From Longimicrobiales bacterium (lineage in GTDB: Bacteria > Gemmatimonadota > Gemmatimonadetes > Longimicrobiales > Gaopeijiaceae), in NCBI GenBank assembly GCA_963422615.1, contig OY730414.1, positions 1,844,302 through 1,908,301 on the forward strand: a stretch of 64,000 nt of DNA, given 5' to 3'. A program made the translations under genes and the position numbers. This document shows, piece by piece, positions 1 to 64,000 of this stretch. The notes under the pieces are model-generated. The model saw nothing but the letters and a program-made list of their open reading frames with translations, was not told the origin of the DNA and did not search any database. Within the stretch, counting starts at the first letter, position 1; every line of letters begins with the position of its first letter.

Positions 1-343
1 GCAGATCGAAGGCAGGGCAGGTCCGGGAAGCTCCGATGCGGGACTGGATCTCGCACGCTGTGGAAGGCAGCCACTTGTCAGGGGTCGCCGTCGTAACGAT
101 GAGCAGATCGATGTCGGCCGGTTCCAGCCCGGCCTTGACAAGGGCGACCCGGGCCGCGCGTTCCCCCATGTCCACGGCGGTCATGTCCGCGGGCGCGATT
201 CGCCGTTCCAGGATTCCCGTGCGTTCCCGGATCCACGCGTCGTCGGTATCCACCATGCGCTCCAGGTCGGCGTTCGAGAGGACGGGATCGGGGAGGAAAC
301 GGGCTGTGGCCGAAATCCGTGCCAGCGGGGCGCGCGGGGTCAT
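1..343 (-). CDS. fabH: 3-oxoacyl-ACP synthase III (partial, runs off window start)
   Basis: Manual translation from ATG at 343: MTPRAPLARISATARFLPDPVLSNADLERMVDTDDAWIRERTGILERRIA (FabH N-terminal motif); ATGA overlap with plsX stop; absent from the ORF track. Confidence 0.93.
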   Translation of the reverse strand, partial: MTPRAPLARISATARFLPDPVLSNADLERMVDTDDAWIRERTGILERRIAPADMTAVDMGERAARVALVKAGLEPADIDLLIVTTATPDKWLPSTACEIQSRIGASRTCPAFDL

Positions 344-1335
344 GAGCGGGGCTGCATTCTCGACGCGAGGTCCCGGGCGATGTGGGCAACCATGCCGCTG
401 CGAACGGCCCGAGCCGCCACCCCGATGGCGGCGCTGATCGCCCGTGGAGGGGATTTTCCGTGGCAGATGATGCTCACCCCGTTCACTCCCAGAAGGGGCG
501 CCCCGCCGTACTCTGCATAGTCGAAGACGCGGAACACATCTTCAAGGTCCGGGTCCAGGCGATCGGGGTCCATGCGGGAACGGAGGTTGTGCACCAGAAA
601 ACCGGCGACGGACTCGTAGAATTTCAGCAGGATGTTTCCACAGAAGCCGTCGCAGACGAGAACATCACACGCATGGTGGATGATGTCCCGGCCCTCGATG
701 TTGCCGACGAAATCCAAATCGCTCTCCGCGAGAAGTCGATGGGCTTCCTGAACGACTTCGGATCCCTTCACCGCCTCCGCCCCCACATTCAACAGTCCCA
801 CTCGAGGACTCCGGACTCCCTGGAGGTCGTGCATGTAGACCGCGCCCAAGCGAGAAAATTGAAGCAGGTGATGCGGCTTGCAATCGACGTTGGCCCCGGC
901 GTCGACCAATAGCGTGGGCCCCCTGGAGGTGGGCAGCAGGGCCCCGACGGTAGGGCGATCGACCCCGGCGAGGGCACGGAGGACCAGTAGGGAACCGGCC
1001 ATGACGGCCCCCGTCGAGCCTGCGGACACGAAAGCGTCGGCCTCTCCGCGCTTCTGCAAACCCAGACCCACGCTGATGGAGGAACGGGGCCGACGGCGAA
1101 AGGCCGACGCCGGAGCGTCGTTGGAGGTGATCTGGTCCGGGGCGTGGACCACGGTGATCCGGTCCCGGTCAAGGTCCCTCCCGTCGGAACATCTCCCCAG
1201 AGACTTCGCGACAACCGCCTCGTCTCCGACGAGCAGTACCCTCAGGCCGGGATCGGCCTTGACGGCTTCGACGGCTCCAACGACCTCACTGGACGGAGCA
1301 CTGTCCGTTCCCATCGCGTCCAGAGCGATCCGCAT
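340..1335 (-). CDS. plsX: phosphate acyltransferase PlsX
   Basis: MRIALDAMG, DAGANVD, GNIEGRD, DGFCGN, GGAPLLGVNG motifs; rpmF-plsX-fabH order. Confidence 0.97.
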   Translation of the reverse strand: MRIALDAMGTDSAPSSEVVGAVEAVKADPGLRVLLVGDEAVVAKSLGRCSDGRDLDRDRITVVHAPDQITSNDAPASAFRRRPRSSISVGLGLQKRGEADAFVSAGSTGAVMAGSLLVLRALAGVDRPTVGALLPTSRGPTLLVDAGANVDCKPHHLLQFSRLGAVYMHDLQGVRSPRVGLLNVGAEAVKGSEVVQEAHRLLAESDLDFVGNIEGRDIIHHACDVLVCDGFCGNILLKFYESVAGFLVHNLRSRMDPDRLDPDLEDVFRVFDYAEYGGAPLLGVNGVSIICHGKSPPRAISAAIGVAARAVRSGMVAHIARDLASRMQPRS

Positions 1336-1359
1336 CGGGATGACTTCAGGAACGGTAGG

Positions 1360-1542
1360 TTACGCTTGTTCCACGTCGTAGATCCGTCTGCCGCGGTATA
1401 TGCCCGATGTAGGGCAGACGCGGTGACGCCGCTTTGGATCGCCGGTCTTTGAGCACGTCCCCAGGGTCACTTTCTTTGCCTTGTAGTGGGTGCGACGCTT
1501 GCGCTTCCGCTGCTTGGATACCCGTTTCTTCGGGACGGCCAT
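1360..1542 (-). CDS. rpmF: 50S ribosomal protein bL32
   Basis: MAVPKKRVSKQRKRKRRTH...HRVC...G.YRG; 60 aa; context. Confidence 0.97.
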   Translation of the reverse strand: MAVPKKRVSKQRKRKRRTHYKAKKVTLGTCSKTGDPKRRHRVCPTSGIYRGRRIYDVEQA

Positions 1543-1555
1543 TGTACGTGTTTTC

Positions 1556-2068
1556 CTAGTCGGTTTGAATGGCTCTCAGCGCCGACCACCTGGGGTCGAC
1601 ATCGCTTCCCGGCCCGCTTCCTACATGCTCAAAACGATCCGCCGGGAGACCGCAATGCGTGCAGCAACCTTCTTCTTGGTCGGGAAGGAAGTATCGCGGT
1701 ACCTCCAGTACGACTTCTTCCCGCACTGCCTCTTCCACGTCCACCGTGGTCGACCATTGACCGAAGACCCGCACGTCCGGATCCCCCTTATCCTCGCCCC
1801 CGTCCAGAACGTAGACCAGGGAGAAGGACCTCCGAATAGGGAGACGGACTTCTTCCAGGCAGCGGTCGCAATCACGCAAAACCGGGGCGTGCCAAGAACC
1901 CCGAACCACGAAGCCTCCTTCTGCGGTCATGGCCGCCGAACCCACGACCTCCACCGCACTCGAAAACTTCAGATCGCAGCCTGCCCAGAGATCCGCGTCG
2001 GGGGGGATCGCCCCCCTCAGCCCGATCCTCCGGCTCTGCCTCAGGCGAAGTAGATCAACCTTCAACAT
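1556..2068 (-). CDS. DUF177/YceD family protein
   Basis: CDRCLE motif, C-terminal DPRWSALR, directly upstream of rpmF; start moved to ATG 2068. Confidence 0.9.
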   Translation of the reverse strand: MLKVDLLRLRQSRRIGLRGAIPPDADLWAGCDLKFSSAVEVVGSAAMTAEGGFVVRGSWHAPVLRDCDRCLEEVRLPIRRSFSLVYVLDGGEDKGDPDVRVFGQWSTTVDVEEAVREEVVLEVPRYFLPDQEEGCCTHCGLPADRFEHVGSGPGSDVDPRWSALRAIQTD

Positions 2069-2074
2069 AGCGAA

Positions 2075-2104
2075 AGAATACGGAAAAGGCGGGAAGCATG
2101 TCAA
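2075..2104 (-). promoter_or_regulatory. sigma70-type promoter of DUF177-rpmF-plsX-fabH
   Basis: TTGACA-N18-TATTCT, ending 6 nt before the ATG at 2068. Confidence 0.7.
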
Positions 2105-2150
2105 CAAACGGAAAGTATTCAGGGAAACCGGAGCGGGTTAGCCACGTTCG

Positions 2151-2588
2151 CTACCCCGGGGGCCGGGATCTTCGATCCGGAAACGGGAAATCGGAAAAGA
2201 AGAAATCGATCTCACTTCTGGCGTTCTCGTCCGAATCGGACCCATGGATGGCGTTCCGTTCTTTCGATTCGGCGTAAAGTCGACGCACGGTTCCGGCGGC
2301 GGCCTCCTCCGGGTCCGTGGCTCCGATTTCCTGGCGAAGACGGCGAACCGCTTCCGGCGCTTCCAGCGCCATGGGAATGCAAGGTCCCGAAGTCATGAAC
2401 GCAACCAGGGAAGGAAAGAAGGGACGCGCCTTGTGGACTTCGTAGAAGGAGCGAGCTTCGGCCGCGGTCATCGTCACCATGCGCATGGCCGCAATCGAGA
2501 AGCCGGCAGACTCCAGGTGGGCGATGATTTTCCCGGCCTTGCCGCTCCCGGCAGCGTCGGGCTTGATGATGGCCAAGGTGTAGTTCAC
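2151..2588 (-). CDS. ndk: nucleoside diphosphate kinase
   Basis: TLAIIKPDA, FYEVH..RPFF, FMTSGP, NAIHGSDS; probable GTG start at 2588. Confidence 0.96.
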   Translation of the reverse strand: MNYTLAIIKPDAAGSGKAGKIIAHLESAGFSIAAMRMVTMTAAEARSFYEVHKARPFFPSLVAFMTSGPCIPMALEAPEAVRRLRQEIGATDPEEAAAGTVRRLYAESKERNAIHGSDSDENARSEIDFFFSDFPFPDRRSRPPG

Positions 2589-2685
2589 GACTCGGGATGA
2601 TGGCAAATGGGAAGTTGACGGATCGCATACACAAAGGGACCGTATACACAAGCGGAGCGACGAGCGCCGGTCAACTCAGACGATG

Positions 2686-3531
2686 TCACTTCGTGGACAC
2701 GATCGCCCCGACGAAGGCCCGCAATACGGTGGCCCGTTCCAAGAAGCCGATCAGCTCTCCTTCTCTGACGACGGGCAGCTGCGCCATTCCTCGGGCGATC
2801 ATGGACCGGCTGGCTTCGAGGAGGCCTTCCTCCGGGGACGCGCACATTACGGAACGAGCCATTACCTCACGAGCGGCGAGGCGACGGAGGGTGAAGGGCT
2901 CAGCGCCTTTGGCGTCGGGCAGGACGTGGGGGAGGACATCGTCGGCTGTGACCACGCCCAGCACTTCAAGATTCTTGCCCACAACAGGAACGGAGGAGAG
3001 TCCCCGCCGGATCATGAGGTGCTGGATTTCGGTGATGGGCGTGCCGGGATAGATGCGGTAGGAAAGAAGGGTCAGCGCGTCCCCCACCGTCACCCGAGTC
3101 TTGACGGCGCTCTCGGCAAAATCCCTGGACGAGAGCAGCTTCTCCGCCTCGTCGGGCCCGGCGCCTTCCCGGAGACTGGTTGACCAACGCCGTAGGACGG
3201 GACCCAGAAACAGGTTCACGGACGGAACCGGTAGCCCCCACGCGATCCAGGTGAAGGGCCCCGACACCTGTGCTTCTCCGTCTCCACTCGGCAAGCCCAA
3301 GACCAACCCAGGACCCGGCTCCCCCTCTTCGCTCCCCAGATCCAAAAGGCGGGCATGCGCTGTGAGGGAAAGGTCCCGGGGCGCCGAATCGGGTCCCGTC
3401 ATCCGCTGAACCGCCCGGCAAAGGGGATGCCCGGATTCCAACTTCTCCACCGCCCCGAACAGGCAACTCCGAACACTTCCGGCCACCCCGGTTACCATCC
3501 GGGGTTCGACCAAGAGTTGAGCGAGCTTCAT
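2686..3531 (-). CDS. CBS-pair domain protein with divergent N-terminal domain
   Basis: Two C-terminal CBS repeats (SSVPVV...LGVVTADDVL; LPVVREGELIGFLER); N-terminus not confidently assigned. Confidence 0.75.
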   Translation of the reverse strand: MKLAQLLVEPRMVTGVAGSVRSCLFGAVEKLESGHPLCRAVQRMTGPDSAPRDLSLTAHARLLDLGSEEGEPGPGLVLGLPSGDGEAQVSGPFTWIAWGLPVPSVNLFLGPVLRRWSTSLREGAGPDEAEKLLSSRDFAESAVKTRVTVGDALTLLSYRIYPGTPITEIQHLMIRRGLSSVPVVGKNLEVLGVVTADDVLPHVLPDAKGAEPFTLRRLAAREVMARSVMCASPEEGLLEASRSMIARGMAQLPVVREGELIGFLERATVLRAFVGAIVSTK

Positions 3532-3549
3532 CGTACCCGCCGAGCGGGA

Positions 3550-4446
3550 TCAGGACGTACCCTCTTGGCCCAGGGCCTCTCTGACGAGCACGGCGATGTC
3601 CGCAGGACGCTTCGCGACCCTGATTCCATTGTCTTCGAATGCCTTCGTCTTTTCCGCTGCGGTACCAGATGACCCGCTGATGATAGCGCCGGCGTGACCC
3701 ATGCGCGTCCCAGGCGGTGCCGTTCGGCCTGCGATAAACCCGACCACCGGGATGCGCAAGTGCTCACGAACCCACTCGGCAGCCTCTTGCTCGGCGGTTC
3801 CACCGATCTCCCCGATCATTACAACCGCCTCGGTATCGCCGTCGGCGGCAAAAGCCGCGAGACAGTCCACGAAACTGGTTCCCACCAGAGGGTCGCCGCC
3901 GATTCCCACGCAGGTCGTCTGCCCCAGGCCGCTGTGGGTGAGGTGGTATACCGCCTCGTAGGTCAGGGTCCCCGACCTAGAGATCAGGCCCACCGGGCCG
4001 GGCGTCACGATCCGCCCCGGGATGATCCCCAGCTTGGCCTTGCCGGGAGAGATGATCCCCGGGCAGTTGGGGCCCAGAATCCGGCTTCCCCGGTCCCGGG
4101 CCAAGGCGTGAGCCCGAGTCATGTCCAGAACCGGGATCCCTTCCGTGACACACACGACAAAGGCGATGCCCGCATCCGCGGCTTCCATAATCGCATCTGC
4201 CGCGAAACGGGGCGGAACGTAGATGACCGATGCGTTGGCGCCCGTCTCTGCCACCGCGTCGAACACGGTATCGAAGACGGGTACCGAGCGGCCGGGTCCC
4301 TGGAAGCTTCGGCCCCCCTTCCCCGGGGTGACCCCACCGACGATGTCCGTTCCATACGCCATCATCTGACGGGTGTGGAAGGAACCGTCCCGTCCCGTGA
4401 TCCCCTGGACGATCACCCGGCTATTCCGGTCAACGTAGATCGACAT
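3550..4446 (-). CDS. sucD: succinyl-CoA ligase alpha subunit
   Basis: [36 protein letters not shown]. Confidence 0.98.
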
Positions 4447-4527
4447 TTTTCTCCTGCCGGCGTCTGGGTGCCCCTTGCGCGTGTCCCCTCCGTGGGCGTC
4501 TCCGATGGCCCGCCACCAACGGGGAAG

Positions 4528-5658
4528 TCACGCGGACATCTGTACCGCGCTCCGGACCGCTTCGTCCATGGAGACCGCCGCGGCAAAGCCCGCCTGATTC
4601 AAGATGTCTCGGGCGAGCGCTTCGTTGGTCCCCGTAAGGCGAATCACCAAGGGGGTCCGGATATCGAGCTTCCCCACCGCCTCCGTGATTCCCCTGGCGA
4701 CATCGTCACAGCGGGTGATCCCCCCGAAGATATTGAACAGGATCACGTTTACGCCGGGGTCCGAAGTGATGATCTCCAGGGCCGCCACGACCTTGTCCGG
4801 GTTGGACGAACCTCCGATGTCAAGGAAGTTGGCGGGCTCTCCGCCGTAGTACTTGACGAGGTCCATCGTCGCCATCGCCAGCCCAGCCCCGTTGACACAA
4901 CAGCCGACATTTCCGCCCAGCTTCACGAAGCTCAGGCCCGCTTCCCGGGCGTGGACATCGGCCCAGGCTTCCGCGTCGGGGTCCCGAAGGGCCTCAATGT
5001 CCGGCCTCCGGAACAGCTCGTTGTCGTCAATACTCATCTTGGCATCGATCGCCTTGATTTCCCCTTCGTCCGTGGAAATGAGGGGATTGATTTCTGCCAT
5101 GGACGCGCCATTTCCGACGAACGCGTCGTACAGCTTGGAGATTAGCCGGGCGGCCTGCCGGACCCGGGCCGGATGGCGGTAGAGCTTACCGGCAAGACCG
5201 TATACCTGGTGGGCAAGGAGGCCATAACGGGGGTCCACGCCGACCCTGTGGATCGCTTCGGGATTCGTGGCCGCCACTTCCTCGATATCCACCCCGCCCT
5301 TGGCGGAAACCATGAAGACGGGGCACTGCGCTTTCCGGTCCACGAGCACCCCGACATACGCCTCCGACGCGATTTTCTCGGCGGGGGAAACCAGGACCTT
5401 CCGGACGGTAAGGCCTTTGATCTTCATCCCCAGAATCGCAGACGCGTGTCGGGCTGCTTCTTCCGCGTTCTCCGCCAGCTTGACCCCACCGGCCTTCCCT
5501 CGGCCTCCTGAATGGACTTGAGCCTTTACGACGACGTGTCCTCCATACTTCTCGGCCAGATCGCGGACGCTTTCGGAATCGGCAGCGACTTGGCCGGGGT
5601 TGACGGGCACTCCCGCGGCGCGAAAGAGCTCCTTGGCTTGGTGTTCGTGCAGGTCCAT
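4528..5658 (-). CDS. sucC: succinyl-CoA ligase beta subunit
   Basis: LHEHQAKELF, GGRGKAGGVK, NGAGLAMATMD, NIFGGITRCD. Confidence 0.98.
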   Translation of the reverse strand: MDLHEHQAKELFRAAGVPVNPGQVAADSESVRDLAEKYGGHVVVKAQVHSGGRGKAGGVKLAENAEEAARHASAILGMKIKGLTVRKVLVSPAEKIASEAYVGVLVDRKAQCPVFMVSAKGGVDIEEVAATNPEAIHRVGVDPRYGLLAHQVYGLAGKLYRHPARVRQAARLISKLYDAFVGNGASMAEINPLISTDEGEIKAIDAKMSIDDNELFRRPDIEALRDPDAEAWADVHAREAGLSFVKLGGNVGCCVNGAGLAMATMDLVKYYGGEPANFLDIGGSSNPDKVVAALEIITSDPGVNVILFNIFGGITRCDDVARGITEAVGKLDIRTPLVIRLTGTNEALARDILNQAGFAAAVSMDEAVRSAVQMSA

Positions 5659-5747
5659 GGGGAGAAGGTCAGGAGAAAGAGAAGAATCGAACGATCAAGG
5701 TAGGCTTCGATAAGATGGCAACCGAGGGATTCGGCGCAACTCCGCAA

Positions 5748-5904
5748 GGACGACCCGGCGGGGAACCGATTCATGTCCGAGTCCTCAAGGGGCCATATTA
5801 CGAGTCCGCCCGGCGAAGCCGTATGTTGAGTCCGGGTGGCGCGTGAGGCCCAAAGGTAAGGGTCTCCGACACCATATTTCGGAGCGACCCAGCAACCAGG
5901 CCCC
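5748..5904. ncRNA. candidate structured RNA (long irregular hairpin), family unassigned
   Basis: Six nested complementary segments across the sucC/iscS divergent gap; see findings. Confidence 0.35.
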
Positions 5905-5916
5905 GGAAAACACTCC

Positions 5917-7080
5917 ATGTCACGAACCCGATGGCCGCTCTACCTGGACCACGCTGCCACCACGCCCCTACGCCCCGAAGTCCTCCAAGTCATGATGGCG
6001 TGCCAAGAGGAAGACTGGGGCAATCCTTCAAGCAGCCACGCGTGGGGACGGCGGGCCCGGCAACGCCTGGACGAAGCCAGGGCTTCGGTGGCAGAGTCTC
6101 TGGGAGCCCCGTCGGCTCGGGTGTTCTTTACTCGGGGGGGCACCGAATCCGACAACTTGGCCGTCCTGGGCCGAACGAGGAGCCGACGGGGCCAAGATCC
6201 CGGGTCTCCCGTTGTGGTCACCTCCGCCGTTGAGCACCCGGCGGTCTTTGCGGCGGCGCTCCGGGCGGTCAGGGAAGGAGCACGCCATATCATCACGGGT
6301 TTCGACGCCGGAGAATTCGACTTCGACGCCTTTCGGAGGGCGGTACGGAAGGACCCCGCGGTCGCGTCGTACATGTGGGTGAACAACGAGACCGGCCTCC
6401 GGCTCCCTCTTGAAGAAATTGCGGCCGAATGCCGGCATCTGGGGGTCCCGCTCCACAGCGACGCGGTTCAGGCCGTCGGCAAGATTCCCCTGTCGCTGGA
6501 GGCAACTCCTGTGAACCTCCTCACGGTTACGGGCCATAAGATGTACGGCCCCAAGGGAACGGGTGCCCTCATCCAGACGGACTCGGTGGAACTCCTCCCT
6601 CTCCACTTCGGGGGGGATCAGGAAGGAGGATTGCGGCCGGGAACGGAGGATGTCGCCGGCGCGGTCGGGCTGGCAGAGGCGGTCCGCTTGGCGGTTGCCG
6701 AACAGCCCGAAGAGTCGGCCCGGCTCCAGGCCCTGAGGGTGGAGGTGGAATCACGGCTCTTGGAACAGATTCCCGATCTTCGGATCTATGGAAGGGAGTC
6801 CTCCCGGGCTCCTCACATCCTGTCGCTGGGGATTCCCGGGGTCGACCCGGACACGCTCTTGGCGGCGCTGGACGCGTCCGGAATCGCCGCTTCCGGCGGT
6901 TCAGCCTGTGCCAGCGGATCGACGGTACGGAGCCGGACCCTTGCAGCCCTGTACCCAAACGATGATGCGGCGTCCCTCCGCTTGAGCTTCGGACGACTCA
7001 CGGAGGAGCGGCACATCGATTCCATTGTCCAGGGTGTGGCGACGGCCATCTCCCGCACCCGGGAACTCTTGCCTTCATGA
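5917..7080 (+). CDS. iscS: cysteine desulfurase (IscS/NifS group I)
   Basis: YLDHAATTP, GGTESDN, HSDAVQ, GHKMYGPKG, SGGSACASG; coupled to mnmA. Confidence 0.93.
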   Translation: MSRTRWPLYLDHAATTPLRPEVLQVMMACQEEDWGNPSSSHAWGRRARQRLDEARASVAESLGAPSARVFFTRGGTESDNLAVLGRTRSRRGQDPGSPVVVTSAVEHPAVFAAALRAVREGARHIITGFDAGEFDFDAFRRAVRKDPAVASYMWVNNETGLRLPLEEIAAECRHLGVPLHSDAVQAVGKIPLSLEATPVNLLTVTGHKMYGPKGTGALIQTDSVELLPLHFGGDQEGGLRPGTEDVAGAVGLAEAVRLAVAEQPEESARLQALRVEVESRLLEQIPDLRIYGRESSRAPHILSLGIPGVDPDTLLAALDASGIAASGGSACASGSTVRSRTLAALYPNDDAASLRLSFGRLTEERHIDSIVQGVATAISRTRELLPS

Positions 7081-8270
7081 CCCTAAGCATCGGGCGGCGC
7101 CGGATCCTGGTGGCCATGTCCGGCGGCGTAGATTCCTCCGTCGCGGCATCCATGCTTGTAGAAGCAGGGCACGATGTCATTGGTGCCACCATGAAGACGT
7201 TCTGTTACAGCGGCCCCCTGACCCAGGCGAAGACGTGCTGCGGCCTGGACGGCATCCGGGATGCCCGGACGGTGGCGAACAGGCTGGGAATCCCCCACTA
7301 CGTCTTTGACGTTGAAGAGGAATTCACCCGGGACGTAATCGACGACTTCGTCGAAGAGTATGCTCGGGGAAGAACCCCAAACCCCTGCGTCCGCTGCAAT
7401 TCCAACACCAAGTTTCTGGACCTCTTCCGGCGGGGTCGCGTGCTCGGTTGCGACGGGGTGGCGTCGGGCCACTACGCCCGCCTGGAGAGATCCGGCGCCC
7501 GAAGCCGACTGCTTCGAGGTGCAGACCGGGCCAAGGACCAGTCCTACTTCCTGTGGGGCCTTCCCGTCGGCTTTCTGGAAAGGCTCCACTTCCCCCTGGG
7601 GAACCTGACCAAGCGGGAAGTTCGGGAACGGGCCCGCTCTCTCGGCCTCATCACGGCTGACAAACCGGAGTCCCAAGAAATTTGCTTCGTACCGACAGGG
7701 AACTATCGGGACCTGCTGAGACGGCGGCTCCTTCCCACCCATGCGGCCCTGGCCCCCGGGACCATCGTCGATACCAGGGGCCGGGTCGTCGGTCGGCATG
7801 ACGGCTATTCTGGATTCACCGTGGGTCAGCGGAAGGGAATCGGAGGCGGGCGGCCGGAACCGTGGTATGTGCTGGAAATCCGGCCGGAGACCCGGCAGGT
7901 GGTCGTCGGTCCAAAACGCCTCTTGTACATAAAACGAGCAACCGTCGGAGACTTGAACTGGCTCGCCCCAACGCCGAAGCCGGGAACCCACCTCCACGTA
8001 CAGATTCGCTACCGGTCCCCTGCCCTGTCGTGCCGCGTGGAAGCCTGCACGGAAGAGAGGCTGGAACTCTCGTTCCAGGAGTCGGCGGGGGCCGTCACGC
8101 CGGGGCAGTCAAGCGTGCTGTTCGACGGCAATCGGGTCCTGGGAGGAGGCAGGATCCACGCCGTACCGAACGCCAGCCGTCGAGCCGAATCCGAGTTTCT
8201 CCCCGGCAGGACGCAGCGGAAGCGACCGAGAGGGACAACCGCACCTCCGGTCGGCAACCCAGGGGGCTGA
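7077..8270 (+). CDS. mnmA: tRNA 2-thiouridylase MnmA
   Basis: AMSGGVDSS, TPNPCVRCN, GHYA, KDQSYFL, ESQEICF, TPGQ. Confidence 0.97.
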   Translation: MTLSIGRRRILVAMSGGVDSSVAASMLVEAGHDVIGATMKTFCYSGPLTQAKTCCGLDGIRDARTVANRLGIPHYVFDVEEEFTRDVIDDFVEEYARGRTPNPCVRCNSNTKFLDLFRRGRVLGCDGVASGHYARLERSGARSRLLRGADRAKDQSYFLWGLPVGFLERLHFPLGNLTKREVRERARSLGLITADKPESQEICFVPTGNYRDLLRRRLLPTHAALAPGTIVDTRGRVVGRHDGYSGFTVGQRKGIGGGRPEPWYVLEIRPETRQVVVGPKRLLYIKRATVGDLNWLAPTPKPGTHLHVQIRYRSPALSCRVEACTEERLELSFQESAGAVTPGQSSVLFDGNRVLGGGRIHAVPNASRRAESEFLPGRTQRKRPRGTTAPPVGNPGG

Positions 8271-8343
8271 ACGGAGCGACCGGGAACCCTACTCCGGGTC
8301 TCTCAGGGGACCGAGCGGGTGCGGGTCCAAACGTTTCCGTCCC

Positions 8344-9462
8344 CTACCATTTCATCCCCGCGGAGTTGGCAAGATCCCGGATCTGACCTTCCTGCTCCCG
8401 GGTCAGGGATTCGGGGATCTCCACCTTGACCTCGACGAACTGGTCCCCCATCCGACCTTCCCCATGAATCCCCTGTCCCCTGATCCTGAACCGAGTCCCC
8501 GGTTGGGTGCCCGGGGGAATGCGGAGGACCACCTTTTTCCCCGAGATCGTACCGACCCGAACCTTCGAACCCAGCGTGGCCTGGGCCAGATTCACGGGGA
8601 CCGTCACGAGTATGTCCTTCCCTTCCCTGCGGAAGAACCGGTGCGGCTTCACCTTGAAGGTGATCACCAAGTCCCCGGGCGCACCCCCCTTCTCGCCTCG
8701 CTCCCCCTGCCCGGTCAGCCGCACTCTGGAGCCGGTTCCAACACCGACCGGAACGGACACCTGAATCTTGCGGCTCTGGTGGACTTTCCCGGAGCCCTGG
8801 CACGCGTCGCAAGCCTTGTCGGCCTTCCGACCGCGGCCCATGCAGGCGGGACACGGCCGTTTCACGGCGAACCCGCCCTGCCCGAAGGAGACACTGCCGG
8901 CTCCCTTGCATTCCGCGCACATCTTCCACGCCGCCCCGCGGGCTGCCCCCGACCCCCTGCAGACCACGCACTCCTCGGTGATGGGAACGGAAATCGGAAT
9001 CTTGCCGCCTCTGACCGCGGTCAGGAACGGGACCTCAACGCTGTATTCGACGTTTCGTCCCTTGCTGGGCCCCGTCCTGGTATTGGTGGGGGCTTCACTC
9101 TTCCCCCGTTCAAAGATGGACGAGAAGAGGTCGGAGAATCCCCCCAGCCCTCCCAAATCTTCGAAGGAAAAGCTGGTTGACCCCGATGACGCCCCCGGCG
9201 ATCGGGGGCTGCCCTGGCCACCTCCGAAGCCGAAGGCACCCAGCTTCCGCATCTGGTCGTACTTCTTTCGCTTCTTCGGATCCGAGAGGACCGCGTTGGC
9301 TTCCCCGATTTCCTTGAAGCGTTCGGACGCCTTCGAATCCTTGGGATTGGCGTCGGGATGATACCGTTTCGCCAACTTCCGGTAAGCCTTCTTGATCGTC
9401 TCATCGTCGGCTTTTTCGCCAACTCCGAGGATCTCATAATAGTCCTTGTCGGTGGTCGTCAT
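8344..9462 (-). CDS. dnaJ: chaperone DnaJ
   Basis: J domain with HPD, G/F-rich region, four CxxCxGxG repeats. Confidence 0.97.
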   Translation of the reverse strand: MTTTDKDYYEILGVGEKADDETIKKAYRKLAKRYHPDANPKDSKASERFKEIGEANAVLSDPKKRKKYDQMRKLGAFGFGGGQGSPRSPGASSGSTSFSFEDLGGLGGFSDLFSSIFERGKSEAPTNTRTGPSKGRNVEYSVEVPFLTAVRGGKIPISVPITEECVVCRGSGAARGAAWKMCAECKGAGSVSFGQGGFAVKRPCPACMGRGRKADKACDACQGSGKVHQSRKIQVSVPVGVGTGSRVRLTGQGERGEKGGAPGDLVITFKVKPHRFFRREGKDILVTVPVNLAQATLGSKVRVGTISGKKVVLRIPPGTQPGTRFRIRGQGIHGEGRMGDQFVEVKVEIPESLTREQEGQIRDLANSAGMKW

Positions 9463-9475
9463 GGACTTCAGTTCG

Positions 9476-10096
9476 CTACCCGACTTTGAAAACGCTCACC
9501 CGGGCCGGGCGGATGAGCTGTCCTTCAAGGACATACCCTCGCTGAAATACCCGCTCAACCAAGTCGTCGTCCTCTTCCGACTCCGCGGTCACCCGCATCA
9601 TGGCCTCCATGGTGTTCGGGTCAAACCTCTCCCCCGTCGGATCGACGAAATCGACGCCGATGTCCTTCAAGATCCGAAAGAATTTTTGTTCCACCAAGCT
9701 GGCCCCCTCCACGACTGCCTCTGCAGAAGCGGGGGCATCGGGATTCCAGGCGGAGACCCGCTGCAGGTCGTCCAGGGGCTCGAGAAGGCGGGACACGAGA
9801 TTGGCCTGGGCCCGGGCCCAGCGGCCTCGCAACCGGCCCTCCGTTCGCTTCCTGTAGTTGTCGAAGTCCGCGGCGAGGCGGAGTTGCTGGTCTCTCGCCA
9901 AGTCCCGCTCGGCTCGGAGGCGTTCGGCCTCGTCCACCTCGGGAGAGAATTCTTCCGTTCCGGCGGTTGCCTGGGAGGCGTCAATGGCCGCTTCGCCCAG
10001 CGGCGTCTCCCCTTCGGGAACCTCCGGTTGACTCTTCCCGGCTTCCCCGGGTCCTCCCGCCTGGTTCTGCGCCCGGGCGCTCGTGTCGTCGTTCAT
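9476..10096 (-). CDS. grpE: nucleotide exchange factor GrpE
   Basis: LRLAADFDNYRKR, FDPNTMEA, GY...LIRPARVSV; start at ATG 10096 or GTG 10141. Confidence 0.95.
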   Translation of the reverse strand: MNDDTSARAQNQAGGPGEAGKSQPEVPEGETPLGEAAIDASQATAGTEEFSPEVDEAERLRAERDLARDQQLRLAADFDNYRKRTEGRLRGRWARAQANLVSRLLEPLDDLQRVSAWNPDAPASAEAVVEGASLVEQKFFRILKDIGVDFVDPTGERFDPNTMEAMMRVTAESEEDDDLVERVFQRGYVLEGQLIRPARVSVFKVG

Positions 10097-10137
10097 CGTC
10101 CTTCCAACCGTTGTGTTGAAGTTCAGCATCCTGCGGT

Positions 10138-10758
10138 TCACCGAACCAGGGTCCGGTAGCTCCAGAGGTAATCAATCATCGAATAGACCGTCAGGAAGAC
10201 GGCCACTGCCAGCATGACCGCGACCCAGGTCGAATGAAAGGCCCGCCACACGCCCCAAACCCCGCCGGACCATTCCGCTGCCATGCTGGAACGGAGGAGG
10301 GGATACCAGAGCAGGAGGCCACCGACAAAGAAGTTCTGGGTCAATGCCTTGTACTTCCCCGACCGGCCCGCGGAGATCACGACCCCTTGGCGAACCGCAT
10401 AACCCCGGAACAGGGTAACAAGGAATTCCCGCCCGAACACCACCACCATTACCCAGAGCGGCAGGGTTCCCCACCCGGGTACCGCACTGATGTCGTCCGT
10501 CCGCCTGGAGATGATGTAGAAGGGAATGAATGTGCTGGCGAGGAGCAGTTTGTCGGCGATGGGATCCAGCAGCTTCCCCATGTTGGTGATCAACCCATGT
10601 TTCCGGGCTACATACCCGTCCCAGAGGTCGGAGAACGCCGCAAGCATGAACAGAACGAAGGCCGCGTAGCGGCTTGCCCCTCGGGTTGAGAGCGCCAGGT
10701 AGCCAATGGCCGGGCAAACTGCGATCCGCGCCACAGTGATCGCGTTGGGCAGATTCAA
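10138..10758 (-). CDS. pgsA: CDP-diacylglycerol--glycerol-3-phosphate phosphatidyltransferase
   Basis: NLPNAITVAR; DLWDGYVAR...GKLLDPIADK CDP-alcohol motif. Confidence 0.92.
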   Translation of the reverse strand: MNLPNAITVARIAVCPAIGYLALSTRGASRYAAFVLFMLAAFSDLWDGYVARKHGLITNMGKLLDPIADKLLLASTFIPFYIISRRTDDISAVPGWGTLPLWVMVVVFGREFLVTLFRGYAVRQGVVISAGRSGKYKALTQNFFVGGLLLWYPLLRSSMAAEWSGGVWGVWRAFHSTWVAVMLAVAVFLTVYSMIDYLWSYRTLVR

Positions 10759-11054
10759 ACGCGCTCCACCCTTTTTTGCAGCTCCTCCTCCATCCGGGTA
10801 AGGATCGCTGCAGCCTGCCTTCTCAGCATCGACCGGGGCTCCCAGGCCGTGAAGTCCCGGAGCAACGTGACCGCGTCAACCGTTCCGGGTTCCCCAGCCA
10901 GGTGCCCTAGGGCTGCAAGCCGCCGGAAGGCGTTGGGGCTGAAGAGGTTCCGGCGGTGCCGGAGAAGTTGGTCGCGAAGCACCAAAGCCGTCAGGGCGCC
11001 CGCTGCGCCGACACCCAGCAGGAACAAACCGGCTCTACGAAGGCCGCGGTTCAT
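10755..11054 (-). CDS. hypothetical membrane-anchored protein
   Basis: N-terminal hydrophobic helix; 4-nt overlaps with recR and pgsA. Confidence 0.7.
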   Translation of the reverse strand: MNRGLRRAGLFLLGVGAAGALTALVLRDQLLRHRRNLFSPNAFRRLAALGHLAGEPGTVDAVTLLRDFTAWEPRSMLRRQAAAILTRMEEELQKRVERV

Positions 11055-11692
11055 GAGCCTCCGATTCTTGTTCCGGCCACGAAAGAAGTCGTGGCGCTGC
11101 GCATTTCCCGCCGACCTGCAAGGGCTTCGCCAATGGTCGTTCCGTCCACGTACTCCAGGTCGCTGCCCACGGGAATGCCCCGCGCCAACCGGGTCACCCG
11201 TAGGGGATGGGAACGCAGCAGGTTCTCCAGGTACACGGCGGTCGCTTCACCCTCCACGCTGGCGTTTGTCGCCAGGATGACTTCCTTCACCTCTCCTGCG
11301 GAGGCCTCGATTCGCCCGAGCAGGCCCTCGATGTTGAGCTTGTCGGGGCCAATCCCGTCAAGGGGAGAGAGGTGCCCACCCAATACGTGGAAGGCTCCCC
11401 TATATTGGCCGGTTCGATCAATGGCCCCAACTTCGTACGCTTCTTCAACCACGCAGATTACGCCCTTATCGCGAGAGGGGTCCCGGCAGACCGAACAGAG
11501 GCTGGTGTCGCAGTAGTTTCCGCAGACCGGACAAGGATGGACTCGGTCAGCCACGTCCCCCAGGACGGCCGCCAAGCGGCGCATGTCCTTCTTGGGACCC
11601 TTGACCAAGTGATGGGCAAGACGCAGCGCCGTTTTTGCGCCGATCCCCGGGAGCCGTCCCAGTTCTCGAATGAGGTTCTCGATTGCCGACAC
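11051..11692 (-). CDS. recR: recombination mediator RecR
   Basis: LPGIGAKTA HhH, CPVC..CSVC zinc finger, Toprim EVILAT..EGEATA. Confidence 0.97.
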   Translation of the reverse strand: MSAIENLIRELGRLPGIGAKTALRLAHHLVKGPKKDMRRLAAVLGDVADRVHPCPVCGNYCDTSLCSVCRDPSRDKGVICVVEEAYEVGAIDRTGQYRGAFHVLGGHLSPLDGIGPDKLNIEGLLGRIEASAGEVKEVILATNASVEGEATAVYLENLLRSHPLRVTRLARGIPVGSDLEYVDGTTIGEALAGRREMRSATTSFVAGTRIGGS

Positions 11693-11710
11693 GGCCGGAA
11701 AGCGCGAACC

Positions 11711-12028
11711 CTACAGCAGCCCTGAAAGGTTGGCAGGGAGTCCCCCGGCCGCTTGCCGCATGTGCTCTTCCGAGAACCCGCGGGCGCGGTTCTGGGCAGC
11801 CACCACCGCCGCGACGATGAGGTCTTCCAGCATCTCCGCGTCTTCCGGGTCGATTACCTCCGGGTCGATGGAAAGGCCCTTCAGATCTCCCTTACCCGTC
11901 ACTCGAGCGGTGACCATGCCTCCTCCTGCGGAAGCTTCCAACTCCTCCGCTTCCAGACTGTCCTGAAGCTCCTTCATTCTGGCTTGAAGGTGCTGACCCA
12001 TCTTCATGAGTTGCTGGATATTCGTCAT
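11711..12028 (-). CDS. YbaB/EbfC nucleoid-associated protein
   Basis: SAGGGMV, IDP..D.EMLEDLIVAA; dnaX-ybaB-recR order; start ATG 12028. Confidence 0.93.
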   Translation of the reverse strand: MTNIQQLMKMGQHLQARMKELQDSLEAEELEASAGGGMVTARVTGKGDLKGLSIDPEVIDPEDAEMLEDLIVAAVVAAQNRARGFSEEHMRQAAGGLPANLSGLL

Positions 12029-12074
12029 CCCTCTGCCCTGGCAATGATTTCCTTGAGGTTCCTCTACCTGCGGT

Positions 12075-13874
12075 TCACGAGTCCACGAAATCAAGGTCCA
12101 GCTCCGCAACGGCCCCCTTGACGAACGGCGCCCGTTCGATCAGCTCCGCCAGTCGAGTTCCGCGAATTGCCTCCTCCGCCCCTTCGGAATTTTTTTTCTC
12201 ATCCAAGGGCGCACTTTCGTCGCTCTCAAGTGCAATCTCAACAGAATCGCGGCCCGAAGAAAGGGCCAGACCTCGCCGCAACGTGGCCAAGACAGAGGGG
12301 TCGCGAACCCGATCAAGAGCCGGTCCCGGTGGGATCTTAAGCGACAAACCGTTCGTGGTCTCCCGCACTTCGGAAGCCCGAAGAAAGGGCGTGAGTCCGG
12401 GAGGAATCGACGCCGGACCGGCAAGGTACGCCTGCCAGGCGGCAAGGAGCGGGCCGGAACCGGGAACACCGGGGGCGTCGGAAGACCGGGACGAGCTCGG
12501 AGAACGGGGCTCCGACGCCGTCGCTTCCGGTTTCTTGCGAACGGAAGCCGCTCCTGGGCGAACCGTCGCCGATCGGTGCCCCGTCCCGGACCGGGAGGCG
12601 GCAACCGGTACAACCTTCTCTTCGGCGCTGGCGGTCCGGTCCGACGGGAGGACCGACAGGGAAGCGGAAGACCCCGCCGACGGCACCCCCTGCTTGCCAG
12701 CCGGTGCGGAGCTCCGCGCCGGGGCTCCGCCCAAGGCTTGGATGATCTCCTCCAGCTCCACGGTGCGATCCATGTAGCTCATCCGAAGGAGAAGCATCTC
12801 CACCAGGACCCGAGGTCTGCCTGTGCGCCTCAAGCTCCCGTCGGCCTCCAGAGCCGTGGCCATGGCGAGCATGCGCACCAGGTCCCCCGGCGAGAACCCA
12901 GCGGCCCGCTGGGCGAATCCTTCTCGGAGCTCCCTCCCCATGTCGCCCGAGGCCGCGTTGGCGTCCAGGGAGATGCGGAGGAGAAGCCGGAGCTTTTCCG
13001 TGAGCCCCCGGTAGAACTCGACCAGGTCATAACCTTCGTCTACGAGCGCCTCCACGAAGTCGAAGACCGCCCCGTGGCGACGTTCGATGACCAGGTCGAA
13101 AAACTCCAGGTACCGTTCTTCGGCGACGACCCCGAGGACGCGCACGACCGAGTCGATGGTGAGCTCCTTGTCCGACAGGGCGAGAACTTGATCCAGAAGC
13201 GACAGTCCATCGCGCATTCCCCCGTTCGCTTTTCGAGCGACGGCTCGCAGGGCTTCCGGACTGGACGGAATGCCCTCCGCCTCCAAGACTTCCTCCAGCC
13301 GCCCCATGATGTCGGCAACCCCGATACGCCTGAAGTCGAAACGCTGACACCGAGACAGAATCGGAGAGGCCATCTGCAGGATCTTCTGCGGCTCGGTGGT
13401 GGCAAAAACAAAGATCACCCGGGGAGGCGGCTCCTCCAGAATCTTGAGGAGGGCGTTCCACGCTTCTCGGGTAAGCATATGCGCTTCGTCGAGGATGTAG
13501 ACCTTATGGCGGTGCTCCGCCGAGGGGGCGTACATGGCCCGCTCCCGTAGCTGGCGGGCATCTTCCACGCCCCGGTTCGAAGCGGCGTCGACCTCGACCA
13601 CATCGAGAGAGGTGTGACCCGCCCAGATGCGGCCGCAGTTCTCGCAGCTTCCGCACGGCTCCCCCTCCGGCGTGCGGTTCGGGCAGTTGAGCGACATCGC
13701 GAGGATTCTGGCCAGCGTGGTCTTGCCAACGCCCCTGGGGCCGCAAAAGAGATAGGCGTGCCCGACCCGGTCTCCGGCGACGGCCCGCTTGAGGGTCTCG
13801 GACACGTGCTCTTGGGTCGCCACCTCCCGGAAACGGCGGGGCCGGTACGTTCGGGCTAGGGCGAGATGTGACAA
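12075..13874 (-). CDS. dnaX: DNA polymerase III subunit gamma/tau
   Basis: LARTYRP, GPRGVGKTT, DAASNRGV, DEAHML, SRC; low-complexity linker. Confidence 0.97.
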   Translation of the reverse strand: MSHLALARTYRPRRFREVATQEHVSETLKRAVAGDRVGHAYLFCGPRGVGKTTLARILAMSLNCPNRTPEGEPCGSCENCGRIWAGHTSLDVVEVDAASNRGVEDARQLRERAMYAPSAEHRHKVYILDEAHMLTREAWNALLKILEEPPPRVIFVFATTEPQKILQMASPILSRCQRFDFRRIGVADIMGRLEEVLEAEGIPSSPEALRAVARKANGGMRDGLSLLDQVLALSDKELTIDSVVRVLGVVAEERYLEFFDLVIERRHGAVFDFVEALVDEGYDLVEFYRGLTEKLRLLLRISLDANAASGDMGRELREGFAQRAAGFSPGDLVRMLAMATALEADGSLRRTGRPRVLVEMLLLRMSYMDRTVELEEIIQALGGAPARSSAPAGKQGVPSAGSSASLSVLPSDRTASAEEKVVPVAASRSGTGHRSATVRPGAASVRKKPEATASEPRSPSSSRSSDAPGVPGSGPLLAAWQAYLAGPASIPPGLTPFLRASEVRETTNGLSLKIPPGPALDRVRDPSVLATLRRGLALSSGRDSVEIALESDESAPLDEKKNSEGAEEAIRGTRLAELIERAPFVKGAVAELDLDFVDS

Positions 13875-13952
13875 GGCACTCGTGGCTCAAAGGACGGAAC
13901 GTCGCAATGGACGGAAACGTCGGGCTCCTCAATGATCCGAGCGGAGGGAAAA

Positions 13953-14052
13953 GTGCCCCAGGCACTCCGCGACAGCGTTCACCACACTTACCGCTGCTAC
14001 CTGCGGGGTCCTGACGGGGTTCATGGGCTCCGACTCCGCGGACCTGGGGCAC
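13953..14052 (-). ncRNA. ffs: small SRP RNA (4.5S)
   Basis: Terminal stem GTGCCCCAGG/CCTGGGGCAC, domain IV TCAGG...AGCAGC, canonical position upstream of dnaX. Confidence 0.92.
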
Positions 14053-14059
14053 CTACCAT

Positions 14060-14089
14060 AATGTACCCGAATTCGAGCTTGGCCGTCAA
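14060..14089 (-). promoter_or_regulatory. sigma70-type promoter of ffs
   Basis: TTGACG-N18-TACATT just upstream of the SRP 5' end. Confidence 0.7.
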
Positions 14090-14290
14090 CGCCGACAAGC
14101 CCGATGTTATCCGTACCCGGGGACTCCGGTGGGCGCGGCCATACACGCTTCAATGCGCCGTATCTTCATCTCGGCGCCCGGGACACAGACCTGGGTGCGC
14201 AACGGACGCTTGGGGGAGCCATTTCGTGAATCAGGTTGGCAGTCACGCCCGGCTGCCCGATGGGACGCCGACGATGGGCTCTCCCACCGG

Positions 14291-14665
14291 TTAGCTTCCG
14301 GGCCGCCATGCATCGGGAATGTGATCGATTTGGGGACCCTCCCTCGTAATCTCCACGGCAACGGCGTCGAAACGGTAGGCGGTGCCAGGCCGACCATTCT
14401 CGTAGACCCAGCGCCGTGCCGCCGTCTCCACTGCCCGCCTCTTGAGCCGTCGGACCGGCTCCAGCGGTGCCCCTCCGGTCGTTGTCGTTCGGGTCTTCAC
14501 TTCTACGAAGGCCACCAAGTCGTCCCGACACGCCACGAGGTCGATCTCCTTGGGGCCAGCCCGATAGTTCCGGGCGAGAATCGTCCATCCCTGCCCGGAG
14601 AGGTAGGCCGCTGCCAGCTCCTCCCCGTGCTGCCCCACCTGCCTCCGCCGGACATCCTTCTTCAT
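14291..14665 (-). CDS. YraN family (UPF0102) nuclease-like protein
   Basis: G..GEELAAAYL, RNYR..EIDLVA, FVEVKTR, RFDAVAV; AGGAG SD before ATG 14665. Confidence 0.93.
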   Translation of the reverse strand: MKKDVRRRQVGQHGEELAAAYLSGQGWTILARNYRAGPKEIDLVACRDDLVAFVEVKTRTTTTGGAPLEPVRRLKRRAVETAARRWVYENGRPGTAYRFDAVAVEITREGPQIDHIPDAWRPGS

Positions 14666-14760
14666 CCGTTCGGATCTCCTTATCCGAGGTGCATCCCACG
14701 TGTGGATCACGTGGGATAAGGCTAAAGAGCAAATCCGGGCGAAAGAATCGCTGGACGAGC

Positions 14761-15822
14761 CTACTTCGGAGAGCCCCCGGTACCGGGAAGGCCACCATCG
14801 TCCCCGGCCAAAGCGCGTCCGATGGCCGTTGCGATGGAACCACACTGGGCCACCAGCTCCCGGAACTGGTCCGGGTACAAGCTTTGGGCACCATCGGACA
14901 GGGCCGCCGGAGGGTCTGGATGAACTTCGATCATGAGGCCGTCCGCTCCCGCCGCCACGGCCGCTCGAGCCATGGGGATGACTTTGGACCGCATGCCTGT
15001 CCCGTGGCTGGGATCGGCGACAATGGGAAGGTGGGTCAGCGACTTCACGAGAGGAATTGCGGTCAGATCAAGGAGATTGCGGGTCTGCCGGTCGAAGCTG
15101 CGAACGCCCCGTTCGCAGAGAATCACCTGGGAATTTCCCTCGTTCAGCAGGTATTCTGCAGCCAGAAGCAATTCGGTGATCGTCGCCGACATTCCCCGCT
15201 TGAGCAGCACAGGCCTTCCGGCCCGGCCCACCCGCTTCAGCAGAGGATAGTTCTGCATGTTCCGGGCACCGATCTGGATCACGTCGGCATACTCGCCCAC
15301 CATCGCTACGCTGTCCGAATCCACCGCCTCGGTCACGACGGCCAAGCCCGTTTGCTCTCGCGCTTCGGCCAGGAGTTCCAATCCCTTCCGCCCCAAGCCC
15401 TGGAATGAATAGGGGGAGGTTCTGGGCTTGAAGGCTCCGCCTCTCAACACCCGGGCTCCCGCGTCTCGAACCTGGGCGGCAATGTCCAGGATCTGATCCC
15501 GCCCCTCAACGGCACACGGGCCCGCCATGAGCACGACTTCCGGCCCCCCCAAGACGGCACCATTCCCCAGCCTCACAACGGTGCCCTCTTCCCGCCACTC
15601 CCGGGAAACCTGCTTGTACGGCCTGCTGACCTTGAGGACCTCCCGAACGCCAGGAAGGCCCTCAAGCCGGGCCGAATCCACCTGTCGGTCGTTTCCGACG
15701 AGACAGATGGCCGTACGCTGGCGTCCCGGGATGGGTCGGGCTTCATAGCCCATCGCGTCGATGGTATCGGTGACGCGGCGGATCTCCTCGGGCGTGGCCC
15801 GGTGGTGCATTACGATGAGCAT
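14761..15822 (-). CDS. aroF: DAHP synthase type I-beta with N-terminal regulatory domain
   Basis: [37 protein letters not shown]. Confidence 0.95.
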
Positions 15823-16637
15823 CGGCGTCGTCCGGCTGTCACCCGCTGGGTCTCCTGGGAGCCCGCCTTCCCTCCTCTTACCTCGAACTCCTGGCCATCT
15901 TCCGCGCAGATCACGGTGCCGCCGTAACCGGCCTCTCGAACCAGGGCAGGTGTCGATTCCGGGTCAAGGGGCGGGTAGAGGTGAGTCAGGATGAGGAGGC
16001 CCGGTCGGGCGGTCCGTGCCAGGGCGGCGACGGAAGTCGGGGAAAGATGGTTGTCCGCCTTGGGGGGGTCCGCGTACCCACATTCGCTGACAAGGACATC
16101 CACGCCCTTGAAGAACGCGCCCAGCGCAGGTTCGGGTCCCGTGTCACCCGTGTATCCGGCAGATCCGCTCCCCAGCCGGGTGCGGACGGCCACCGAACTG
16201 CGGGTGTGCCGGGTGGGAACGAAACGGATGTTCATGGACGCCGCCTCGTCGGTCCAGCTTCCTCGGCAAGACACCTCATGGTAGGTCAGTTCGAAGCCGG
16301 GATCAACCATGAACCCCCCATAGGCGACCCGGAGGGCCTCCACACGGGCCCCCAGCCCCGGAGGCCCCAGAATCCGCAGCGGTCGGCTTCTGGGGGCCGG
16401 AAGGGCCCGTTTGAAAGCGAAGAGCAGGTGGGGGAGGTCGCCAAAGTGATCCGTGTGATAGTGGCTGAACACCAGATGAGTGATCTTCCACCACGGTTTC
16501 CCGTGGCGGGCCATGCCGTGGACGGACCCGGGACCTGCATCCAGGAGGAGCCGGGTGTTGCCCGCCTCCAGGAGGTGGCACGGCGAAGCGCGGCCGGGCG
16601 ACGGGACCAGGGTTCCCGAGCCGATGACGGTGAGCAT
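15810..16637 (-). CDS. MBL-fold metallo-hydrolase (RNase Z/BN-like)
   Basis: [31 protein letters not shown]. Confidence 0.88.
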
Positions 16638-16642
16638 GGGGT

Positions 16643-19600
16643 TCACCCGACCGGGCCCGTCGCTTCCAAGCGAACCCCGACGATGGAAGAGACCCCGGGT
16701 TCTTCCATCGTGACGCCGTAGATCCAATCCGCCGCCTCGATGGTCCTTGGATTGTGGGTGATCACAACGAACTGGGTCTGCGCTTTGAACCCTTGGAGTA
16801 ACCGAATGAAGCGACCGATGTTGGATTCATCCAGGGGAGCGTCCACTTCGTCCAGGATACAAAAGGGGCTGGGTTTGACCAAATAGATTCCAAAGAGAAG
16901 CGACAGGGCCGTGAGGGCCCGCTCCCCGCCGGAGAGCAGGTCGATCCGCTGGGTTCGCTTGCCCCCGGGGGCGGCGTGGATCTCGACAGGGGATTCCAAG
17001 GGACGATCGGGATCCGCCAGGCGAAGGTTCGCTTCGCCCCCGTCGAAAAGGTGCCGGAAGGTTCGCCGAAAGTTTTCCCGAATCGCTTCGAAGCTCCCCA
17101 TGAACAGCTGGGTGGCCGTTTCGTTGATCCGGCGGATCGCCGAACGGAGGTCGTTGCCGGCCCGAACCAAGTCCTCCCTTTGCCGGGAAAGAAACTCGAG
17201 GCGAGCGCTCTCTTCGGCGTGTTCTTCCACTGCCAGCATGTTCACCGGACCCATCCGATTCAGCCGGCCCACGATCCCGGTCAGCTCGGTCTTCAAGTCC
17301 TCCGGAGGGCCTTTCACTATTTCAGTCTCCTGGATCAGGGCTTCCAAGGGCCGATTCCACTCGGCCTCCAGACGCTCCCCGATCCGCATCGCCTGGTTTC
17401 TGATGTCCTGCCGTCGTAACTCCAGCTCGTGCCGGCGGTCGGCAGCCGCGCGTTCCGCACTCCGAGTCTCCCCTACCCGGCGTTCTGCGGAGGTCACGGC
17501 TTCGGACGCGATCTGGAGCGCTTGTTTCCGGGCTTCCAGGACGTCCTTGGCGTCGTCACGCTTCGAGAAGAGCTGCTGAAGGGCGGCCTGGCCATCCCGG
17601 CGGATCCTCCGAAGTCGAACCAGCTCTTCCTCCAGATCCCGGGTCTCCCGGTCAAGCTCGGCAATCCGGACTCCGGTCCGGTCCACGGTTTCTTCCAAGT
17701 CCGAGATCCGCCCGCGAAGGCGTTCCGCTTCGTTTTCCAGACGTGCCGACCGAATCGCCGTCTCCGATTCGGCCTCCCTGGCCCTCTCCCACTTGTCCTC
17801 AGAGGCGGATTGGTCCTCCCTGCGCCGCTCCAGCCTGGTGGCAAGGGCAGTCTCTTCCTGCCGCAGCCGGGTCAGCGCCGCCTTGGCAGCTCCTTCCCGA
17901 TCGTCGGCTCTGTCTCGGGCCGCACGAGTGCCCTCCAGCTGCCGGGAGATCTCTTCCTGGTGGCGATCCAGGCGCTGTTGCCGGTCGGAATGGGCCGTGG
18001 CCTCTGCTTCAGCCGCCCGGGCTTCGTCCCGGGCTTCAAGAAGGCGCTCCGACGCCGCCCGCGTTTCCTCCTCGCATTCTCCGTATTCCCTCTCCAGCTC
18101 GGTGCGGGCCGCCTGCACGTCTTCCAGTTTCCGACGGGCGGCTTCGCACGCGAAGCCAAGGGACTTGATGCGTTCCCTCCGCTCGAGTCGTCCCCCGGCG
18201 GCGCCTCGGGGCAGGAGGTGTATCGCTCCCCGTACGTCGATCCGGACTTCGCCCTCGGCGTCGGTCGAAACTGAAGACCGGGAGGCCGGATTCAGACCAT
18301 TCCCGATCTTCAGGCCACCCAAGAGAGCTCGGACCCACGGGGCTCCGGCTCCGGTCGCCGAAACGCCAACGGGCAGCGCCCCCCGGGATTCGGGGGCCCT
18401 CTCTCTGGGGAGCAACACCAGCCCCGCCGCACTCTCGGTCTCCGTGTACCATTGTTGGATTCGACCCGCGTCTTCCCTGCTGCGGAGCACCAGGGCAAAA
18501 CCGAACCGGCCCAGGACAGCGTCCACGATCCGGGCGGAAGGGGGGCCCGCAACCCGCACAAAGTCCGACAGGACCCCGAGAACCTGAATCGGAAACGCCT
18601 TGCAGGCGGCTGCGGCCAGGGCTTCTGCTCCCTCCCCGGTCGCCGTCAGCCTCCGAAGGGCGTCCGCCTCCGCCTCCAGGGCCGTGAGCCGGGGTTCCGT
18701 CTCCTTCTCCCGAACCCGGACCGTCTCCAGCCGCTCCCGAAGAAGGCCCAAACGGCGGCGGGAATTCGCGAGGGCTCCGGAAGCTTCTTGCGCACCCACT
18801 GCCAGCACCGTCCGCCGGTCGGAAAACAGATCCCCCTTGGAGCGGAGGTCCCGCTGGGCCCCCGCCCCTTCCCGCGCCACCCGGGAGAGGCGCGTGAGCC
18901 GGCGCCCCATCTCTTCGGCCTGAATCCGGGCGCTCTCCCTGTCCCCCTCAATTCGCGCGATTCTCCTCGTAACGGTTCGGCACTGCACTTCCAGTTCCCG
19001 AACCCGGCCTTGGGCGACCTCCCGCTGTTTCCTGATCTCGGCCGCAGACTTCTTGTATTTTGCGAGGTTTGAACGCACAACTTCAATATCTGCTAGACGT
19101 TGCGCGAAATGATCTCGCAAAGAAGAGAGCTCGTCATCGGATCGGGTTCGAAACTTCGAGAGCCCCGCTTGTTCGTTGGAAATCTGGGCCAGGCGGCGTT
19201 TCCCATGGGTGATTCGCTCCTCGGCGACCGCCACCTCCATCTCGACCCGATACAGTTCCGACCCCACGGCGTCCAGCGAGCTGGCCGATTCGACGCGAGC
19301 CCTTTCTGCCTCCATTTGAACCAAGCGGGCCTGTTCGAGATCCGCCTCCGCGACCCGGAGGCGAGCCTTCGCTCCCACGCCGTCCGCTTGACTGGACTTC
19401 AGCTCCCCATCGACTCGAGAGAGACGGGCGTCCAGCTCCTCCAGGCCGTTCTTTGCCAACGTGACTTCAACCTGGATCCGCCGGGACTGTAGCTTCTCGT
19501 ACCGTTGGGCTTTTCCTTTCTGACGAGCCAGGGACCGGACCTTGGTCCGGACCTCTGCGATCACGTCTTCAATGCGCCGGAGGTCCGCTTCGGAGGTCTT

Positions 19601-20143
19601 AAGGCGACGGACAGCGACCCGCCTTCGGTCTTTGTACTTGCCGATCCCGGCCGCCTCTTCAAAGAGAAACCGGCGCTCGTCCGCCCGCTCGGACAAGATG
19701 GCGTCAATCATGCGAATCTCGATTACCGAGTAGGCGTTGGCGCCCAGCCCCGTATCCCGACACAGGTCTACAATGTCCCGAAGCCGACAGGCGGTGCGGT
19801 TGAGGCGGTAATCACTCCCCCCGTCCCGGTAGACGGTTCGGCCGATCTCAACTTCTTCGAAGGGAACGGGGAGCAGCCCGTCCTCGTTGGACACGACCAT
19901 GGAGACGGACCCCCGATTCACGGGTTTGCGGGAGACCGTCCCCTGGAAGATCACTTCTTCCATCCTCGCACCCCGTACGGCCGAGGGGCGCTGTTCTCCC
20001 AGGACCCAGCGGATCGCGTCGCCGATATTGGACTTTCCGCACCCGTTGGGACCCACGACCGCCGTAATCCCGTCGTGGAACTCCACACGCGTGGGATACG
20101 GAAAAGACTTGAAGCCGTGAACCTGAAGGGACCTCAGCTTCAT
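16643..20143 (-). CDS. smc: chromosome segregation protein SMC
   Basis: GFKSF, GPNGCGKSN, coiled coils, LSGGE, LDEVDAPLD; ATG 20143 overlaps rsfS stop. Confidence 0.97.
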   Translation of the reverse strand: MKLRSLQVHGFKSFPYPTRVEFHDGITAVVGPNGCGKSNIGDAIRWVLGEQRPSAVRGARMEEVIFQGTVSRKPVNRGSVSMVVSNEDGLLPVPFEEVEIGRTVYRDGGSDYRLNRTACRLRDIVDLCRDTGLGANAYSVIEIRMIDAILSERADERRFLFEEAAGIGKYKDRRRVAVRRLKTSEADLRRIEDVIAEVRTKVRSLARQKGKAQRYEKLQSRRIQVEVTLAKNGLEELDARLSRVDGELKSSQADGVGAKARLRVAEADLEQARLVQMEAERARVESASSLDAVGSELYRVEMEVAVAEERITHGKRRLAQISNEQAGLSKFRTRSDDELSSLRDHFAQRLADIEVVRSNLAKYKKSAAEIRKQREVAQGRVRELEVQCRTVTRRIARIEGDRESARIQAEEMGRRLTRLSRVAREGAGAQRDLRSKGDLFSDRRTVLAVGAQEASGALANSRRRLGLLRERLETVRVREKETEPRLTALEAEADALRRLTATGEGAEALAAAACKAFPIQVLGVLSDFVRVAGPPSARIVDAVLGRFGFALVLRSREDAGRIQQWYTETESAAGLVLLPRERAPESRGALPVGVSATGAGAPWVRALLGGLKIGNGLNPASRSSVSTDAEGEVRIDVRGAIHLLPRGAAGGRLERRERIKSLGFACEAARRKLEDVQAARTELEREYGECEEETRAASERLLEARDEARAAEAEATAHSDRQQRLDRHQEEISRQLEGTRAARDRADDREGAAKAALTRLRQEETALATRLERRREDQSASEDKWERAREAESETAIRSARLENEAERLRGRISDLEETVDRTGVRIAELDRETRDLEEELVRLRRIRRDGQAALQQLFSKRDDAKDVLEARKQALQIASEAVTSAERRVGETRSAERAAADRRHELELRRQDIRNQAMRIGERLEAEWNRPLEALIQETEIVKGPPEDLKTELTGIVGRLNRMGPVNMLAVEEHAEESARLEFLSRQREDLVRAGNDLRSAIRRINETATQLFMGSFEAIRENFRRTFRHLFDGGEANLRLADPDRPLESPVEIHAAPGGKRTQRIDLLSGGERALTALSLLFGIYLVKPSPFCILDEVDAPLDESNIGRFIRLLQGFKAQTQFVVITHNPRTIEAADWIYGVTMEEPGVSSIVGVRLEATGPVG

Positions 20144-20526
20144 TCGGAGAGTTTTCCGGAAAACGGATCGGCCGAGGAACCGCCTTTCTCGTTTCCGATG
20201 ACGACGAACGGAGCGTCTCCCCAAAGCTCTTCCAGGCGGTAGAAGCCCCTGACCGCCGGATGGAAGACATGGACGACCCAGTCGACATAATCCAGCAACA
20301 CCCACCGCCCCTGATCCAGGCCTTCCACGTGTTCGGGCCGATCTCCGTCTCGCTTCGCCGAGTCGATGATGTGTTCGGCGACCGCTCGAACCTGGACGTC
20401 CGAACGCCCGGTGGCGATCACGAAGAAGTCGGTGGCCGACGACAGGTTGCGAAGATCCATGACCGTGACGTCCTCGGCTTTTCTGTCCAGGGCGTACCGA
20501 ACGGCTCCCTGAACCTGGGCCGGCAT
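20140..20526 (-). CDS. rsfS: ribosome silencing factor RsfS
   Basis: DRKAEDV, DFFVIATG, WVLLDY.D.VVHVF, FYRLEELW; start approximate. Confidence 0.95.
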   Translation of the reverse strand: MPAQVQGAVRYALDRKAEDVTVMDLRNLSSATDFFVIATGRSDVQVRAVAEHIIDSAKRDGDRPEHVEGLDQGRWVLLDYVDWVVHVFHPAVRGFYRLEELWGDAPFVVIGNEKGGSSADPFSGKLSE

Positions 20527-20573
20527 ACCGAACGCTTCCCGCTCCCCATCCGCGGGTGTGGTTCGGGGACCCG

Positions 20574-21029
20574 TCAAATCGCCTCGGCCTTGACGACCAC
20601 CCTCACCTCGACCTCGACCTCCGCAGCCAGGCGAATGGGAATCCGGTACTCGCCCACCTCCTTGATCGGTTCGCCGAGAACAACGGACTTCCTGTCCAAC
20701 TCGAAGTCGATGCCCGATTCCTGGGCGCACTCCCCGATTTCGCGCCGGGTGACGGACCCGAACAGCCGCCCCTCTTCGTTGGCGAAGGCCGTGATGGTGA
20801 ATGTCTTGCCTTCCAGCTGGGACGCCCGTCGGTTGCCCTCCAGGTGCTCCTTGCGCAACCTCTCGCCCCGGTGGCGCTGCTCTTCCTCAATTCTCTGGAC
20901 ACTGGATGGAGAAGCCACGTAGGCCAGGCCTCGGGGAATCAGGTAGTTGCGGGCGTAGCCGGGCTTCACGTTCACTAGCCCACCCACGGGGCCCAGTTTG
21001 TCGACCGCTTCACGCAGAATCAGCTTCAT
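20574..21029 (-). CDS. rplI: 50S ribosomal protein bL9
   Basis: MKLIL..V..LG..G..VNVKPGYARNYLIP; LFGSVT. Confidence 0.97.
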   Translation of the reverse strand: MKLILREAVDKLGPVGGLVNVKPGYARNYLIPRGLAYVASPSSVQRIEEEQRHRGERLRKEHLEGNRRASQLEGKTFTITAFANEEGRLFGSVTRREIGECAQESGIDFELDRKSVVLGEPIKEVGEYRIPIRLAAEVEVEVRVVVKAEAI

Positions 21030-21054
21030 CGGTTCTTTCCGTCCAGCCTGGACC

Positions 21055-21705
21055 TCAGGCCAAGTGATCCTTGGTATAGGGGAGCAGAGCCAGGTATCTG
21101 GCCCGCTTGATTGCCGTGCCAAGTCGACGCTGAAAGCGGGCCGTGACTTTCGTGGTCCGCTTCGGCAGAATTTTCCCTTGCTCGGTGAGAAAGCGGGACA
21201 GCGTCGCGACGTCCTTGTAGTTCAACAGGACGACCGGAGGCCCCTCGAAGCGTCGGCGGCGACCCCGAACCCCCGAATACACCGGTGGGGCCGACACCAC
21301 GACCGGTTTCGCTTCCTCGTCTCGGTCCTGAGATTCCCGCACCTCGCCCCGGTCCGGGGTTTCCTCTCTTTCCGGATTCGAAGAAACCACCGGTCGTTCT
21401 GCAAAGACGGAGGCGCCCGATGTAGGCTGGCCATGGTTGAGCACGACCAGGTACCGCATGGTCTCCTCGTCAAGCTTGAGCAGTCGTTCGAATTCGGGAA
21501 GGGCCGAGGGCTCGGCGGAGACATGGGCAACGACAAAGTAGCCGATCTCCGCCTTGTTGACGGGGTACACAAGGCGGCGGACGCCCCAGTGGTCTACCGT
21601 GGTGACTTCGCCGCCAAGCCGAGCGTGGAAGGTGTCCAACTTGGCATTGACGGCGTCCAGGTCCAAGGCGGCGTCCAGGATGTAGACGATCTCGTATGCT
21701 GTCAT
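21055..21705 (-). CDS. rpsF-rpsR: fused 30S ribosomal proteins bS6-bS18 (216 aa)
   Basis: N-terminal YEIVYILD...[10 protein letters not shown]...MRYLVV (bS6) in frame with [23 protein letters not shown]...[13 protein letters not shown] (bS18); no stop between. Confidence 0.92.
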
Positions 21706-22053
21706 GCAGGCTTGTTCGCTCTCATTCGGGGGAAGCGACGGAATCCGCGTCTCATGTCGAATTCTTACCGATGACGAAGTATAGTACAGGCCAACTCCAA
21801 GGTGGAAGAACCCGTCTGACTCCGTCCCTTCCCGGCTCCACCCCGGGGCAGCCCGGACTCCGCCGGCGCCGAACCCGAAGGGTCCAGCTCCGTTTCCTGT
21901 CGCCGGCAAGAACGCTTTCTCAAACGTGCATCCGGTGGCCGGGGGCGAGAAGCGCCGCTGGAATGCCCGCCACAAAACAAGCATCTTGATTCTGGCGGAG
22001 AAAGCCTACCTTTTGTACCTTCGCCAACTACTGGAACGAAAGAGCGCACCTAC

Positions 22054-23139
22054 ATGGACTTTACATTCGTCGGCACTTCCGACAACTCGACCTTCGGCTG
22101 GTTTGCCCAAGGGCTACGTGAAGTGATGGAGTCGGAAGGCCATCGCTATACCCACGACGTCCACAACGCCAAATTGGTGTTGAACTTCTTCCCCATGGGA
22201 AAGCCACGCCCTGCCCGCCGCCGGGCTCAGGCCGTCTTCGTGTGTGCCGTGACGGAGTTTCCCGATCCGTTCACCGACCCGATCCCCCAGGGATATCCCA
22301 CCTTGGTTCGCGCCTTGGCCAATCTGGCGGTGGGTCTGATCCCGGGCCGCAACGGGTGTCCGGATGTTCACTTTGTCACCCTGGAACAAGGGCACTACAC
22401 GATATCGGGCAATCTGGACCGGAAAAGCTACTTCCAGCAGGTGTACAGGCGGATCCATCCCCTCGCCTCTTCTACCTTGGTTATCGAGAACTTTTTCGAA
22501 CCGGACCTTCCGGAGGCCCTGTGGAACGGGGACGAGCTCACGGAATCCATCTACCGGGCCGGCCAGAAACTGGCCGGTCTTGACCTTCTACCGGCTCCCT
22601 TTCCCATGGACCGGCTCCTGCCCGAACGGGACTTCCGCCACGTGAAGCGCCTGTTCGGAATCGGGGGTCTCTCGTACGGCAACGTGTCGGCTCGCTACGA
22701 CGGAGACTGGTTCTGGATGAGTGCCAGTGGTGTGGACAAATCCAACCTCCGGGAGATCGGCCATCACATCCTGATGGTGAAGGACTACGACCCGGTGCGG
22801 AACGGCATGCGGGTAGGGCATCCGCCCGGCGTGGCTCAGCCGCGTCGGGTTTCGGTGGATGCCATCGAACACTGGATGATCTACCGGGAACACCCGGAGG
22901 TCGGCGCGATCCTCCACGTTCACGGTTGGATGGACGGCATCGTGTCCACGGAGTTCAACTACCCCTGCGGGACCCGCGAACTGGGCCAGGCCGTTGCGGA
23001 TCTGGTGCGGGAAGCCGACGATCCCGGTCGTTGTGTTGTCGGACTCAAGAATCACGGCCTGACGATCACCGGCAAGGGCCTGGATGAGATCTTCGAGCGG
23101 ATCGAAGGGAACATTCTCCCTACGGTGCCGATGGACTAG
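22054..23139 (+). CDS. class II aldolase/adducin family protein
   Basis: SYGNVSAR, SASGVDK, SVDAIEH..IY, ILHVH, LKNHG; extra N-terminal domain. Confidence 0.85.
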   Translation: MDFTFVGTSDNSTFGWFAQGLREVMESEGHRYTHDVHNAKLVLNFFPMGKPRPARRRAQAVFVCAVTEFPDPFTDPIPQGYPTLVRALANLAVGLIPGRNGCPDVHFVTLEQGHYTISGNLDRKSYFQQVYRRIHPLASSTLVIENFFEPDLPEALWNGDELTESIYRAGQKLAGLDLLPAPFPMDRLLPERDFRHVKRLFGIGGLSYGNVSARYDGDWFWMSASGVDKSNLREIGHHILMVKDYDPVRNGMRVGHPPGVAQPRRVSVDAIEHWMIYREHPEVGAILHVHGWMDGIVSTEFNYPCGTRELGQAVADLVREADDPGRCVVGLKNHGLTITGKGLDEIFERIEGNILPTVPMD

Positions 23140-23159
23140 CTACGGTGCCGACGGACTAG
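23120..23159 (+). repeat. 20-bp tandem duplication of the gene 3' end
   Basis: CTACGGTGCCGATGGACTAG followed by CTACGGTGCCGACGGACTAG (19/20). Confidence 0.95.
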
Positions 23160-23160
23160 C

Positions 23161-23217
23161 GCCGGACGGCGGATCCCCAGAGGTGCGGGGCGTCCGGCAT
23201 CCGGGGGAGCTCCCCGG
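23161..23217. terminator. hairpins between convergent genes, possible terminators
   Basis: GCCGGACG...CGTCCGGC and CCGGGG..CCCCGG inverted repeats; no U-tract. Confidence 0.35.
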
Positions 23218-23281
23218 AAGGGCAGATGGGCCGGGGCGGAAGGGGCCTGCCTCGCTTTGGACGCAACCGGGCGTTTCGCCT

Positions 23282-24532
23282 TCAGGGTTCGGCGAGCTCC
23301 TCGGGCTCCGCCGGAATCGCGGCCTGGACCGACGGGACCAGTTCCAGATACCTGCCATAGCCCCACTTCGCCTCGTCCAGGTTGAGACGCTCAATATTGG
23401 TGTGGGCGTGGCGCTCTTCCCCTGGGGCAAACCCGATGGTGGGAATGCCCCGAATCCCGTGGGTCCACCCTCCATCGGTGGCGAACGTCCAAGGCCGGAT
23501 GCGGGCCCAGCCCCCGCCGTCTCGGGATCCAACCGCTCGGGCGGCCGCCACGACGATCGGATGACGAGGATCCATCAAGAAGCCCGGGCTGAGGATCCGC
23601 CGCTCCTCCTCTGCTCCGGTGTAGCTGCGCTGAACCTCGGTGGCGAGTCGGAACTCCACGTTCGGCTCCGAAGGGTCCGGTTGCTTCGGAGAATCTACGA
23701 CGGAGGCCCCCCCGTCCAGGTGGGGGCGGACTGCGTCCCGAAGGCGGGCCAACAAGGTCTCTTCCCCGTCCGAAGGGAGGATTCGCCAGTCCAGGGTCAC
23801 GGTGACCCTGTCGGGAATCACATTCAGACTGGCCGGAGCGGCTCCGATCCCGGTGGGGACGACGGAGGACGCGCCCAGAACTTCGTCCCGTTCCTGATTC
23901 GCCGCGAGGTCCCGCACTCCGGCGAGGATGGCCGGAACCCGGTCCAGGGCGTTTCGGGCCCGCTCCGGCGCCGACGCGTGGCCTGCCAGTCCGCGGGCCA
24001 CGACCTCGATTTCGGCCCGGCCCCGGTGCCCGATGGCGATGTCCCCGTGGGTGGATTCTCCGATGATGACCGCTCCGGGGCGAAGGCCCCCGTCCGGACG
24101 CGTCAGGTGGTCCATTCCCCAGCCCCCCCGCTCTTCATAAACGGGATGGGCCACGATGATGTCTCCCGTGGTCTTCCCTCGAAGGGCGGCCCCCACGTAG
24201 GTCTGTAAGGCCAGGGGGCCCTTGATGTCCATCGCGCCCCGGCCGTGAAGGCACCCGTTCGCGATCACGGCGTCGAAGGGGGGATATTCCCACTCCCCGG
24301 GGTCGCCGGCGGCTACCATGTCCAGATGGGCGCTCAGCATCACCGCAGGCGCATCCCCGTCTCCTTCGACGACCCCCACAACGTTGCCCACATCATCCGT
24401 ATACGCCTCGTCGTAGCCCAGCGATTCCATCTCTGCGACGACGCGCCTGGCCAGATCCCCCTCTTCGCCGGGCAGGGACGGAATGCGAATCAGGTCTTGG
24501 GCGAAGGCAATCGCTCGATCAAAGGATATCAT
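23282..24532 (-). CDS. M20/M25/M40 family metallo-hydrolase (ArgE/DapE/YgeY-like)
   Basis: [35 protein letters not shown]. Confidence 0.9.
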
Positions 24533-26598
24533 CCTCCGCTCACGAACCAGGGCGCCAGGACCAGAGACACGACGCTCATGAGCTTGATCAGGATGTTCAG
24601 GGACGGCCCGGACGTGTCCTTGAAGGGATCGCCTACGGTGTCCCCGACTACGGCCGCCTTGTGAGGGCCGGATCCCTTTCCGCCGTGGGCTCCCCCCTCA
24701 ATGTACTTCTTGGCATTGTCCCACGCGCCGCCAGCGTTGGCCATGAAGAGAGCCATGAGTACCCCTGTAACCGTGGCGCCGGCCAGGAGGCCACCCAACG
24801 CTTCAACCCCCAGGAAGCGCCCCACGATTACCGGGGCCAGAACGGCGGTGATGCCGGGTAGCAACATTTCCCGGAGGGCCGCACGGGTGGAAATGTCCAC
24901 GCAGCGGGCCGAGTCGGGTTTGGCCGTCCCCTCCATCAGCCCCGGGATCTCCCGGAATTGGCGGCGCACCTCGTCCACCATGCCCGCGGCCGCCCTCCCC
25001 ACCGCTGTCATGGTGAAGGCGCCCACCAGGAAGGGCAGCATGCCACCGATGAAGAGGCCGATCACCACCATGGGATCGGCGATGTTGATCCCCGTTTCCC
25101 GGAGCCCCACGCTGGAGGTGTAGGCCGAAAAGAGAGCCAGGGCCGTGAGGGCGGCCGATCCGATGGCAAAACCCTTGCCGATCGCGGCCGTGGTGTTTCC
25201 TATGGCGTCGAGCGAATCCGTCACCTTTCGGGTTTCAGGCCCCAGGCCCGCCATCTCGCTAATGCCGCCGGCGTTGTCGGCCACGGGTCCGTACGCATCC
25301 ACCGACATTGTGGCCCCGACCGTGGCCAGCATCCCCACGGCCGCGATCCCGATCCCGTAGAGACCGCTCGCCAAAAAGGAAACGAAGATGGCGGCGCAAA
25401 TGAGAAGGAGGGGAATGGCGGTCGACTCCATCCCTACCGCCAAACCCGTGATGATGTTGGTTGCTGAACCGGTCTCCGAGGAGGCTGCGATCTTCCGAAC
25501 CGGTCGCCCCCCGGTGTAGTACTCCGTGACAGAGCCGATGAGGATCCCGACCAGGGTCCCGGCCAGGATGGCCCAGAAGGGGCCCATCGGGGAGCGGGCG
25601 GTTCCGGTAATCGGGTCGATGATGTTCATGTCCATCCCCCGAACGACGAAGAACATGGCGACCAGGAACAATCCCGCGGCGATGAAGGTTACGTTCCGCA
25701 GGGCCGCACCGGGCTCGGCGCGCTCCAGGAGCTTCATGGTTCCGATGGCGATTACCGAACAAACCAAGCCGACGAGCACGGTGATGACGGGGAGCGCGAC
25801 GGCCTGGATGGTGCTCGTGGCAAGGGCCACCGAGGTGGCGCCGATGGCAATCGTCGCCACGATGGACCCCACGTAGGACTCGAAAATGTCGGCGCCCATC
25901 CCCGCCACGTCTCCCACGTTGTCTCCCACGTTGTCGGCGATGGTGGCCGGATTTCGGGGGTCGTCTTCGGGGATTCCCGCTTCCACCTTTCCTACCAAGT
26001 CCGCGCCCACGTCGGCGGCTTTAGTAAAGATGCCACCCCCCACCCGGGCGAAGAGGGCGATGGAGGAAGCCCCCATGGCAAAGCCCGAGACGACCTCGGC
26101 AAAGCGGGGCAGGTCGTTCGTGCCCGGAATCGCGTCGGCTGCCAGCAGCCCGTAAAGGGCGCCGATCCCGAGCAGCCCCAGGGCAGCCACCGAAAGACCC
26201 ATCACAGCGCCCCCGAAGAACGCGATGCGCAGGGCTTTGCCCTGCCCTTCCCGGTTCGCCGCCGCCGAAGTGCGCACATTGGCCCGCGTGGCCGCCTTCA
26301 TTCCGAAGAAGCCGGCCAGAACGCTGCTGAGCGCCCCTGCAACGTACGCAACCGCCGTCGCCCCGCCGATGGCCGCATAGAGAAGCCCGGTCACCAGGGC
26401 AACGAAGACGGCGAGGACGGTGTATTCCCGGCGGAGGAACGCCATCGCCCCGTCGTGGATCTGGTCCGCAAGTTCTTTCATGGCGTCGGTGCCGCTGGGC
26501 TGACTTGACAGGTAGCGGTAGACGCCCAGCGCGGTGAGTAGCCCCAGGATTCCCACCACCCAGGACCATTCGGTCAAAACCAGAAGCTGATCAATCAC
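24529..26598 (-). CDS. hppA: membrane-bound K+-dependent pyrophosphatase, probably Na+-translocating
   Basis: [53 protein letters not shown]. Confidence 0.95.
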
Positions 26599-26697
26599 GA
26601 TCTCTACTTCCTTATGGTTGAAATTATTCTGTCGTTACGAATTCCAGGCCGCGTCCTAGGGACCCCCCTCGAATCGTCCAAGAATGCAAACAACTCC

Positions 26698-27291
26698 TCA
26701 TTGGTTGAACCGATTCATGACGGCCGCCACACCTTCGCCAACCCAGACCCCGACGGCCTCGCTCAGCTCCGAAAGCAGCGCCTCCATCCGGCCCTCGTCC
26801 TCTCCCGGCATGACGCCAAGAACCCAGTCGGCCCGGTCCGTGCCCGGAGGCGGGGCTCCCACGCCGATTCGGAGGCGGGGGTAACCCTGCGACCCCAAGG
26901 CTTCGTTCACGGACGCCAGCCCCCGGTGACCTCCCGAACCTCCTCCCGGTCGAAACCGAACTCGGCCCACCGCCAAGTTGATGTCATCGGCTACGACGAG
27001 AAGGTCCCTCTCAAACTCAAATCCCCGGATTTTCCACAGGGTCGTCAAGGCCAGACCGCTTCGGTTCACGTAGGTGCGGGGCTTGAGCAAGCGAACCCTC
27101 CACCCGGCGGTCTCCCCCGAAGCCTCCCACGCCCTCCGCTTTCGCCGAAATGGGCCGAAGCCTTGGTCGAAGGCAAAGCGATCAAGGACCCACCACCCCA
27201 CATTGTGACGGGTGCGGGCGTATTCAAGTCCCGGATTTCCGAGACCCAAGACAACCTTGACACGGGGAGCCGGAGTGCGCAGAAGCCGCAT
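26698..27291 (-). CDS. pth: peptidyl-tRNA hydrolase
   Basis: GLGNPG..Y..TRHNVG, KP.TY.N.SG, GGH.GL, RLRIGVG. Confidence 0.96.
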   Translation of the reverse strand: MRLLRTPAPRVKVVLGLGNPGLEYARTRHNVGWWVLDRFAFDQGFGPFRRKRRAWEASGETAGWRVRLLKPRTYVNRSGLALTTLWKIRGFEFERDLLVVADDINLAVGRVRFRPGGGSGGHRGLASVNEALGSQGYPRLRIGVGAPPPGTDRADWVLGVMPGEDEGRMEALLSELSEAVGVWVGEGVAAVMNRFNQ

Positions 27292-27316
27292 CGGCGACCG
27301 GGGTCAGCCCCCGATC

Positions 27317-27946
27317 CTATCCGAACTCCCCGGTGGGAAACGCCTCCCCGGGGGAGACCTCCTCCTCTTCGTCCACCAGTTCTTGGGACACGCTTGGCGC
27401 TGCCACCCCACAGATGGTCTTCCCGGCATCGGCGAGGCTCTCCACACCATCGGGCATTTCGATGTCACCGGCGCGGATCACGTCGCCAACGGCCAACGCA
27501 GTCACGTCCACATCAATTCCTTCCGGGATCATGGAGGGAATACACTTGACCGGGAGGCTGTGAACAACTTGGTCCAAGACGCCACCGCTGTTTCGGACAC
27601 CATCCGCGATGCCGGTGAAGCGGAGCGGGACTTGTACCTCAATGGGCACGCCCCGCCGGACTCGAATGAAATCGACATGGAGCAGCTCGGAACGGTACGG
27701 GTGTACCTGAATCTCCCGGACCAAACCCCGCTCGGCGGAGCCGTCATCCACGTGCAAGTCCAGGATCGTGTTGTCGACGGAAATCGACTGGAAGAGGTTC
27801 AGGACCTCCCGGGTCTCCATGGACACCAGCACAGGCGTGTCTCCCCCGCCGTAGATGACGCCGGGTACGCGGCCCGCACGACGGAGCTTGCGCGCGGTTT
27901 CCTTCCCCGATCGGGCACGGGTCTCAAGTTTCAGTTTTGTTTCCAT
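27317..27946 (-). CDS. rplY: 50S ribosomal protein bL25 (long CTC form)
   Basis: GK..ARKLRRAGRVPGVIYG, Q.HP..LLHVDF; prs-rplY-pth order. Confidence 0.95.
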   Translation of the reverse strand: METKLKLETRARSGKETARKLRRAGRVPGVIYGGGDTPVLVSMETREVLNLFQSISVDNTILDLHVDDGSAERGLVREIQVHPYRSELLHVDFIRVRRGVPIEVQVPLRFTGIADGVRNSGGVLDQVVHSLPVKCIPSMIPEGIDVDVTALAVGDVIRAGDIEMPDGVESLADAGKTICGVAAPSVSQELVDEEEEVSPGEAFPTGEFG

Positions 27947-28971
27947 AAATGGCTTTCCAGGATCGCGAAGTCGGTTTTCGGGCCAGGGGAACCCGGGTCG
28001 GGCCGCTCCCGCTCTTCCACAAGCTCGAACAACTGGCTGACCGATTCGTTGGAATGGATGTAGGTGATGGCCCGGGCCAGCAAGTCGCCAATGGAAAGCA
28101 CCTTCATGCGGCGGAACTTCTTGGCGGCGGAAATGGCGATGGTGTTGGTCACAACGAGCTCCTCAAGGGGAGCGCGGGAGAGCTTGGCCACGGCATCTCC
28201 GGACAGGAGGGCATGGGTCGCCGCGACGTATACGGAGCGAGCTCCCCGATCAATGAGGGCCTGCACGGCCTGAGCGATGGTCCCCCCCGTGTCGATCATG
28301 TCGTCGGTAATCAGGCAGGTTCTGTCCTCCACTTCTCCAACGACATCCAGCACTTCGGCGACATTGGCCAACGGACGACGCTTGTCAATGATCGCGAAGG
28401 AAGCCCCGAGGCGCCTGGCGAAGCCCCGGGCCATTTTCGCCGAACCTACATCGGGGGCCACCACGACCAGATCCCGGAAAGCCTTCTCCCGAAAATAGGC
28501 CGTAAACACGGGCGCCGCGTAGAGGTGGTCGACGGGGATGTCAAAGAAGCCTTGGATCTGGTGTTGGTGGAAGTCGATGCTCACGACCCGGTCGGCTCCG
28601 GCAGCCACGATCATGTTGGCCGTCAGTTTGGCGCCGATGGCGACGCGGGGCTGGTCCTTTCTGTCCTGGCGGCCGTATCCGAAGTAAGGAACGACCGCGG
28701 TCACCCGGGCCGCCGAAGCCCGCTTCGCCGCGTCAATCAGGAGAAGCAGCTCCATGATGTTGTCCGCATTGGTCACCGTCGGCTGGATGATGAATACATC
28801 CCGCCCCCTGGCGTTGCGATCGATCCTGACAAAGATCTCCCCGTCGACGAAATTTCGGACCGTGGCCCCTTCCACCGACGTGTTCAGGAGGGTTGCGATC
28901 TCTCGGGCCAGGGGCCGGTTGGCCCGCCCCGTGAGGAGAAGGAGGGGCCCGCGCCGATACGTATCATCCAT
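27931..28971 (-). CDS. prs: ribose-phosphate pyrophosphokinase
   Basis: F.DGE, PYFGYGRQDRK, VVAPDVG, DDMIDTGGT. Confidence 0.97.
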   Translation of the reverse strand: MDDTYRRGPLLLLTGRANRPLAREIATLLNTSVEGATVRNFVDGEIFVRIDRNARGRDVFIIQPTVTNADNIMELLLLIDAAKRASAARVTAVVPYFGYGRQDRKDQPRVAIGAKLTANMIVAAGADRVVSIDFHQHQIQGFFDIPVDHLYAAPVFTAYFREKAFRDLVVVAPDVGSAKMARGFARRLGASFAIIDKRRPLANVAEVLDVVGEVEDRTCLITDDMIDTGGTIAQAVQALIDRGARSVYVAATHALLSGDAVAKLSRAPLEELVVTNTIAISAAKKFRRMKVLSIGDLLARAITYIHSNESVSQLFELVEERERPDPGSPGPKTDFAILESHLWKQN

Positions 28972-29030
28972 GAAAAAGCAGGAGTTGGTGACGAGTCCGC
29001 GGGACAGCCCAAGATCGTAGGCGGCCAAAG

Positions 29031-29059
29031 AGTATAGATTTTGCCCTGCTGGTCGTCAA
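29031..29059 (-). promoter_or_regulatory. sigma70-type promoter of prs-rplY-pth
   Basis: TTGACG-N17-TATACT. Confidence 0.8.
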
Positions 29060-30988
29060 CTAACGACGCTCCAATCCGGTCGGGAGCGCCTCCGACGGCG
29101 GTTCCGGATCCGGGGCGAGAACGGCGAAACGGCGGCGGCGCTGGACCGGGGAGCGGCCCGGGACAGAGGCTTCCACCACAAGGTCGTAGGTCCCGGGATC
29201 AAGACCCGGCAGACGGATTCGAAAAGCACGGAAGAAGGGCTGGGGCCGATCCGGCCCGGGCTCTTCCCACGCCACGACGACTTCGTCCGGCGGCTGCCCG
29301 AACCCCAGGCGTCGCAACATTCGGGTAACCCATCCTTCGTCTTTTCCTTCCACCCAGGCCCGAAACCCGACGACCTCCGACCGGAAACCCAGACCGTAGA
29401 TTTCGAAAGCCACACCCAACGCCTCATGGGCTCCGACATTCGGTGTCGCCCTCAAGGATTCGACCATCGCCGCAAAGTGGAGGGGTTCCCTCCCCAAGGC
29501 CGCCGACTCCCGGTTCGGCAATTCGCCTCCCACGGCCTCTTGCCCCCGGGGCCTCTCCCGTTCCGCTGCCGCTTCTCCCTTCGCGGGTCCTCCCGACCCG
29601 TCCGCCCCTTCCCCGGTGGGCTCCAAGAGCATCAGGTCGGAAATGGCCAAGACATCCGGAGGGATCGGCCTCAATGGCACGCCACTGCGAAAACGGTAGG
29701 CGCTTCGAAGCCCCGGTATCCAGACCTCGAAGCTCACGATTCCCCAATCGGAACCCGGGGCCCGCCCGGAGAGCCGCACCGGCCGGTTTGCGGCCGCCGG
29801 GGTACGAACGTCCAGCGCCAGCACGCCGTCGCTTTCCAGGAACAGCCCCGCCTCTCCCTCCTTAGGAACGGGGGAATCGGCGTCGAGGACGGGCACCCGG
29901 GCGGACGCGGCGATGACGACCCCATCGGGCCGCCAGAACCGTCCCATCTGCCCTTCCAGCGCACCCAGGGAGTCAAGATACGGAGGGAGATACTTGCTCT
30001 GGGCATGGCCGGGCGCCAGCTCCCAAACGACAGGAGTGTCGCTTTGGGTGCCGTCTAGTGGGGGACCCAGGACCTCCCGGGGAGGAAAGGTCCTGAGGGC
30101 GCCGGGAAGGTCGCGCCCGATCACGCTGGAAGACATCCGACTCCCTCCGGGCCAGGACCGCTCCCAAGCCACGGACCATCCATAACGAACGAGGACTTCC
30201 GTCAGGTCCCGGCCCCACCTCATCTGGTGAGGGCTCCTCGATTCTTCGGAACTCATGGCGTAGGTCCAGCGACCAAGGTGTCCGGTCCACCTGTCATTGG
30301 CTTCAACCAGAAAGAGCGGGTCCGCCAGCATCCAGAGCCGTGCCACCCCCCGGATTGAGTCGGGCTGTTTCGCAAGCCAGTGTCGGGTATCGCGGTCCAG
30401 AACGGGATCCGGTCCGACCCATACGGACCGCAACTCCCGAGGCATGGCCGCGAGGGCCCGCCCGAAGGCCACCTCTGCGGCTCCCGTACGCCCTTGGGGG
30501 TGGCGAACCAGGCCCAAGTAGGCGTCGCACCGCCATCGTTGCGGAAGGACACAGGACCCCACCAGGGACCCGGCGTCGGTCAGCCGACCCGCCTCCGCCA
30601 GGTAGCGGACGCGCTGGCCGAAAATCCAGTGATCGCCGGGAATTGCTTCGGCGAGAACCGAAAGGGAGGCAAGCAGCTCTCCGCGCGCGCTTTCGACCGC
30701 TTCCGGCTCCTCGGCCGGGGGAATGGCCGCATCCCCTTCATCCCAAACGCACAGGCGACCGACCACCTCATCGCACGGGCCTTCCCCACCCCGGATTCGG
30801 GTGCGGGGGAGTTCCCGGGCGCGACGCCGCTCGAAGCGAGCTTGGAGTTCTCGAGCCTCCCGGCGAAGGCTACCGGAATCCGGAGCGGCTTGCCGAAGAA
30901 CAGGCGGGCCCAGATACCCCGGGGAGGCGGGAGGTCGGACGGTCGGCACGTTCGACAAGACGACGGCGAGGGTGATGGAGAAAAACAT
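29060..30988 (-). CDS. hypothetical exported protein
   Basis: Long ORF filling the gap; hydrophobic N-terminus from ATG 30988; helical TPR-like segment with Cys pairs. Confidence 0.65.
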   Translation of the reverse strand: MFFSITLAVVLSNVPTVRPPASPGYLGPPVLRQAAPDSGSLRREARELQARFERRRARELPRTRIRGGEGPCDEVVGRLCVWDEGDAAIPPAEEPEAVESARGELLASLSVLAEAIPGDHWIFGQRVRYLAEAGRLTDAGSLVGSCVLPQRWRCDAYLGLVRHPQGRTGAAEVAFGRALAAMPRELRSVWVGPDPVLDRDTRHWLAKQPDSIRGVARLWMLADPLFLVEANDRWTGHLGRWTYAMSSEESRSPHQMRWGRDLTEVLVRYGWSVAWERSWPGGSRMSSSVIGRDLPGALRTFPPREVLGPPLDGTQSDTPVVWELAPGHAQSKYLPPYLDSLGALEGQMGRFWRPDGVVIAASARVPVLDADSPVPKEGEAGLFLESDGVLALDVRTPAAANRPVRLSGRAPGSDWGIVSFEVWIPGLRSAYRFRSGVPLRPIPPDVLAISDLMLLEPTGEGADGSGGPAKGEAAAERERPRGQEAVGGELPNRESAALGREPLHFAAMVESLRATPNVGAHEALGVAFEIYGLGFRSEVVGFRAWVEGKDEGWVTRMLRRLGFGQPPDEVVVAWEEPGPDRPQPFFRAFRIRLPGLDPGTYDLVVEASVPGRSPVQRRRRFAVLAPDPEPPSEALPTGLERR

Positions 30989-31143
30989 TGTCTGTCGACA
31001 GTTCGTACGCTTCCAGGTTAGGATCCACGGGAAACCGCCGGGGCGGCCCGGAACGGCGGGACGAAGTTCACCGGGGTGCCCCGGCACCGGAACACCCCCC
31101 GTTGCCCGGAACGTGACGGCGGACGGTCCCATCCAGCGAGAAC

Positions 31144-31572
31144 ATGGACACAACAAAGCCGGCGGCGAAAGAAGCTAGGAAGAAGTCCGGTGTCGTCGCA
31201 TCCCAGGGCGTGACCCTCCGGGACTTCCTGGTTTTTCAGGTGAAGCTGGCCCTGGAAGGCTTCAAGGACTTTCTGGCGATCAACCTTTCCATCGTCGCGA
31301 TCATCATCGATCTCCTCACCGGGCGCGGGCGGCGTCCCCGGCGCTTCTACTCCATCGTCCGTATGAGCCAGACCTTCGACAGGTGGCTGAACCTCCACAA
31401 CATGAAGGCGATGAAAGGGGCGGAGACCGAGCAGCGGGAGGGCTCAGGGGACAGCGAAGCGTCGTCTGCGACGGATGCAGACACCTGGATCCATCAGTTT
31501 GAGGAGCGGGTGCGCCGGGAGGAGGGGATACCGGACAAGCGGAAACAGCGCGGGGAGGATACGGAGTTGTAG
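31144..31572 (+). CDS. hypothetical protein with one hydrophobic segment
   Basis: 142-aa ORF with protein-like composition (LRDFLVFQVKLALEGFKD...FY...DRWLNL). Confidence 0.75.
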   Translation: MDTTKPAAKEARKKSGVVASQGVTLRDFLVFQVKLALEGFKDFLAINLSIVAIIIDLLTGRGRRPRRFYSIVRMSQTFDRWLNLHNMKAMKGAETEQREGSGDSEASSATDADTWIHQFEERVRREEGIPDKRKQRGEDTEL

Positions 31573-31600
31573 CTGCATGCCCGAAACTTCCGGGCCCAAG

Positions 31601-31671
31601 TTGGCCCGGGTGGATTCGAACCACCACCGCCGGTTCCAAAGACCGGTGTCCTGCCATTAGACGACGGGCCA
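31601..31671 (-). tRNA. tRNA-Gln(TTG), CCA not encoded
   Basis: TGGCCCG acceptor stem, anticodon loop CTTTGGA, GGTTCGAATCC T-arm; follows ispE. Confidence 0.96.
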
Positions 31672-31680
31672 GTGATCCGA

Positions 31681-31710
31681 ACCCTAGCAGAGGATCCCTA
31701 CCGGATTCAA
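31681..31710 (-). promoter_or_regulatory. probable promoter of tRNA-Gln
   Basis: TTGAAT-N18-TAGGGT with upstream TG. Confidence 0.45.
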
Positions 31711-31847
31711 CCCCACAGGACGGATTCCACTTCCTCCCCGGGCTTTCGAAATTCAACCTTCGGCCCGCGATCGCGGACCCCCGTTCCTTCCCAATCTTGA
31801 GCTCGAAGAAGCGGGAACATATGTTTACCCTTTGGGTCCGGAAGCGC

Positions 31848-32825
31848 TCAAGCCCCCGTACACGGCGGACAAGCGCAAGTTTGACCGGTGGAACGTCGCG
31901 GCTGGGCCCCGACGACGACGCGAGCCGGCATCGCAGTCAAGGTGGGAACCACCAGCACGGCGGAGACCCCGGCCATGGCACGAAGGCGCGCCGCTCCCCG
32001 CTCTACATCCCCCCCTCTTCCAGTGGGAAAGACCCCGAAGACGGCCGAGCCGCTTCCCGTGAGACGAGCCACCACCGCGCCCGCTTCCGCCAGGGCGGCC
32101 CGAGCCTTCGCCAAGAGAGGAATCCGCCGGAAGATCACGCCCTCGAAGTCGTTCTCCTGGAGGGGGGCAAGGGTCATCCATTCTCCCGATTCCGGCCCTA
32201 GGAACTGGAACGAGGGAACCGGCAACTTCAGTTTCCTGGACGCCTCCCGGTACGCGGCACCGGTCCGGACCCGCTCCCGCGGAATCGCGACCACGACTTG
32301 GGCGGCCGGCGGGGGGCGACAGGTCAACAGCCGGTCACCCCGCCCCCACGCCAGAGCGGCAGGCGCCCCGGTGCAGAAGAAGGGCACATCCGCCCCGATG
32401 CATCCGCCGAGCCGGATCAGCTCCTCGGCCCGGAGGGGTTCGCCATACATGGCGTTGAGGGCCATGAGGGCTCCCGCGGCGTCCGACGAACCACCGCCCA
32501 GTCCGGTTCCCGCTGGAATAGACTTGGTGAGCACGATGGAGACCGCCGCCTCGATCCCGGTGGCGCGGAAAAAGGCCCGGGCAGATCGGACGACGGTGTT
32601 GTCTTCCGGCGCTCCCAGGTCCTCGGGGGGCTCGTCAAGTCCGGGAACGTTCTTCTGCCTGACTTCAAAACCGATCCCCTCGGCTCCGTTCCGAACCTCC
32701 ACTCGGTCGTAGAGCCCAATGGCCAGAAAGAAGGTTTCGATCTGGTGGTGACCCGATTCCTCTCGCGCCAAGATTCGCAGAAACAGGTTCACTTTGGCGG
32801 GACATGCCACCGATACCGTCGTCAA
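31848..32825 (-). CDS. ispE: 4-diphosphocytidyl-2-C-methyl-D-erythritol kinase
   Basis: PAKVNLFL, IPAGTGLGGGSSDAA, GADVPF, TGSGS; TTG start overlaps upstream stop. Confidence 0.95.
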   Translation of the reverse strand: MTTVSVACPAKVNLFLRILAREESGHHQIETFFLAIGLYDRVEVRNGAEGIGFEVRQKNVPGLDEPPEDLGAPEDNTVVRSARAFFRATGIEAAVSIVLTKSIPAGTGLGGGSSDAAGALMALNAMYGEPLRAEELIRLGGCIGADVPFFCTGAPAALAWGRGDRLLTCRPPPAAQVVVAIPRERVRTGAAYREASRKLKLPVPSFQFLGPESGEWMTLAPLQENDFEGVIFRRIPLLAKARAALAEAGAVVARLTGSGSAVFGVFPTGRGGDVERGAARLRAMAGVSAVLVVPTLTAMPARVVVGAQPRRSTGQTCACPPCTGA

Positions 32826-33856
32826 GGTAGGTCCGCACCTGGCCGGTTCCTCCCGGAGGAGCCCTGCCCCGAAATGTCTTTGAGCGAAACGCCCAGGCGG
32901 CGAGCATACCACAAGCCCATCAAGGTGATGGGGAAGAAGCTTCCCAAGTGCCAACCGACGGCGAATCCGAGGGCAGGCGCGGTCGCTACACCATAGACGT
33001 TCACGAGAGCGATCTTGGCCCCGGCCTGGAGGGTGCCGAAATATCCGGGAGCCGCGGGCACGGTAACGGCCAAGGCAATGGTCGCGTTCGTGAACAGGGC
33101 GGCGGTATAGGGAAGGCGGATATCGAAGGCCAGAAATCCGATCCAGAACGAGAGAGACTGGAGGGCCCATAACCCCAGGCTCCAGAGCAGAGCCGGGAGG
33201 AACAAGCGCCACCCCCGCAGGGAGGCAAGCCCTTCGACAAAGCCGGTCATGGCGGCCACGAGGCTTGCAGCTCGGCGAGCCGACAGCCGCCGTTTTGCCA
33301 CCCGGCGGAAGACCTCTACGCTTCCGCCCGGAAAGAAGATGAGAAGGACCGTACCGGCGAGGATAAGCCCGAGAAGCAAGGAAACGGTTCGAATGCCTTG
33401 GACCACGGGTCCCGGAAGGGCGTCGGCCGGGAAACCCGGGCTCCCCACTGCTACAAAGAGGAGAATCAGAATGGCCACGCCGTCCATGAAACGTTCAACC
33501 ACCAAGGTCGCAAAGGCGGAAGTGGCAGAAACCGGCTCCAAGCGGCTGTAGGCGAAGGCACGGGCGAATTCGCCGACCCGTCCCGTCGGCAGAAGGTTGT
33601 TGGCCATGAAGCCGGTGCACACCGCGGCGAAACGGGAGCGAAAGGGGCTGCGGGGCTGGACGGGCGCCAGGTAGAATCGCCAGCGCACCGCTCGAACCGC
33701 GAAACCGGCGGTCGTGACCGCGACGGCAAGGGACAGGAGGACGACGTCGGCTCCCCGAATTCGGCTCCAGACTTCCTCCGGATTCTCGTTCCTGAAGAGC
33801 CACCAAATCAGGAACGCCGCGATGCCCAGCCCAAGGAGCGGCTTCCAGAAACGCAT
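32822..33856 (-). CDS. lysylphosphatidylglycerol synthase TM / flippase-like membrane protein (UPF0104)
   Basis: RAVRW, ANNLLP.GRVGE..R, ERFMDG, P.APG..G; multiple TM helices. Confidence 0.88.
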   Translation of the reverse strand: MRFWKPLLGLGIAAFLIWWLFRNENPEEVWSRIRGADVVLLSLAVAVTTAGFAVRAVRWRFYLAPVQPRSPFRSRFAAVCTGFMANNLLPTGRVGEFARAFAYSRLEPVSATSAFATLVVERFMDGVAILILLFVAVGSPGFPADALPGPVVQGIRTVSLLLGLILAGTVLLIFFPGGSVEVFRRVAKRRLSARRAASLVAAMTGFVEGLASLRGWRLFLPALLWSLGLWALQSLSFWIGFLAFDIRLPYTAALFTNATIALAVTVPAAPGYFGTLQAGAKIALVNVYGVATAPALGFAVGWHLGSFFPITLMGLWYARRLGVSLKDISGQGSSGRNRPGADLP

Positions 33857-33886
33857 CAAGGCAAAGGTGCGCAGAACGGACGGGCC

Positions 33887-34657
33887 TCAGAACCCCAGGG
33901 GCGGAATCCAGTCGCCGGGCCGACGAACCCGGGCCGGACCCTGGGTCACGATCTCCTTCATCTCCCGGACCGCTCGTTCCAGCCCCACGAAGACGGACCT
34001 ACTGATCACGCTGTGGCCAATGTTCAGCTCCTCTAGATGGGGCAACGCCGCGACGGGCACGACATTTTCGTACGTGAGTCCATGTCCGGCGTGAACCGCC
34101 AGCCCCACCGCGTGCCCATGGACGGCGGCGTCCGCCAGGCGGGTCAGCTGGGCGGCCCTTTCCCTCCCTCTCGGCGCGTTGGCGTATTCTCCCGTGTGCA
34201 GTTCGACGGCGTTCGCGCCCAGCCCGACCGAATGGTCCAGCGCCTCCCGATCCGGATCCACAAATAGAGAGGTTCGAATCCCTCGGGATTCAAGGCGCCG
34301 GAGGGCGGAGTGCACCGCACTCTGCACGGACTCCGAAGCCAGATCGAGGCCCCCTTCCGTGGTCACTTCCTCCCTCTTCTCGGGGACCAGGGTAGCCTGT
34401 ATCGGCCCCAGTTCCACCGCCAGGTCGACGACGGATTCGGACGCCGCCAGCTCGAAGTTGACGCCGGTGCGAACCGTTTCCGCCAGGAGGTACACATCCC
34501 GATCCTGTATGTGGCGCCTGTCTTCCCTCAGGTGAATGGTGATGCCGTCCGCGCCTCCCAGCTCGGCAAGGACAGCCGCCCGGACCGGATCCGGTTCGTC
34601 GGTGCGGCGAGCCTGCCGCACCGTTGCCACGTGGTCGATGTTGATGTAGAGCCTCAT
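33887..34657 (-). CDS. pdxJ: pyridoxine 5'-phosphate synthase
   Basis: [39 protein letters not shown]. Confidence 0.97.
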
Positions 34658-34866
34658 GCTGTCGATTCCCCCTCCCAAACGGTCAACTGCCGCGACGAAG
34701 CCCCTTCGCGGGCATTCCACCACCATTGTCCGGGCCGCAGGAGAAGCTCAACCTCATCAACCCAGCGCCCGTTCTGGCAGTGTACAAGGATTTCGGTTTG
34801 ACTCAACCGCACCGGCGTCCCGAATGGATGACCTCCGCGTTCCGCACAGGGGCCGGGTGGGTTTCC

Positions 34867-36159
34867 TCACGTAATGCGCACGCCGTCCCGGGTGCCCAAA
34901 CGGCCGACCAGGGCCGCCGACCCCCGAACCACGACCCGCACCCTCCCTCCCACCTGAACGCGAGACAACACCTCCCCCTCCCTGTACAGCGCGGCCAGGG
35001 TACTTCCGTCTCCCGCCGGAAACTCAACCTGAACCTGCTTCATCCGGTCCCGAATCCGGGCCGCCAGCATTTCACGAAGGGGTGTCATTGTCGCCGGCGC
35101 CCTGGCAGACGTGAAGACGGCCGGGTGTTTCCGGGACCCGAGGGTTCGCCTCTTCAGCGCTAGAAGATCTCCACCGTCCAGAAGGTCGATCTTGTGAAAC
35201 ACCCGGACCCGGGGACGCCCTTCCAGCCCCAGCTCATCCAGAACCCATCGAACGACCCGCCTCTGAGCTTCCCGATCCGGGTGCGACGAATCAATTACGT
35301 GGAGCACAACGTCGGCTTCCCGGGCTTCTTCCAACGTGGAACGGAAGGACGCGACCAAGTGGTGAGGGAGTTTGCGAATGAATCCAACCGTGTCGGTGAC
35401 CAGGGCCTCGTGTCCGCCGTCCAGGGTCACAAGACGGGTCGAGGGGTCCAGGGTCGCGAACAGCTGGTCTTCCACGAACTGCTTCGCTCCCGAAAGGGCC
35501 TGAAGCAGAGATGACTTCCCTGCGTTGGTGTACCCGACCAGGGCCGCCCTGAATCGCCCCGTCCGACCCTTCCGCTGCGTGGCCCGGGCCCGGGCGACAT
35601 CCTTCATCTTGCGGCGCAGTTCCGCAATTCGAATTCCAATGAGTCGACGGTCCGTCTCGAGTTGGGTCTCTCCCGGACCCCGGAGCCCGATGCCGCCCCG
35701 GATCCGGGACAGGTGGCTCCACATCCGCAGCAGCCTGGGCAGCAGGTACTGAAGCTGGGCCAACTCAACCTGCATGCGAGCTTCGTACGTCCTGGCACGC
35801 GTCGCGAAGATATCCAGAATGAGTTCCGCCCGATCCATGATCCGTACTCGGCACAGGTCTTCCAAGTTCTTGCCCTGGGCGGGGGTCAGCTCGTCGTCGA
35901 AGATCACCAAGTCCGCATTCAGCTCCCTCACCCGTTCGGCGAGCTCCCGGGCCTTCCCTTGACCCAGGAAGTAGCGGGGCTGAGGCGATCGCAGCCGCTG
36001 GACCAGGGTTCCGGCAACGATGCCTCCCGCCGTAGCGGTAAGGCGGCCGAGCTCCGCCAGGTGTTTTTCCGCCTCCTCGGGGTGTTCCTGCGTCCGCGGC
36101 GTACCCACCAGAACCGCCCGCTCCAAGGGCACTCTCTGGTCAAGAAGTTGAGTGGGAAT
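34867..36159 (-). CDS. hflX: ribosome-splitting GTPase HflX (probable ATT start)
   Basis: LILDIFA.RA, RGPGETQLETDRR, GYTNAGKS, LFATLD, DTVGFI; start uncertain. Confidence 0.95.
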   Translation of the reverse strand: MPTQLLDQRVPLERAVLVGTPRTQEHPEEAEKHLAELGRLTATAGGIVAGTLVQRLRSPQPRYFLGQGKARELAERVRELNADLVIFDDELTPAQGKNLEDLCRVRIMDRAELILDIFATRARTYEARMQVELAQLQYLLPRLLRMWSHLSRIRGGIGLRGPGETQLETDRRLIGIRIAELRRKMKDVARARATQRKGRTGRFRAALVGYTNAGKSSLLQALSGAKQFVEDQLFATLDPSTRLVTLDGGHEALVTDTVGFIRKLPHHLVASFRSTLEEAREADVVLHVIDSSHPDREAQRRVVRWVLDELGLEGRPRVRVFHKIDLLDGGDLLALKRRTLGSRKHPAVFTSARAPATMTPLREMLAARIRDRMKQVQVEFPAGDGSTLAALYREGEVLSRVQVGGRVRVVVRGSAALVGRLGTRDGVRIT

Positions 36160-36253
36160 AGACGCTACCTCCTCTTTCGCTTCCGCCCCCATTCCGGCAG
36201 GCGCTGCCGGAGGCCGGATTTTCCGCCAGAAGAAAGGGAGCAGAAGCCTTCGC

Positions 36254-37624
36254 TCATCCCGCCGGCCCGCGGTCGACCACGGCCCCCTTCCGATCGTCGC
36301 CACCCCCTTCCCTGACTTCTCCTTCCGAACCCATGGTTTCCGAACCCATGGTCATCTCTGTCGCCAGGTCCATGAGGGCGGCCCGGTTGTTCACCGATGG
36401 ATCTTCCCATACGGCCTGCAGTAGGCGCCGGAGGACGATCCCGATTCCGGGACCGGGGGGCCACCCCAGGCGGAGAAGGTCTCTGCCACGGACCGCCAGG
36501 TCTGCCAAGGACAGGGGAACGCCTGCCCGCAAATCGTCTTCAACGCATTTCATAACCCGTCCGGCGTCGTCCCCACCTTCGGCAGAGGCTCCCGAACCCC
36601 CCAAGGCGGCCCATATACGGAAGACATCCCGAAGTCCGTCTCGACCGATCCCGGCCATCCATCTTCGCCTCTCGACCGGGTCGTCAAGGATGTCCGGATG
36701 CGGGCCGGAACCTCCGTCCACGGCGATGGCAATCCGCTTCACTTCGGCCTTCGAGAATCGAAGCCGGAGCAGAAGGGTGGACACAAAGACCCGGGATGCC
36801 GCCCGACCCAACCCGAAGAGCAACAGGACGGACATGCGAAGGATCGGCTGAAGGGATTTGTCCTCGTCCGGGGAAGATCCGATCGCATCCACGGCGGCGA
36901 GGGCTTCGGGCCCAAGGGGGCGACCCAGCTCCGGCAGAAGTTGCTGCAGCGCTCCGGAACTCCGGTACAGTTCGAGAGCCCGGGAGGGCCTGGCGCACCC
37001 CATGACCTTCATAAGCTCTTCCCGTACCCTTTCCTGGGACAGGTGGGACAGGCCGAATATGGCGTCCACCATCCCGTCCCAGGTGTCGCCGTCGATCTCC
37101 AGACGGAGGGCGCCGGCGAACCTCAACCCCCGGAGCACTCGGAGGTAGTCCTCCCTGAACCGCTGGGACGCAGACCCGACGGTGCGGAGCACACCCGCCC
37201 TCAGGTCCCTCAGCCCACCGTGAGGGTCCCGCAACTCGCACAGTATCGGGTGCCAAGCCATGGCGTTGATGGTGAAGTCGCGGCGAGCCAGGTCTTCCTC
37301 CAGACTGTCGGAAAAGGCAACCGTAGCCTTGCGCCCGCAGGTGGTGATATCCCGGCGAAACGTGGTGACTTCGTACAGGACCCCGTTGCGGCCGAAGATG
37401 CCTACGGTACCGTATTCCGGGCCAAGAGGGACGGTCCGCCGAAACAGCCGCTTCATCTCCTCCGGTCTCGCCCGGGTCGCCAGATCCCAGTCCTCCGAGC
37501 TCCCGCCTCTCTTCAGGATCTCGTCCCTGACGGCCCCTCCCACGGCCCATGTTTCAAAACCCGCGTCTTCAAGCCGTTCTGACAGCTCCCGCACCGCGGC
37601 GGGGACTTCCAACCGGATCCTCAC
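36254..37624 (-). CDS. cca: CCA tRNA nucleotidyltransferase
   Basis: VGGAVRD, DWD, RRDFTINA, EDYLRVLR, ERVREE; C-terminal G.DL...G..PGP.IG. Confidence 0.9.
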   Translation of the reverse strand: MRIRLEVPAAVRELSERLEDAGFETWAVGGAVRDEILKRGGSSEDWDLATRARPEEMKRLFRRTVPLGPEYGTVGIFGRNGVLYEVTTFRRDITTCGRKATVAFSDSLEEDLARRDFTINAMAWHPILCELRDPHGGLRDLRAGVLRTVGSASQRFREDYLRVLRGLRFAGALRLEIDGDTWDGMVDAIFGLSHLSQERVREELMKVMGCARPSRALELYRSSGALQQLLPELGRPLGPEALAAVDAIGSSPDEDKSLQPILRMSVLLLFGLGRAASRVFVSTLLLRLRFSKAEVKRIAIAVDGGSGPHPDILDDPVERRRWMAGIGRDGLRDVFRIWAALGGSGASAEGGDDAGRVMKCVEDDLRAGVPLSLADLAVRGRDLLRLGWPPGPGIGIVLRRLLQAVWEDPSVNNRAALMDLATEMTMGSETMGSEGEVREGGGDDRKGAVVDRGPAG

Positions 37625-38379
37625 CCGGCCAGTACCGCTCCCCCGTTGATGTTCACGATCTCGCCCGTGATGTGACGTGCAAACCGGGAACAGAGCAGGA
37701 CAACGGGACCGGCCACATCCTCGGCCGTGGCCACCCTCCCAAGGGGAATGGCCTCCTTGATGTCCGCCCGGGCGAGGGCGTCAAGAGACATTTCGGTATC
37801 CACCCACCCCGGGGCCACCGCGTTCACCGTGATGTCCCGTCCACCCACCTCCACACACAGCCCCTTGACCAAGGAAATGATCGCTCCCTTGGTCGCCGCG
37901 TAGTCCCCGTGGTATGCCTCTCCCCGCTGCCCCGCAGTGGACGCCACGAGAACGACGCGTCCCCCGACACCGATGCGCCGCAAGGCTTCTCGGGTTGAAT
38001 AGAAGATGGAGTTCAGGTTCACGGCGAGGGTCCGGTGCCAGCGGTCATGATCCATTTCCGCCAGCGGGACGTCTTCAACGGGCCAGATTCCTGCGTTCCC
38101 CACGAAGACATCCAGGCCTCCGAATGCAGAATCCACGCGGCCGAACAGCCGGTCCACGGTCCTTGGATCCGCCAAGTCCCCACCCTCCGCCCAGCCCTTC
38201 ACTCCTGCTCCCTCCACCGCGCTTACCACCTCCAGCGCCTCGGCTCTGCGGCGATGATAGGAAATCCCTACGTTGGCCCCGGCCCGCGCAAAAAGCCGGG
38301 CGGCAGCGGCACCGATCCCCCTGGAACCTCCCGTTACGAGGACCCGCTTCCCCGCCAATCCCAGGTCCAGCCCGCTCAC
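37621..38379 (-). CDS. SDR family oxidoreductase (FabG-like)
   Basis: TGGSRGIG, NAG, YAATK, VAPG.VDT. Confidence 0.92.
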   Translation of the reverse strand: MSGLDLGLAGKRVLVTGGSRGIGAAAARLFARAGANVGISYHRRRAEALEVVSAVEGAGVKGWAEGGDLADPRTVDRLFGRVDSAFGGLDVFVGNAGIWPVEDVPLAEMDHDRWHRTLAVNLNSIFYSTREALRRIGVGGRVVLVASTAGQRGEAYHGDYAATKGAIISLVKGLCVEVGGRDITVNAVAPGWVDTEMSLDALARADIKEAIPLGRVATAEDVAGPVVLLCSRFARHITGEIVNINGGAVLAG

Positions 38380-38681
38380 GCCAGTGCCTGTCTCCCGCCC
38401 AGCTCCGCGGTCCGCCTCGCGATCTTGCGGAGCTCCTCCGCGGTGCCGCCCTCCGACAGCGTCCACAGACACGCGTAGGTAATGTACGCGTCGGCTGCGA
38501 GGAGCGAAAAAGCAGCGGCCTGGTCCTTCGGATCCCCTTCCAAGCACGCCCGTATTCCAGCGTCCGCTGCGGCCAGAAAACCACGGAGGGAGACGGGGCT
38601 GCCGGCTTGCACTTGCAGATACGGTCGAAATGCCTCGGGTACCGGGGGATTTCGCGCCTCAATCCATTCGCCGACGTTCAT
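38376..38681 (-). CDS. hypothetical protein
   Basis: MNVGEWIEARNPPVP...LLAADAYITYAC; 4-nt overlaps with alaS and the SDR gene. Confidence 0.7.
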   Translation of the reverse strand: MNVGEWIEARNPPVPEAFRPYLQVQAGSPVSLRGFLAAADAGIRACLEGDPKDQAAAFSLLAADAYITYACLWTLSEGGTAEELRKIARRTAELGGRQALA

Positions 38682-41380
38682 TGCGCCGACGTTCGTTGGG
38701 AGGATTCCGAAATCAGGCGCTTCATGAAATCGGCCCCCGCCCGGATTGCGTCGTTGATCCGCTCCGGCTCGGCAACGCCTGCCTGCGCCATGTGAGGCCT
38801 CCCTCCCCCCCTGCCGCCCACCACCGCCGCGACCTCCTTGATCAAGACGTCCGCCTTCACACCTGCGGCGATCGCCCGATCCGTAGCAAAGACAAGGAGG
38901 GCGTACTTCTCCCCCGGCATTTCCGCCCCCACGACCGCCACCCCGATCTTCGAGGACTCCCGGAAGGCGTCTCCCCACCCCCGAGCATCCCCGGGACTTC
39001 GCACCTTCAGGCGGACCCCTCGGTAGATCGCAGGACGGCCATCCACGGTAAATCCATCTTCCGCCACGACTTCCCCGCCGCTGCCTTGATGCCTCAGCCC
39101 TTCAACCCACTCCTCCAGTTCGGCGTTCTCCGCCATGAGCTGCCTTACCCGCTTCTCAAGGTTGGCCGGCGCAGTCTTCATGAAGGCCGCCAGGGCCTGG
39201 ATACGATCCTTGTATGAATTCAGGTACAGGTAGGCCGCCCGACCCGTCACGGCTTCCAGGCGTCTCACCCCGGCTGCAACGCCGGTCTCCGAAGTCACCT
39301 TGAAGACGCCAACCTCACCCGTATACCGGACGTGGGTCCCCCCGCAGAGCTCCGTGCTGACTCCGGGTATCTCCACGACCCGAACTTCGCTGTCGTACTT
39401 CTCTCCGAAAAGGGCCATTGCCCCCGCCTTCACCGCGACCTCATAAGGCTGGACGCGGATGCGCACGGGATGACAGGCCCGGATCGACTCATTCACGCGG
39501 GCTTCGACCGCTTCGAGCTCCGCATCCGCCAAAGGTGCCGTGTGCGCGAAGTCGAAGCGAAGGCGGTCCGGGGCCACGAGCGACCCCCGCTGCCTGACGT
39601 GGCTACCCAGGACCGACCGCAGGGCCTCGTGGAGCAGATGGGTTGCTGTATGGTTGCGTTCGGTGTCGTGCCGCACGTCAGCCGCCACCCGAGCGGTGAC
39701 TTCCGATCCCTTGACGGAAGCTCCCGGAAAGTCTCCCGTCGGGCGGCCGTGAACCCCCAGCAACTCCCCGGAACGGGTGACCCCTTCCACCTCCATGCTC
39801 CATTCGGGGGTCCAGACGCTCCCCCGATCCGACACCTGGCCTCCCCCCTCCGCGTAGAAGGGATGCGCTTCCAGGATGAGCTTGACCAGACCCCCGCCCA
39901 AGTCGCGAAAGGCGAGCACCCGGGTGGAGGCGGTCAGGGAATCGTACCCGACGAAGGTCTGTCCAGTTTCGAGATCGTCCACGACCGTGAAAGGCAGGGA
40001 ACCGGTATCTGTCAATGTCAACGCGACATCCGGGCCCCCGTCCTTGGATCTTCTGTCGGCGCGGGAACGCTCTCTTTGGACGGCAAGGGCCTTTTCGAAG
40101 CCCTCAATGTCCACGTCGTAACCCCTTTCGTCGGCCATGATCCGGGTAAGGTCGGCGGGAAAGCCGTAGGTATCATAAAGGCGAAAAACCTCGGCACCCG
40201 GGACGACCGGACGGTGCGAACCCTCCGAGCGCAACCGAGGCGCAACCCTGCGCAGCCGTTCCACGCCGCCGTCGATCGTCGCCAGAAAACGCTCCTCCTC
40301 CCGCCGGGTGGCGGCCAGAATCGATTCTCGCTGGACTTCCAGCTCGGGGTAGGCGTCCGCCATCCCGTCAACGACCGATTCGACCACCTGAACGAGCGCG
40401 GGCTCCCTCTGGCCCAAAAGCCACCCGTGGCGAACGCCCCGCCGGAGGATTCTCCGGAGGACGTACCCTCGTCCTTCGTTGGCCGGGAACACGCCGTCGG
40501 CAAGGAGAAAGGCGACCGCCCTCGCATGGTCCGCCAGCACTCGGTAGGAGACCCCTTCCCCCGTATCCGCGCGGTAGGGGCGTCCGGTAATTCCGGCGAC
40601 CCGGGCCAAAAGGGGAAGAAACAGGTCCGTCTCGTAGTTCGTGCTGACACCTTGGAGCACGGTGGCGATGCGCTCCAGCCCGGCACCCGTATCGATACTC
40701 GGAGCCGGAAGGATGTGCAACGCTCCCGACGGGTCCCGGTCGAACTGCATGAAGACCAAATTCCACAGCTCCAGGAACTCACCGGCTTCGCCCCGTTGCT
40801 CAAACTCCCGGGTGCCGGGGGCGATCCCGCGTTCCTTCGCCGGGCGGAGATCGTAGTGGATCTCGGAGCAAGGGCCACACGGACCCGTGTCCGCCATCTG
40901 CCAGAAGTTGTCCTTGTCGCCCAGACAGTGAATTCGTTCAGGAGCGACCCCGGCCACGTCGGTCCAAAGACGAGCCGCTTCGTTGTCGGTGTGGTGGACG
41001 GTAACGAACAGGCGGTCGGGATTGAGGCCGAGGGCCTCGGTGAGAAACTCCCATGCATACGCCACGGCTTCCGGCTTGAAGTAGTCGCCGAAAGAAAAAT
41101 TGCCCAGCATCTCGAAGAAGGTATGATGCCGGGCCGTCCGGCCCACCTCTTCCAGGTCGTTGTGTTTTCCACCCGCCCGTATGCACTTCTGAGCGGTAAC
41201 CGCTCGCTTGAAGAGCAACGCCTCCGAGCCGAGAAAGACTCCCTTGAACTGGACCATTCCGGCATTGGTAAAGAGCAAGGTGGGGTCCCCCGCCGGGACG
41301 AGCGGAGAACTCGGGCAGATCTCGTGGCCCCGGGCCTGGAAGAAGTCGAGAAACTTCTGGCGGATCTCGGCGGAATTCAT
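38678..41380 (-). CDS. alaS: alanine--tRNA ligase
   Basis: FTNAGM, HHTFFEMLGNFSFGDYFK, HTATH, ELCGGTH, GGGR..MAQAG. Confidence 0.98.
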   Translation of the reverse strand: MNSAEIRQKFLDFFQARGHEICPSSPLVPAGDPTLLFTNAGMVQFKGVFLGSEALLFKRAVTAQKCIRAGGKHNDLEEVGRTARHHTFFEMLGNFSFGDYFKPEAVAYAWEFLTEALGLNPDRLFVTVHHTDNEAARLWTDVAGVAPERIHCLGDKDNFWQMADTGPCGPCSEIHYDLRPAKERGIAPGTREFEQRGEAGEFLELWNLVFMQFDRDPSGALHILPAPSIDTGAGLERIATVLQGVSTNYETDLFLPLLARVAGITGRPYRADTGEGVSYRVLADHARAVAFLLADGVFPANEGRGYVLRRILRRGVRHGWLLGQREPALVQVVESVVDGMADAYPELEVQRESILAATRREEERFLATIDGGVERLRRVAPRLRSEGSHRPVVPGAEVFRLYDTYGFPADLTRIMADERGYDVDIEGFEKALAVQRERSRADRRSKDGGPDVALTLTDTGSLPFTVVDDLETGQTFVGYDSLTASTRVLAFRDLGGGLVKLILEAHPFYAEGGGQVSDRGSVWTPEWSMEVEGVTRSGELLGVHGRPTGDFPGASVKGSEVTARVAADVRHDTERNHTATHLLHEALRSVLGSHVRQRGSLVAPDRLRFDFAHTAPLADAELEAVEARVNESIRACHPVRIRVQPYEVAVKAGAMALFGEKYDSEVRVVEIPGVSTELCGGTHVRYTGEVGVFKVTSETGVAAGVRRLEAVTGRAAYLYLNSYKDRIQALAAFMKTAPANLEKRVRQLMAENAELEEWVEGLRHQGSGGEVVAEDGFTVDGRPAIYRGVRLKVRSPGDARGWGDAFRESSKIGVAVVGAEMPGEKYALLVFATDRAIAAGVKADVLIKEVAAVVGGRGGGRPHMAQAGVAEPERINDAIRAGADFMKRLISESSQRTSAQ

Positions 41381-41453
41381 CGGGATCGGAGGGCGAACAA
41401 GGACGGGTTACCGGTGGAACCGTGGAAGGTAGACCAACCTGCCCGGCACCGCT

Positions 41454-42554
41454 TCAGACCACCTTTACCGCCGGAGTCTCTCCTTGTTTCTTCGGGCCTT
41501 TCCTCTTCGGGCCATCGGCCACCGCCTTGGCTTCGCGGATACCCAGGGCGACCAGAAGGCGGGCCTCAATCTTCTCCGCCACATCCGGGTTCTCTTTCAG
41601 GAAGGTCCGCACCTTTTCCTTCCCCTGCCCCAGCCGAAGGTCACCAAGGGAAAACCATGCCCCGGACTTGGCCACAATGCCCTGTTCAACCCCCAGGTCG
41701 ATGAGCAGCCCGATATGGCTGATTCCCTGGGCGTAGAGAATGTCGAATTCGGCTTTTTTGAATGGGGGAGCGCACTTGTTTTTCACGACCTTTACCCGGG
41801 TCCGGTTGCCAATAATGTCTTGGCCATTCTTGAGCGCCCCGATTCTCCGGATGTCCATGCGCAGGGAGGCGTAGAATTTGAGAGCCCGACCGCCGGAGGT
41901 GGTCTCGGGACTTCCGAACATCACGCCAATTTTTTCACGGATCTGGTTGGTAAAGATGACGACCGCGTTGGAACGGTTGACGGCCCCGGTCAACTTTCGT
42001 AGGGCTTGGCTCATGAGGCGGGCTTGGAGCCCCACGTGGGAGTCCCCCATCTCTCCTTCGATTTCCGCCTTGGGGACGAGCGCCGCAACCGAATCAATCA
42101 CGATTACCTCCACTGCGTTGCTGCGAATCAGCACCTCCGCAATCTCCAGGGCCTGTTCACCCGTGTCCGGCTGAGAGACCAGGAGATCGTCCACATCCAC
42201 CCCAAGCTTGCGAGCATACTGGACATCCAGAGCATGCTCGGCGTCAATGAAGGCCGCGATGCCGCCACCCACCTGAGCGTTGGCAATCACGTGAAGACAG
42301 AGGGTGGTCTTGCCAGAGGACTCGGGGCCATAGACTTCGGTGATCCTGCCTCGGGGAACCCCGCCGATCCCGATCGCCGCATCCAGGTTGATCGCCCCGG
42401 TGGAGATGCTTTCGATCTGGAGCGCGGCCCGATCGGCGCCCATGCGCATGATGGCCCCCTTTCCGTGGGACCGCTCAATCTGAGTCAGAGCCGTGGCAAG
42501 CGCTCGACTCTGCAGCTCCTTGCTGTTCTTCCTGGAGATCTGCTTGTTCGTCAT
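41454..42554 (-). CDS. recA: recombinase RecA
   Basis: [31 protein letters not shown]. Confidence 0.99.
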
Positions 42555-42729
42555 GTTGGCCTTATCCTGGCGGGGAGGTCAAATGAGGTAACGGTGCTTG
42601 GGCAAGAAGCTGTCCGACTTGGCCGGGCAAATCCATGCTCAATGGAGCCAACCCCATCAGATCCGGATTCGCCGGATCCGGGAGACGGGTTGAGCTGTCT
42701 GCCAAGCTGTAAAGCTGTACCCGGCGGAA

Positions 42730-44163
42730 CTAGCCTCGAGTCCGCTGCAAGCCGTGTTCGTACCCTTGCCACACACCCGGTCTCACGGGCACATAGATCA
42801 TGTCGAACGGCCGGTCCCGGGAGCGCTCGGCGAAGATCGGCACCTCGCCCTGGATTCCAACTCTCATGATGTCATCGCAATCCAGGCGGAGCGGGTTGCC
42901 CGACTTGCTGTACTCCCGGTTGTCAAAGTCGATCGGCTCGTTGTCGACGAACCAATCTCGGCCCTGCGCGTAGGCGCCCGCGAAGACGATCCCCGGCCTA
43001 AGAACCCGGATCGAAACCCTTGACGGACCCACCAGCGTGTCCTGCTGAGCGGTAACCAGAACTTCGACCTCTCCTCCGGTCGAGAGGCAGAGGGTCGCCG
43101 GCGTACCGGATGGCATCGGCGGTTCGATCAGGCGCTCAACGGCGACGGTATCCACCACCCTGACCGTATCCGGAGGCGGAGGCGGAAGCATGACTGTATC
43201 CAATGCTCGATCCATCAGCTGGCCCTTGCACAGGCCTCGGTCGGCCCCGCAGAAAGCCACCGAAGCCAAGACCCCGTACTTCTGGCTACGGAAGGTGGAA
43301 AACTCGTCGTAGTCCAATCCCAGGGCAAATGCGCCCACTCGGATTCCTCCCAGGTCCAGTTGTACGCCGGCGTTGGCGTCAAAGCCGTTGTATTCTCCCA
43401 TAAAACCCAAGAGTCGTCCGCTGCCCAAATCGAAGTGAACTGCGGTTCCCGCAAAGATTCCTCCGGAAGCAACGACTCCGTAGAACTCCTGATCTTCACC
43501 CTTCGAGAAAAGGCCGCTGCCCCACCCCAGGTTCACCGTGACGTCATACCTCGGAAGAAATCCGAAATCAAGGCCCGGAAGCTGTCCCGTCGCAACCAAA
43601 TACGGGGTCAGGTTCGTGCTGAACTCGTCCGTCGTCCTGGTCGTCTTGGCGATTCGGGAATCGGGGTAGCCCAGGCGGTTGGGTTGGAAGTCGTCCGAGA
43701 AGTTCTGGAAGGTGGGAGATGAGACGTAACGGGCGCCCACCGCCAGGTCGATGCCCCGGACAGAGGAAGGCAACAGGGAGATGCGCCCGAAACCGCCAAT
43801 CAAATTGCCCCCGTCTTCGGGATCGTCGTAGTGCTGAAGCGTGGCCCCCAACTCCAGCCGGTCAAAGAGTCCAATCGTCAAGGATCCGTCGGACAACCAC
43901 CGTTCGTAGGGCTGCCCTCTACCGATCACGACCCCCGACTGGTTGATGATGAGCCGCTGGGCGACAGACACGCCAAACCCGGAGTAGGTACCCGTAATGG
44001 CCATGTGGGGCAGAACGGTGGCCACCGGAACATCCATGAGGCCGGAACCGTATCGGAGCGTGCTGGGCATCTTGGTCGTCTGGGAAAACGCTCCCGGAGC
44101 CAAGCCTGCGAGGCCCAAACTCACAACAACAACAGCGCGGAAATTCGCTAAGCGGAACATCAT
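42730..44163 (-). CDS. hypothetical exported, probably outer-membrane protein
   Basis: Signal-peptide-like N-terminus, amphipathic beta-strand region, PPPPP linker, C-terminal domain. Confidence 0.75.
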   Translation of the reverse strand: MMFRLANFRAVVVVSLGLAGLAPGAFSQTTKMPSTLRYGSGLMDVPVATVLPHMAITGTYSGFGVSVAQRLIINQSGVVIGRGQPYERWLSDGSLTIGLFDRLELGATLQHYDDPEDGGNLIGGFGRISLLPSSVRGIDLAVGARYVSSPTFQNFSDDFQPNRLGYPDSRIAKTTRTTDEFSTNLTPYLVATGQLPGLDFGFLPRYDVTVNLGWGSGLFSKGEDQEFYGVVASGGIFAGTAVHFDLGSGRLLGFMGEYNGFDANAGVQLDLGGIRVGAFALGLDYDEFSTFRSQKYGVLASVAFCGADRGLCKGQLMDRALDTVMLPPPPPDTVRVVDTVAVERLIEPPMPSGTPATLCLSTGGEVEVLVTAQQDTLVGPSRVSIRVLRPGIVFAGAYAQGRDWFVDNEPIDFDNREYSKSGNPLRLDCDDIMRVGIQGEVPIFAERSRDRPFDMIYVPVRPGVWQGYEHGLQRTRG

Positions 44164-44332
44164 CAGTTTCTCTCCTGTTCGGAAAACTAAGAATTCCCTG
44201 CTAACTTACCTAAGCGTCAGGGGGAACGCAGGTCAAGCGCCCTCCGCGCCGGGGCCCCGTAACCCGCCTCCCCGTATGGAACCGGGGGAACCCGTCGGCT
44301 GTGTGCGGTCCGCAAGCCGAAGGCCTTGGGCG

Positions 44333-44551
44333 TCAGTCGGCATCGGAGTGCCGCTCTTCGTGAAATCCCTGAAGCTGCTTCAGGCCCCTGGCAATGCGCC
44401 AGACCCAGAACAGGATCAAGACCCAGAACAGACCGTAGGCCGCAAATACATGCAGATAGGGACGCAAGGCACCCCGACCCACCTCTTGGGCCAGCAACAG
44501 GACCGGGTCGGTCGGCAGGAGGGGGAGGAGCACGCAAAACCGTTGGATCAT
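44333..44551 (-). CDS. CcmD-like heme exporter small subunit
   Basis: YLHVFAAYGLFWVLILFWVWRI single TM plus basic tail; ATGA overlap with ccmC stop. Confidence 0.75.
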   Translation of the reverse strand: MIQRFCVLLPLLPTDPVLLLAQEVGRGALRPYLHVFAAYGLFWVLILFWVWRIARGLKQLQGFHEERHSDAD

Positions 44552-45252
44552 GGCGAGACTCCGGTGCTTTCCCGAAAACGAGCCGCCTGGAGCCGCCTGG
44601 AGGCGTGCTCGACGGAGTAGCGGAGGCTGAAGAGTCCGAGAAACAGCAGGGTAAACCCGCCCAGCGAAGTGAGCAGGGTTGCGAGCATGTCGGGATGGAG
44701 GGTGGGACCCTCCGGTTTGATGACGACAGCCTCCGGATGGAGGGACCTGAACCAGGAAACGCTCACGTGGATCAAAGGAATGTTCAGGGAACCGAAGACG
44801 GCCACCACCGCAGCGAAACGCCGGCCCTTCCTCGGATCCGCCATGGAGCCCCGCACCAGGAAATACCCCAGGTAGGTGAACCACAGCAACAAGGTGAGCG
44901 TAAGACGGGGCTCCCAGGTCCAGTACGTTCCCCACGCGACCCGCGCCCAGAGGGGGCCCGATGTCAGCATGATTGCGCCGAAGACCAGTCCCCCTTCGGC
45001 AGCCGCCACCGCCGCCGCATCCGCCCGGTCGTCCCCCAGCCAGAGGTAGGCCAAGCTCGCAAGAGCCACCAGCCCGAAGGCGAGAAAGGTGGTCCAGGCC
45101 GCGGGCACATGGATGTAGAAGATCCGCTGGACCACGCCCATGGACGCCTCCGTCGGCACCCAGAACACCACCATCCAGTGGGCAACGAGAATCGCGACGA
45201 CACCTACCGAAGCGAGGAGGAGCCCCGCAACCCTGGCCTTCCGCAAATTCAC
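44548..45252 (-). CDS. ccmC: heme exporter CcmC
   Basis: RIFYIHVP, WGTYWTWEPRLT, SV.WFRSLHP. Confidence 0.93.
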   Translation of the reverse strand: MNLRKARVAGLLLASVGVVAILVAHWMVVFWVPTEASMGVVQRIFYIHVPAAWTTFLAFGLVALASLAYLWLGDDRADAAAVAAAEGGLVFGAIMLTSGPLWARVAWGTYWTWEPRLTLTLLLWFTYLGYFLVRGSMADPRKGRRFAAVVAVFGSLNIPLIHVSVSWFRSLHPEAVVIKPEGPTLHPDMLATLLTSLGGFTLLFLGLFSLRYSVEHASRRLQAARFRESTGVSP

Positions 45253-45333
45253 TCCCGGCCCTCCTTCCCGTCCTTGACGCGTCGTTCCGGTCCTGGAACT
45301 TCGCCTCCCGTATCCGGCCTCGCCCCTACTCGT

Positions 45334-46011
45334 CTATTCGTCGGCAACATGGCGGAACAAAACCGTCCCGGCGACGGCGGACCCCACGGCGAAAGCCCAA
45401 AGGAACCGCACCGGACCCGAAATTTCAAGCCAGGGTCGTTCCAGTAGGATCCGGGACGTGGCGGTCGCCCCGAAAAAAACCACCGGAACAAGGAGAGGAA
45501 AGGTGAGGACGGGCAAGAGGGTGTCGCCCAGGGTGCTGTGGTTCGAGACGCGACCGAAGAAGGTGCCCGTTACAGCCAACCCGATGGTGCCGGGCAGGAA
45601 GACCGCTCCGTGCCACGCCAGCGGGCCCGGGGAACGGATCTCCATGAACGTGGTCAGCGCGAAAAAGGCCAACATCGTCACGAACCAGACAAGAACCCAG
45701 TTGGCCGCCGTCTTCCCGAGGAAGATGGCCCCTCGGGAGACGGGAGTGAGGAGGACATGTCGGAACGCGCCGTCGTTTTCTTCCGTGTCGAAAGCGCGTC
45801 CTGCACCGGCAGTCACCGCGAACAGGGTCGTCAGCCAGACGAGCCCGGCGACAAGACCCCGAACCTCCAAATGGGCCAAGTTCAGGGACACGGAGAACAG
45901 AAGGGCGGAGAGGACGACGAAGGCGATCATCGCCAGGAGCCGACTCCCTGAGCGCAGCTCAAGGCGAAGGTCCTTGAGGGCGATCATGCAGCCCCACCGA
46001 AGCTCCCTCAC
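45334..46011 (-). CDS. ccmB: heme exporter CcmB
   Basis: KDLRLELR, F..E..DG, LLPVL.FPL.VPV; multiple TMs. Confidence 0.9.
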   Translation of the reverse strand: MRELRWGCMIALKDLRLELRSGSRLLAMIAFVVLSALLFSVSLNLAHLEVRGLVAGLVWLTTLFAVTAGAGRAFDTEENDGAFRHVLLTPVSRGAIFLGKTAANWVLVWFVTMLAFFALTTFMEIRSPGPLAWHGAVFLPGTIGLAVTGTFFGRVSNHSTLGDTLLPVLTFPLLVPVVFFGATATSRILLERPWLEISGPVRFLWAFAVGSAVAGTVLFRHVADE

Positions 46012-46718
46012 GAACGGTCCCGGGCGAAACTCGCTCCGAACAACGGGACCACGTCTTCGACCCGCCGATCCGCCGTCGGGCCGTCCAGCACCTTCCGGCC
46101 GTCCCTTAGCACCACCATCCGGTCGGCAAGTTTCAGACCCCGAGGAATGTCGTGGGTCACGAGAACGACGATCTTTCCCTCCAGCCGAATGGCCCGAAGA
46201 ACGGTTTCCAGATCCGCCACACCGCCGGGGTCCAGGCCCGTGAAGGGCTCATCCAGGAAAAGGATTTCCGGATTATGCAGGAGCGACCGGGCCAGCGCCA
46301 CCCGCTGGCGTTGACCCCGAGACAAGATCGCGGTCCGGGTGTCCGCAACCTCCGCCGCGCAGACCTGCTCCAGGACCTCGATGAGTGCCGCCCGACTCCC
46401 GGGCGACCCCTGAAGCGACGCGAAGAAACGGAGATTTTCCGATACGGAAAGGTTCCCGTAGAGGCCGGTCCGGTGAGAGACCAAGCCGATCCGGGCCCGC
46501 CATGCGGGGTCTCCCCCGGATACGACCGCACCGTCAAAGAAAACCCGCCCCCGATCAGGCCTTCGCTCCCCGCTGAGCGTTCTCAGCAACGTGGACTTCC
46601 CCGCCGCGTTGGGCCCGAACACGGCCAGAATTTCGTGCCCCCGGGCGGAGACATCCACACCCCTCAAAGCCCTCGTGGCGCCGTAGTCACACACGAGACC
46701 CCGACCCTCAAGGGTCAA
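46008..46718 (-). CDS. ccmA: heme ABC exporter ATPase CcmA
   Basis: GPNAAGKST, LSRGQ, LDEPFTGLD; position in the ccm operon. Confidence 0.88.
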   Translation of the reverse strand: MTLEGRGLVCDYGATRALRGVDVSARGHEILAVFGPNAAGKSTLLRTLSGERRPDRGRVFFDGAVVSGGDPAWRARIGLVSHRTGLYGNLSVSENLRFFASLQGSPGSRAALIEVLEQVCAAEVADTRTAILSRGQRQRVALARSLLHNPEILFLDEPFTGLDPGGVADLETVLRAIRLEGKIVVLVTHDIPRGLKLADRMVVLRDGRKVLDGPTADRRVEDVVPLFGASFARDRS

Positions 46719-47194
46719 GGGTCGGTTCCATCTGTCGGTATTCCCCCGCCTGCGCTTGCCCGTGCAGCCGGGAGGCCCTGGCCACAATCGCCGCAGAATC
46801 GGGCCCCGGAGCGATTCACGTGACCGCAAACGGTGCATTCGAGGCCCTCCCGGAGGGCTCGACGAATCCGGGCGATTTCCTCTTCCAGCTCCTGGTTCAC
46901 CCTTTCCGCGACCCCGGGGCCATCGTCCGGCTTCGCCGGTCCCAGGTGACGGAGGGCTTCCTGAGAGAGCTCCGCCTTCAGACGTTCGTAATCGTCCCCG
47001 ACCACCTTTTCCGTGGCCCGATCGTATTCCAGGTCGTGGAGCGCGGTGAGGGCGACCCGGCGCCGGTGGACAGCCTCGTCATAGGGGTCGTCGTCCCCCT
47101 TGTACGAGGGCGTGCCCCGACCTGAGAACACGGGCTCCAGAATGTATAGCGCCACACCGGCGGAGAGGAGGATCCAACCGATGAACACCGTCAT
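46715..47194 (-). CDS. membrane-anchored CcmI-like / zinc-ribbon protein
   Basis: N-terminal TM, ALHDLEYD...DYERLKAEL helix, CTVC-x10-CGDC; 4-nt overlaps on both sides. Confidence 0.75.
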   Translation of the reverse strand: MTVFIGWILLSAGVALYILEPVFSGRGTPSYKGDDDPYDEAVHRRRVALTALHDLEYDRATEKVVGDDYERLKAELSQEALRHLGPAKPDDGPGVAERVNQELEEEIARIRRALREGLECTVCGHVNRSGARFCGDCGQGLPAARASAGGGIPTDGTDP

Positions 47195-49245
47195 GCGGCT
47201 TGGCCAGCCGTCCCGGACAAAGGGAGCCCGGAGGCGACCCGGGAAGCAGGGGCTCGGGCTCGGGGCCCGCCGACGGGCCAGAGGCCGATCAGGGTTCCGA
47301 CAGCTACAATCATCCCGCCACACCATATCCAAGGCACGAGGGGAAGGACCTTGAACTCGAAGGTGACCCGCTCCGTACCGCTTTCCAAGTCCACGTCTCG
47401 CGGGATCACGTAGAGGTCTTCCAGCAGCGTGCTCCGGATGCCGACCTCCGTGGACGCTTCATCCATAACCGGATAGAAACGCCGCTCCGGCCTCATGATC
47501 TTGACCCGCTCATCCCCCCGGTACACCGTCAACAGCGCCGTCCAGCGCCAGTCATTTTCCCTGACGGCGTCGTCCGTCCGGGGCCGGGAGTGGGAAAGAC
47601 TCTCATAGACCAGGCGGTACTCGTGGCCGAAGGCGGACCGGATCGTCGCAGACTGTCCCGGAACCAGTTCCCGGACGGCATTCGTGTCGAAGGCCGAACC
47701 GGCAAAACCCGTAAAGATCACGACGACGCCGACGTGAACGATGTAGCCCCCCCAGCGGTGACGGTTCCGTCTTACCAAGCTGCGAAGGGCGCTCAAATTC
47801 CCCTCCCCCGCAATCCGGGCCCTGGTTTTCGTCCCCTTCCAAAACTCCCTGACGACGATGGTCATGACAAAGACGGCGATGGAAAAGGTGGCCAAGACGG
47901 TGGCGTGACGAATCCCCGAAACCGCCAAGGCAACCAGCATGCTCAGGCCAGCCGCAGCGGGAAGGGTGAAGTTCTTCCGCAAGTTCCTCCGGGAAGCGCG
48001 CCGCCACGCAATCACCGGACCAATTCCCATCAGCAGCAACAGGATCAGCCCGACGGGAACGTTCACCCGGTTGTAGAAGGGGGGACCTACGTTGATCTTC
48101 TGTCCGAAGAAGCCTTCGGTGATCAGTGGAAAGAGAGTCCCCCACATCACCGCGAAGGTAATGCCTACAAGCAACAGATTGTTGAACAGAAAGGCCGATT
48201 CGCGAGACAGGAAGGACTGGATGTGGTTCTCGCTCCGCAGGGACGGCAGGCGATGCAGAATGAGAACGGCACACACCGCAATGAGTCCACCCATGAAGCC
48301 CAGGAAGATGTAGGCAATCTTCAGGTTTTCGGCAAAGCTGTGCACCGACTCAATGAGTCCCGACCGGGTCAGGAAGGTGGCAAAGATCGTCAGCAGGAAA
48401 GTGATCACCACCAGGACCATGTTCCAGACCTTCAGCATCCCCCGGTTTTCCTGAATCTGGATGGAGTGGAGGAATGCCGTGGCGGTCAGCCAGGGCAACA
48501 GGGACGCATTTTCAACCGGGTCCCAAAACCAGTATCCGCCCCACCCGAGTTCTTCGTAGGCCCACCGCATGCCGAAAATGATTCCGTTGGTGAGGAAGAA
48601 CCAGCTGAGAAGAATCCAGCGCCGGGTGACCGCAATCCATCGGGAGTCCAGCCGGTTGGTCAGGAGAGCGGCGACGGCAAAGGCGAACGGTACCGCAAAG
48701 GCCGTGAATCCCAGATACAGCGTTGGGGGATGGATGGTCATCCAGTAGTTCTGGAGCTGGGGATTCAGACCTCGGCCGTTGGCGGGCGTAAAGCCGACGA
48801 GCTCAAAGGGGTTGACCCCGGCAAAGAGCAGGACCAGGAGGAGGAAGGAGAGAAGGGCGAGGAGGGTCCCGGTCACGAAGGGCATGAACTCCCGGTTCCG
48901 CCGACGGTTCTGGAACACGGCGATGGAAGTGAAAACCGAGAGCAGGAGCGTCCAGAAAACGAGGGAGCCCCTCTGGCCGGCCCACAGCCCGGCGATCTTG
49001 AAATACGTGCCCAGCTCCCGGTTCGAGTAGTTGGCGACGTACCAGTACTCGTAGCGGTTGCCCAAGAAGGCAGCGATGATCCCAAGGGAGGTGAGGGTGA
49101 GGAGCAGGGTGAGCACGTAGGCCGTGCGCTCTCCGCTGAGAACGAAGTCGCTCCTGCCGGTCCTTCCTCCTGCAAACGAAAGAACGGCTCCCCAAAGCGC
49201 GGCGGGAAGAGCGATCCAAAGGGCGATTTCGCCCAGGATCGTCAC
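47191..49245 (-). CDS. ccmF: cytochrome c heme lyase CcmF
   Basis: GLNPQLQ, IHPP, WGGYWFWDPVENAS, TRSG...SVHSF. Confidence 0.96.
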   Translation of the reverse strand: MTILGEIALWIALPAALWGAVLSFAGGRTGRSDFVLSGERTAYVLTLLLTLTSLGIIAAFLGNRYEYWYVANYSNRELGTYFKIAGLWAGQRGSLVFWTLLLSVFTSIAVFQNRRRNREFMPFVTGTLLALLSFLLLVLLFAGVNPFELVGFTPANGRGLNPQLQNYWMTIHPPTLYLGFTAFAVPFAFAVAALLTNRLDSRWIAVTRRWILLSWFFLTNGIIFGMRWAYEELGWGGYWFWDPVENASLLPWLTATAFLHSIQIQENRGMLKVWNMVLVVITFLLTIFATFLTRSGLIESVHSFAENLKIAYIFLGFMGGLIAVCAVLILHRLPSLRSENHIQSFLSRESAFLFNNLLLVGITFAVMWGTLFPLITEGFFGQKINVGPPFYNRVNVPVGLILLLLMGIGPVIAWRRASRRNLRKNFTLPAAAGLSMLVALAVSGIRHATVLATFSIAVFVMTIVVREFWKGTKTRARIAGEGNLSALRSLVRRNRHRWGGYIVHVGVVVIFTGFAGSAFDTNAVRELVPGQSATIRSAFGHEYRLVYESLSHSRPRTDDAVRENDWRWTALLTVYRGDERVKIMRPERRFYPVMDEASTEVGIRSTLLEDLYVIPRDVDLESGTERVTFEFKVLPLVPWIWCGGMIVAVGTLIGLWPVGGPRARAPASRVASGLPLSGTAGQAA

Positions 49246-49664
49246 GTAGCCAGCTCCTCCTTGGCGGCCTCGTACCGACTGCCGCACTTCGTCAGAACCG
49301 TATGGGCGCGGAAAGTCCCATCGAGCCCGAGGCTCCCCTCAAGGACGACCTCCGCCTGGTCGTTGAAGGTGTCGGGCAGGACGTCTTCATAGCGAACCGA
49401 CAGGGTCACGTCGTCGTGTTCCAGATCCGCAACCCGGAACGCATGGGCGGACCGGTTCCCCCGCCCCCGCTCCCACGATCCCTCCACGACCCGTCCGCTG
49501 ACCTTTACACCCAGATTCCGAAAGGTGGGGTCGGCTTCGACCCGCTCCAGGAGCTCAACGGGCGTCAGGTAGTACACCATGCTGTCCCTGATTCCTGTCG
49601 CCATCAGGTACGCCACCACCACCGCAACCCCCACCAAGCCGACGAAGAATCGACCATTCTTCAT
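49242..49664 (-). CDS. ccmE: heme chaperone CcmE (CxxxY variant)
   Basis: N-terminal TM, YYLTP.E, LPDTF, VLTKCGSRY. Confidence 0.92.
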   Translation of the reverse strand: MKNGRFFVGLVGVAVVVAYLMATGIRDSMVYYLTPVELLERVEADPTFRNLGVKVSGRVVEGSWERGRGNRSAHAFRVADLEHDDVTLSVRYEDVLPDTFNDQAEVVLEGSLGLDGTFRAHTVLTKCGSRYEAAKEELAT

Positions 49665-49825
49665 AGCTGACGTGCTCCTCTCCATGCTATTGGACATGGC
49701 GTATGCTTACGGGACATCGCGCCCCCCCTCCCGGTCCGATTCATGGAAGTGCGACGCAGCGACCGGCAGGCCCCTGAATATACTCGACCAGAGGGCATGG
49801 GCGACAAGTCCGTCCCGCTCCAGGG

Positions 49826-51319
49826 TCATTCCTCCGGTTCGGCGGTGGCAAGGGTCCCTCGGACGGCCTTGTCCCATCCGGCGAGGAGGGCTGCCCGTTC
49901 CCGGGAGTCCAGGGTCGGAACGAACGTTCGTGCCGGTGCGAAGGCTCGACGAAAATCTTCCGGGGAACTCCAGACCCCGGTGTGAAGACCCGCCAAGCCA
50001 GCGGCCCCCAATGCCGTGGTCTCCACCATCGCCGAACGCCGGACTGGTACACCCAGCACGCCGGCCATGAACCCCATGAGCCAGTCGTTTCTCGCGACGC
50101 CTCCGTCAACCCTCAGCGCGTCCGCTCGAAGCCCGGCTTCCCGCTCCATGGCCTCCAAGACATCCCGGGTGCCGTACGCCATCGCTTCCAGGGCGGCTCG
50201 GGCCAGGTGGCTGGCCGTGGTCCCGCGAGTCAGCCCCGTGATCAACCCCCGGGCGCTGGGGCGCCAGTAAGGAGACCCCAGGCCCGCAAAGGCTGGCACC
50301 ATGTAAACTCCGTCGTTTCCGCCAAGCGAACTGGCCATCTCCTCGCTCCGAGACGCCTCGCTAAGGAGCGCCAAGCCGTCACGCAACCATTGGATGGCCG
50401 CACCGGCCGTAAGGATCGACCCCTCCAGAGCGTACGCGGGCCTCCCCCAAGCGTCGCAGGCCGCGGTGGTGAGCAACCCGCGGGAGGGCGGAGATCGCTT
50501 GGAACCCGTGTTGAAGAGCAGGAAGGCGCCGGTACCGTAGGTGCACTTCCCCGTTCCCGCGACCCAACATCCCTGGCCGTACAGCGCGGCCTGCTGGTCG
50601 CCGACGACACCGCCGATGGGAATCTCCACGCCCAGAATGTCGCCGTCCGCAAGTCCGAAGTCTCCCGAGCTGGGACGCACTTCCGGCAGGATCCGGCCGG
50701 GAACGCCCATCAGGTCCAGGAGCTCCCTGTTCCAGCCACCTTCGTCCAGGTCGAAGAGCAAGGTGCGGGAGGCATTGGTGGGATCCGTGGCGTGGACGGC
50801 TCCGCCCGTCAGGCGGGCGATCAGCCAGGCATCGATGGTCCCCGCTGCCAGCTCCCCCGACCGCGCCCGGGCGGCGAGGGCCGGATCGGATTCGAAGAGC
50901 CACCGGAGCTTGGTTCCCGAGAAGTAGGGGTCAAGGAGTAACCCGGTTCTTCGGCGAATCATGTCTTCGTGTCCTGCATCTCTCATCCCCCGGCACATGG
51001 AGGAGGTGCGCCGGTCCTGCCATACGATCGCCCGGTGCAGAGGCTCTAGCGTCTCCGGATCCCACACCACGACCGTTTCGCGCTGGTTCGCGATTCCCAC
51101 GCCCGCAACCTGGGTATCGGCAGCGGCCAAGGCGCGGCGAGCCACCCGCGCGGTCACCGTCCAGATCTCTTCCGGATCGTGCTCAACCCGACCAGGGGCC
51201 GGAAAGTACTGGGTGAACTCCGAGTAGGCCCTTCCAAGGACTTCCCCCTCCGCCGAGACGACAAGGGCCGCCGAACCGGTCGTGCCCTGGTCCAGCGCGA
51301 GAACCGCACGAGGCTTCAC
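49826..51319 (-). CDS. glpK: glycerol kinase
   Basis: DQGTT, NQRET, WQDRRT, DPYFS, GDQQAAL, KCTYGTG. Confidence 0.96.
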   Translation of the reverse strand: MKPRAVLALDQGTTGSAALVVSAEGEVLGRAYSEFTQYFPAPGRVEHDPEEIWTVTARVARRALAAADTQVAGVGIANQRETVVVWDPETLEPLHRAIVWQDRRTSSMCRGMRDAGHEDMIRRRTGLLLDPYFSGTKLRWLFESDPALAARARSGELAAGTIDAWLIARLTGGAVHATDPTNASRTLLFDLDEGGWNRELLDLMGVPGRILPEVRPSSGDFGLADGDILGVEIPIGGVVGDQQAALYGQGCWVAGTGKCTYGTGAFLLFNTGSKRSPPSRGLLTTAACDAWGRPAYALEGSILTAGAAIQWLRDGLALLSEASRSEEMASSLGGNDGVYMVPAFAGLGSPYWRPSARGLITGLTRGTTASHLARAALEAMAYGTRDVLEAMEREAGLRADALRVDGGVARNDWLMGFMAGVLGVPVRRSAMVETTALGAAGLAGLHTGVWSSPEDFRRAFAPARTFVPTLDSRERAALLAGWDKAVRGTLATAEPEE

Positions 51320-51930
51320 CGCCCGAGCCTCTTGATCCTCCCCGGGGCGTACTGAAGCCCCAGATCGGGGAGGAGGTCGAACAGCGTGAAGACGGAAAGA
51401 CCCACGACGGCGTAGTAGTCCCCCTCGATTCTCTCGACCAGGGCAGAACCGTACCCCATGATGCCGTAGGCGGCGGCCTTGTCCAGCGGCTCTCCGGATT
51501 CGACGTAGTCTTCGATCAGCGCCGGGGCCAGAGGTCGGAAGAGGACCCGGGCGGTGGCCACTCCGGACACGCACTCCCCTTCCCTGGCCAAGGCCAAGCC
51601 GGAAAAGACCTGGTGGACGTTGCCCGACAGGGCATTGAGCATTTCTGAAGCTTCGGTCTCGTCCCGCGGCTTCTCGAGCACGCGGCCCGCCATTACCGCC
51701 ACCGTATCTCCGCCGATGATCAGTGCGTCGGGGTGGCTCCGGGCGGGGAGCCGGACTTTCTCTCGGGCCAGCCGCTCCACATACCTGAAAGGCGGCTCCG
51801 TCGGGCGTCTCCGTTCCTCCATATCGGCGGGCAGGGTAACAAAGGAAATTCCCAGCATTCGCAGAACCCAGGCTCTCCTGGGAGAGGCAGACGCCAGAAC
51901 GACGCGCAAAGAAAAGTCACCGGAGGTCAA
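51316..51930 (-). CDS. Maf family nucleotide pyrophosphatase
   Basis: LASASPRR, GDT, KP, GEPLDKA.AY; start uncertain. Confidence 0.92.
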   Translation of the reverse strand: MTSGDFSLRVVLASASPRRAWVLRMLGISFVTLPADMEERRRPTEPPFRYVERLAREKVRLPARSHPDALIIGGDTVAVMAGRVLEKPRDETEASEMLNALSGNVHQVFSGLALAREGECVSGVATARVLFRPLAPALIEDYVESGEPLDKAAAYGIMGYGSALVERIEGDYYAVVGLSVFTLFDLLPDLGLQYAPGRIKRLGR

Positions 51931-51934
51931 GTTG

Positions 51935-52375
51935 CTAACGGTCTACGACCAGTGTCACCGGTCCATCGTTCACAAGAGCCAACTCCATGACAGCACCAAA
52001 GCGCCCGGTCCGAACCCGCCCGGGAAGGCGTTTTCCCAGCGCCTTGACGAAGGCGTCGTAGAGAGGCGCGGCGACCTCGGGCCGGGCCGCCCTTACGAAG
52101 GATGGCCTTCGCCCTTTACTCGCGTCCCCGTACAGTGTGAACTGGCTCACAACGAGGACTTCTCCCCCCGAATCAACGACCGAGCGGTTCATCCGGCCCT
52201 GGGTGTCAGAGAAGATCCGAAGGCTGGCCACCTTATCCGCCATCCATAGAACCGGCTTCCGGTCATCCGATTCCGAAAAAGCGGCGAGAACAACCAACCC
52301 GGGTCCGATCGCCCCCAGGACCTCTGCCCGGGATCGCACCGACGCCTCCGTAACCCGCTGGAGAACAATTCTCAC
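51935..52375 (-). CDS. dtd: D-aminoacyl-tRNA deacylase
   Basis: QRV, SQFTL, GRRPSF, NDGPVT. Confidence 0.97.
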
Positions 52376-52418
52376 TCAACTTTCCCGGTATCCCGGTCCA
52401 CCGGGTGCACCCGCGCCT

Positions 52419-54257
52419 TCATTCTACCGTAACCGACTTTGCCAAGTTGCGCGGCTGATCCACGTCGCACCCTCGCAGAACCGCGATGTGATAGGCAAGA
52501 AGCTGAAGAGGGATAACCGCCAGCACGGGCATCAGCGGAGAGATCGTGTGGGGTATGAGAATGGTCTCGTCCAACCGGTCATTGATCTCGTGATTTTCGT
52601 CGCTGACCAAAGCGATTACGCGACCACCTCGAGCCTTGACTTCTTCAATGTTCGAAAGCGTCTTGGCAAATATGGGGTCCCGGGGCGCCGAAACCAATAC
52701 AGGCATGTTCTTGTCGATCAACGCAATGGGGCCGTGTTTCATTTCGGCAGCCGGATAGCCCTCTGCGTGAATGTAACTGATCTCCTTCAGTTTCAGGGCC
52801 CCTTCAAGGGCCACGGGAAACTGGTATCCTCGTCCCAGAAAGAGAAAGCTCGACGCGTCCCGATAGCGATTCGCCAATTCCTTGATCTGATCATTCAGCT
52901 TCAGCACTTCCCGAACCTTATCGGGCAATTGACGGAGATGTCGCACCAGCTTATGCCCCTGGATAAACGACATGCTCCGTCGCCGCGCCAAATACAACGT
53001 GAAAAGGGCAAGAGCAGCGACCTGGCTCGTGAAGGCCTTGGTCGACGCTACGCCGATCTCCGGACCGGCGTGCAGATAGATCCCCACATCCGTCTCGGCG
53101 GTGATGCTCGACCCCACCGTGTTCGTGATGCCCATCGTGCGGCATCCTCGAAGCCTTGCCTCCCGGAGAGCAGCCAGGGTGTCGGCCGTCTCTCCGGACT
53201 GGCTGATCCCCATCACCAAGGTGTTCAAGGGCAAGACGGGACTCCGGTACCGAAATTCGGATGCATATTCCACCGTGACCTGGACGCGGGCCAACTCCTC
53301 CAGCATGCGAGCACCAATCAGTCCCGCGTGCCAGCTCGTGCCGCAGGCCACGATGACGATTCGGTCTATGGCCAGACGCTCCCCTTCGGGATTGGCAAAA
53401 CCTCCCAGCCTGGAGGTGCCCTTCTCTTCCACCAGCCGACCTCGCAAGACATTCAATAAAGAGGTCGGTTGTTCCTGAATCTCCTTGTACATGAAATGGT
53501 CGTGACCGTTCTTGCTAATCTCTTCCACATCCCAGGAAACGACCTCAAGTTTTTGCCTGGTTACGCGACGGGCCGGATCGAAGGTTCGATAGCCTCCCGG
53601 CTCAAAGACGGCGGAATCTCCGTCTCGCAGACGAACTACCTCCCGCGTGTGCGGGACAATGGCGGCCATGTCCGATGCCACAAAGTATTCATGGTTCTGA
53701 CCGATGCCCAGTAGAATCGGACTCCCGTTTCGGGCCACCACGATTTTGTTCGGATCCCGGGAGCTCACTACCGCGACCCCGTACGTTCCCTCGATCTGGG
53801 AAAGGGCAACGGCCAAAGCATCTTCCAAGAGCTCGGTTTCCCGAAACGCCAAGTCGATGAGGTGTACAAGAACCTCCGTGTCGGTTTCGCTTCGGAATTC
53901 ATACCCCAGTTTTCGCAATTTCGCCTTTTGCACGGAAGCATTTTCGATGATTCCGTTGTGGACCAAGGCGATGTCGCGGGATGCCGAAAAATGGGGATGG
54001 GCGTTGACTTTGTTGGGTGCCCCGTGCGTGGCCCAGCGGGTATGGGCGATCCCGCAGGTCCCGACGGGCATCCGACCGTTGAGGCCCTCTTCAAGCTTGC
54101 CAATCTTTCCCGAACGCTTTTTCGTAACCAGCTCGTTGTCGGGCGTCAGGACCGTGAGGCCCGCCGAATCGTAGCCCCTGTATTCCAGACGCTTCAGCCC
54201 CTCGATGAGGAGCGGACCTGCCTCCCGGTGTCCCAGGTACCCGATGATTCCGCACAT
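52419..54257 (-). CDS. glmS: glutamine--fructose-6-phosphate transaminase
   Basis: MCGI, HTRWATHG, SQSGETADT, PRNLAKSVTVE. Confidence 0.98.
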   Translation of the reverse strand: MCGIIGYLGHREAGPLLIEGLKRLEYRGYDSAGLTVLTPDNELVTKKRSGKIGKLEEGLNGRMPVGTCGIAHTRWATHGAPNKVNAHPHFSASRDIALVHNGIIENASVQKAKLRKLGYEFRSETDTEVLVHLIDLAFRETELLEDALAVALSQIEGTYGVAVVSSRDPNKIVVARNGSPILLGIGQNHEYFVASDMAAIVPHTREVVRLRDGDSAVFEPGGYRTFDPARRVTRQKLEVVSWDVEEISKNGHDHFMYKEIQEQPTSLLNVLRGRLVEEKGTSRLGGFANPEGERLAIDRIVIVACGTSWHAGLIGARMLEELARVQVTVEYASEFRYRSPVLPLNTLVMGISQSGETADTLAALREARLRGCRTMGITNTVGSSITAETDVGIYLHAGPEIGVASTKAFTSQVAALALFTLYLARRRSMSFIQGHKLVRHLRQLPDKVREVLKLNDQIKELANRYRDASSFLFLGRGYQFPVALEGALKLKEISYIHAEGYPAAEMKHGPIALIDKNMPVLVSAPRDPIFAKTLSNIEEVKARGGRVIALVSDENHEINDRLDETILIPHTISPLMPVLAVIPLQLLAYHIAVLRGCDVDQPRNLAKSVTVE

Positions 54258-54343
54258 TTGCCGCGTTTACCGATTTTGTTTTCTAGGGGGACCAACAGAA
54301 GGCGCACGGTCCCAAAACCGGGACGCACGGAAGCAGTGTAAGC

Positions 54344-55741
54344 TCAAGATGAAACAGTGTTCCTGTCAATAGCTCGGCGGGCCAGGTGCACCAGCCCGCG
54401 GGCCGCCGACAACTCGGGAGCTTCGGCAATCAAGCGCACAACCGGCTCCGTTCCCGAAGGCCTGACGTGAAGCCAGCTTCGCTTCTGCGGCCATTCGAGC
54501 CGGAGGCCGTCGGTGTCGTCTCGCACCCCGGTCGGCAGCTTCCGGACCAGGGCCGCGTAAACGGCCGAGAGGGACGCACGGGAGAGGGACATCTTTTCCT
54601 TGACGATTCGGTAGGAAGGAATCCCCTTCACGCGCGTTGACAGTGGCGTGTCGGGGTCATCCACCAGGTACTGGAGCAGGAGCGCCGTCCCGGCAGACGC
54701 GTCCCGGGTATAGTGCAGGGCCGGTACCAAGACGCCACCATTCCCCTCCCCGCCCACCGCCGCGCCTTCCCGGATCATGCGGGAAGCTACGTTGACTTCC
54801 CCAACCGGGGTTCGGACGACCCGGCACCCGTAATCCGCCGCCACATCCTCCACGACCCGGCTCGTGGACAGGTTCGTCACCACCGTCCCCGGCAGACGCT
54901 GCAGCACCACCTCGGTTGCAAGCGCGAGGGTGAGATCCTCACCCAGGGGAGATCCCTTCTCGTCAACCAGCGCCAATCGATCGACATCCGGATCCACGGC
55001 GAAGCCGATCCGAGCCCCCGATTCGACGACCAGCCGGCCCAGATCTGCCAAGTTGTCGGCCGTCGGCTCGGGATTTCGTTTGAACCTGCCGTCGGGCGTC
55101 GTACCGATCGCGCAGACTTCACATCCGAAGCGGGCCAAGAGGTCCGGCATGATGACACCTCCCGCTCCATTCACGCAGTCCAGCGCAACCCGGATCCTTT
55201 GGCGCCGAATCCCTTCCACATCCAGGAACGGCAGGGCCAGAATGCGCTCCACGTGCCGCGCCACCGCTCCGGCGTCCCGGTCCGGCTTTCGCAGCCGGTC
55301 CCAAGGCACACGATCCGGGTCCCGGTCTCCCAAGAACGCCAGGAAGCGGCTCATCCGCTCCGGCGGGAGAAAGGTCCCCGCGCCGGTGGCGAACTTGAGA
55401 GCATTCCAGTCCGCGGGATTGTGACTGGCCGTCACCACGATCCCCCCGGCAGCTCCGGCATCCGAGACGGCCATCAAGACAGTGGGTGTTGGGACGACGC
55501 CCAGCTCCGTGACCCGGCAGCCGACCGAAAGCAAGCCCGCCACGACGGCTCGCTGAAGCATCGGCCCCGAGGTTCGTGAGTCTCGTCCTACCAGGATCCG
55601 CTCACCGTCCCCCTCCTCCCGGAGGAAGGTTCCGTACGCCGCTCCCAGTCCGGCAACCAGCTCCGGCGTGAGCAAGTCCCCGCCCTTGCCGCGAAAACCG
55701 GAGACGCTCGTCATGAGTTCGGCGGGGAGCTGAACGGGCAT
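54344..55741 (-). CDS. glmM: phosphoglucosamine mutase / phosphohexomutase
   Basis: TASHNP, DPDVDR, GGEGNGG, RPSGTEP; adjacent to glmS. Confidence 0.85.
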   Translation of the reverse strand: MPVQLPAELMTSVSGFRGKGGDLLTPELVAGLGAAYGTFLREEGDGERILVGRDSRTSGPMLQRAVVAGLLSVGCRVTELGVVPTPTVLMAVSDAGAAGGIVVTASHNPADWNALKFATGAGTFLPPERMSRFLAFLGDRDPDRVPWDRLRKPDRDAGAVARHVERILALPFLDVEGIRRQRIRVALDCVNGAGGVIMPDLLARFGCEVCAIGTTPDGRFKRNPEPTADNLADLGRLVVESGARIGFAVDPDVDRLALVDEKGSPLGEDLTLALATEVVLQRLPGTVVTNLSTSRVVEDVAADYGCRVVRTPVGEVNVASRMIREGAAVGGEGNGGVLVPALHYTRDASAGTALLLQYLVDDPDTPLSTRVKGIPSYRIVKEKMSLSRASLSAVYAALVRKLPTGVRDDTDGLRLEWPQKRSWLHVRPSGTEPVVRLIAEAPELSAARGLVHLARRAIDRNTVSS

Positions 55742-55904
55742 GGCGCATGATCCAAACGAGAGGGGCGGGAACCCGGAACCGACAGCGGGAAACTACACAG
55801 GTAGGGTCAGGGATCAACCGGACGGGTCGGGTTCATGAATCAACCGACCCCCCGTTCTCTCGCAATACGGCGGGCGCTGGGCTAGCTTTGCGCGGGTTCG
55901 GGCA

Positions 55905-55930
55905 CCGGACCTGCCGGACCTGCCGGACCG
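55905..55930 (+). repeat. 9-bp tandem repeat, about 3 copies
   Basis: CCGGACCTG CCGGACCTG CCGGACCG. Confidence 0.85.
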
Positions 55931-55972
55931 CTGGCCTGAAGGCCGACGCCAACCCCTGCTTGAGAGGGTCAC

Positions 55973-57115
55973 GTGACACCTATCCGCTTCGAGACCCGCT
56001 GCGTCCACGCCGGCCAGGGCCCCGAGCCGGTTACGGGAGCGATCGCGACCCCGGTCTTCCAGACCTCAACGTATGTCCAGGCGGGGTTGGGGCAGCACAC
56101 GGGCTATGAGTACGCCCGCCTTCAGAACCCGACCCGGGAGGCATCGGAGGCCAACATCGCGGCCCTGGAAAACGGTCGATTCGGCATTGCCTTTTCCAGC
56201 GGCCTTGCCGCCCTCGAATGCCTGGTAAAGACCGCGGCGGCGGGGGGCCATGTGGTCAGCGAAGAAAACACCTACGGCGGTACGACTCGGATGTTCGTCC
56301 ACGTGCTGACTCACCTGGGAATCGACGTCACGCTGGTGGACTGTCGCGACCTGGACGCGGTGCAGGAAGCAACGCGATCCGAAACGAAGCTCATCCTGGT
56401 GGAAACGCCGTCGAATCCCCTCATGCGCATCACGGACATCTCCGCTGTCGCCAACATTGCCCGGCGCACCGGCGCGTTCCTATGCGTGGACAACACCTTC
56501 GCTTCGCCCTACAACCAGAACCCACTGGATCTAGGCGCCGACGTCGTCCTACACTCCACGACCAAGTATCTGAACGGCCATTCCGACGTGCTGGGGGGCA
56601 TCCTCGTCCTCAACGACGAAGCCCTTGCCGAAGACATCACCTTCGTGCGCAAGTCCACGGGGCCCATCCCCGGGCCCATGGATTCCTGGCTGATCCTTCG
56701 GGGCACCAAGACCCATCACGTTCGCATGGAGCGTCACAACGAGAACGGTCGTCGGATCGCCGAATTCCTGGAAACCCTGCCCTGCGTCCGAGCCGTATAC
56801 TACCCTGGGCTTCCCTCGCATCCCCAGCATGAGCTGGCCAAGCGTCAAATGAAAGGATTCTCGGCCATGGTGTCTGCGGAATTGAGCCAAGGAAATGCCA
56901 AGCAACTCGTGGAGCGCACCCGGATCTTTCGCTTGGCCGAAAGCCTGGGCGGTGTGGAGTCCATGATCAGCGTGCCCGCCATAATGACCCACGCGGCCGT
57001 TCCCCGTGAGCAGCGGCGCAGAATGGGCATCACCGACGGTCTGGTGCGCTTCTCCGTCGGCATTGAACACGGAGATGATTTGGTAGAAGATCTGACCCGA
57101 GCTCTGCGTATCTGA
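55973..57115 (+). CDS. cystathionine gamma-lyase/synthase (Cys/Met metabolism PLP enzyme)
   Basis: YAR..NPT, ETPSNP, DNTF, HSTTKYLNGHSD, AESLGGVES. Confidence 0.93.
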   Translation: MTPIRFETRCVHAGQGPEPVTGAIATPVFQTSTYVQAGLGQHTGYEYARLQNPTREASEANIAALENGRFGIAFSSGLAALECLVKTAAAGGHVVSEENTYGGTTRMFVHVLTHLGIDVTLVDCRDLDAVQEATRSETKLILVETPSNPLMRITDISAVANIARRTGAFLCVDNTFASPYNQNPLDLGADVVLHSTTKYLNGHSDVLGGILVLNDEALAEDITFVRKSTGPIPGPMDSWLILRGTKTHHVRMERHNENGRRIAEFLETLPCVRAVYYPGLPSHPQHELAKRQMKGFSAMVSAELSQGNAKQLVERTRIFRLAESLGGVESMISVPAIMTHAAVPREQRRRMGITDGLVRFSVGIEHGDDLVEDLTRALRI

Positions 57116-57224
57116 GCGTTCAGGACACTAGAGAACGGGAGCGATACGGCAACGTTGTCGCAGGTGATGGCGGCCGAACCGTCCCCCACCGTCCCCCTCA
57201 AGCGCAAATAAGGGAAGAACGACC

Positions 57225-58235
57225 ATGGCGGCAAATCACTTCGATGACACCCAGAGTCGCAGGACCCGTGACTACGCCCGAAGCCGTCGCATTCTGACGG
57301 ATATTTCGTCCCGAGCCTGGGAGCACAGCGCCGACAGGGCGGCGTTGGCGGCGCTGCGAAAGCTCCCCCTGTTCGATCGGGTTCTCCGGTCTCTCTTCGG
57401 CTTCTTCGGCGAAAAGCCCATCCGCTTGGCGTTCCAGGCCAACGCGGTGGAGGTGGGCCCCAACCAGTTCCCCCGGATCTGGGAGCTGTACGGGGAGGTC
57501 CTCCATACCCTGGACGCCCCGGAGCGCTACCCCCTCTTCGTCTCCCAGAACCCCATCGTCAATGCCGGCGCCTACGGAATGGCCGAGCCGTTCATCATCC
57601 TCAATTCAGGCACGATACGGCTCCTGGACGACCAACAAGTGTCCTACGTTATGGGCCATGAAGTGGGCCACATCATGAGCGACCATGTCCTTTACCGAAC
57701 CATGACGGTCTTGCTCATCGCCCTGGCGAGGATGGGATTTCCCATCGTGGGCCTGGCGGCCCGCGCGATCCTGGTCGGACTCCTGGAATGGTCCCGCAAG
57801 AGCGAGCTTTCCGCCGACCGCGCCGGACTGCTGGCCATCCAGAACCCGAATGACGTCATGGAGACGATGCTGAGAATGGCGGGCGGCGGGAACGAGAACG
57901 AGACCTCTCTCCCCGACTTCATTCACCAAGCCGAGGCGTACCGGGAATCGGGTGACTTGGCGGACCAAGTCTTCAAGGTCCTGAACTTGATTGCCCAGAG
58001 CCATCCCTTCTGGGTGCTCCGCCTTTCCGAACTGCGCGGCTGGATCGAAGACGGCTCCTACGACCGGGTCGTTCGGGGCGAGTACCCCAGGCGCGGGGAG
58101 CCCGACCCGGCATACGGACAGGACCTGGCGGACGCCGCCGCCGCGTACAAGACGGGGGCGAAGGATTTCCTGGACCAGATGTCCGGGGCTGCCAAGCGGG
58201 TGGGAGAGAGCTTCATGGAGTCCTTCAGGAAGTGA
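57225..58235 (+). CDS. M48 family metallopeptidase
   Basis: NA, HEVGH, ELSADRAG, SHP..R. Confidence 0.9.
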   Translation: MAANHFDDTQSRRTRDYARSRRILTDISSRAWEHSADRAALAALRKLPLFDRVLRSLFGFFGEKPIRLAFQANAVEVGPNQFPRIWELYGEVLHTLDAPERYPLFVSQNPIVNAGAYGMAEPFIILNSGTIRLLDDQQVSYVMGHEVGHIMSDHVLYRTMTVLLIALARMGFPIVGLAARAILVGLLEWSRKSELSADRAGLLAIQNPNDVMETMLRMAGGGNENETSLPDFIHQAEAYRESGDLADQVFKVLNLIAQSHPFWVLRLSELRGWIEDGSYDRVVRGEYPRRGEPDPAYGQDLADAAAAYKTGAKDFLDQMSGAAKRVGESFMESFRK

Positions 58236-59752
58236 CCCCGTCCATGCGCATCCTGGTCGTTGGCAACGGCGGGCGAGAACATGCCCTCCTGTGGAAGCTG
58301 CGGAAGGACGCCCCGGGCGCTTCCTTCTTCGCAACCCGCCCCAACGGCGGGATGAGACGCCTCTGCGCCGGCGTGGATATCTCCCCGGTCGAGGTAGAAC
58401 CCCTTGCGGGGTGGGCGTCAAGAAACCAGATCGACTTGGCCGTCATCGGGCCCGAGGCTCCGTTGGCCGCAGGTCTGGCCGACAGCATGGCACGCCGCGG
58501 CGTGCCCGTATTCGGACCGTCGGCCGGGGCGGCCCGAATCGAGGCCAGCAAGGCGTTCGCGAAGAACCTGATGGCGGGAGCCGGGGTCCCCACCGCCGAC
58601 TACGAAGTCCATTCGGATGCGGGGGAGGCGGCAGCTCACATCCGCTCCCGGGGTGCGCCCGTGGTCGTCAAGGCGTCGGGGTTGGCCGCTGGAAAGGGGG
58701 CCTTCGTGTGCGACACGGTCCCCCAAGCCCTGGAGGCCGTCAGACGCGTCTTTTCCGGAGCCTTCGGAAGCGCCGGGAAACGGGTGGTGGTGGAAGAGTA
58801 CCTCGAAGGAGAGGAGCTCTCCCTCTTCTACCTGACAGATGGGGAAGACTTCGTACCCTTGCTCCCCGCCCAGGATCACAAGCGGATCGGAGAAGGAGAC
58901 ACGGGTCCGAACACGGGAGGGATGGGAGCCTATGCACCCGTGAGCTTCGTCACGGCGGCCCTCATCTCGGGCGTGAGCGAGAAGATCGTGTTGCCTGTGC
59001 TTCGGGCCTTGGCCGATGGGGGAACGCCCTTCCGGGGGATTCTGTACGCGGGGCTCATGATCACCCCCGGGGGTCCGAAGGTGGTGGAGTTCAACTGTAG
59101 GTTCGGCGACCCGGAAGCCCAGGCAGTGCTTCCCCTGCTCTCCTCGTCCCTTCTGGAACCCATGATCGCGATTGCCGAAGGGACGGGCTTGAAAGACTAC
59201 GCCCCGGTCTTCCGAAAGGGAGCGGCTGTGACGACCGTTCTGGCCGCCCCCGGCTACCCCGGTTCCTACCCGAAGGGGGTCGAAATCTCGATCCCTCCCC
59301 TTGCGGAAGGGACCTTCGTTTTTCACGCGGGTACTTCCCTGAACCGTTCGGGTCGGTTGGTCACAACCGGTGGCAGGGTTTTGGCCGTGACGGCGGTGGA
59401 CCCGGATTTCCATCGGGCCTGCGCATCCAGCCGGACGGCAGCCCAGGCCATCCAGTTCCAAGGAAAGCAGTTTCGGAAGGACATCGGATGGCGGGAAACC
59501 GAACGAAAACGCTGGCACCGGGGGGCCGGCAAATCCCGGGCCGAAACGACGGGACGGGAAGCGACACCCATCGCAACCAACAGGAACACAAGGAGGGATT
59601 CTTGGTCATCACCACAACACCTACGCTCCAAGACCGAAGGTCCGGGATTACCTGGGGATCGTGACGGGGGAGGCGATCATCGGAGCCAATATCATCAAGG
59701 ATTTTCTGGCCGGAATCAGAGACATCGTCGGCGGGCGCTCGGGCGCGTATGA
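58232..59752 (+). CDS. purD: phosphoribosylamine--glycine ligase with run-on C-terminus
   Basis: [41 protein letters not shown]; recognisable homology ends near 59490. Confidence 0.93.
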
Positions 59753-59921
59753 AAAGGCGCTCCGGACGGCTCGGGAAGAGGCCCTGCGGGACATGGCCAC
59801 AGAGGCGCGCGGCCGGGGCGCCGACGCCATTATCGGGGTAGACCTGGATTACGAAGTCATCGGGTCTGGAAACGGGATGCTCATGGTATCGGCCAGCGGG
59901 ACCGCGGTAGCCCTGGAGTAG
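59602..59921 (+). pseudogene. YbjQ (UPF0145) family gene with a 1-nt frameshift, or a sequence error
   Basis: AGGAGG SD, TTG GTC ATC ACC ACA ACA CCT (VITTTP) in one frame; [17 protein letters not shown]...GGRSGAYE in another. Confidence 0.8.
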
Positions 59922-59925
59922 CCCG

Positions 59926-60813
59926 TTGCCCGAGCTCCCCGAGGCCGAAACCATCGCAATAGGGCTCAACGAGATCCTCCCGGGAAGAAGCGTGGAGGAC
60001 GTGATGGTCCTGCGAGACGATGTGGTGAATGGTTCGCCCCATCAATTCGCCCGAGCCGTGCGCGGAAGGCGTTTCCAGGCGGTGGACCGACGGGGCAAGA
60101 ACGTGATCTTCGCCTTTCTCGACCGAACCCGGATCGTGGTGAACCTGGGCATGACAGGGCGCATCTTTTGCGTCCCCCAAGCGGGCGCGCCTTCCTTGGC
60201 CACGCATCCTGCGGTGGTCTTCCGCCTGGACGACGGCCGTTCTCTCACCTATGATGACGCCCGCCGCTTCGGCCGCCTGACCTGCTTCCCCCCCGGACCG
60301 GAATGGACCCGGTGGTCCCGTCGGCTGGGTTCGGAGCCCCTCGCCCAGTCCTTTACCGGCCGGCGGTTGCGCGCCATCTTGGCCGGGTCGGCGTCCCCGG
60401 TACGGTCTCTGTTGCTTGACCAGAAGAAGATTGCGGGCCTGGGAAACATTTATGCGCTGGAAGCCCTCTGGTCGGCCCGAATTCACCCGCGAACGCCATC
60501 GAATCTGGTGGACCCGGCGGCCGTGACCCGCCTTCACCGGGCAATCCGCAAGATCCTTCGCCAAGCCATCCGGGCGAGAGGCACGACGTTCCGCGACTAC
60601 CGGACGGCCGGCGGCCAAGAGGGAGAATTCGGACCCGCGCTTCGGGTCTACGGGCGAGCGGGTAGGCCTTGCCGGCACTGCAAGAAGGCCATCCGGCGAA
60701 TCGTATTTGCGGGCCGACCCTCGTTTCATTGTCCTGCTTGCCAGAATCGAGACTTCGAACTCCGGGCGGCCCTGAGCACAGCCAAGCCCCAGGGGACGGC
60801 CAAGGCCCCGTAA
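59926..60813 (+). CDS. mutM: formamidopyrimidine-DNA glycosylase
   Basis: PELPE, RRGK, LGMTG, GLGNIY, C-terminal CxxC..CxxC zinc finger. Confidence 0.96.
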   Translation: MPELPEAETIAIGLNEILPGRSVEDVMVLRDDVVNGSPHQFARAVRGRRFQAVDRRGKNVIFAFLDRTRIVVNLGMTGRIFCVPQAGAPSLATHPAVVFRLDDGRSLTYDDARRFGRLTCFPPGPEWTRWSRRLGSEPLAQSFTGRRLRAILAGSASPVRSLLLDQKKIAGLGNIYALEALWSARIHPRTPSNLVDPAAVTRLHRAIRKILRQAIRARGTTFRDYRTAGGQEGEFGPALRVYGRAGRPCRHCKKAIRRIVFAGRPSFHCPACQNRDFELRAALSTAKPQGTAKAP

Positions 60814-62372
60814 TGCGCCCGGGCTCGGTCTTGTCGTCCCCCCGCCGTCGGCTCCTCATCCGCGGGATCCTGGGCGCCGTTGCGCTTCCGGGGTCGTCCC
60901 CGGCGCAGCCGGCGGAGCCCCTCCACGCCCAGGTATCGCCCCATCCTCCGGCCCCCGGAGAGTCGCTTCCCGTCGTTCGCCATACCCTGGAGAACGGCAT
61001 GACCTTTCTCATTCTTGCGCGGCCCCGGTCTCCCACGGCCGCCTTGGTCGTCCACTACCCCGTAGGGTCCATTCACGAGCATCTGGGCAATACGGGCATC
61101 GCTCACGTCCTGGAGCACATGATGTTCAAGGGCACGGAAGAAATCGGAACGACCGACTGGACCCGGGAAGCCCTTCTCTTGAACGCCGTGGACCTCGCCA
61201 GGGACTCCATGATCCGGGAACTTGCTTCCGGCCGGCCGGATTCGGCCCGGATCCAGGAGATGCGAGGGGTGATCCGAGCGCTGGAAGACCAGGCCCAGGC
61301 CTACACCGTGCCCAACGAATTCGATCGCATTCTTTCGGCCGAAGGTGCCCGAGGGCTGAACGCAACCACGTCCTACGAAGCGACCCGCTATTTCGTCGAG
61401 TTGCCGGCGAACCGGGTCGAGCTGTGGTTCGCCCTGGAGTCGGACCGGATGGCGAACCCCGTGTTTCGCGAATTCTTCACGGAACTGGACGTGGTCATGG
61501 AGGAACGGCGCATGCGCCTGGAGACCAGCCCGGGGGGCGTTCTCGAGAACGCGCTCCTGGCCACCGCGTTTCAGGTCCACCCCTATGGCGTGCCGGTGAT
61601 CGGCCACGCCAGCGACCTCGATTTTCTTACGCGGAAGCAGGCAATGGACTACTTTCGCCGCCACTATGGCCCTCGGAACGCCGTGGCCGCCATCGTCGGG
61701 GATGTGGACGTGGAGCAGGTCAAGACGTGGGCCGACGCCTACTTCGCCCCCCTGCTCTCCGGGGCCCCCCTTCCTCCCGTCCTGGCCCGGGAACCGGAAC
61801 AGTCCGGGGAACGGAGGGTCACCGTCGATTTCGACGCCGAGCCCCGCCTCATGATCGGCTGGCGGGCCGTTTCGGGGCTCCACCCGGATGCCCCCGCCCT
61901 TTCCATGCTCGCATCCGTCCTCACCGGCGGCAGAACCACGCGCCTGTATCGACGGCTGGTCGTCGAAGACCGGTCAGCCGTCCACGTGAGCGCGCACTTG
62001 AGCCCCGGCTTCTCTCACCCCCGGCTCGTCGTCGTCGGGGCGGTGGTCCGGTCTCCCCACACCCCGGAGGAAATCGAGCGGGCCATTTACGAAGAAATCG
62101 AAAACATCAAGGACGGGGGTCTCCATCCCCTGGCCCTGGTTCGGATCAGGAACCAGCTTCGCGCGGGCGAATTTCGCAGGTTGGCCTCGAACCTGCAGCT
62201 GGCCGGTCAAATCGCCGAATCGGAGGCGGCCCTGGGTGACTGGCGAGAGATCTTCCGCTTGTCCGCCCGGATCATGGACGTGACCCTGGAGGACGTCCAG
62301 CGCGTCGCTCGAACGTATCTCACGCCCCGTTCCCGGACCGTGGCAACCCTGGTGAAGAGGGCTCCCTCGTGA
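60813..62372 (+). CDS. M16 family peptidase, catalytic subunit
   Basis: HVLEH (HxxEH), NATTS, ESDRM, EERR, HPY. Confidence 0.92.
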   Translation: MRPGSVLSSPRRRLLIRGILGAVALPGSSPAQPAEPLHAQVSPHPPAPGESLPVVRHTLENGMTFLILARPRSPTAALVVHYPVGSIHEHLGNTGIAHVLEHMMFKGTEEIGTTDWTREALLLNAVDLARDSMIRELASGRPDSARIQEMRGVIRALEDQAQAYTVPNEFDRILSAEGARGLNATTSYEATRYFVELPANRVELWFALESDRMANPVFREFFTELDVVMEERRMRLETSPGGVLENALLATAFQVHPYGVPVIGHASDLDFLTRKQAMDYFRRHYGPRNAVAAIVGDVDVEQVKTWADAYFAPLLSGAPLPPVLAREPEQSGERRVTVDFDAEPRLMIGWRAVSGLHPDAPALSMLASVLTGGRTTRLYRRLVVEDRSAVHVSAHLSPGFSHPRLVVVGAVVRSPHTPEEIERAIYEEIENIKDGGLHPLALVRIRNQLRAGEFRRLASNLQLAGQIAESEAALGDWREIFRLSARIMDVTLEDVQRVARTYLTPRSRTVATLVKRAPS

Positions 62373-63910
62373 CCCCGGCAAGAATCGCCGTTGGCGTCGC
62401 CCGACGCCTCCCGACCGGGATCGCCCTCCTCCCGGCGCTTGCCCTTTTGTCGCTGACCTCCCAGGCCGTCTTGCCCTTTCCCGCCAGAGCCCAGGATTCG
62501 GTCCGGGAACGCATCGACGCCATCCGATTCCCCGAAGTCCGCTTCGCTCCCCCGCAAGCCCACCACGAGGAAATCCGAGGCGTTCCGGTCTACTACGTAC
62601 AAGACGGTGCCCTGCCCCTCGTCACCTTCTACGCGGCGTTCAAGGGCGGGGTGCGCCGCCTCTCGAGAGACTACTTCGCGGCAGCGTCGGCCCTTCCGGG
62701 CTTGATGAGAACCGGCGGGACCGCCGCGCTCCCCCCCGACTCCGTCGACGGCCGTATCGAGCTCTTGGCCCTGTCCATGAGTTTCGGCCAGGGGGGCGGA
62801 AGTGTGTCTTCCTGGGTCAATACCCTTTCCGACAACCTGGATGAGGCCGCGTCTCTCTGGACAGACATGCTGCGCCGTCCCCGCTTCGACTCCGCCCAGG
62901 TGGCGCTCTGGCGCGGCGCGGAGCTGGAGCGCGTCCGCCGGCGCAGGGACGACCCCGCTTCCCTGGCCTTCGGCCTCTTCAATCGGATCATGTATGGCAG
63001 CCACCCCGTCGGCTGGCAGATGACTCCGGCAGATCTGAAGCCCGACGATTTGACCGGGGAAAAGCTGCGCTTCGTTCACGAGGCCATGATCTGCCCGGAC
63101 AACATGATGCTGGGAGTCATAGGAGATGTGGACCGGAAGCGGGCGCGGGCCCTGGTAGAGGAGATGCTGGACGGCTGGCCACCGTGCTCCGGTGGACTCC
63201 GGGAGGACCCGGTCCCCGATATCCGAGAGGGCCCGGGTGTCTTCGTTCTGCACAGAGAGATCCAGCAGAGTGTCGTCGTTCTGGCCCACGCCACGTCCGT
63301 AAGGCAAGGCGACCGCGATGCGTACTTCGCTTCTCGAATCGGAAACGCGATCCTCGGGGCGTCCGGCTTTTCCAGTCGCCTCGTTAACGAAGTGCGAACC
63401 CGGCACGGCTTGGCTTACACCGCCTCCTCCCTCTGGACGGTCTCGCAGAAGCACGATGGGCTCGTGGGCGCCCTGACCCGGACCAAACCGGAAAGCACCC
63501 TGGCCGCCACTCGCCTCATGCTGGAAGTCATCCAGTCCATGCGGTCGGCCCCCCCGTTCGACCATGAGATTTCTCATGCGGTCGCCGAGGTAGAAAATGG
63601 TTTCGTGTTCAACTTCCAGTCGCCGTTTCAGATCGTCGCCCGCAGGATGGCCTACCGAAGTCTGGGACTTGGCGAAGACTGGCTCCAACGGTACCTGGAC
63701 GGGATCCGCCAGGTGACCCCCAAGGACGTCCAGGATGTCTTCCGAAAAGAAGTGGACCCGCAGCAGATGACCATTCTGTTGGTCGGAGACACGGCTCGCT
63801 TCGACGGCTCCCCTTCGGAACTGGGAACCGTTACGGTTTTGGAAGAACCCCTTCCGCCTCCGGAGCCGCGCCCTTGGACGCCACGTGAATCGCCGCGATC
63901 CCGGCGGTAA
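62369..63910 (+). CDS. M16 family peptidase, non-catalytic partner
   Basis: No HxxEH; SRL..EVR..HGLAY motif; 4-nt overlap with the preceding M16 gene. Confidence 0.88.
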   Translation: MTPARIAVGVARRLPTGIALLPALALLSLTSQAVLPFPARAQDSVRERIDAIRFPEVRFAPPQAHHEEIRGVPVYYVQDGALPLVTFYAAFKGGVRRLSRDYFAAASALPGLMRTGGTAALPPDSVDGRIELLALSMSFGQGGGSVSSWVNTLSDNLDEAASLWTDMLRRPRFDSAQVALWRGAELERVRRRRDDPASLAFGLFNRIMYGSHPVGWQMTPADLKPDDLTGEKLRFVHEAMICPDNMMLGVIGDVDRKRARALVEEMLDGWPPCSGGLREDPVPDIREGPGVFVLHREIQQSVVVLAHATSVRQGDRDAYFASRIGNAILGASGFSSRLVNEVRTRHGLAYTASSLWTVSQKHDGLVGALTRTKPESTLAATRLMLEVIQSMRSAPPFDHEISHAVAEVENGFVFNFQSPFQIVARRMAYRSLGLGEDWLQRYLDGIRQVTPKDVQDVFRKEVDPQQMTILLVGDTARFDGSPSELGTVTVLEEPLPPPEPRPWTPRESPRSRR

Positions 63911-64000
63911 GGCGGAACCATCCCACCGAAGTGAACCCAACGTCACAAAGGAGTTCCGCGAGGTCTTCCGGAGGGGGAAACTGCCTCACGGACTTCGGAA

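Follow-up and report, generated by a model that had tools for sequence, protein, structure and literature searches.

In bacterial ribosomes, the small-subunit proteins bS6 and bS18 must pair before they can bind 16S rRNA, the heterodimer joining the central-domain junction once S15 is in place. In Escherichia coli both proteins carry end modifications, with glutamate being added to S6 and S18 being acetylated, and bS18 occurs more widely as both zinc-binding (C+) and zinc-free (C-) forms. The phylum of the Bacteroidia belongs to the same broad FCB group as Gemmatimonadota, the phylum considered here. Passages of a study of Bacteroidia ribosomes (PMC7797042) describe a pocket formed by bS21, bS18 and bS6 that sequesters the anti-Shine-Dalgarno (anti-SD) sequence and, in Flavobacterium, residues of the bS6 C-terminal helix that touch the last 16S nucleotides. 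Zinc-free paralogues are mentioned in PMC6094098, and according to part of a further report the E. coli rpsF leader forms an mRNA structure that is bound by the S6:S18 complex, repressing the translation of rpsF (PMC4647458).

The canonical heterodimer is assembled from separate rpsF and rpsR products, whereas at the locus examined here, which lies within a window of 64,000 nucleotides (the whole stretch of DNA analysed) from a Longimicrobiales bacterium, both proteins are encoded as one polypeptide. The C-terminus of S6 and the N-terminus of S18 are consequently not free in this chain, such that end modifications of the E. coli type cannot occur in the same way. The fused rpsF-rpsR ORF occupies positions 21055..21705 of the minus strand, running from an ATG at 21705 to a TGA at 21055-21057 (216 codons plus stop). 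A preliminary description of this DNA had proposed a single 216-codon ORF with bS6 at about 21430-21705 (residues 1-92), a linker of approximately 63 residues and a bS18 core at 21055-21240, and our domain calls agree with this layout. The bS6 domain (Pfam Ribosomal_S6, PF01250) covers residues 4-88 (21442..21696, minus strand), scoring 73.8 bits against a curated cut-off of 27 and matching profile positions 2-89 of 90. It is followed on the same strand by a conserved C-terminal extension of bS6 (residues 89-110, 21376..21441), recognised by its invariant columns; by a variable, mostly acidic linker section (residues 111-137, 21295..21375), predicted to be disordered on account of its low pLDDT; by a conserved, family-specific motif region preceding the S18 core (residues 138-157, 21235..21294); and by the bS18 core itself (residues 158-216, 21058..21234), within which Pfam Ribosomal_S18 (PF01084) matches residues 161-208 (21082-21225) at 73.7 bits, the cut-off being 21 bits.

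Methionine is found only at residues 1 and 83 of the translation and cysteine is absent altogether, so that two further elements of the preliminary description stand, namely a linker-to-bS18 region containing neither a stop nor an ATG, and a bS18 devoid of zinc cysteines. The N-terminus is shared with relatives, which begin at the same Met with the pattern M-R-x-Y-E-[IV]-V-Y. Given that the Met encoded at 21705 is common to relatives, a longer ORF of 309 amino acids starting from an ATG at 21984 was rejected as the gene.

The fused gene is followed by rplI, and then by rsfS and smc, and the usual order rpsF, rpsR, rplI is thus retained. The rplI gene (bL9; 20577..21029, minus strand), which encodes Ribosomal_L9_N and Ribosomal_L9_C domains, starts 25 nt past the stop of the fused gene. 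No ssb gene intervenes between the S6 and S18 parts, as had been remarked earlier; the two ssb genes of this genome lie far from the operon, and a bS21 gene is also present elsewhere. As a side observation, the rsfS ORF as listed (20143-20730, minus strand) has a GTG start that overlaps rplI by about 150 nt, and its RsfS domain begins at residue 76, the true start probably being an internal Met. Profile searches of the whole genome, a single contig of 2.57 Mb that is 98% complete, yielded one Ribosomal_S6 and one Ribosomal_S18 match, both of which fall within the fused ORF. As no other S6 is present in a genome that is 98% complete, the fused chain must serve, if the ribosome has S6 at all.

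Structure prediction with AF2, using an alignment of 85 rows that includes divergent fusions, gave a mean pLDDT of 85.5 and a pTM of 0.77, superseding an earlier and poor run based on 74 close relatives (mean pLDDT 54.5, pTM 0.41). Local pLDDT is approximately 97 in S6 and 91-97 in the S18 core, with intermediate values in the bS6 extension (90 for residues 91-100 and 80 for residues 101-110) and low values of 46-58 across residues ~111-150. The predicted S6 part has the strand-helix-strand-strand-helix-strand order of the S6 fold. A pTM of 0.77 was reached despite a disordered stretch of 40 residues, and the model, which represents a single chain without rRNA, therefore implies that the S6 and S18 domains are packed against each other with confidence. 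In a Foldseek search of single solved chains, the best match was the bS6 chain 8cwo_F (target-normalised TM 0.89, rmsd 1.2 over 94 columns), and the S15-S6-S18-rRNA complex 1G1X was also among the matches. A sequence search of the PDB identified 9hig_R as the best bS18 chain (E 2.2e-18, residues 150-214), and among the best 60 of 120 results no PDB sequence was matched by both halves of the query. The likeness to the canonical heterodimer thus comprises matches to both Pfam families and a shared bS6 fold; additionally, the bS18 core shares about 60% identity with bS18 of Gammaproteobacteria in the alignments obtained.

To place the fusion phylogenetically, we considered a first set of 41 relatives and a larger sample of 401 genomes of the phylum Gemmatimonadota (these family and phylum tallies include the unpublished genomes G025, G213, G096, G191 and G429, on which no claim rests). 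Within the source genome's own family (f1), S6 and S18 share one stop-free frame in all 24 genomes of the first set, 22 as single matches and two (G005 and G018) as two-part matches in the same frame. The larger sample contains 69 other genomes of this family, and both domains lie in one open frame in 68 of these: as a single full-length match without stops in 48, as two-part matches that share a frame across longer linkers in 19, and, in G350, over residues 30-214 of a locus that is cut by a contig end. The remaining genome, G389 (93% complete), has no match, and S18 is absent from it by profile search too. Overall, we collected 87 fused loci, corresponding to 83 distinct proteins of 206-345 residues, from separate assemblies that include many closed chromosomes.

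In the families compared with f1, the two genes are separate. The sister families f2 and f3, which belong to the same order, show this in 16 of 16 genomes, and so does the largest other family (f4), where fusion is found in 0 of 61 genomes and S6 and S18 occupy different frames in 61 of 61. More broadly, among the matches listed for other families, all 55 that span both domains carry between one and three stops. Loci of Calditrichota and Caldisericaceae that match across both domains were likewise rejected as fusions, having either one stop or different frames. The preliminary description had envisaged that relatives might show a stop after bS6, and such stops do exist, but only outside the family, where they reflect the ancestral split state; none occurs among the loci of the fused family. 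The fusion is therefore family-wide, and has been retained in essentially the whole of f1.

The preliminary description had also recommended a check for an artefactually lost stop, and an independent contig from another study (X8), belonging to a related strain, provides one: it differs by 31 substitutions over 1001 bases, yet its ORF contains no indel and remains open, with eight amino-acid changes. The same contig has an 8-base insertion at 21049, within the 25-nt spacer before rplI, and a 1-base insertion at 21842, upstream of the gene. A further contig, X1, is identical but may be the very source of this DNA. Among other contigs from other studies, X5 leaves positions 21318-21405 unbridged, and X6 (which we guess to be RNA) consists of three short contigs with the linker unbridged.

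Fusions of this kind are not confined to f1. A scan of a protein library of 1.84 billion representatives returned many proteins that match across both domains, and a search for proteins carrying both Ribosomal_S6 and Ribosomal_S18, as had been suggested at the outset, found both Pfam domains in 38 of the 40 divergent representatives tested (149-266 aa, 25-46% identical to the fused protein in alignment A3). These divergent fusions have the same domain order and architecture as the f1 protein, but their junctions are unrelated, some being almost linkerless, and none carries the motif of the f1 family. Several have N-terminal arms of the form K-K-Y-C-R-F or R-R-K-T-C-P-F, which we take to resemble those of Bacteroidota or Alphaproteobacteria. 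In one library entry (P0218), TPR repeats precede the Ribosomal_S18 domain in place of S6, which could reflect either a chimeric call or another type of fusion. The clusters with both domains retrieved from the ESM Atlas are from Gemmatimonadota only.

Given that the same architecture arose in other bacteria, the fused protein is not a new kind of molecule, and its earlier designation as the best novelty candidate in the window was overstated, since the architecture recurs in other lineages and was already present, unremarked, in public protein databases. Indeed, public records label the fused proteins '30S ribosomal protein S18' or 'S6', with one automatic cluster being named 'Multifunctional fusion protein'. 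A full-text literature search, largely covering journals other than subscription titles, found no published description of an S6-S18 fusion. The f1 family represents a further lineage with a recurrent architecture that has apparently not been described before, its particular twist being that the zinc site was lost and a motif gained. There are also practical implications for annotation, as proteins of 206-345 residues are labelled S18-only or S6-only, and marker-gene pipelines may miscount or misalign them.

A diagnostic feature of the f1 fusion is the organisation of its junction. Residues G92, G97, S99 and A102 of the bS6 extension are invariant in 74 relatives. The variable section that follows ranges from 33 to 175 residues in relatives and is net negative in 72 of 73 (that of the source genome is short, with a net charge of -5). 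Over the fused family the linker is composed of 17% E, 15% A, 15% D and 14% G, and Asp and Glu together make up 36% of the variable section. Residues 140-156 then form the motif PP-x-F/Y-x-G-x-RGRRRR-x-EGP, which is invariant in the 74 relatives at P140, P141, G145, R147, G148, R149-R152, E154, G155 and P156. Its arginine run (GRRRR, residues 148-152) aligns with the basic arm found at the N-terminus of ordinary S18 in sequence alignments to solved chains.

This motif coincides with the loss of a metal site. Split relatives have C-x2-C ... C-x2-H in S18 in 14 of 14 cases, and in the fused protein R151 and E154 occupy the C-x2-C positions, while T188 and F191 occupy those of C-x2-H; moreover, 82 of the 83 fused proteins are free of Cys, only one having any. 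As the zinc-binding Cys/His set of bS18 is not present, the fused protein is of the C- type (the set defines the C+ subtype rather than the family). The f1 S18, with R, E, T and F at the four ligand places, differs from known C- forms in that a known C- bS18 is usually a second, zinc-regulated paralogue, whereas that of f1 is the sole copy and its loss of the site coincides with the fusion to S6. On the evidence of these alignments, the fused state, the missing zinc site and the presence of the motif coincide in the genomes examined.

The split relatives also give an indication of the state from which the fusion arose. Their S6 ends in a poly-D/E tail, and their genes are closely spaced: in f5 and f7 the S18 start lies 0-2 codons past the S6 stop in the same frame, and in the worked examples from f2 and f3 the two genes overlap by 1 nt or are 2 nt apart, S18 being in another frame. 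Both the close coupling of the genes and the acidic end of S6 consequently predate the fusion.

Within the fused family, S6 and S18 are read in one frame at all 87 loci, even though the aligned parts are separated by anything from 132 to 552 nt, and the linker, at 42-184 codons, is always in frame. Over 5699 linker codons there are no stops in frame 0, whereas frame +1 has 10 and frame +2 has 159. The constancy of the frame despite the spread in gap length, together with this disparity in stops, indicates at the level of sequence that the open linker frame is kept by selection. Public protein sets do contain shorter, S6-only or S18-only pieces of the fused family, and these look like contig-end, frameshifted or chimeric calls, as opposed to a free-standing S18 family. 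Examples from public metagenome sets (P0124-P0161) are truncated, frameshifted or chimeric versions that start, for instance, at Met 83 or past the arginine run, and such entries could mislead annotation towards separate S6 or S18 genes.

Sequence comparison and the structural model together argue that f1 carries a genuine, lineage-wide rpsF-rpsR fusion, the 216-residue product of which is probably a single-chain bS6:bS18 heterodimer. The proposal of a natural covalent bS6-bS18 made from one gene is thus upheld by a sole copy, family-wide occurrence, the lack of a conserved internal start, and domains that are co-folded in the model. Under this interpretation, every ribosome that translates S6 would continue into S18, resulting in 1:1 synthesis, and the tethered S6 and S18, being held at high local concentration, would fold onto each other in the manner of the canonical dimer. 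The fused unit would then bind 16S rRNA on the 30S platform, at the central-domain junction that S15 has primed, with the acidic stretch looping out to solvent and the arginine run replacing the usual basic N-terminal arm of S18 on the rRNA. As to its origin, ancestral rpsF and rpsR genes probably abutted or overlapped, with S6 already bearing an acidic tail, and a loss of the stop combined with a frame adjustment would have joined them. A more elaborate version of this scenario is that the tether replaced zinc, in that the link to S6 and the new motif might have taken over from the zinc knuckle the task of holding the basic arm of S18 on the platform beside the 16S 3' end, thereby creating a zinc-independent, self-assembling platform module; we regard this as a rather doubtful possibility. 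If it were correct, the acidic loop could also modulate anti-SD access or act as a built-in assembly chaperone.

The alternative that survives best, although we consider it unlikely, is that the fused chain is a polyprotein precursor, the linker of which is cut (for example at PP-x-F/Y-x-G) to yield an ordinary bS6 that ends in its acidic tail and an ordinary bS18 that starts with its basic arm. The motif is situated exactly where the N-terminus of a free S18 would begin, and is invariant in 74 relatives while the remaining linker is variable. Furthermore, a precedent for the trimming of a ribosomal protein exists in Firmicutes, where the Prp protease trims bL27 after an F-F/A-type motif. However, no Prp peptidase (PF04327) is encoded in the genome and no other protease candidate was identified, and, as the arginine run matches the ordinary basic arm of S18, rRNA binding alone explains its conservation. 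Moreover, near-linkerless fusions elsewhere (P0171, P0179 and P0210, in which the Pfam domains are 2-10 residues apart) could not be cut into normal proteins.

A second and slightly less probable alternative takes up the suggestion of the preliminary description that a charged linker near the platform or anti-SD region could affect initiation; by analogy with Bacteroidia, it holds that the acidic loop or the arginine motif lies near the 16S 3' end and alters the use of Shine-Dalgarno (SD) sequences. The same two proteins at the same platform site are involved in the Bacteroidia anti-SD pocket, and bS21 is present in the source genome too. In Flavobacterium, passages of PMC7797042 place the 16S 3' end in a groove of bS6 and bS18, and a table in PMC10783764 gives a low value (22) for Gemmatimonadetes among anti-SD classes; the retained acidity of the linker (net negative in 72 of 73) would also be in keeping with such a role. 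Against this, the acidic tail and the basic arm pre-exist in split relatives, so the fusion connects charged tails that were there before and adds no charge, and the length of the linker is unconstrained (33-175 residues). Additionally, rpsF of the fused family keeps a strong SD-like GAGGGAG, and so SD pairing is probably in use.

It is very unlikely, in our estimation, that the gene gives two products, with an internal start adding free bS18 beside the read-through fusion. The source genome does have in-frame GTGs in its linker, and the preliminary description had pointed to one near 21297-21300 as an independent bS18 start; yet this GTG is matched in at most one of 80 relatives. No conserved internal start was found, as none of the 60 codons preceding the N-Y-K-D anchor is ATG, GTG or TTG in more than 28% of 80 sequences. 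An ATG directly past the arginine run in 18 of 80 relatives could be read in favour of a second product, but initiation there would give an S18 that is missing its conserved arm. Furthermore, with no stop in S6 the fusion would be made anyway, and surplus S18 would break the 1:1 ratio. Finally, a sequencing or assembly error that removed the rpsF stop, or a decaying pseudogene, has nothing beyond the rarity of the arrangement to commend it, and its probability is negligible given 83 distinct fused proteins from separate assemblies with many closed chromosomes, an unchanged ORF frame in X8 in spite of its 31 substitutions, and the fact that no second copy of either core ribosomal protein is present.

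Relatives, both fused and split, possess a structured element directly upstream of rpsF, which has a 7-bp stem with compensatory changes in four pairs; on its 3' side lies an SD-like sequence, GAGGGAG or AGGAGG. We built a covariance model of this leader (R1) from 43 sequences, and it recovers 12 of 12 f1 loci that had been held out, at E up to 8e-5, along with 3 of 4 f4 loci and the Gemmatimonadota locus L079, in each case at the expected place. A match in a Caldithrix abyssi record (L087, 2920-3003), directly upstream of rpsF (E 0.01), hints by its presence in Calditrichota that the leader element is older than the phylum. The 5' intergenic region of the fused gene (21706..22053, minus strand) contains a TATACT-like box common to relatives and is without their structured leader, there being no R1 match in 21706-22053 at E up to 10; from this comparison, the leader seems to have been lost in the source genome.

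It has been noted above that the S6:S18 complex of E. coli represses rpsF through a leader structure. The SD of that leader is thought to lie within the structure, as an SD-like sequence lies at the 3' side of the stem in relatives, and the element in relatives may correspond to the S6:S18-responsive leader of E. coli. It differs from the latter in that the fused family has an extra hairpin, and in that the source genome is without a detectable leader. This extra small hairpin (L021-L085) consists of C-C-G-U, a loop and A/G-C-G-G, approximately 45-15 nt upstream of the start, and the alignment places it in the fused family and not in split families. No Rfam ribosomal leader for rpsF was detected in the source locus, in the loci of 14 relatives or in one leader searched alone at E up to 10, and Rfam matches to lncRNA, miRNA and L2-leader models were dismissed as chance. 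Separately, a locus from a sister family (L106 201-279, G039) has a long, near-perfect inverted repeat about 120 nt upstream of rpsF; its matches to plant microRNA models have weak scores and are surely due to chance.

The wider relevance of a genuine rpsF-rpsR fusion derives from the position of bS6 and bS18 as the textbook example of a pair that must associate before binding rRNA. Over 50 genera were sampled in the fused lineage, and in these bacteria the pair has been hard-wired for a long time. The lineage is thus a natural experiment on the order of ribosome assembly, and provides a test of the need for a free S6 C-terminus and a free S18 N-terminus. It also bears on whether S18 can do without its zinc knuckle when tethered to its partner.

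Follow-up and report, generated by a model that had tools for sequence, protein, structure and literature searches.

A single-origin fusion of ribosomal proteins bS6 and bS18 inherited through a clade of Gemmatimonadota

Ribosomal proteins bS6 and bS18 are encoded as a single polypeptide in a Longimicrobiales bacterium (Gaopeijiaceae; assembly GCA_963422615.1) and in nearly all the relatives analysed from its family. This is a clade-wide fusion of single origin, which very probably works as a pre-assembled S6:S18 unit. The gene lies in a window of 64,000 nucleotides (contig OY730414.1, positions 1,844,302 to 1,908,301), the whole stretch of DNA that was analysed, and coordinates below refer to it. 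An earlier note, made from the letters of this DNA, had proposed a natural covalent S6-S18 fusion. The present analysis supports that proposal, as the fused gene is the sole source of both proteins and is inherited through the whole clade.

The fused gene and its neighbourhood

The gene, its two domains and the genes downstream of it are as follows.
21055..21705, minus strand: fused rpsF-rpsR gene, bS6-linker-bS18, 216 aa
21442..21696, minus strand: bS6 domain, aa 4-88; Pfam PF01250 Ribosomal_S6, E 1.3e-20
21082..21225, minus strand: bS18 core, aa 161-208; Pfam PF01084 Ribosomal_S18, E 1.2e-20
20574..21029, minus strand: rplI (bL9), 25 nt downstream of the fused gene
20140..20529, minus strand: rsfS, ribosome silencing factor, the next gene downstream of rplI

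The open reading frame 21705-21055 on the minus strand comprises 216 codons followed by TGA and has no internal stop. The bS6 half exceeds the curated cut-offs across nearly the whole model (PF01250, 73.8 bits against 27; TIGR00166, 61.4 against 42.9), as does the bS18 half for its own cut-offs (PF01084, 73.7 against 21; TIGR00165, 78.2 against 38.75). Ribosomal_S6 and Ribosomal_S18 each gave one Pfam match in the 2.57-Mb, 98% complete genome, both inside the fused frame, and tblastn gave the same picture; the fused gene is the genome's only source of bS6 and bS18. The open frame, the Pfam and NCBIfam matches and the sole copies thus bear out the earlier note's reading of both proteins in one 216-codon polypeptide. 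Its remark that the bS18 half carries no zinc cysteines was also correct: no Cys is present in that half, and Thr188 and Phe191 occupy ligand positions. The K-x-x-R pair of the bS18 AxKRAR helix is retained, and the pattern [AS][VI]KR[AS]R occurs in all 67 fused proteins. This Lys/Arg pair probably corresponds to K60/R63 of E. coli, the readers of the rRNA CC pair described in PMC4647458.

In most relatives rpsR and rplI are separated by a further gene, some 950 nt long (as in L031:46-987), whose product is hydrophobic. This gene is missing here (21030-21054), in genera g54, g55, g49 and g57 and, as a separate case, in two genomes of family f3. On the other side, a divergent gene at 22054-23139 (plus strand) encodes 361 aa with a C-terminal class II aldolase/adducin domain that remains under all NCBIfam cut-offs, while its N-terminal 200 aa have no family match.

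Distribution within the family and the phylum

Both halves lie in one open frame in 95 of the 101 family genomes, comprising 87 with a single stop-free match over both halves and eight with two matches confirmed in one frame. The other six consist of one fused-type gene split over two contigs, three unfused genomes and two uninformative ones. The fusion is not uniform across the family, since G073 and G080, two early-branching members, are unfused. A third apparently unfused member, G067, was set aside as a likely mis-binned contig: its locus (L033, G067:C9:1000-4000) has an rpsF-ssb-rpsR layout on a 4-kb contig of a 60% complete bin, its S18 is long-branched and falls outside the phylum's sequences, and the contig is probably contamination. 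The apparent split in G533 (L128, G533:C20) was likewise rejected: the gene is fused, but its S18 core carries a short deletion and a frameshift, which probably stem from misassembly.

S18 matches were retrieved from 300 of 314 family genomes, and G080 and G073 alone matched a zinc-type S18 query strongly and end to end (among the 150 of 302 matches listed). No second S18 paralogue was found in G040 and four other rechecked genomes, and no clear reversion to the unfused state was seen in the family. Outside it, 20 loci from other families were all unfused, as were eight genomes of sister families f2 and f3 chosen because their S18 frames were long. In families f5 and f7 a single stop separates many genomes from the fused state; none is fused among the matches listed, and rare fusions may exist elsewhere in the phylum. 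The tallies for the phylum and the sister families take in a few genomes flagged as unpublished, on which no conclusion rests.

Origin of the fusion

In an RpoB tree of 26 genomes, obtained from a quick search and with G080 represented by 175 aa only, the 15 fused genomes form one clade (SH-aLRT 98) with G073 and G080 outside. The fused clade is also monophyletic in the S18 tree (100/100). Because these two unfused genomes branch outside the fused clade, the fusion arose once, inside the family, and an origin in the family's ancestor is not supported. In both of them S6 is followed by TAG, three nucleotides and the ATG of S18, all in frame; this arrangement was found in none of 17 genomes examined in two sister families, eight of which had been picked for long S18 frames. 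Loss of the stop codon between adjacent rpsF and rpsR is the likeliest route to the fusion, as the state in G073 and G080 is a single substitution away from it, and we infer the event from that state. Bare read-through is not supported, for the N-terminus of S18 was rebuilt and its zinc site lost.

In an S18 tree of only 57 columns, for which the N-terminus was cut away and the two zinc columns on the C-terminal side were masked, the fused S18 is sister to the S18 of unfused G073 and G080 (96/51), inside the clade of families f1 and f2 (96/93) and away from the zinc-free S18 of gammaproteobacterial type. The unmasked tree places it, weakly (51/84), beside zinc-free S18 of Gemmatimonadales. Conversion of the native S18 gene in place, that is, a vertical origin of the S18 half, is therefore the likelier reading, supported on few columns.

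The connector and the lost zinc site

Between the two domains, and within the S18 core, the following elements were distinguished.
21403..21438, minus strand: bS6 C-terminal tail motif NEGEPTSGxS[IV]L (conserved, family consensus), aa 90-101
21289..21402, minus strand: variable spacer, aa 102-139, of low pLDDT and probably disordered
21235..21288, minus strand: fusion-specific segment PPx[FY]xGxxGRRRRx[ED]GP, aa 140-157, at fixed spacing before LNYKD
21133..21144, minus strand: former third and fourth zinc-ligand positions, Cys to Thr188 and His to Phe191

A related bS6 tail is present in unfused relatives, and the variable spacer descends from the ancestral acidic bS6 tail. Across the family the whole connector measures 58-200 aa. 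The linker had earlier been described as acidic, which is usually true of relatives and fails here, where 11 D/E stand against 11 K/R. The fusion-specific segment takes the place of the CxxC zinc knuckle of ancestral bS18; PP.[FY].G occurs in 64 of 67 fused proteins, and the segment was found only in fused genomes.

The CxxC...C..H ligands are kept in all 22 unfused Gemmatimonadota S18 of the tree set and in 8 of 8 further ones. They are absent from all 67 fused family proteins, 66 of which have no Cys after S6 and one of which has a Cys elsewhere; in the 21 fused proteins inspected, Thr, Ser or Ala stands at the third ligand position and Phe at the fourth. Loss of the ligands and gain of the PPxF-G-RRRR-GP segment fall on the same branch as the fusion. 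This combination, on one branch, of a fusion with the loss of four zinc ligands and the gain of a new segment is what is new here. Zinc-independent paralogues of ribosomal proteins have been described (PMC5912738). In having lost the CxxC...C..H ligands, the fused S18 resembles the zinc-free (C-) and not the zinc-binding (C+) forms of bS18, which are known for instance from the mycobacterial alternative ribosomal proteins. In contrast to a zinc-regulated second paralogue of mycobacterial type, it has no other copy beside it, is joined to S6 and seems to have been converted in place.

A family-wide purge of zinc was ruled out, because among five genomes examined fused G064 keeps zinc-type S14, L31, L33, L36 and L32; in at least one fused genome the loss is thus specific to S18. 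The present genome has only zinc-free uS14, bL31 and bL33, one match each (C1:2368690-2369640, C1:1396360-1396659), with bL31, bL33 and a bL28-like frame clustered, and its bL32 (window approximately 1370-1550, minus strand) keeps two of four Cys. Zinc-free uS14 adjoins zinc-free bL31 in G005; in G064, G073 and G352 the forms found are zinc-binding. Stand-alone zinc-free bS18 of Gemmatimonadales type (P0201, P0207 and P0186) represents a separate zinc loss without fusion in the same phylum. Two other correlates of the fusion were considered. Loss of bS21 was ruled out, the protein being present in 35 of 35 genomes. RimK, considered on the idea that a fused S6 has no free tail to glutamylate, exceeded the cut-off in one of the 35, fused or not.

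Predicted structure

The S6:S18 pair is a textbook structure. An AlphaFold2 model of the fused chain, built on an alignment of 147 diverse fused proteins, reached pLDDT 84.5 overall and a pTM of 0.75. By region, pLDDT exceeds 90 in most of the two domains and is 87 in the S6 tail and 50-65 across aa 101-150. Because unrelated fusions were among the aligned proteins and the PDB contains the S6:S18 pair, the packing may be learnt by likeness. With 86 close relatives alone, the values were pLDDT 49 and pTM 0.43. Since pTM reaches 0.75 despite some 50 poorly defined residues, the model from diverse proteins suggests that the two domains hold a fixed mutual arrangement. A strand bridge is predicted at aa 100-101 in the bS6 tail. 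The predicted bS6 half has the ferredoxin-like beta-alpha-beta-beta-alpha-beta fold and superposes on solved bS6 with an rmsd of 1.2-2.2 A for the top Foldseek matches (target TM up to 0.89). No PDB chain with both domains occurred among the matches listed.

With the canonical bS6:bS18 heterodimer (30S platform of E. coli and T. thermophilus; PDB 1G1X) the fused protein shares two complete, single-copy domains, the rpsF-rpsR-rplI context and the Lys/Arg pair of S18. The canonical pair consists of two gene products, whereas here there is one chain, with neither a free S6 C-terminus nor a free S18 N-terminus. According to passages of PMC3854524, S18 probably needs S6 or rRNA in order to fold.

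The rpsF leader

S6 and S18 jointly repress rpsF by way of a leader in which a CCR is unpaired and the SD is paired, as set out in passages of PMC4647458 and PMC3854524. The corresponding region of the window is this.
21706..21783, minus strand: 5' leader upstream of the fused gene, without a match to the family's S6:S18-type leader model

The S6:S18-type leader pattern was matched upstream of 65 of 66 fused loci and, among loci scored as unfused, of 21 of 24. The consensus of relatives folds into three helices and leaves a CCR unpaired; its closing stem contains the SD, and it lies immediately upstream of rpsF. Two-sided changes were seen in 7 of 14 pairs, a figure reached in none of 500 shuffles and inflated by kinship, on 42 rows chosen for a compact element after one further row was dropped. 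The model built from these relatives recovered 17 of 18 held-out fused loci (E<=0.0062) and 8 of 9 outgroup loci. As the leader is kept before 65 of the 66, the regulatory target survived the fusion in the clade.

The sole exception among the 66 is the present genome, where no pattern match was obtained and the model score did not exceed 3.2 bits anywhere in 21650-22100. This leader can be folded into a hairpin whose loop contains CCG, and autoregulation may have been lost or rewired in this genome. A TATACT hexamer is visible by eye at 21783-21778; the promoter scan called no minus-strand promoter. No Rfam 15 leader match was obtained in the window region or at 12 loci.

The leaders of relatives share with the S6S18CBM/rpsF_leader RNA, as described in passages of Matelska 2013 (PMC3854524) and Babina 2015 (PMC4647458), a CCR bulge flanked by stems, the SD inside the closing stem and a position immediately before rpsF. 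They differ in having an extra short hairpin. They also occur although rpsR adjoins rpsF, a layout that Matelska et al. correlated, in passages of the same paper, with absence of the motif.

S6-S18 fusions in other bacteria

A profile search of 1.84 billion cluster representatives gave 150 listed matches, of which 71 reach across S6 into S18. Five are of this family's type and 66 are others, with eight of the 66 set aside by eye as likely assembly errors, so that at least 58 other S6-S18 fusion clusters exist among the matches listed. This was the search for proteins with both domains that the earlier note had proposed, and it reveals the fusion in several bacterial groups beyond this family. 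The same note had ranked the fusion as the window's top novelty candidate, but with dozens of fusion clusters in other phyla it is not unique to one lineage. Named matches, from follow-up searches, include Gammaproteobacteria/Legionellales, alphaproteobacterial fusions, Ca. Gracilibacteria/Patescibacteria and Ca. Hydrogenosomobacter. A large group of fusions of 191-200 aa was also noticed, in which P0452 and P0426 are named as Gracilibacteria or Patescibacteria.

All share the domain order seen here, and the S18 half is nearly always zinc-free: ligands are absent in 57 of the 58 clusters (63-64 of 66 with those set aside), and one fusion, P0291, keeps them all. They are 20-45% identical among themselves. 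They differ from this family in their unrelated, shorter connectors (median 42 aa against 78 here, between the same landmarks) and have no PPxF-G-RRRR-GP segment. By their sequences, they represent origins separate from that of the family studied here.

Databases annotate such proteins silently. The UniRef label of the Ca. Hydrogenosomobacter protein is 'Multifunctional fusion protein', a JGI label of another reads 'ribosomal protein S18/ribosomal protein S6', and the ESM Atlas has S6+S18 clusters in Gemmatimonadota and Pseudomonadota. A full-text search, with a scope outside subscription journals, found no published description. The words 'fusion' and 'fused' do not occur in PMC3353972, PMC7782861 or PMC9297842, nor 'fusion' in the Gaopeijia description PMC11651109; the supplementary files searched for two of these papers, a selection of their files, do not mention it either. 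Passages of PMC9297842 list bS6 among the proteins that are large in CPR bacteria, with no mention there of a fusion, and the same is true of the bS6/bS18 passages of the review PMC10931766. The S6-S18 fusion is thus silently annotated and recurrent across bacteria. What this family adds is a surviving precursor state, a rebuilt zinc-free N-terminus and a retained leader.

How the fused protein may work and why it may have arisen

We propose that one gene yields one uncleaved chain, whose bS6 and bS18 domains would pair intramolecularly as in the normal heterodimer. The chain would then bind the S15-prepared platform of 16S rRNA ready-made and be incorporated into the ribosome, with the variable spacer looping out. 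The fusion occurred once inside the family, most likely through loss of the in-frame stop between adjacent rpsF and rpsR. On the same branch, a zinc-binding bS18, probably the native one, lost its four ligands, and its N-terminus was rebuilt into the PPxF-G-RRRR-GP segment. Repression of the mRNA by its own product, acting on the retained leader, probably persists in most of the clade.

Some S6-S18 read-throughs in databases do look erroneous (the eight of 66 judged by eye), and the first question is whether the gene is an assembly or annotation artefact. Conservation of the fusion across the family, in 95 of 101 genomes, refutes this reading, to which we give practically no credence; the conserved fusion-specific sequence at the junction and independent sequencing runs agree with the fused frame. 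One contig from run X3, possibly the source sample of this DNA, spans 20500-22000 with no differences. Runs from two other studies cover the stretch piecewise with three substitutions and no indels, both substitutions within the gene being synonymous. On this evidence the open frame is not a sequencing error. It is also improbable, though less so, that S6 and S18 reach ribosomes as separate proteins through cleavage of a polyprotein or through an internal S18 start. The long linker, predicted to be disordered, is what such a route might use, although its spacer has no conserved cleavage motif. As for a second start, the best candidate codon, at position -8, is ATG (Met) in 23 of 67 fused loci and GTG in 5, but an SD-like motif precedes only one of these 28, and the remaining loci have His, Ile, Val, Leu, Phe, Thr or Arg there (TTC in the present genome). 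Moreover, a protein begun at this codon would lack the conserved PPxF-RRRR segment, which is encoded upstream of it. Stand-alone 'MEGP...' S18 calls of 56-64 aa are numerous in databases, a few of them on long contigs, and those of 64 aa would fit a separate product; we read these calls as probable gene-caller fragments. No conserved internal start was found.

The fusion may have arisen with no benefit. Adjacent, co-translated genes for a heterodimer could fuse by one point mutation, a long tolerant tail would make the fusion harmless, and loss of the S18 start would make it irreversible. We give this nearly neutral ratchet somewhat less than an even chance. It is favoured by the loose length of the connector (16-70 aa in other fusions, besides the wide range within the family), by in-frame adjacency before the fusion, by a leader unchanged across the transition and by recurrence in many lineages; the strong conservation of the new 22-residue segment, the f5 and f7 genomes that stand one stop from fusion with none fused among the matches listed, and the lack of any clear reversion in the family argue against it. 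A further reading extends the pre-assembled unit and is no alternative to it: linkage to bS6, together with the Pro/Phe/Arg segment, would take over the folding role of the zinc knuckle, so that fusion and zinc loss would be causally coupled and recur together. The contrast between the 67 fused family proteins and their 22 and 8 unfused relatives, the zinc-free state of 57 of 58 other clusters and the independence of the S18 loss from any family-wide purge (G064) are consistent with such a substitution. Yet unfused zinc-free S18 exists in Gemmatimonadales and Gammaproteobacteria, and many of the other fusions come from proteobacterial groups, the gamma-type ones among them, in which S18 is zinc-free anyway. 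Moreover, fusion clusters are not independent events, the two changes share one branch here and so give no order, and P0291 retains all ligands. The association between fusion and zinc loss across bacteria is striking but confounded, and we hold the substitution of a tether for zinc to be possible, with the odds against it.

Implications

The fusion opens no new class of system. It indicates that the 30S platform can accommodate a covalent connection of widely differing lengths from the C-terminus of bS6 to the N-terminus of bS18, possibly near the 3' end of 16S rRNA, which bS6, bS18 and bS21 hold according to passages of PMC7797042. An annotation pipeline that assigns a fused gene to just one of the two proteins, S18 or S6, may count the other marker as absent. 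The fused proteins offer natural single-chain templates for asking whether heterodimer formation limits platform assembly or autoregulation, and they bear on ribosome simplification. Their coupling with loss of the S18 zinc site provides a testable idea on why zinc-free ribosomal proteins arise. More tentatively, S6-S18 fusion may be a recurrent convergent solution in which a tether takes over from the zinc knuckle and a two-protein AND-gate repressor becomes a single chain, a broader view that we regard as rather doubtful. If it were true, this family would be its cleanest case, with an unfused, zinc-binding, in-frame precursor in two sister genera and the leader kept.
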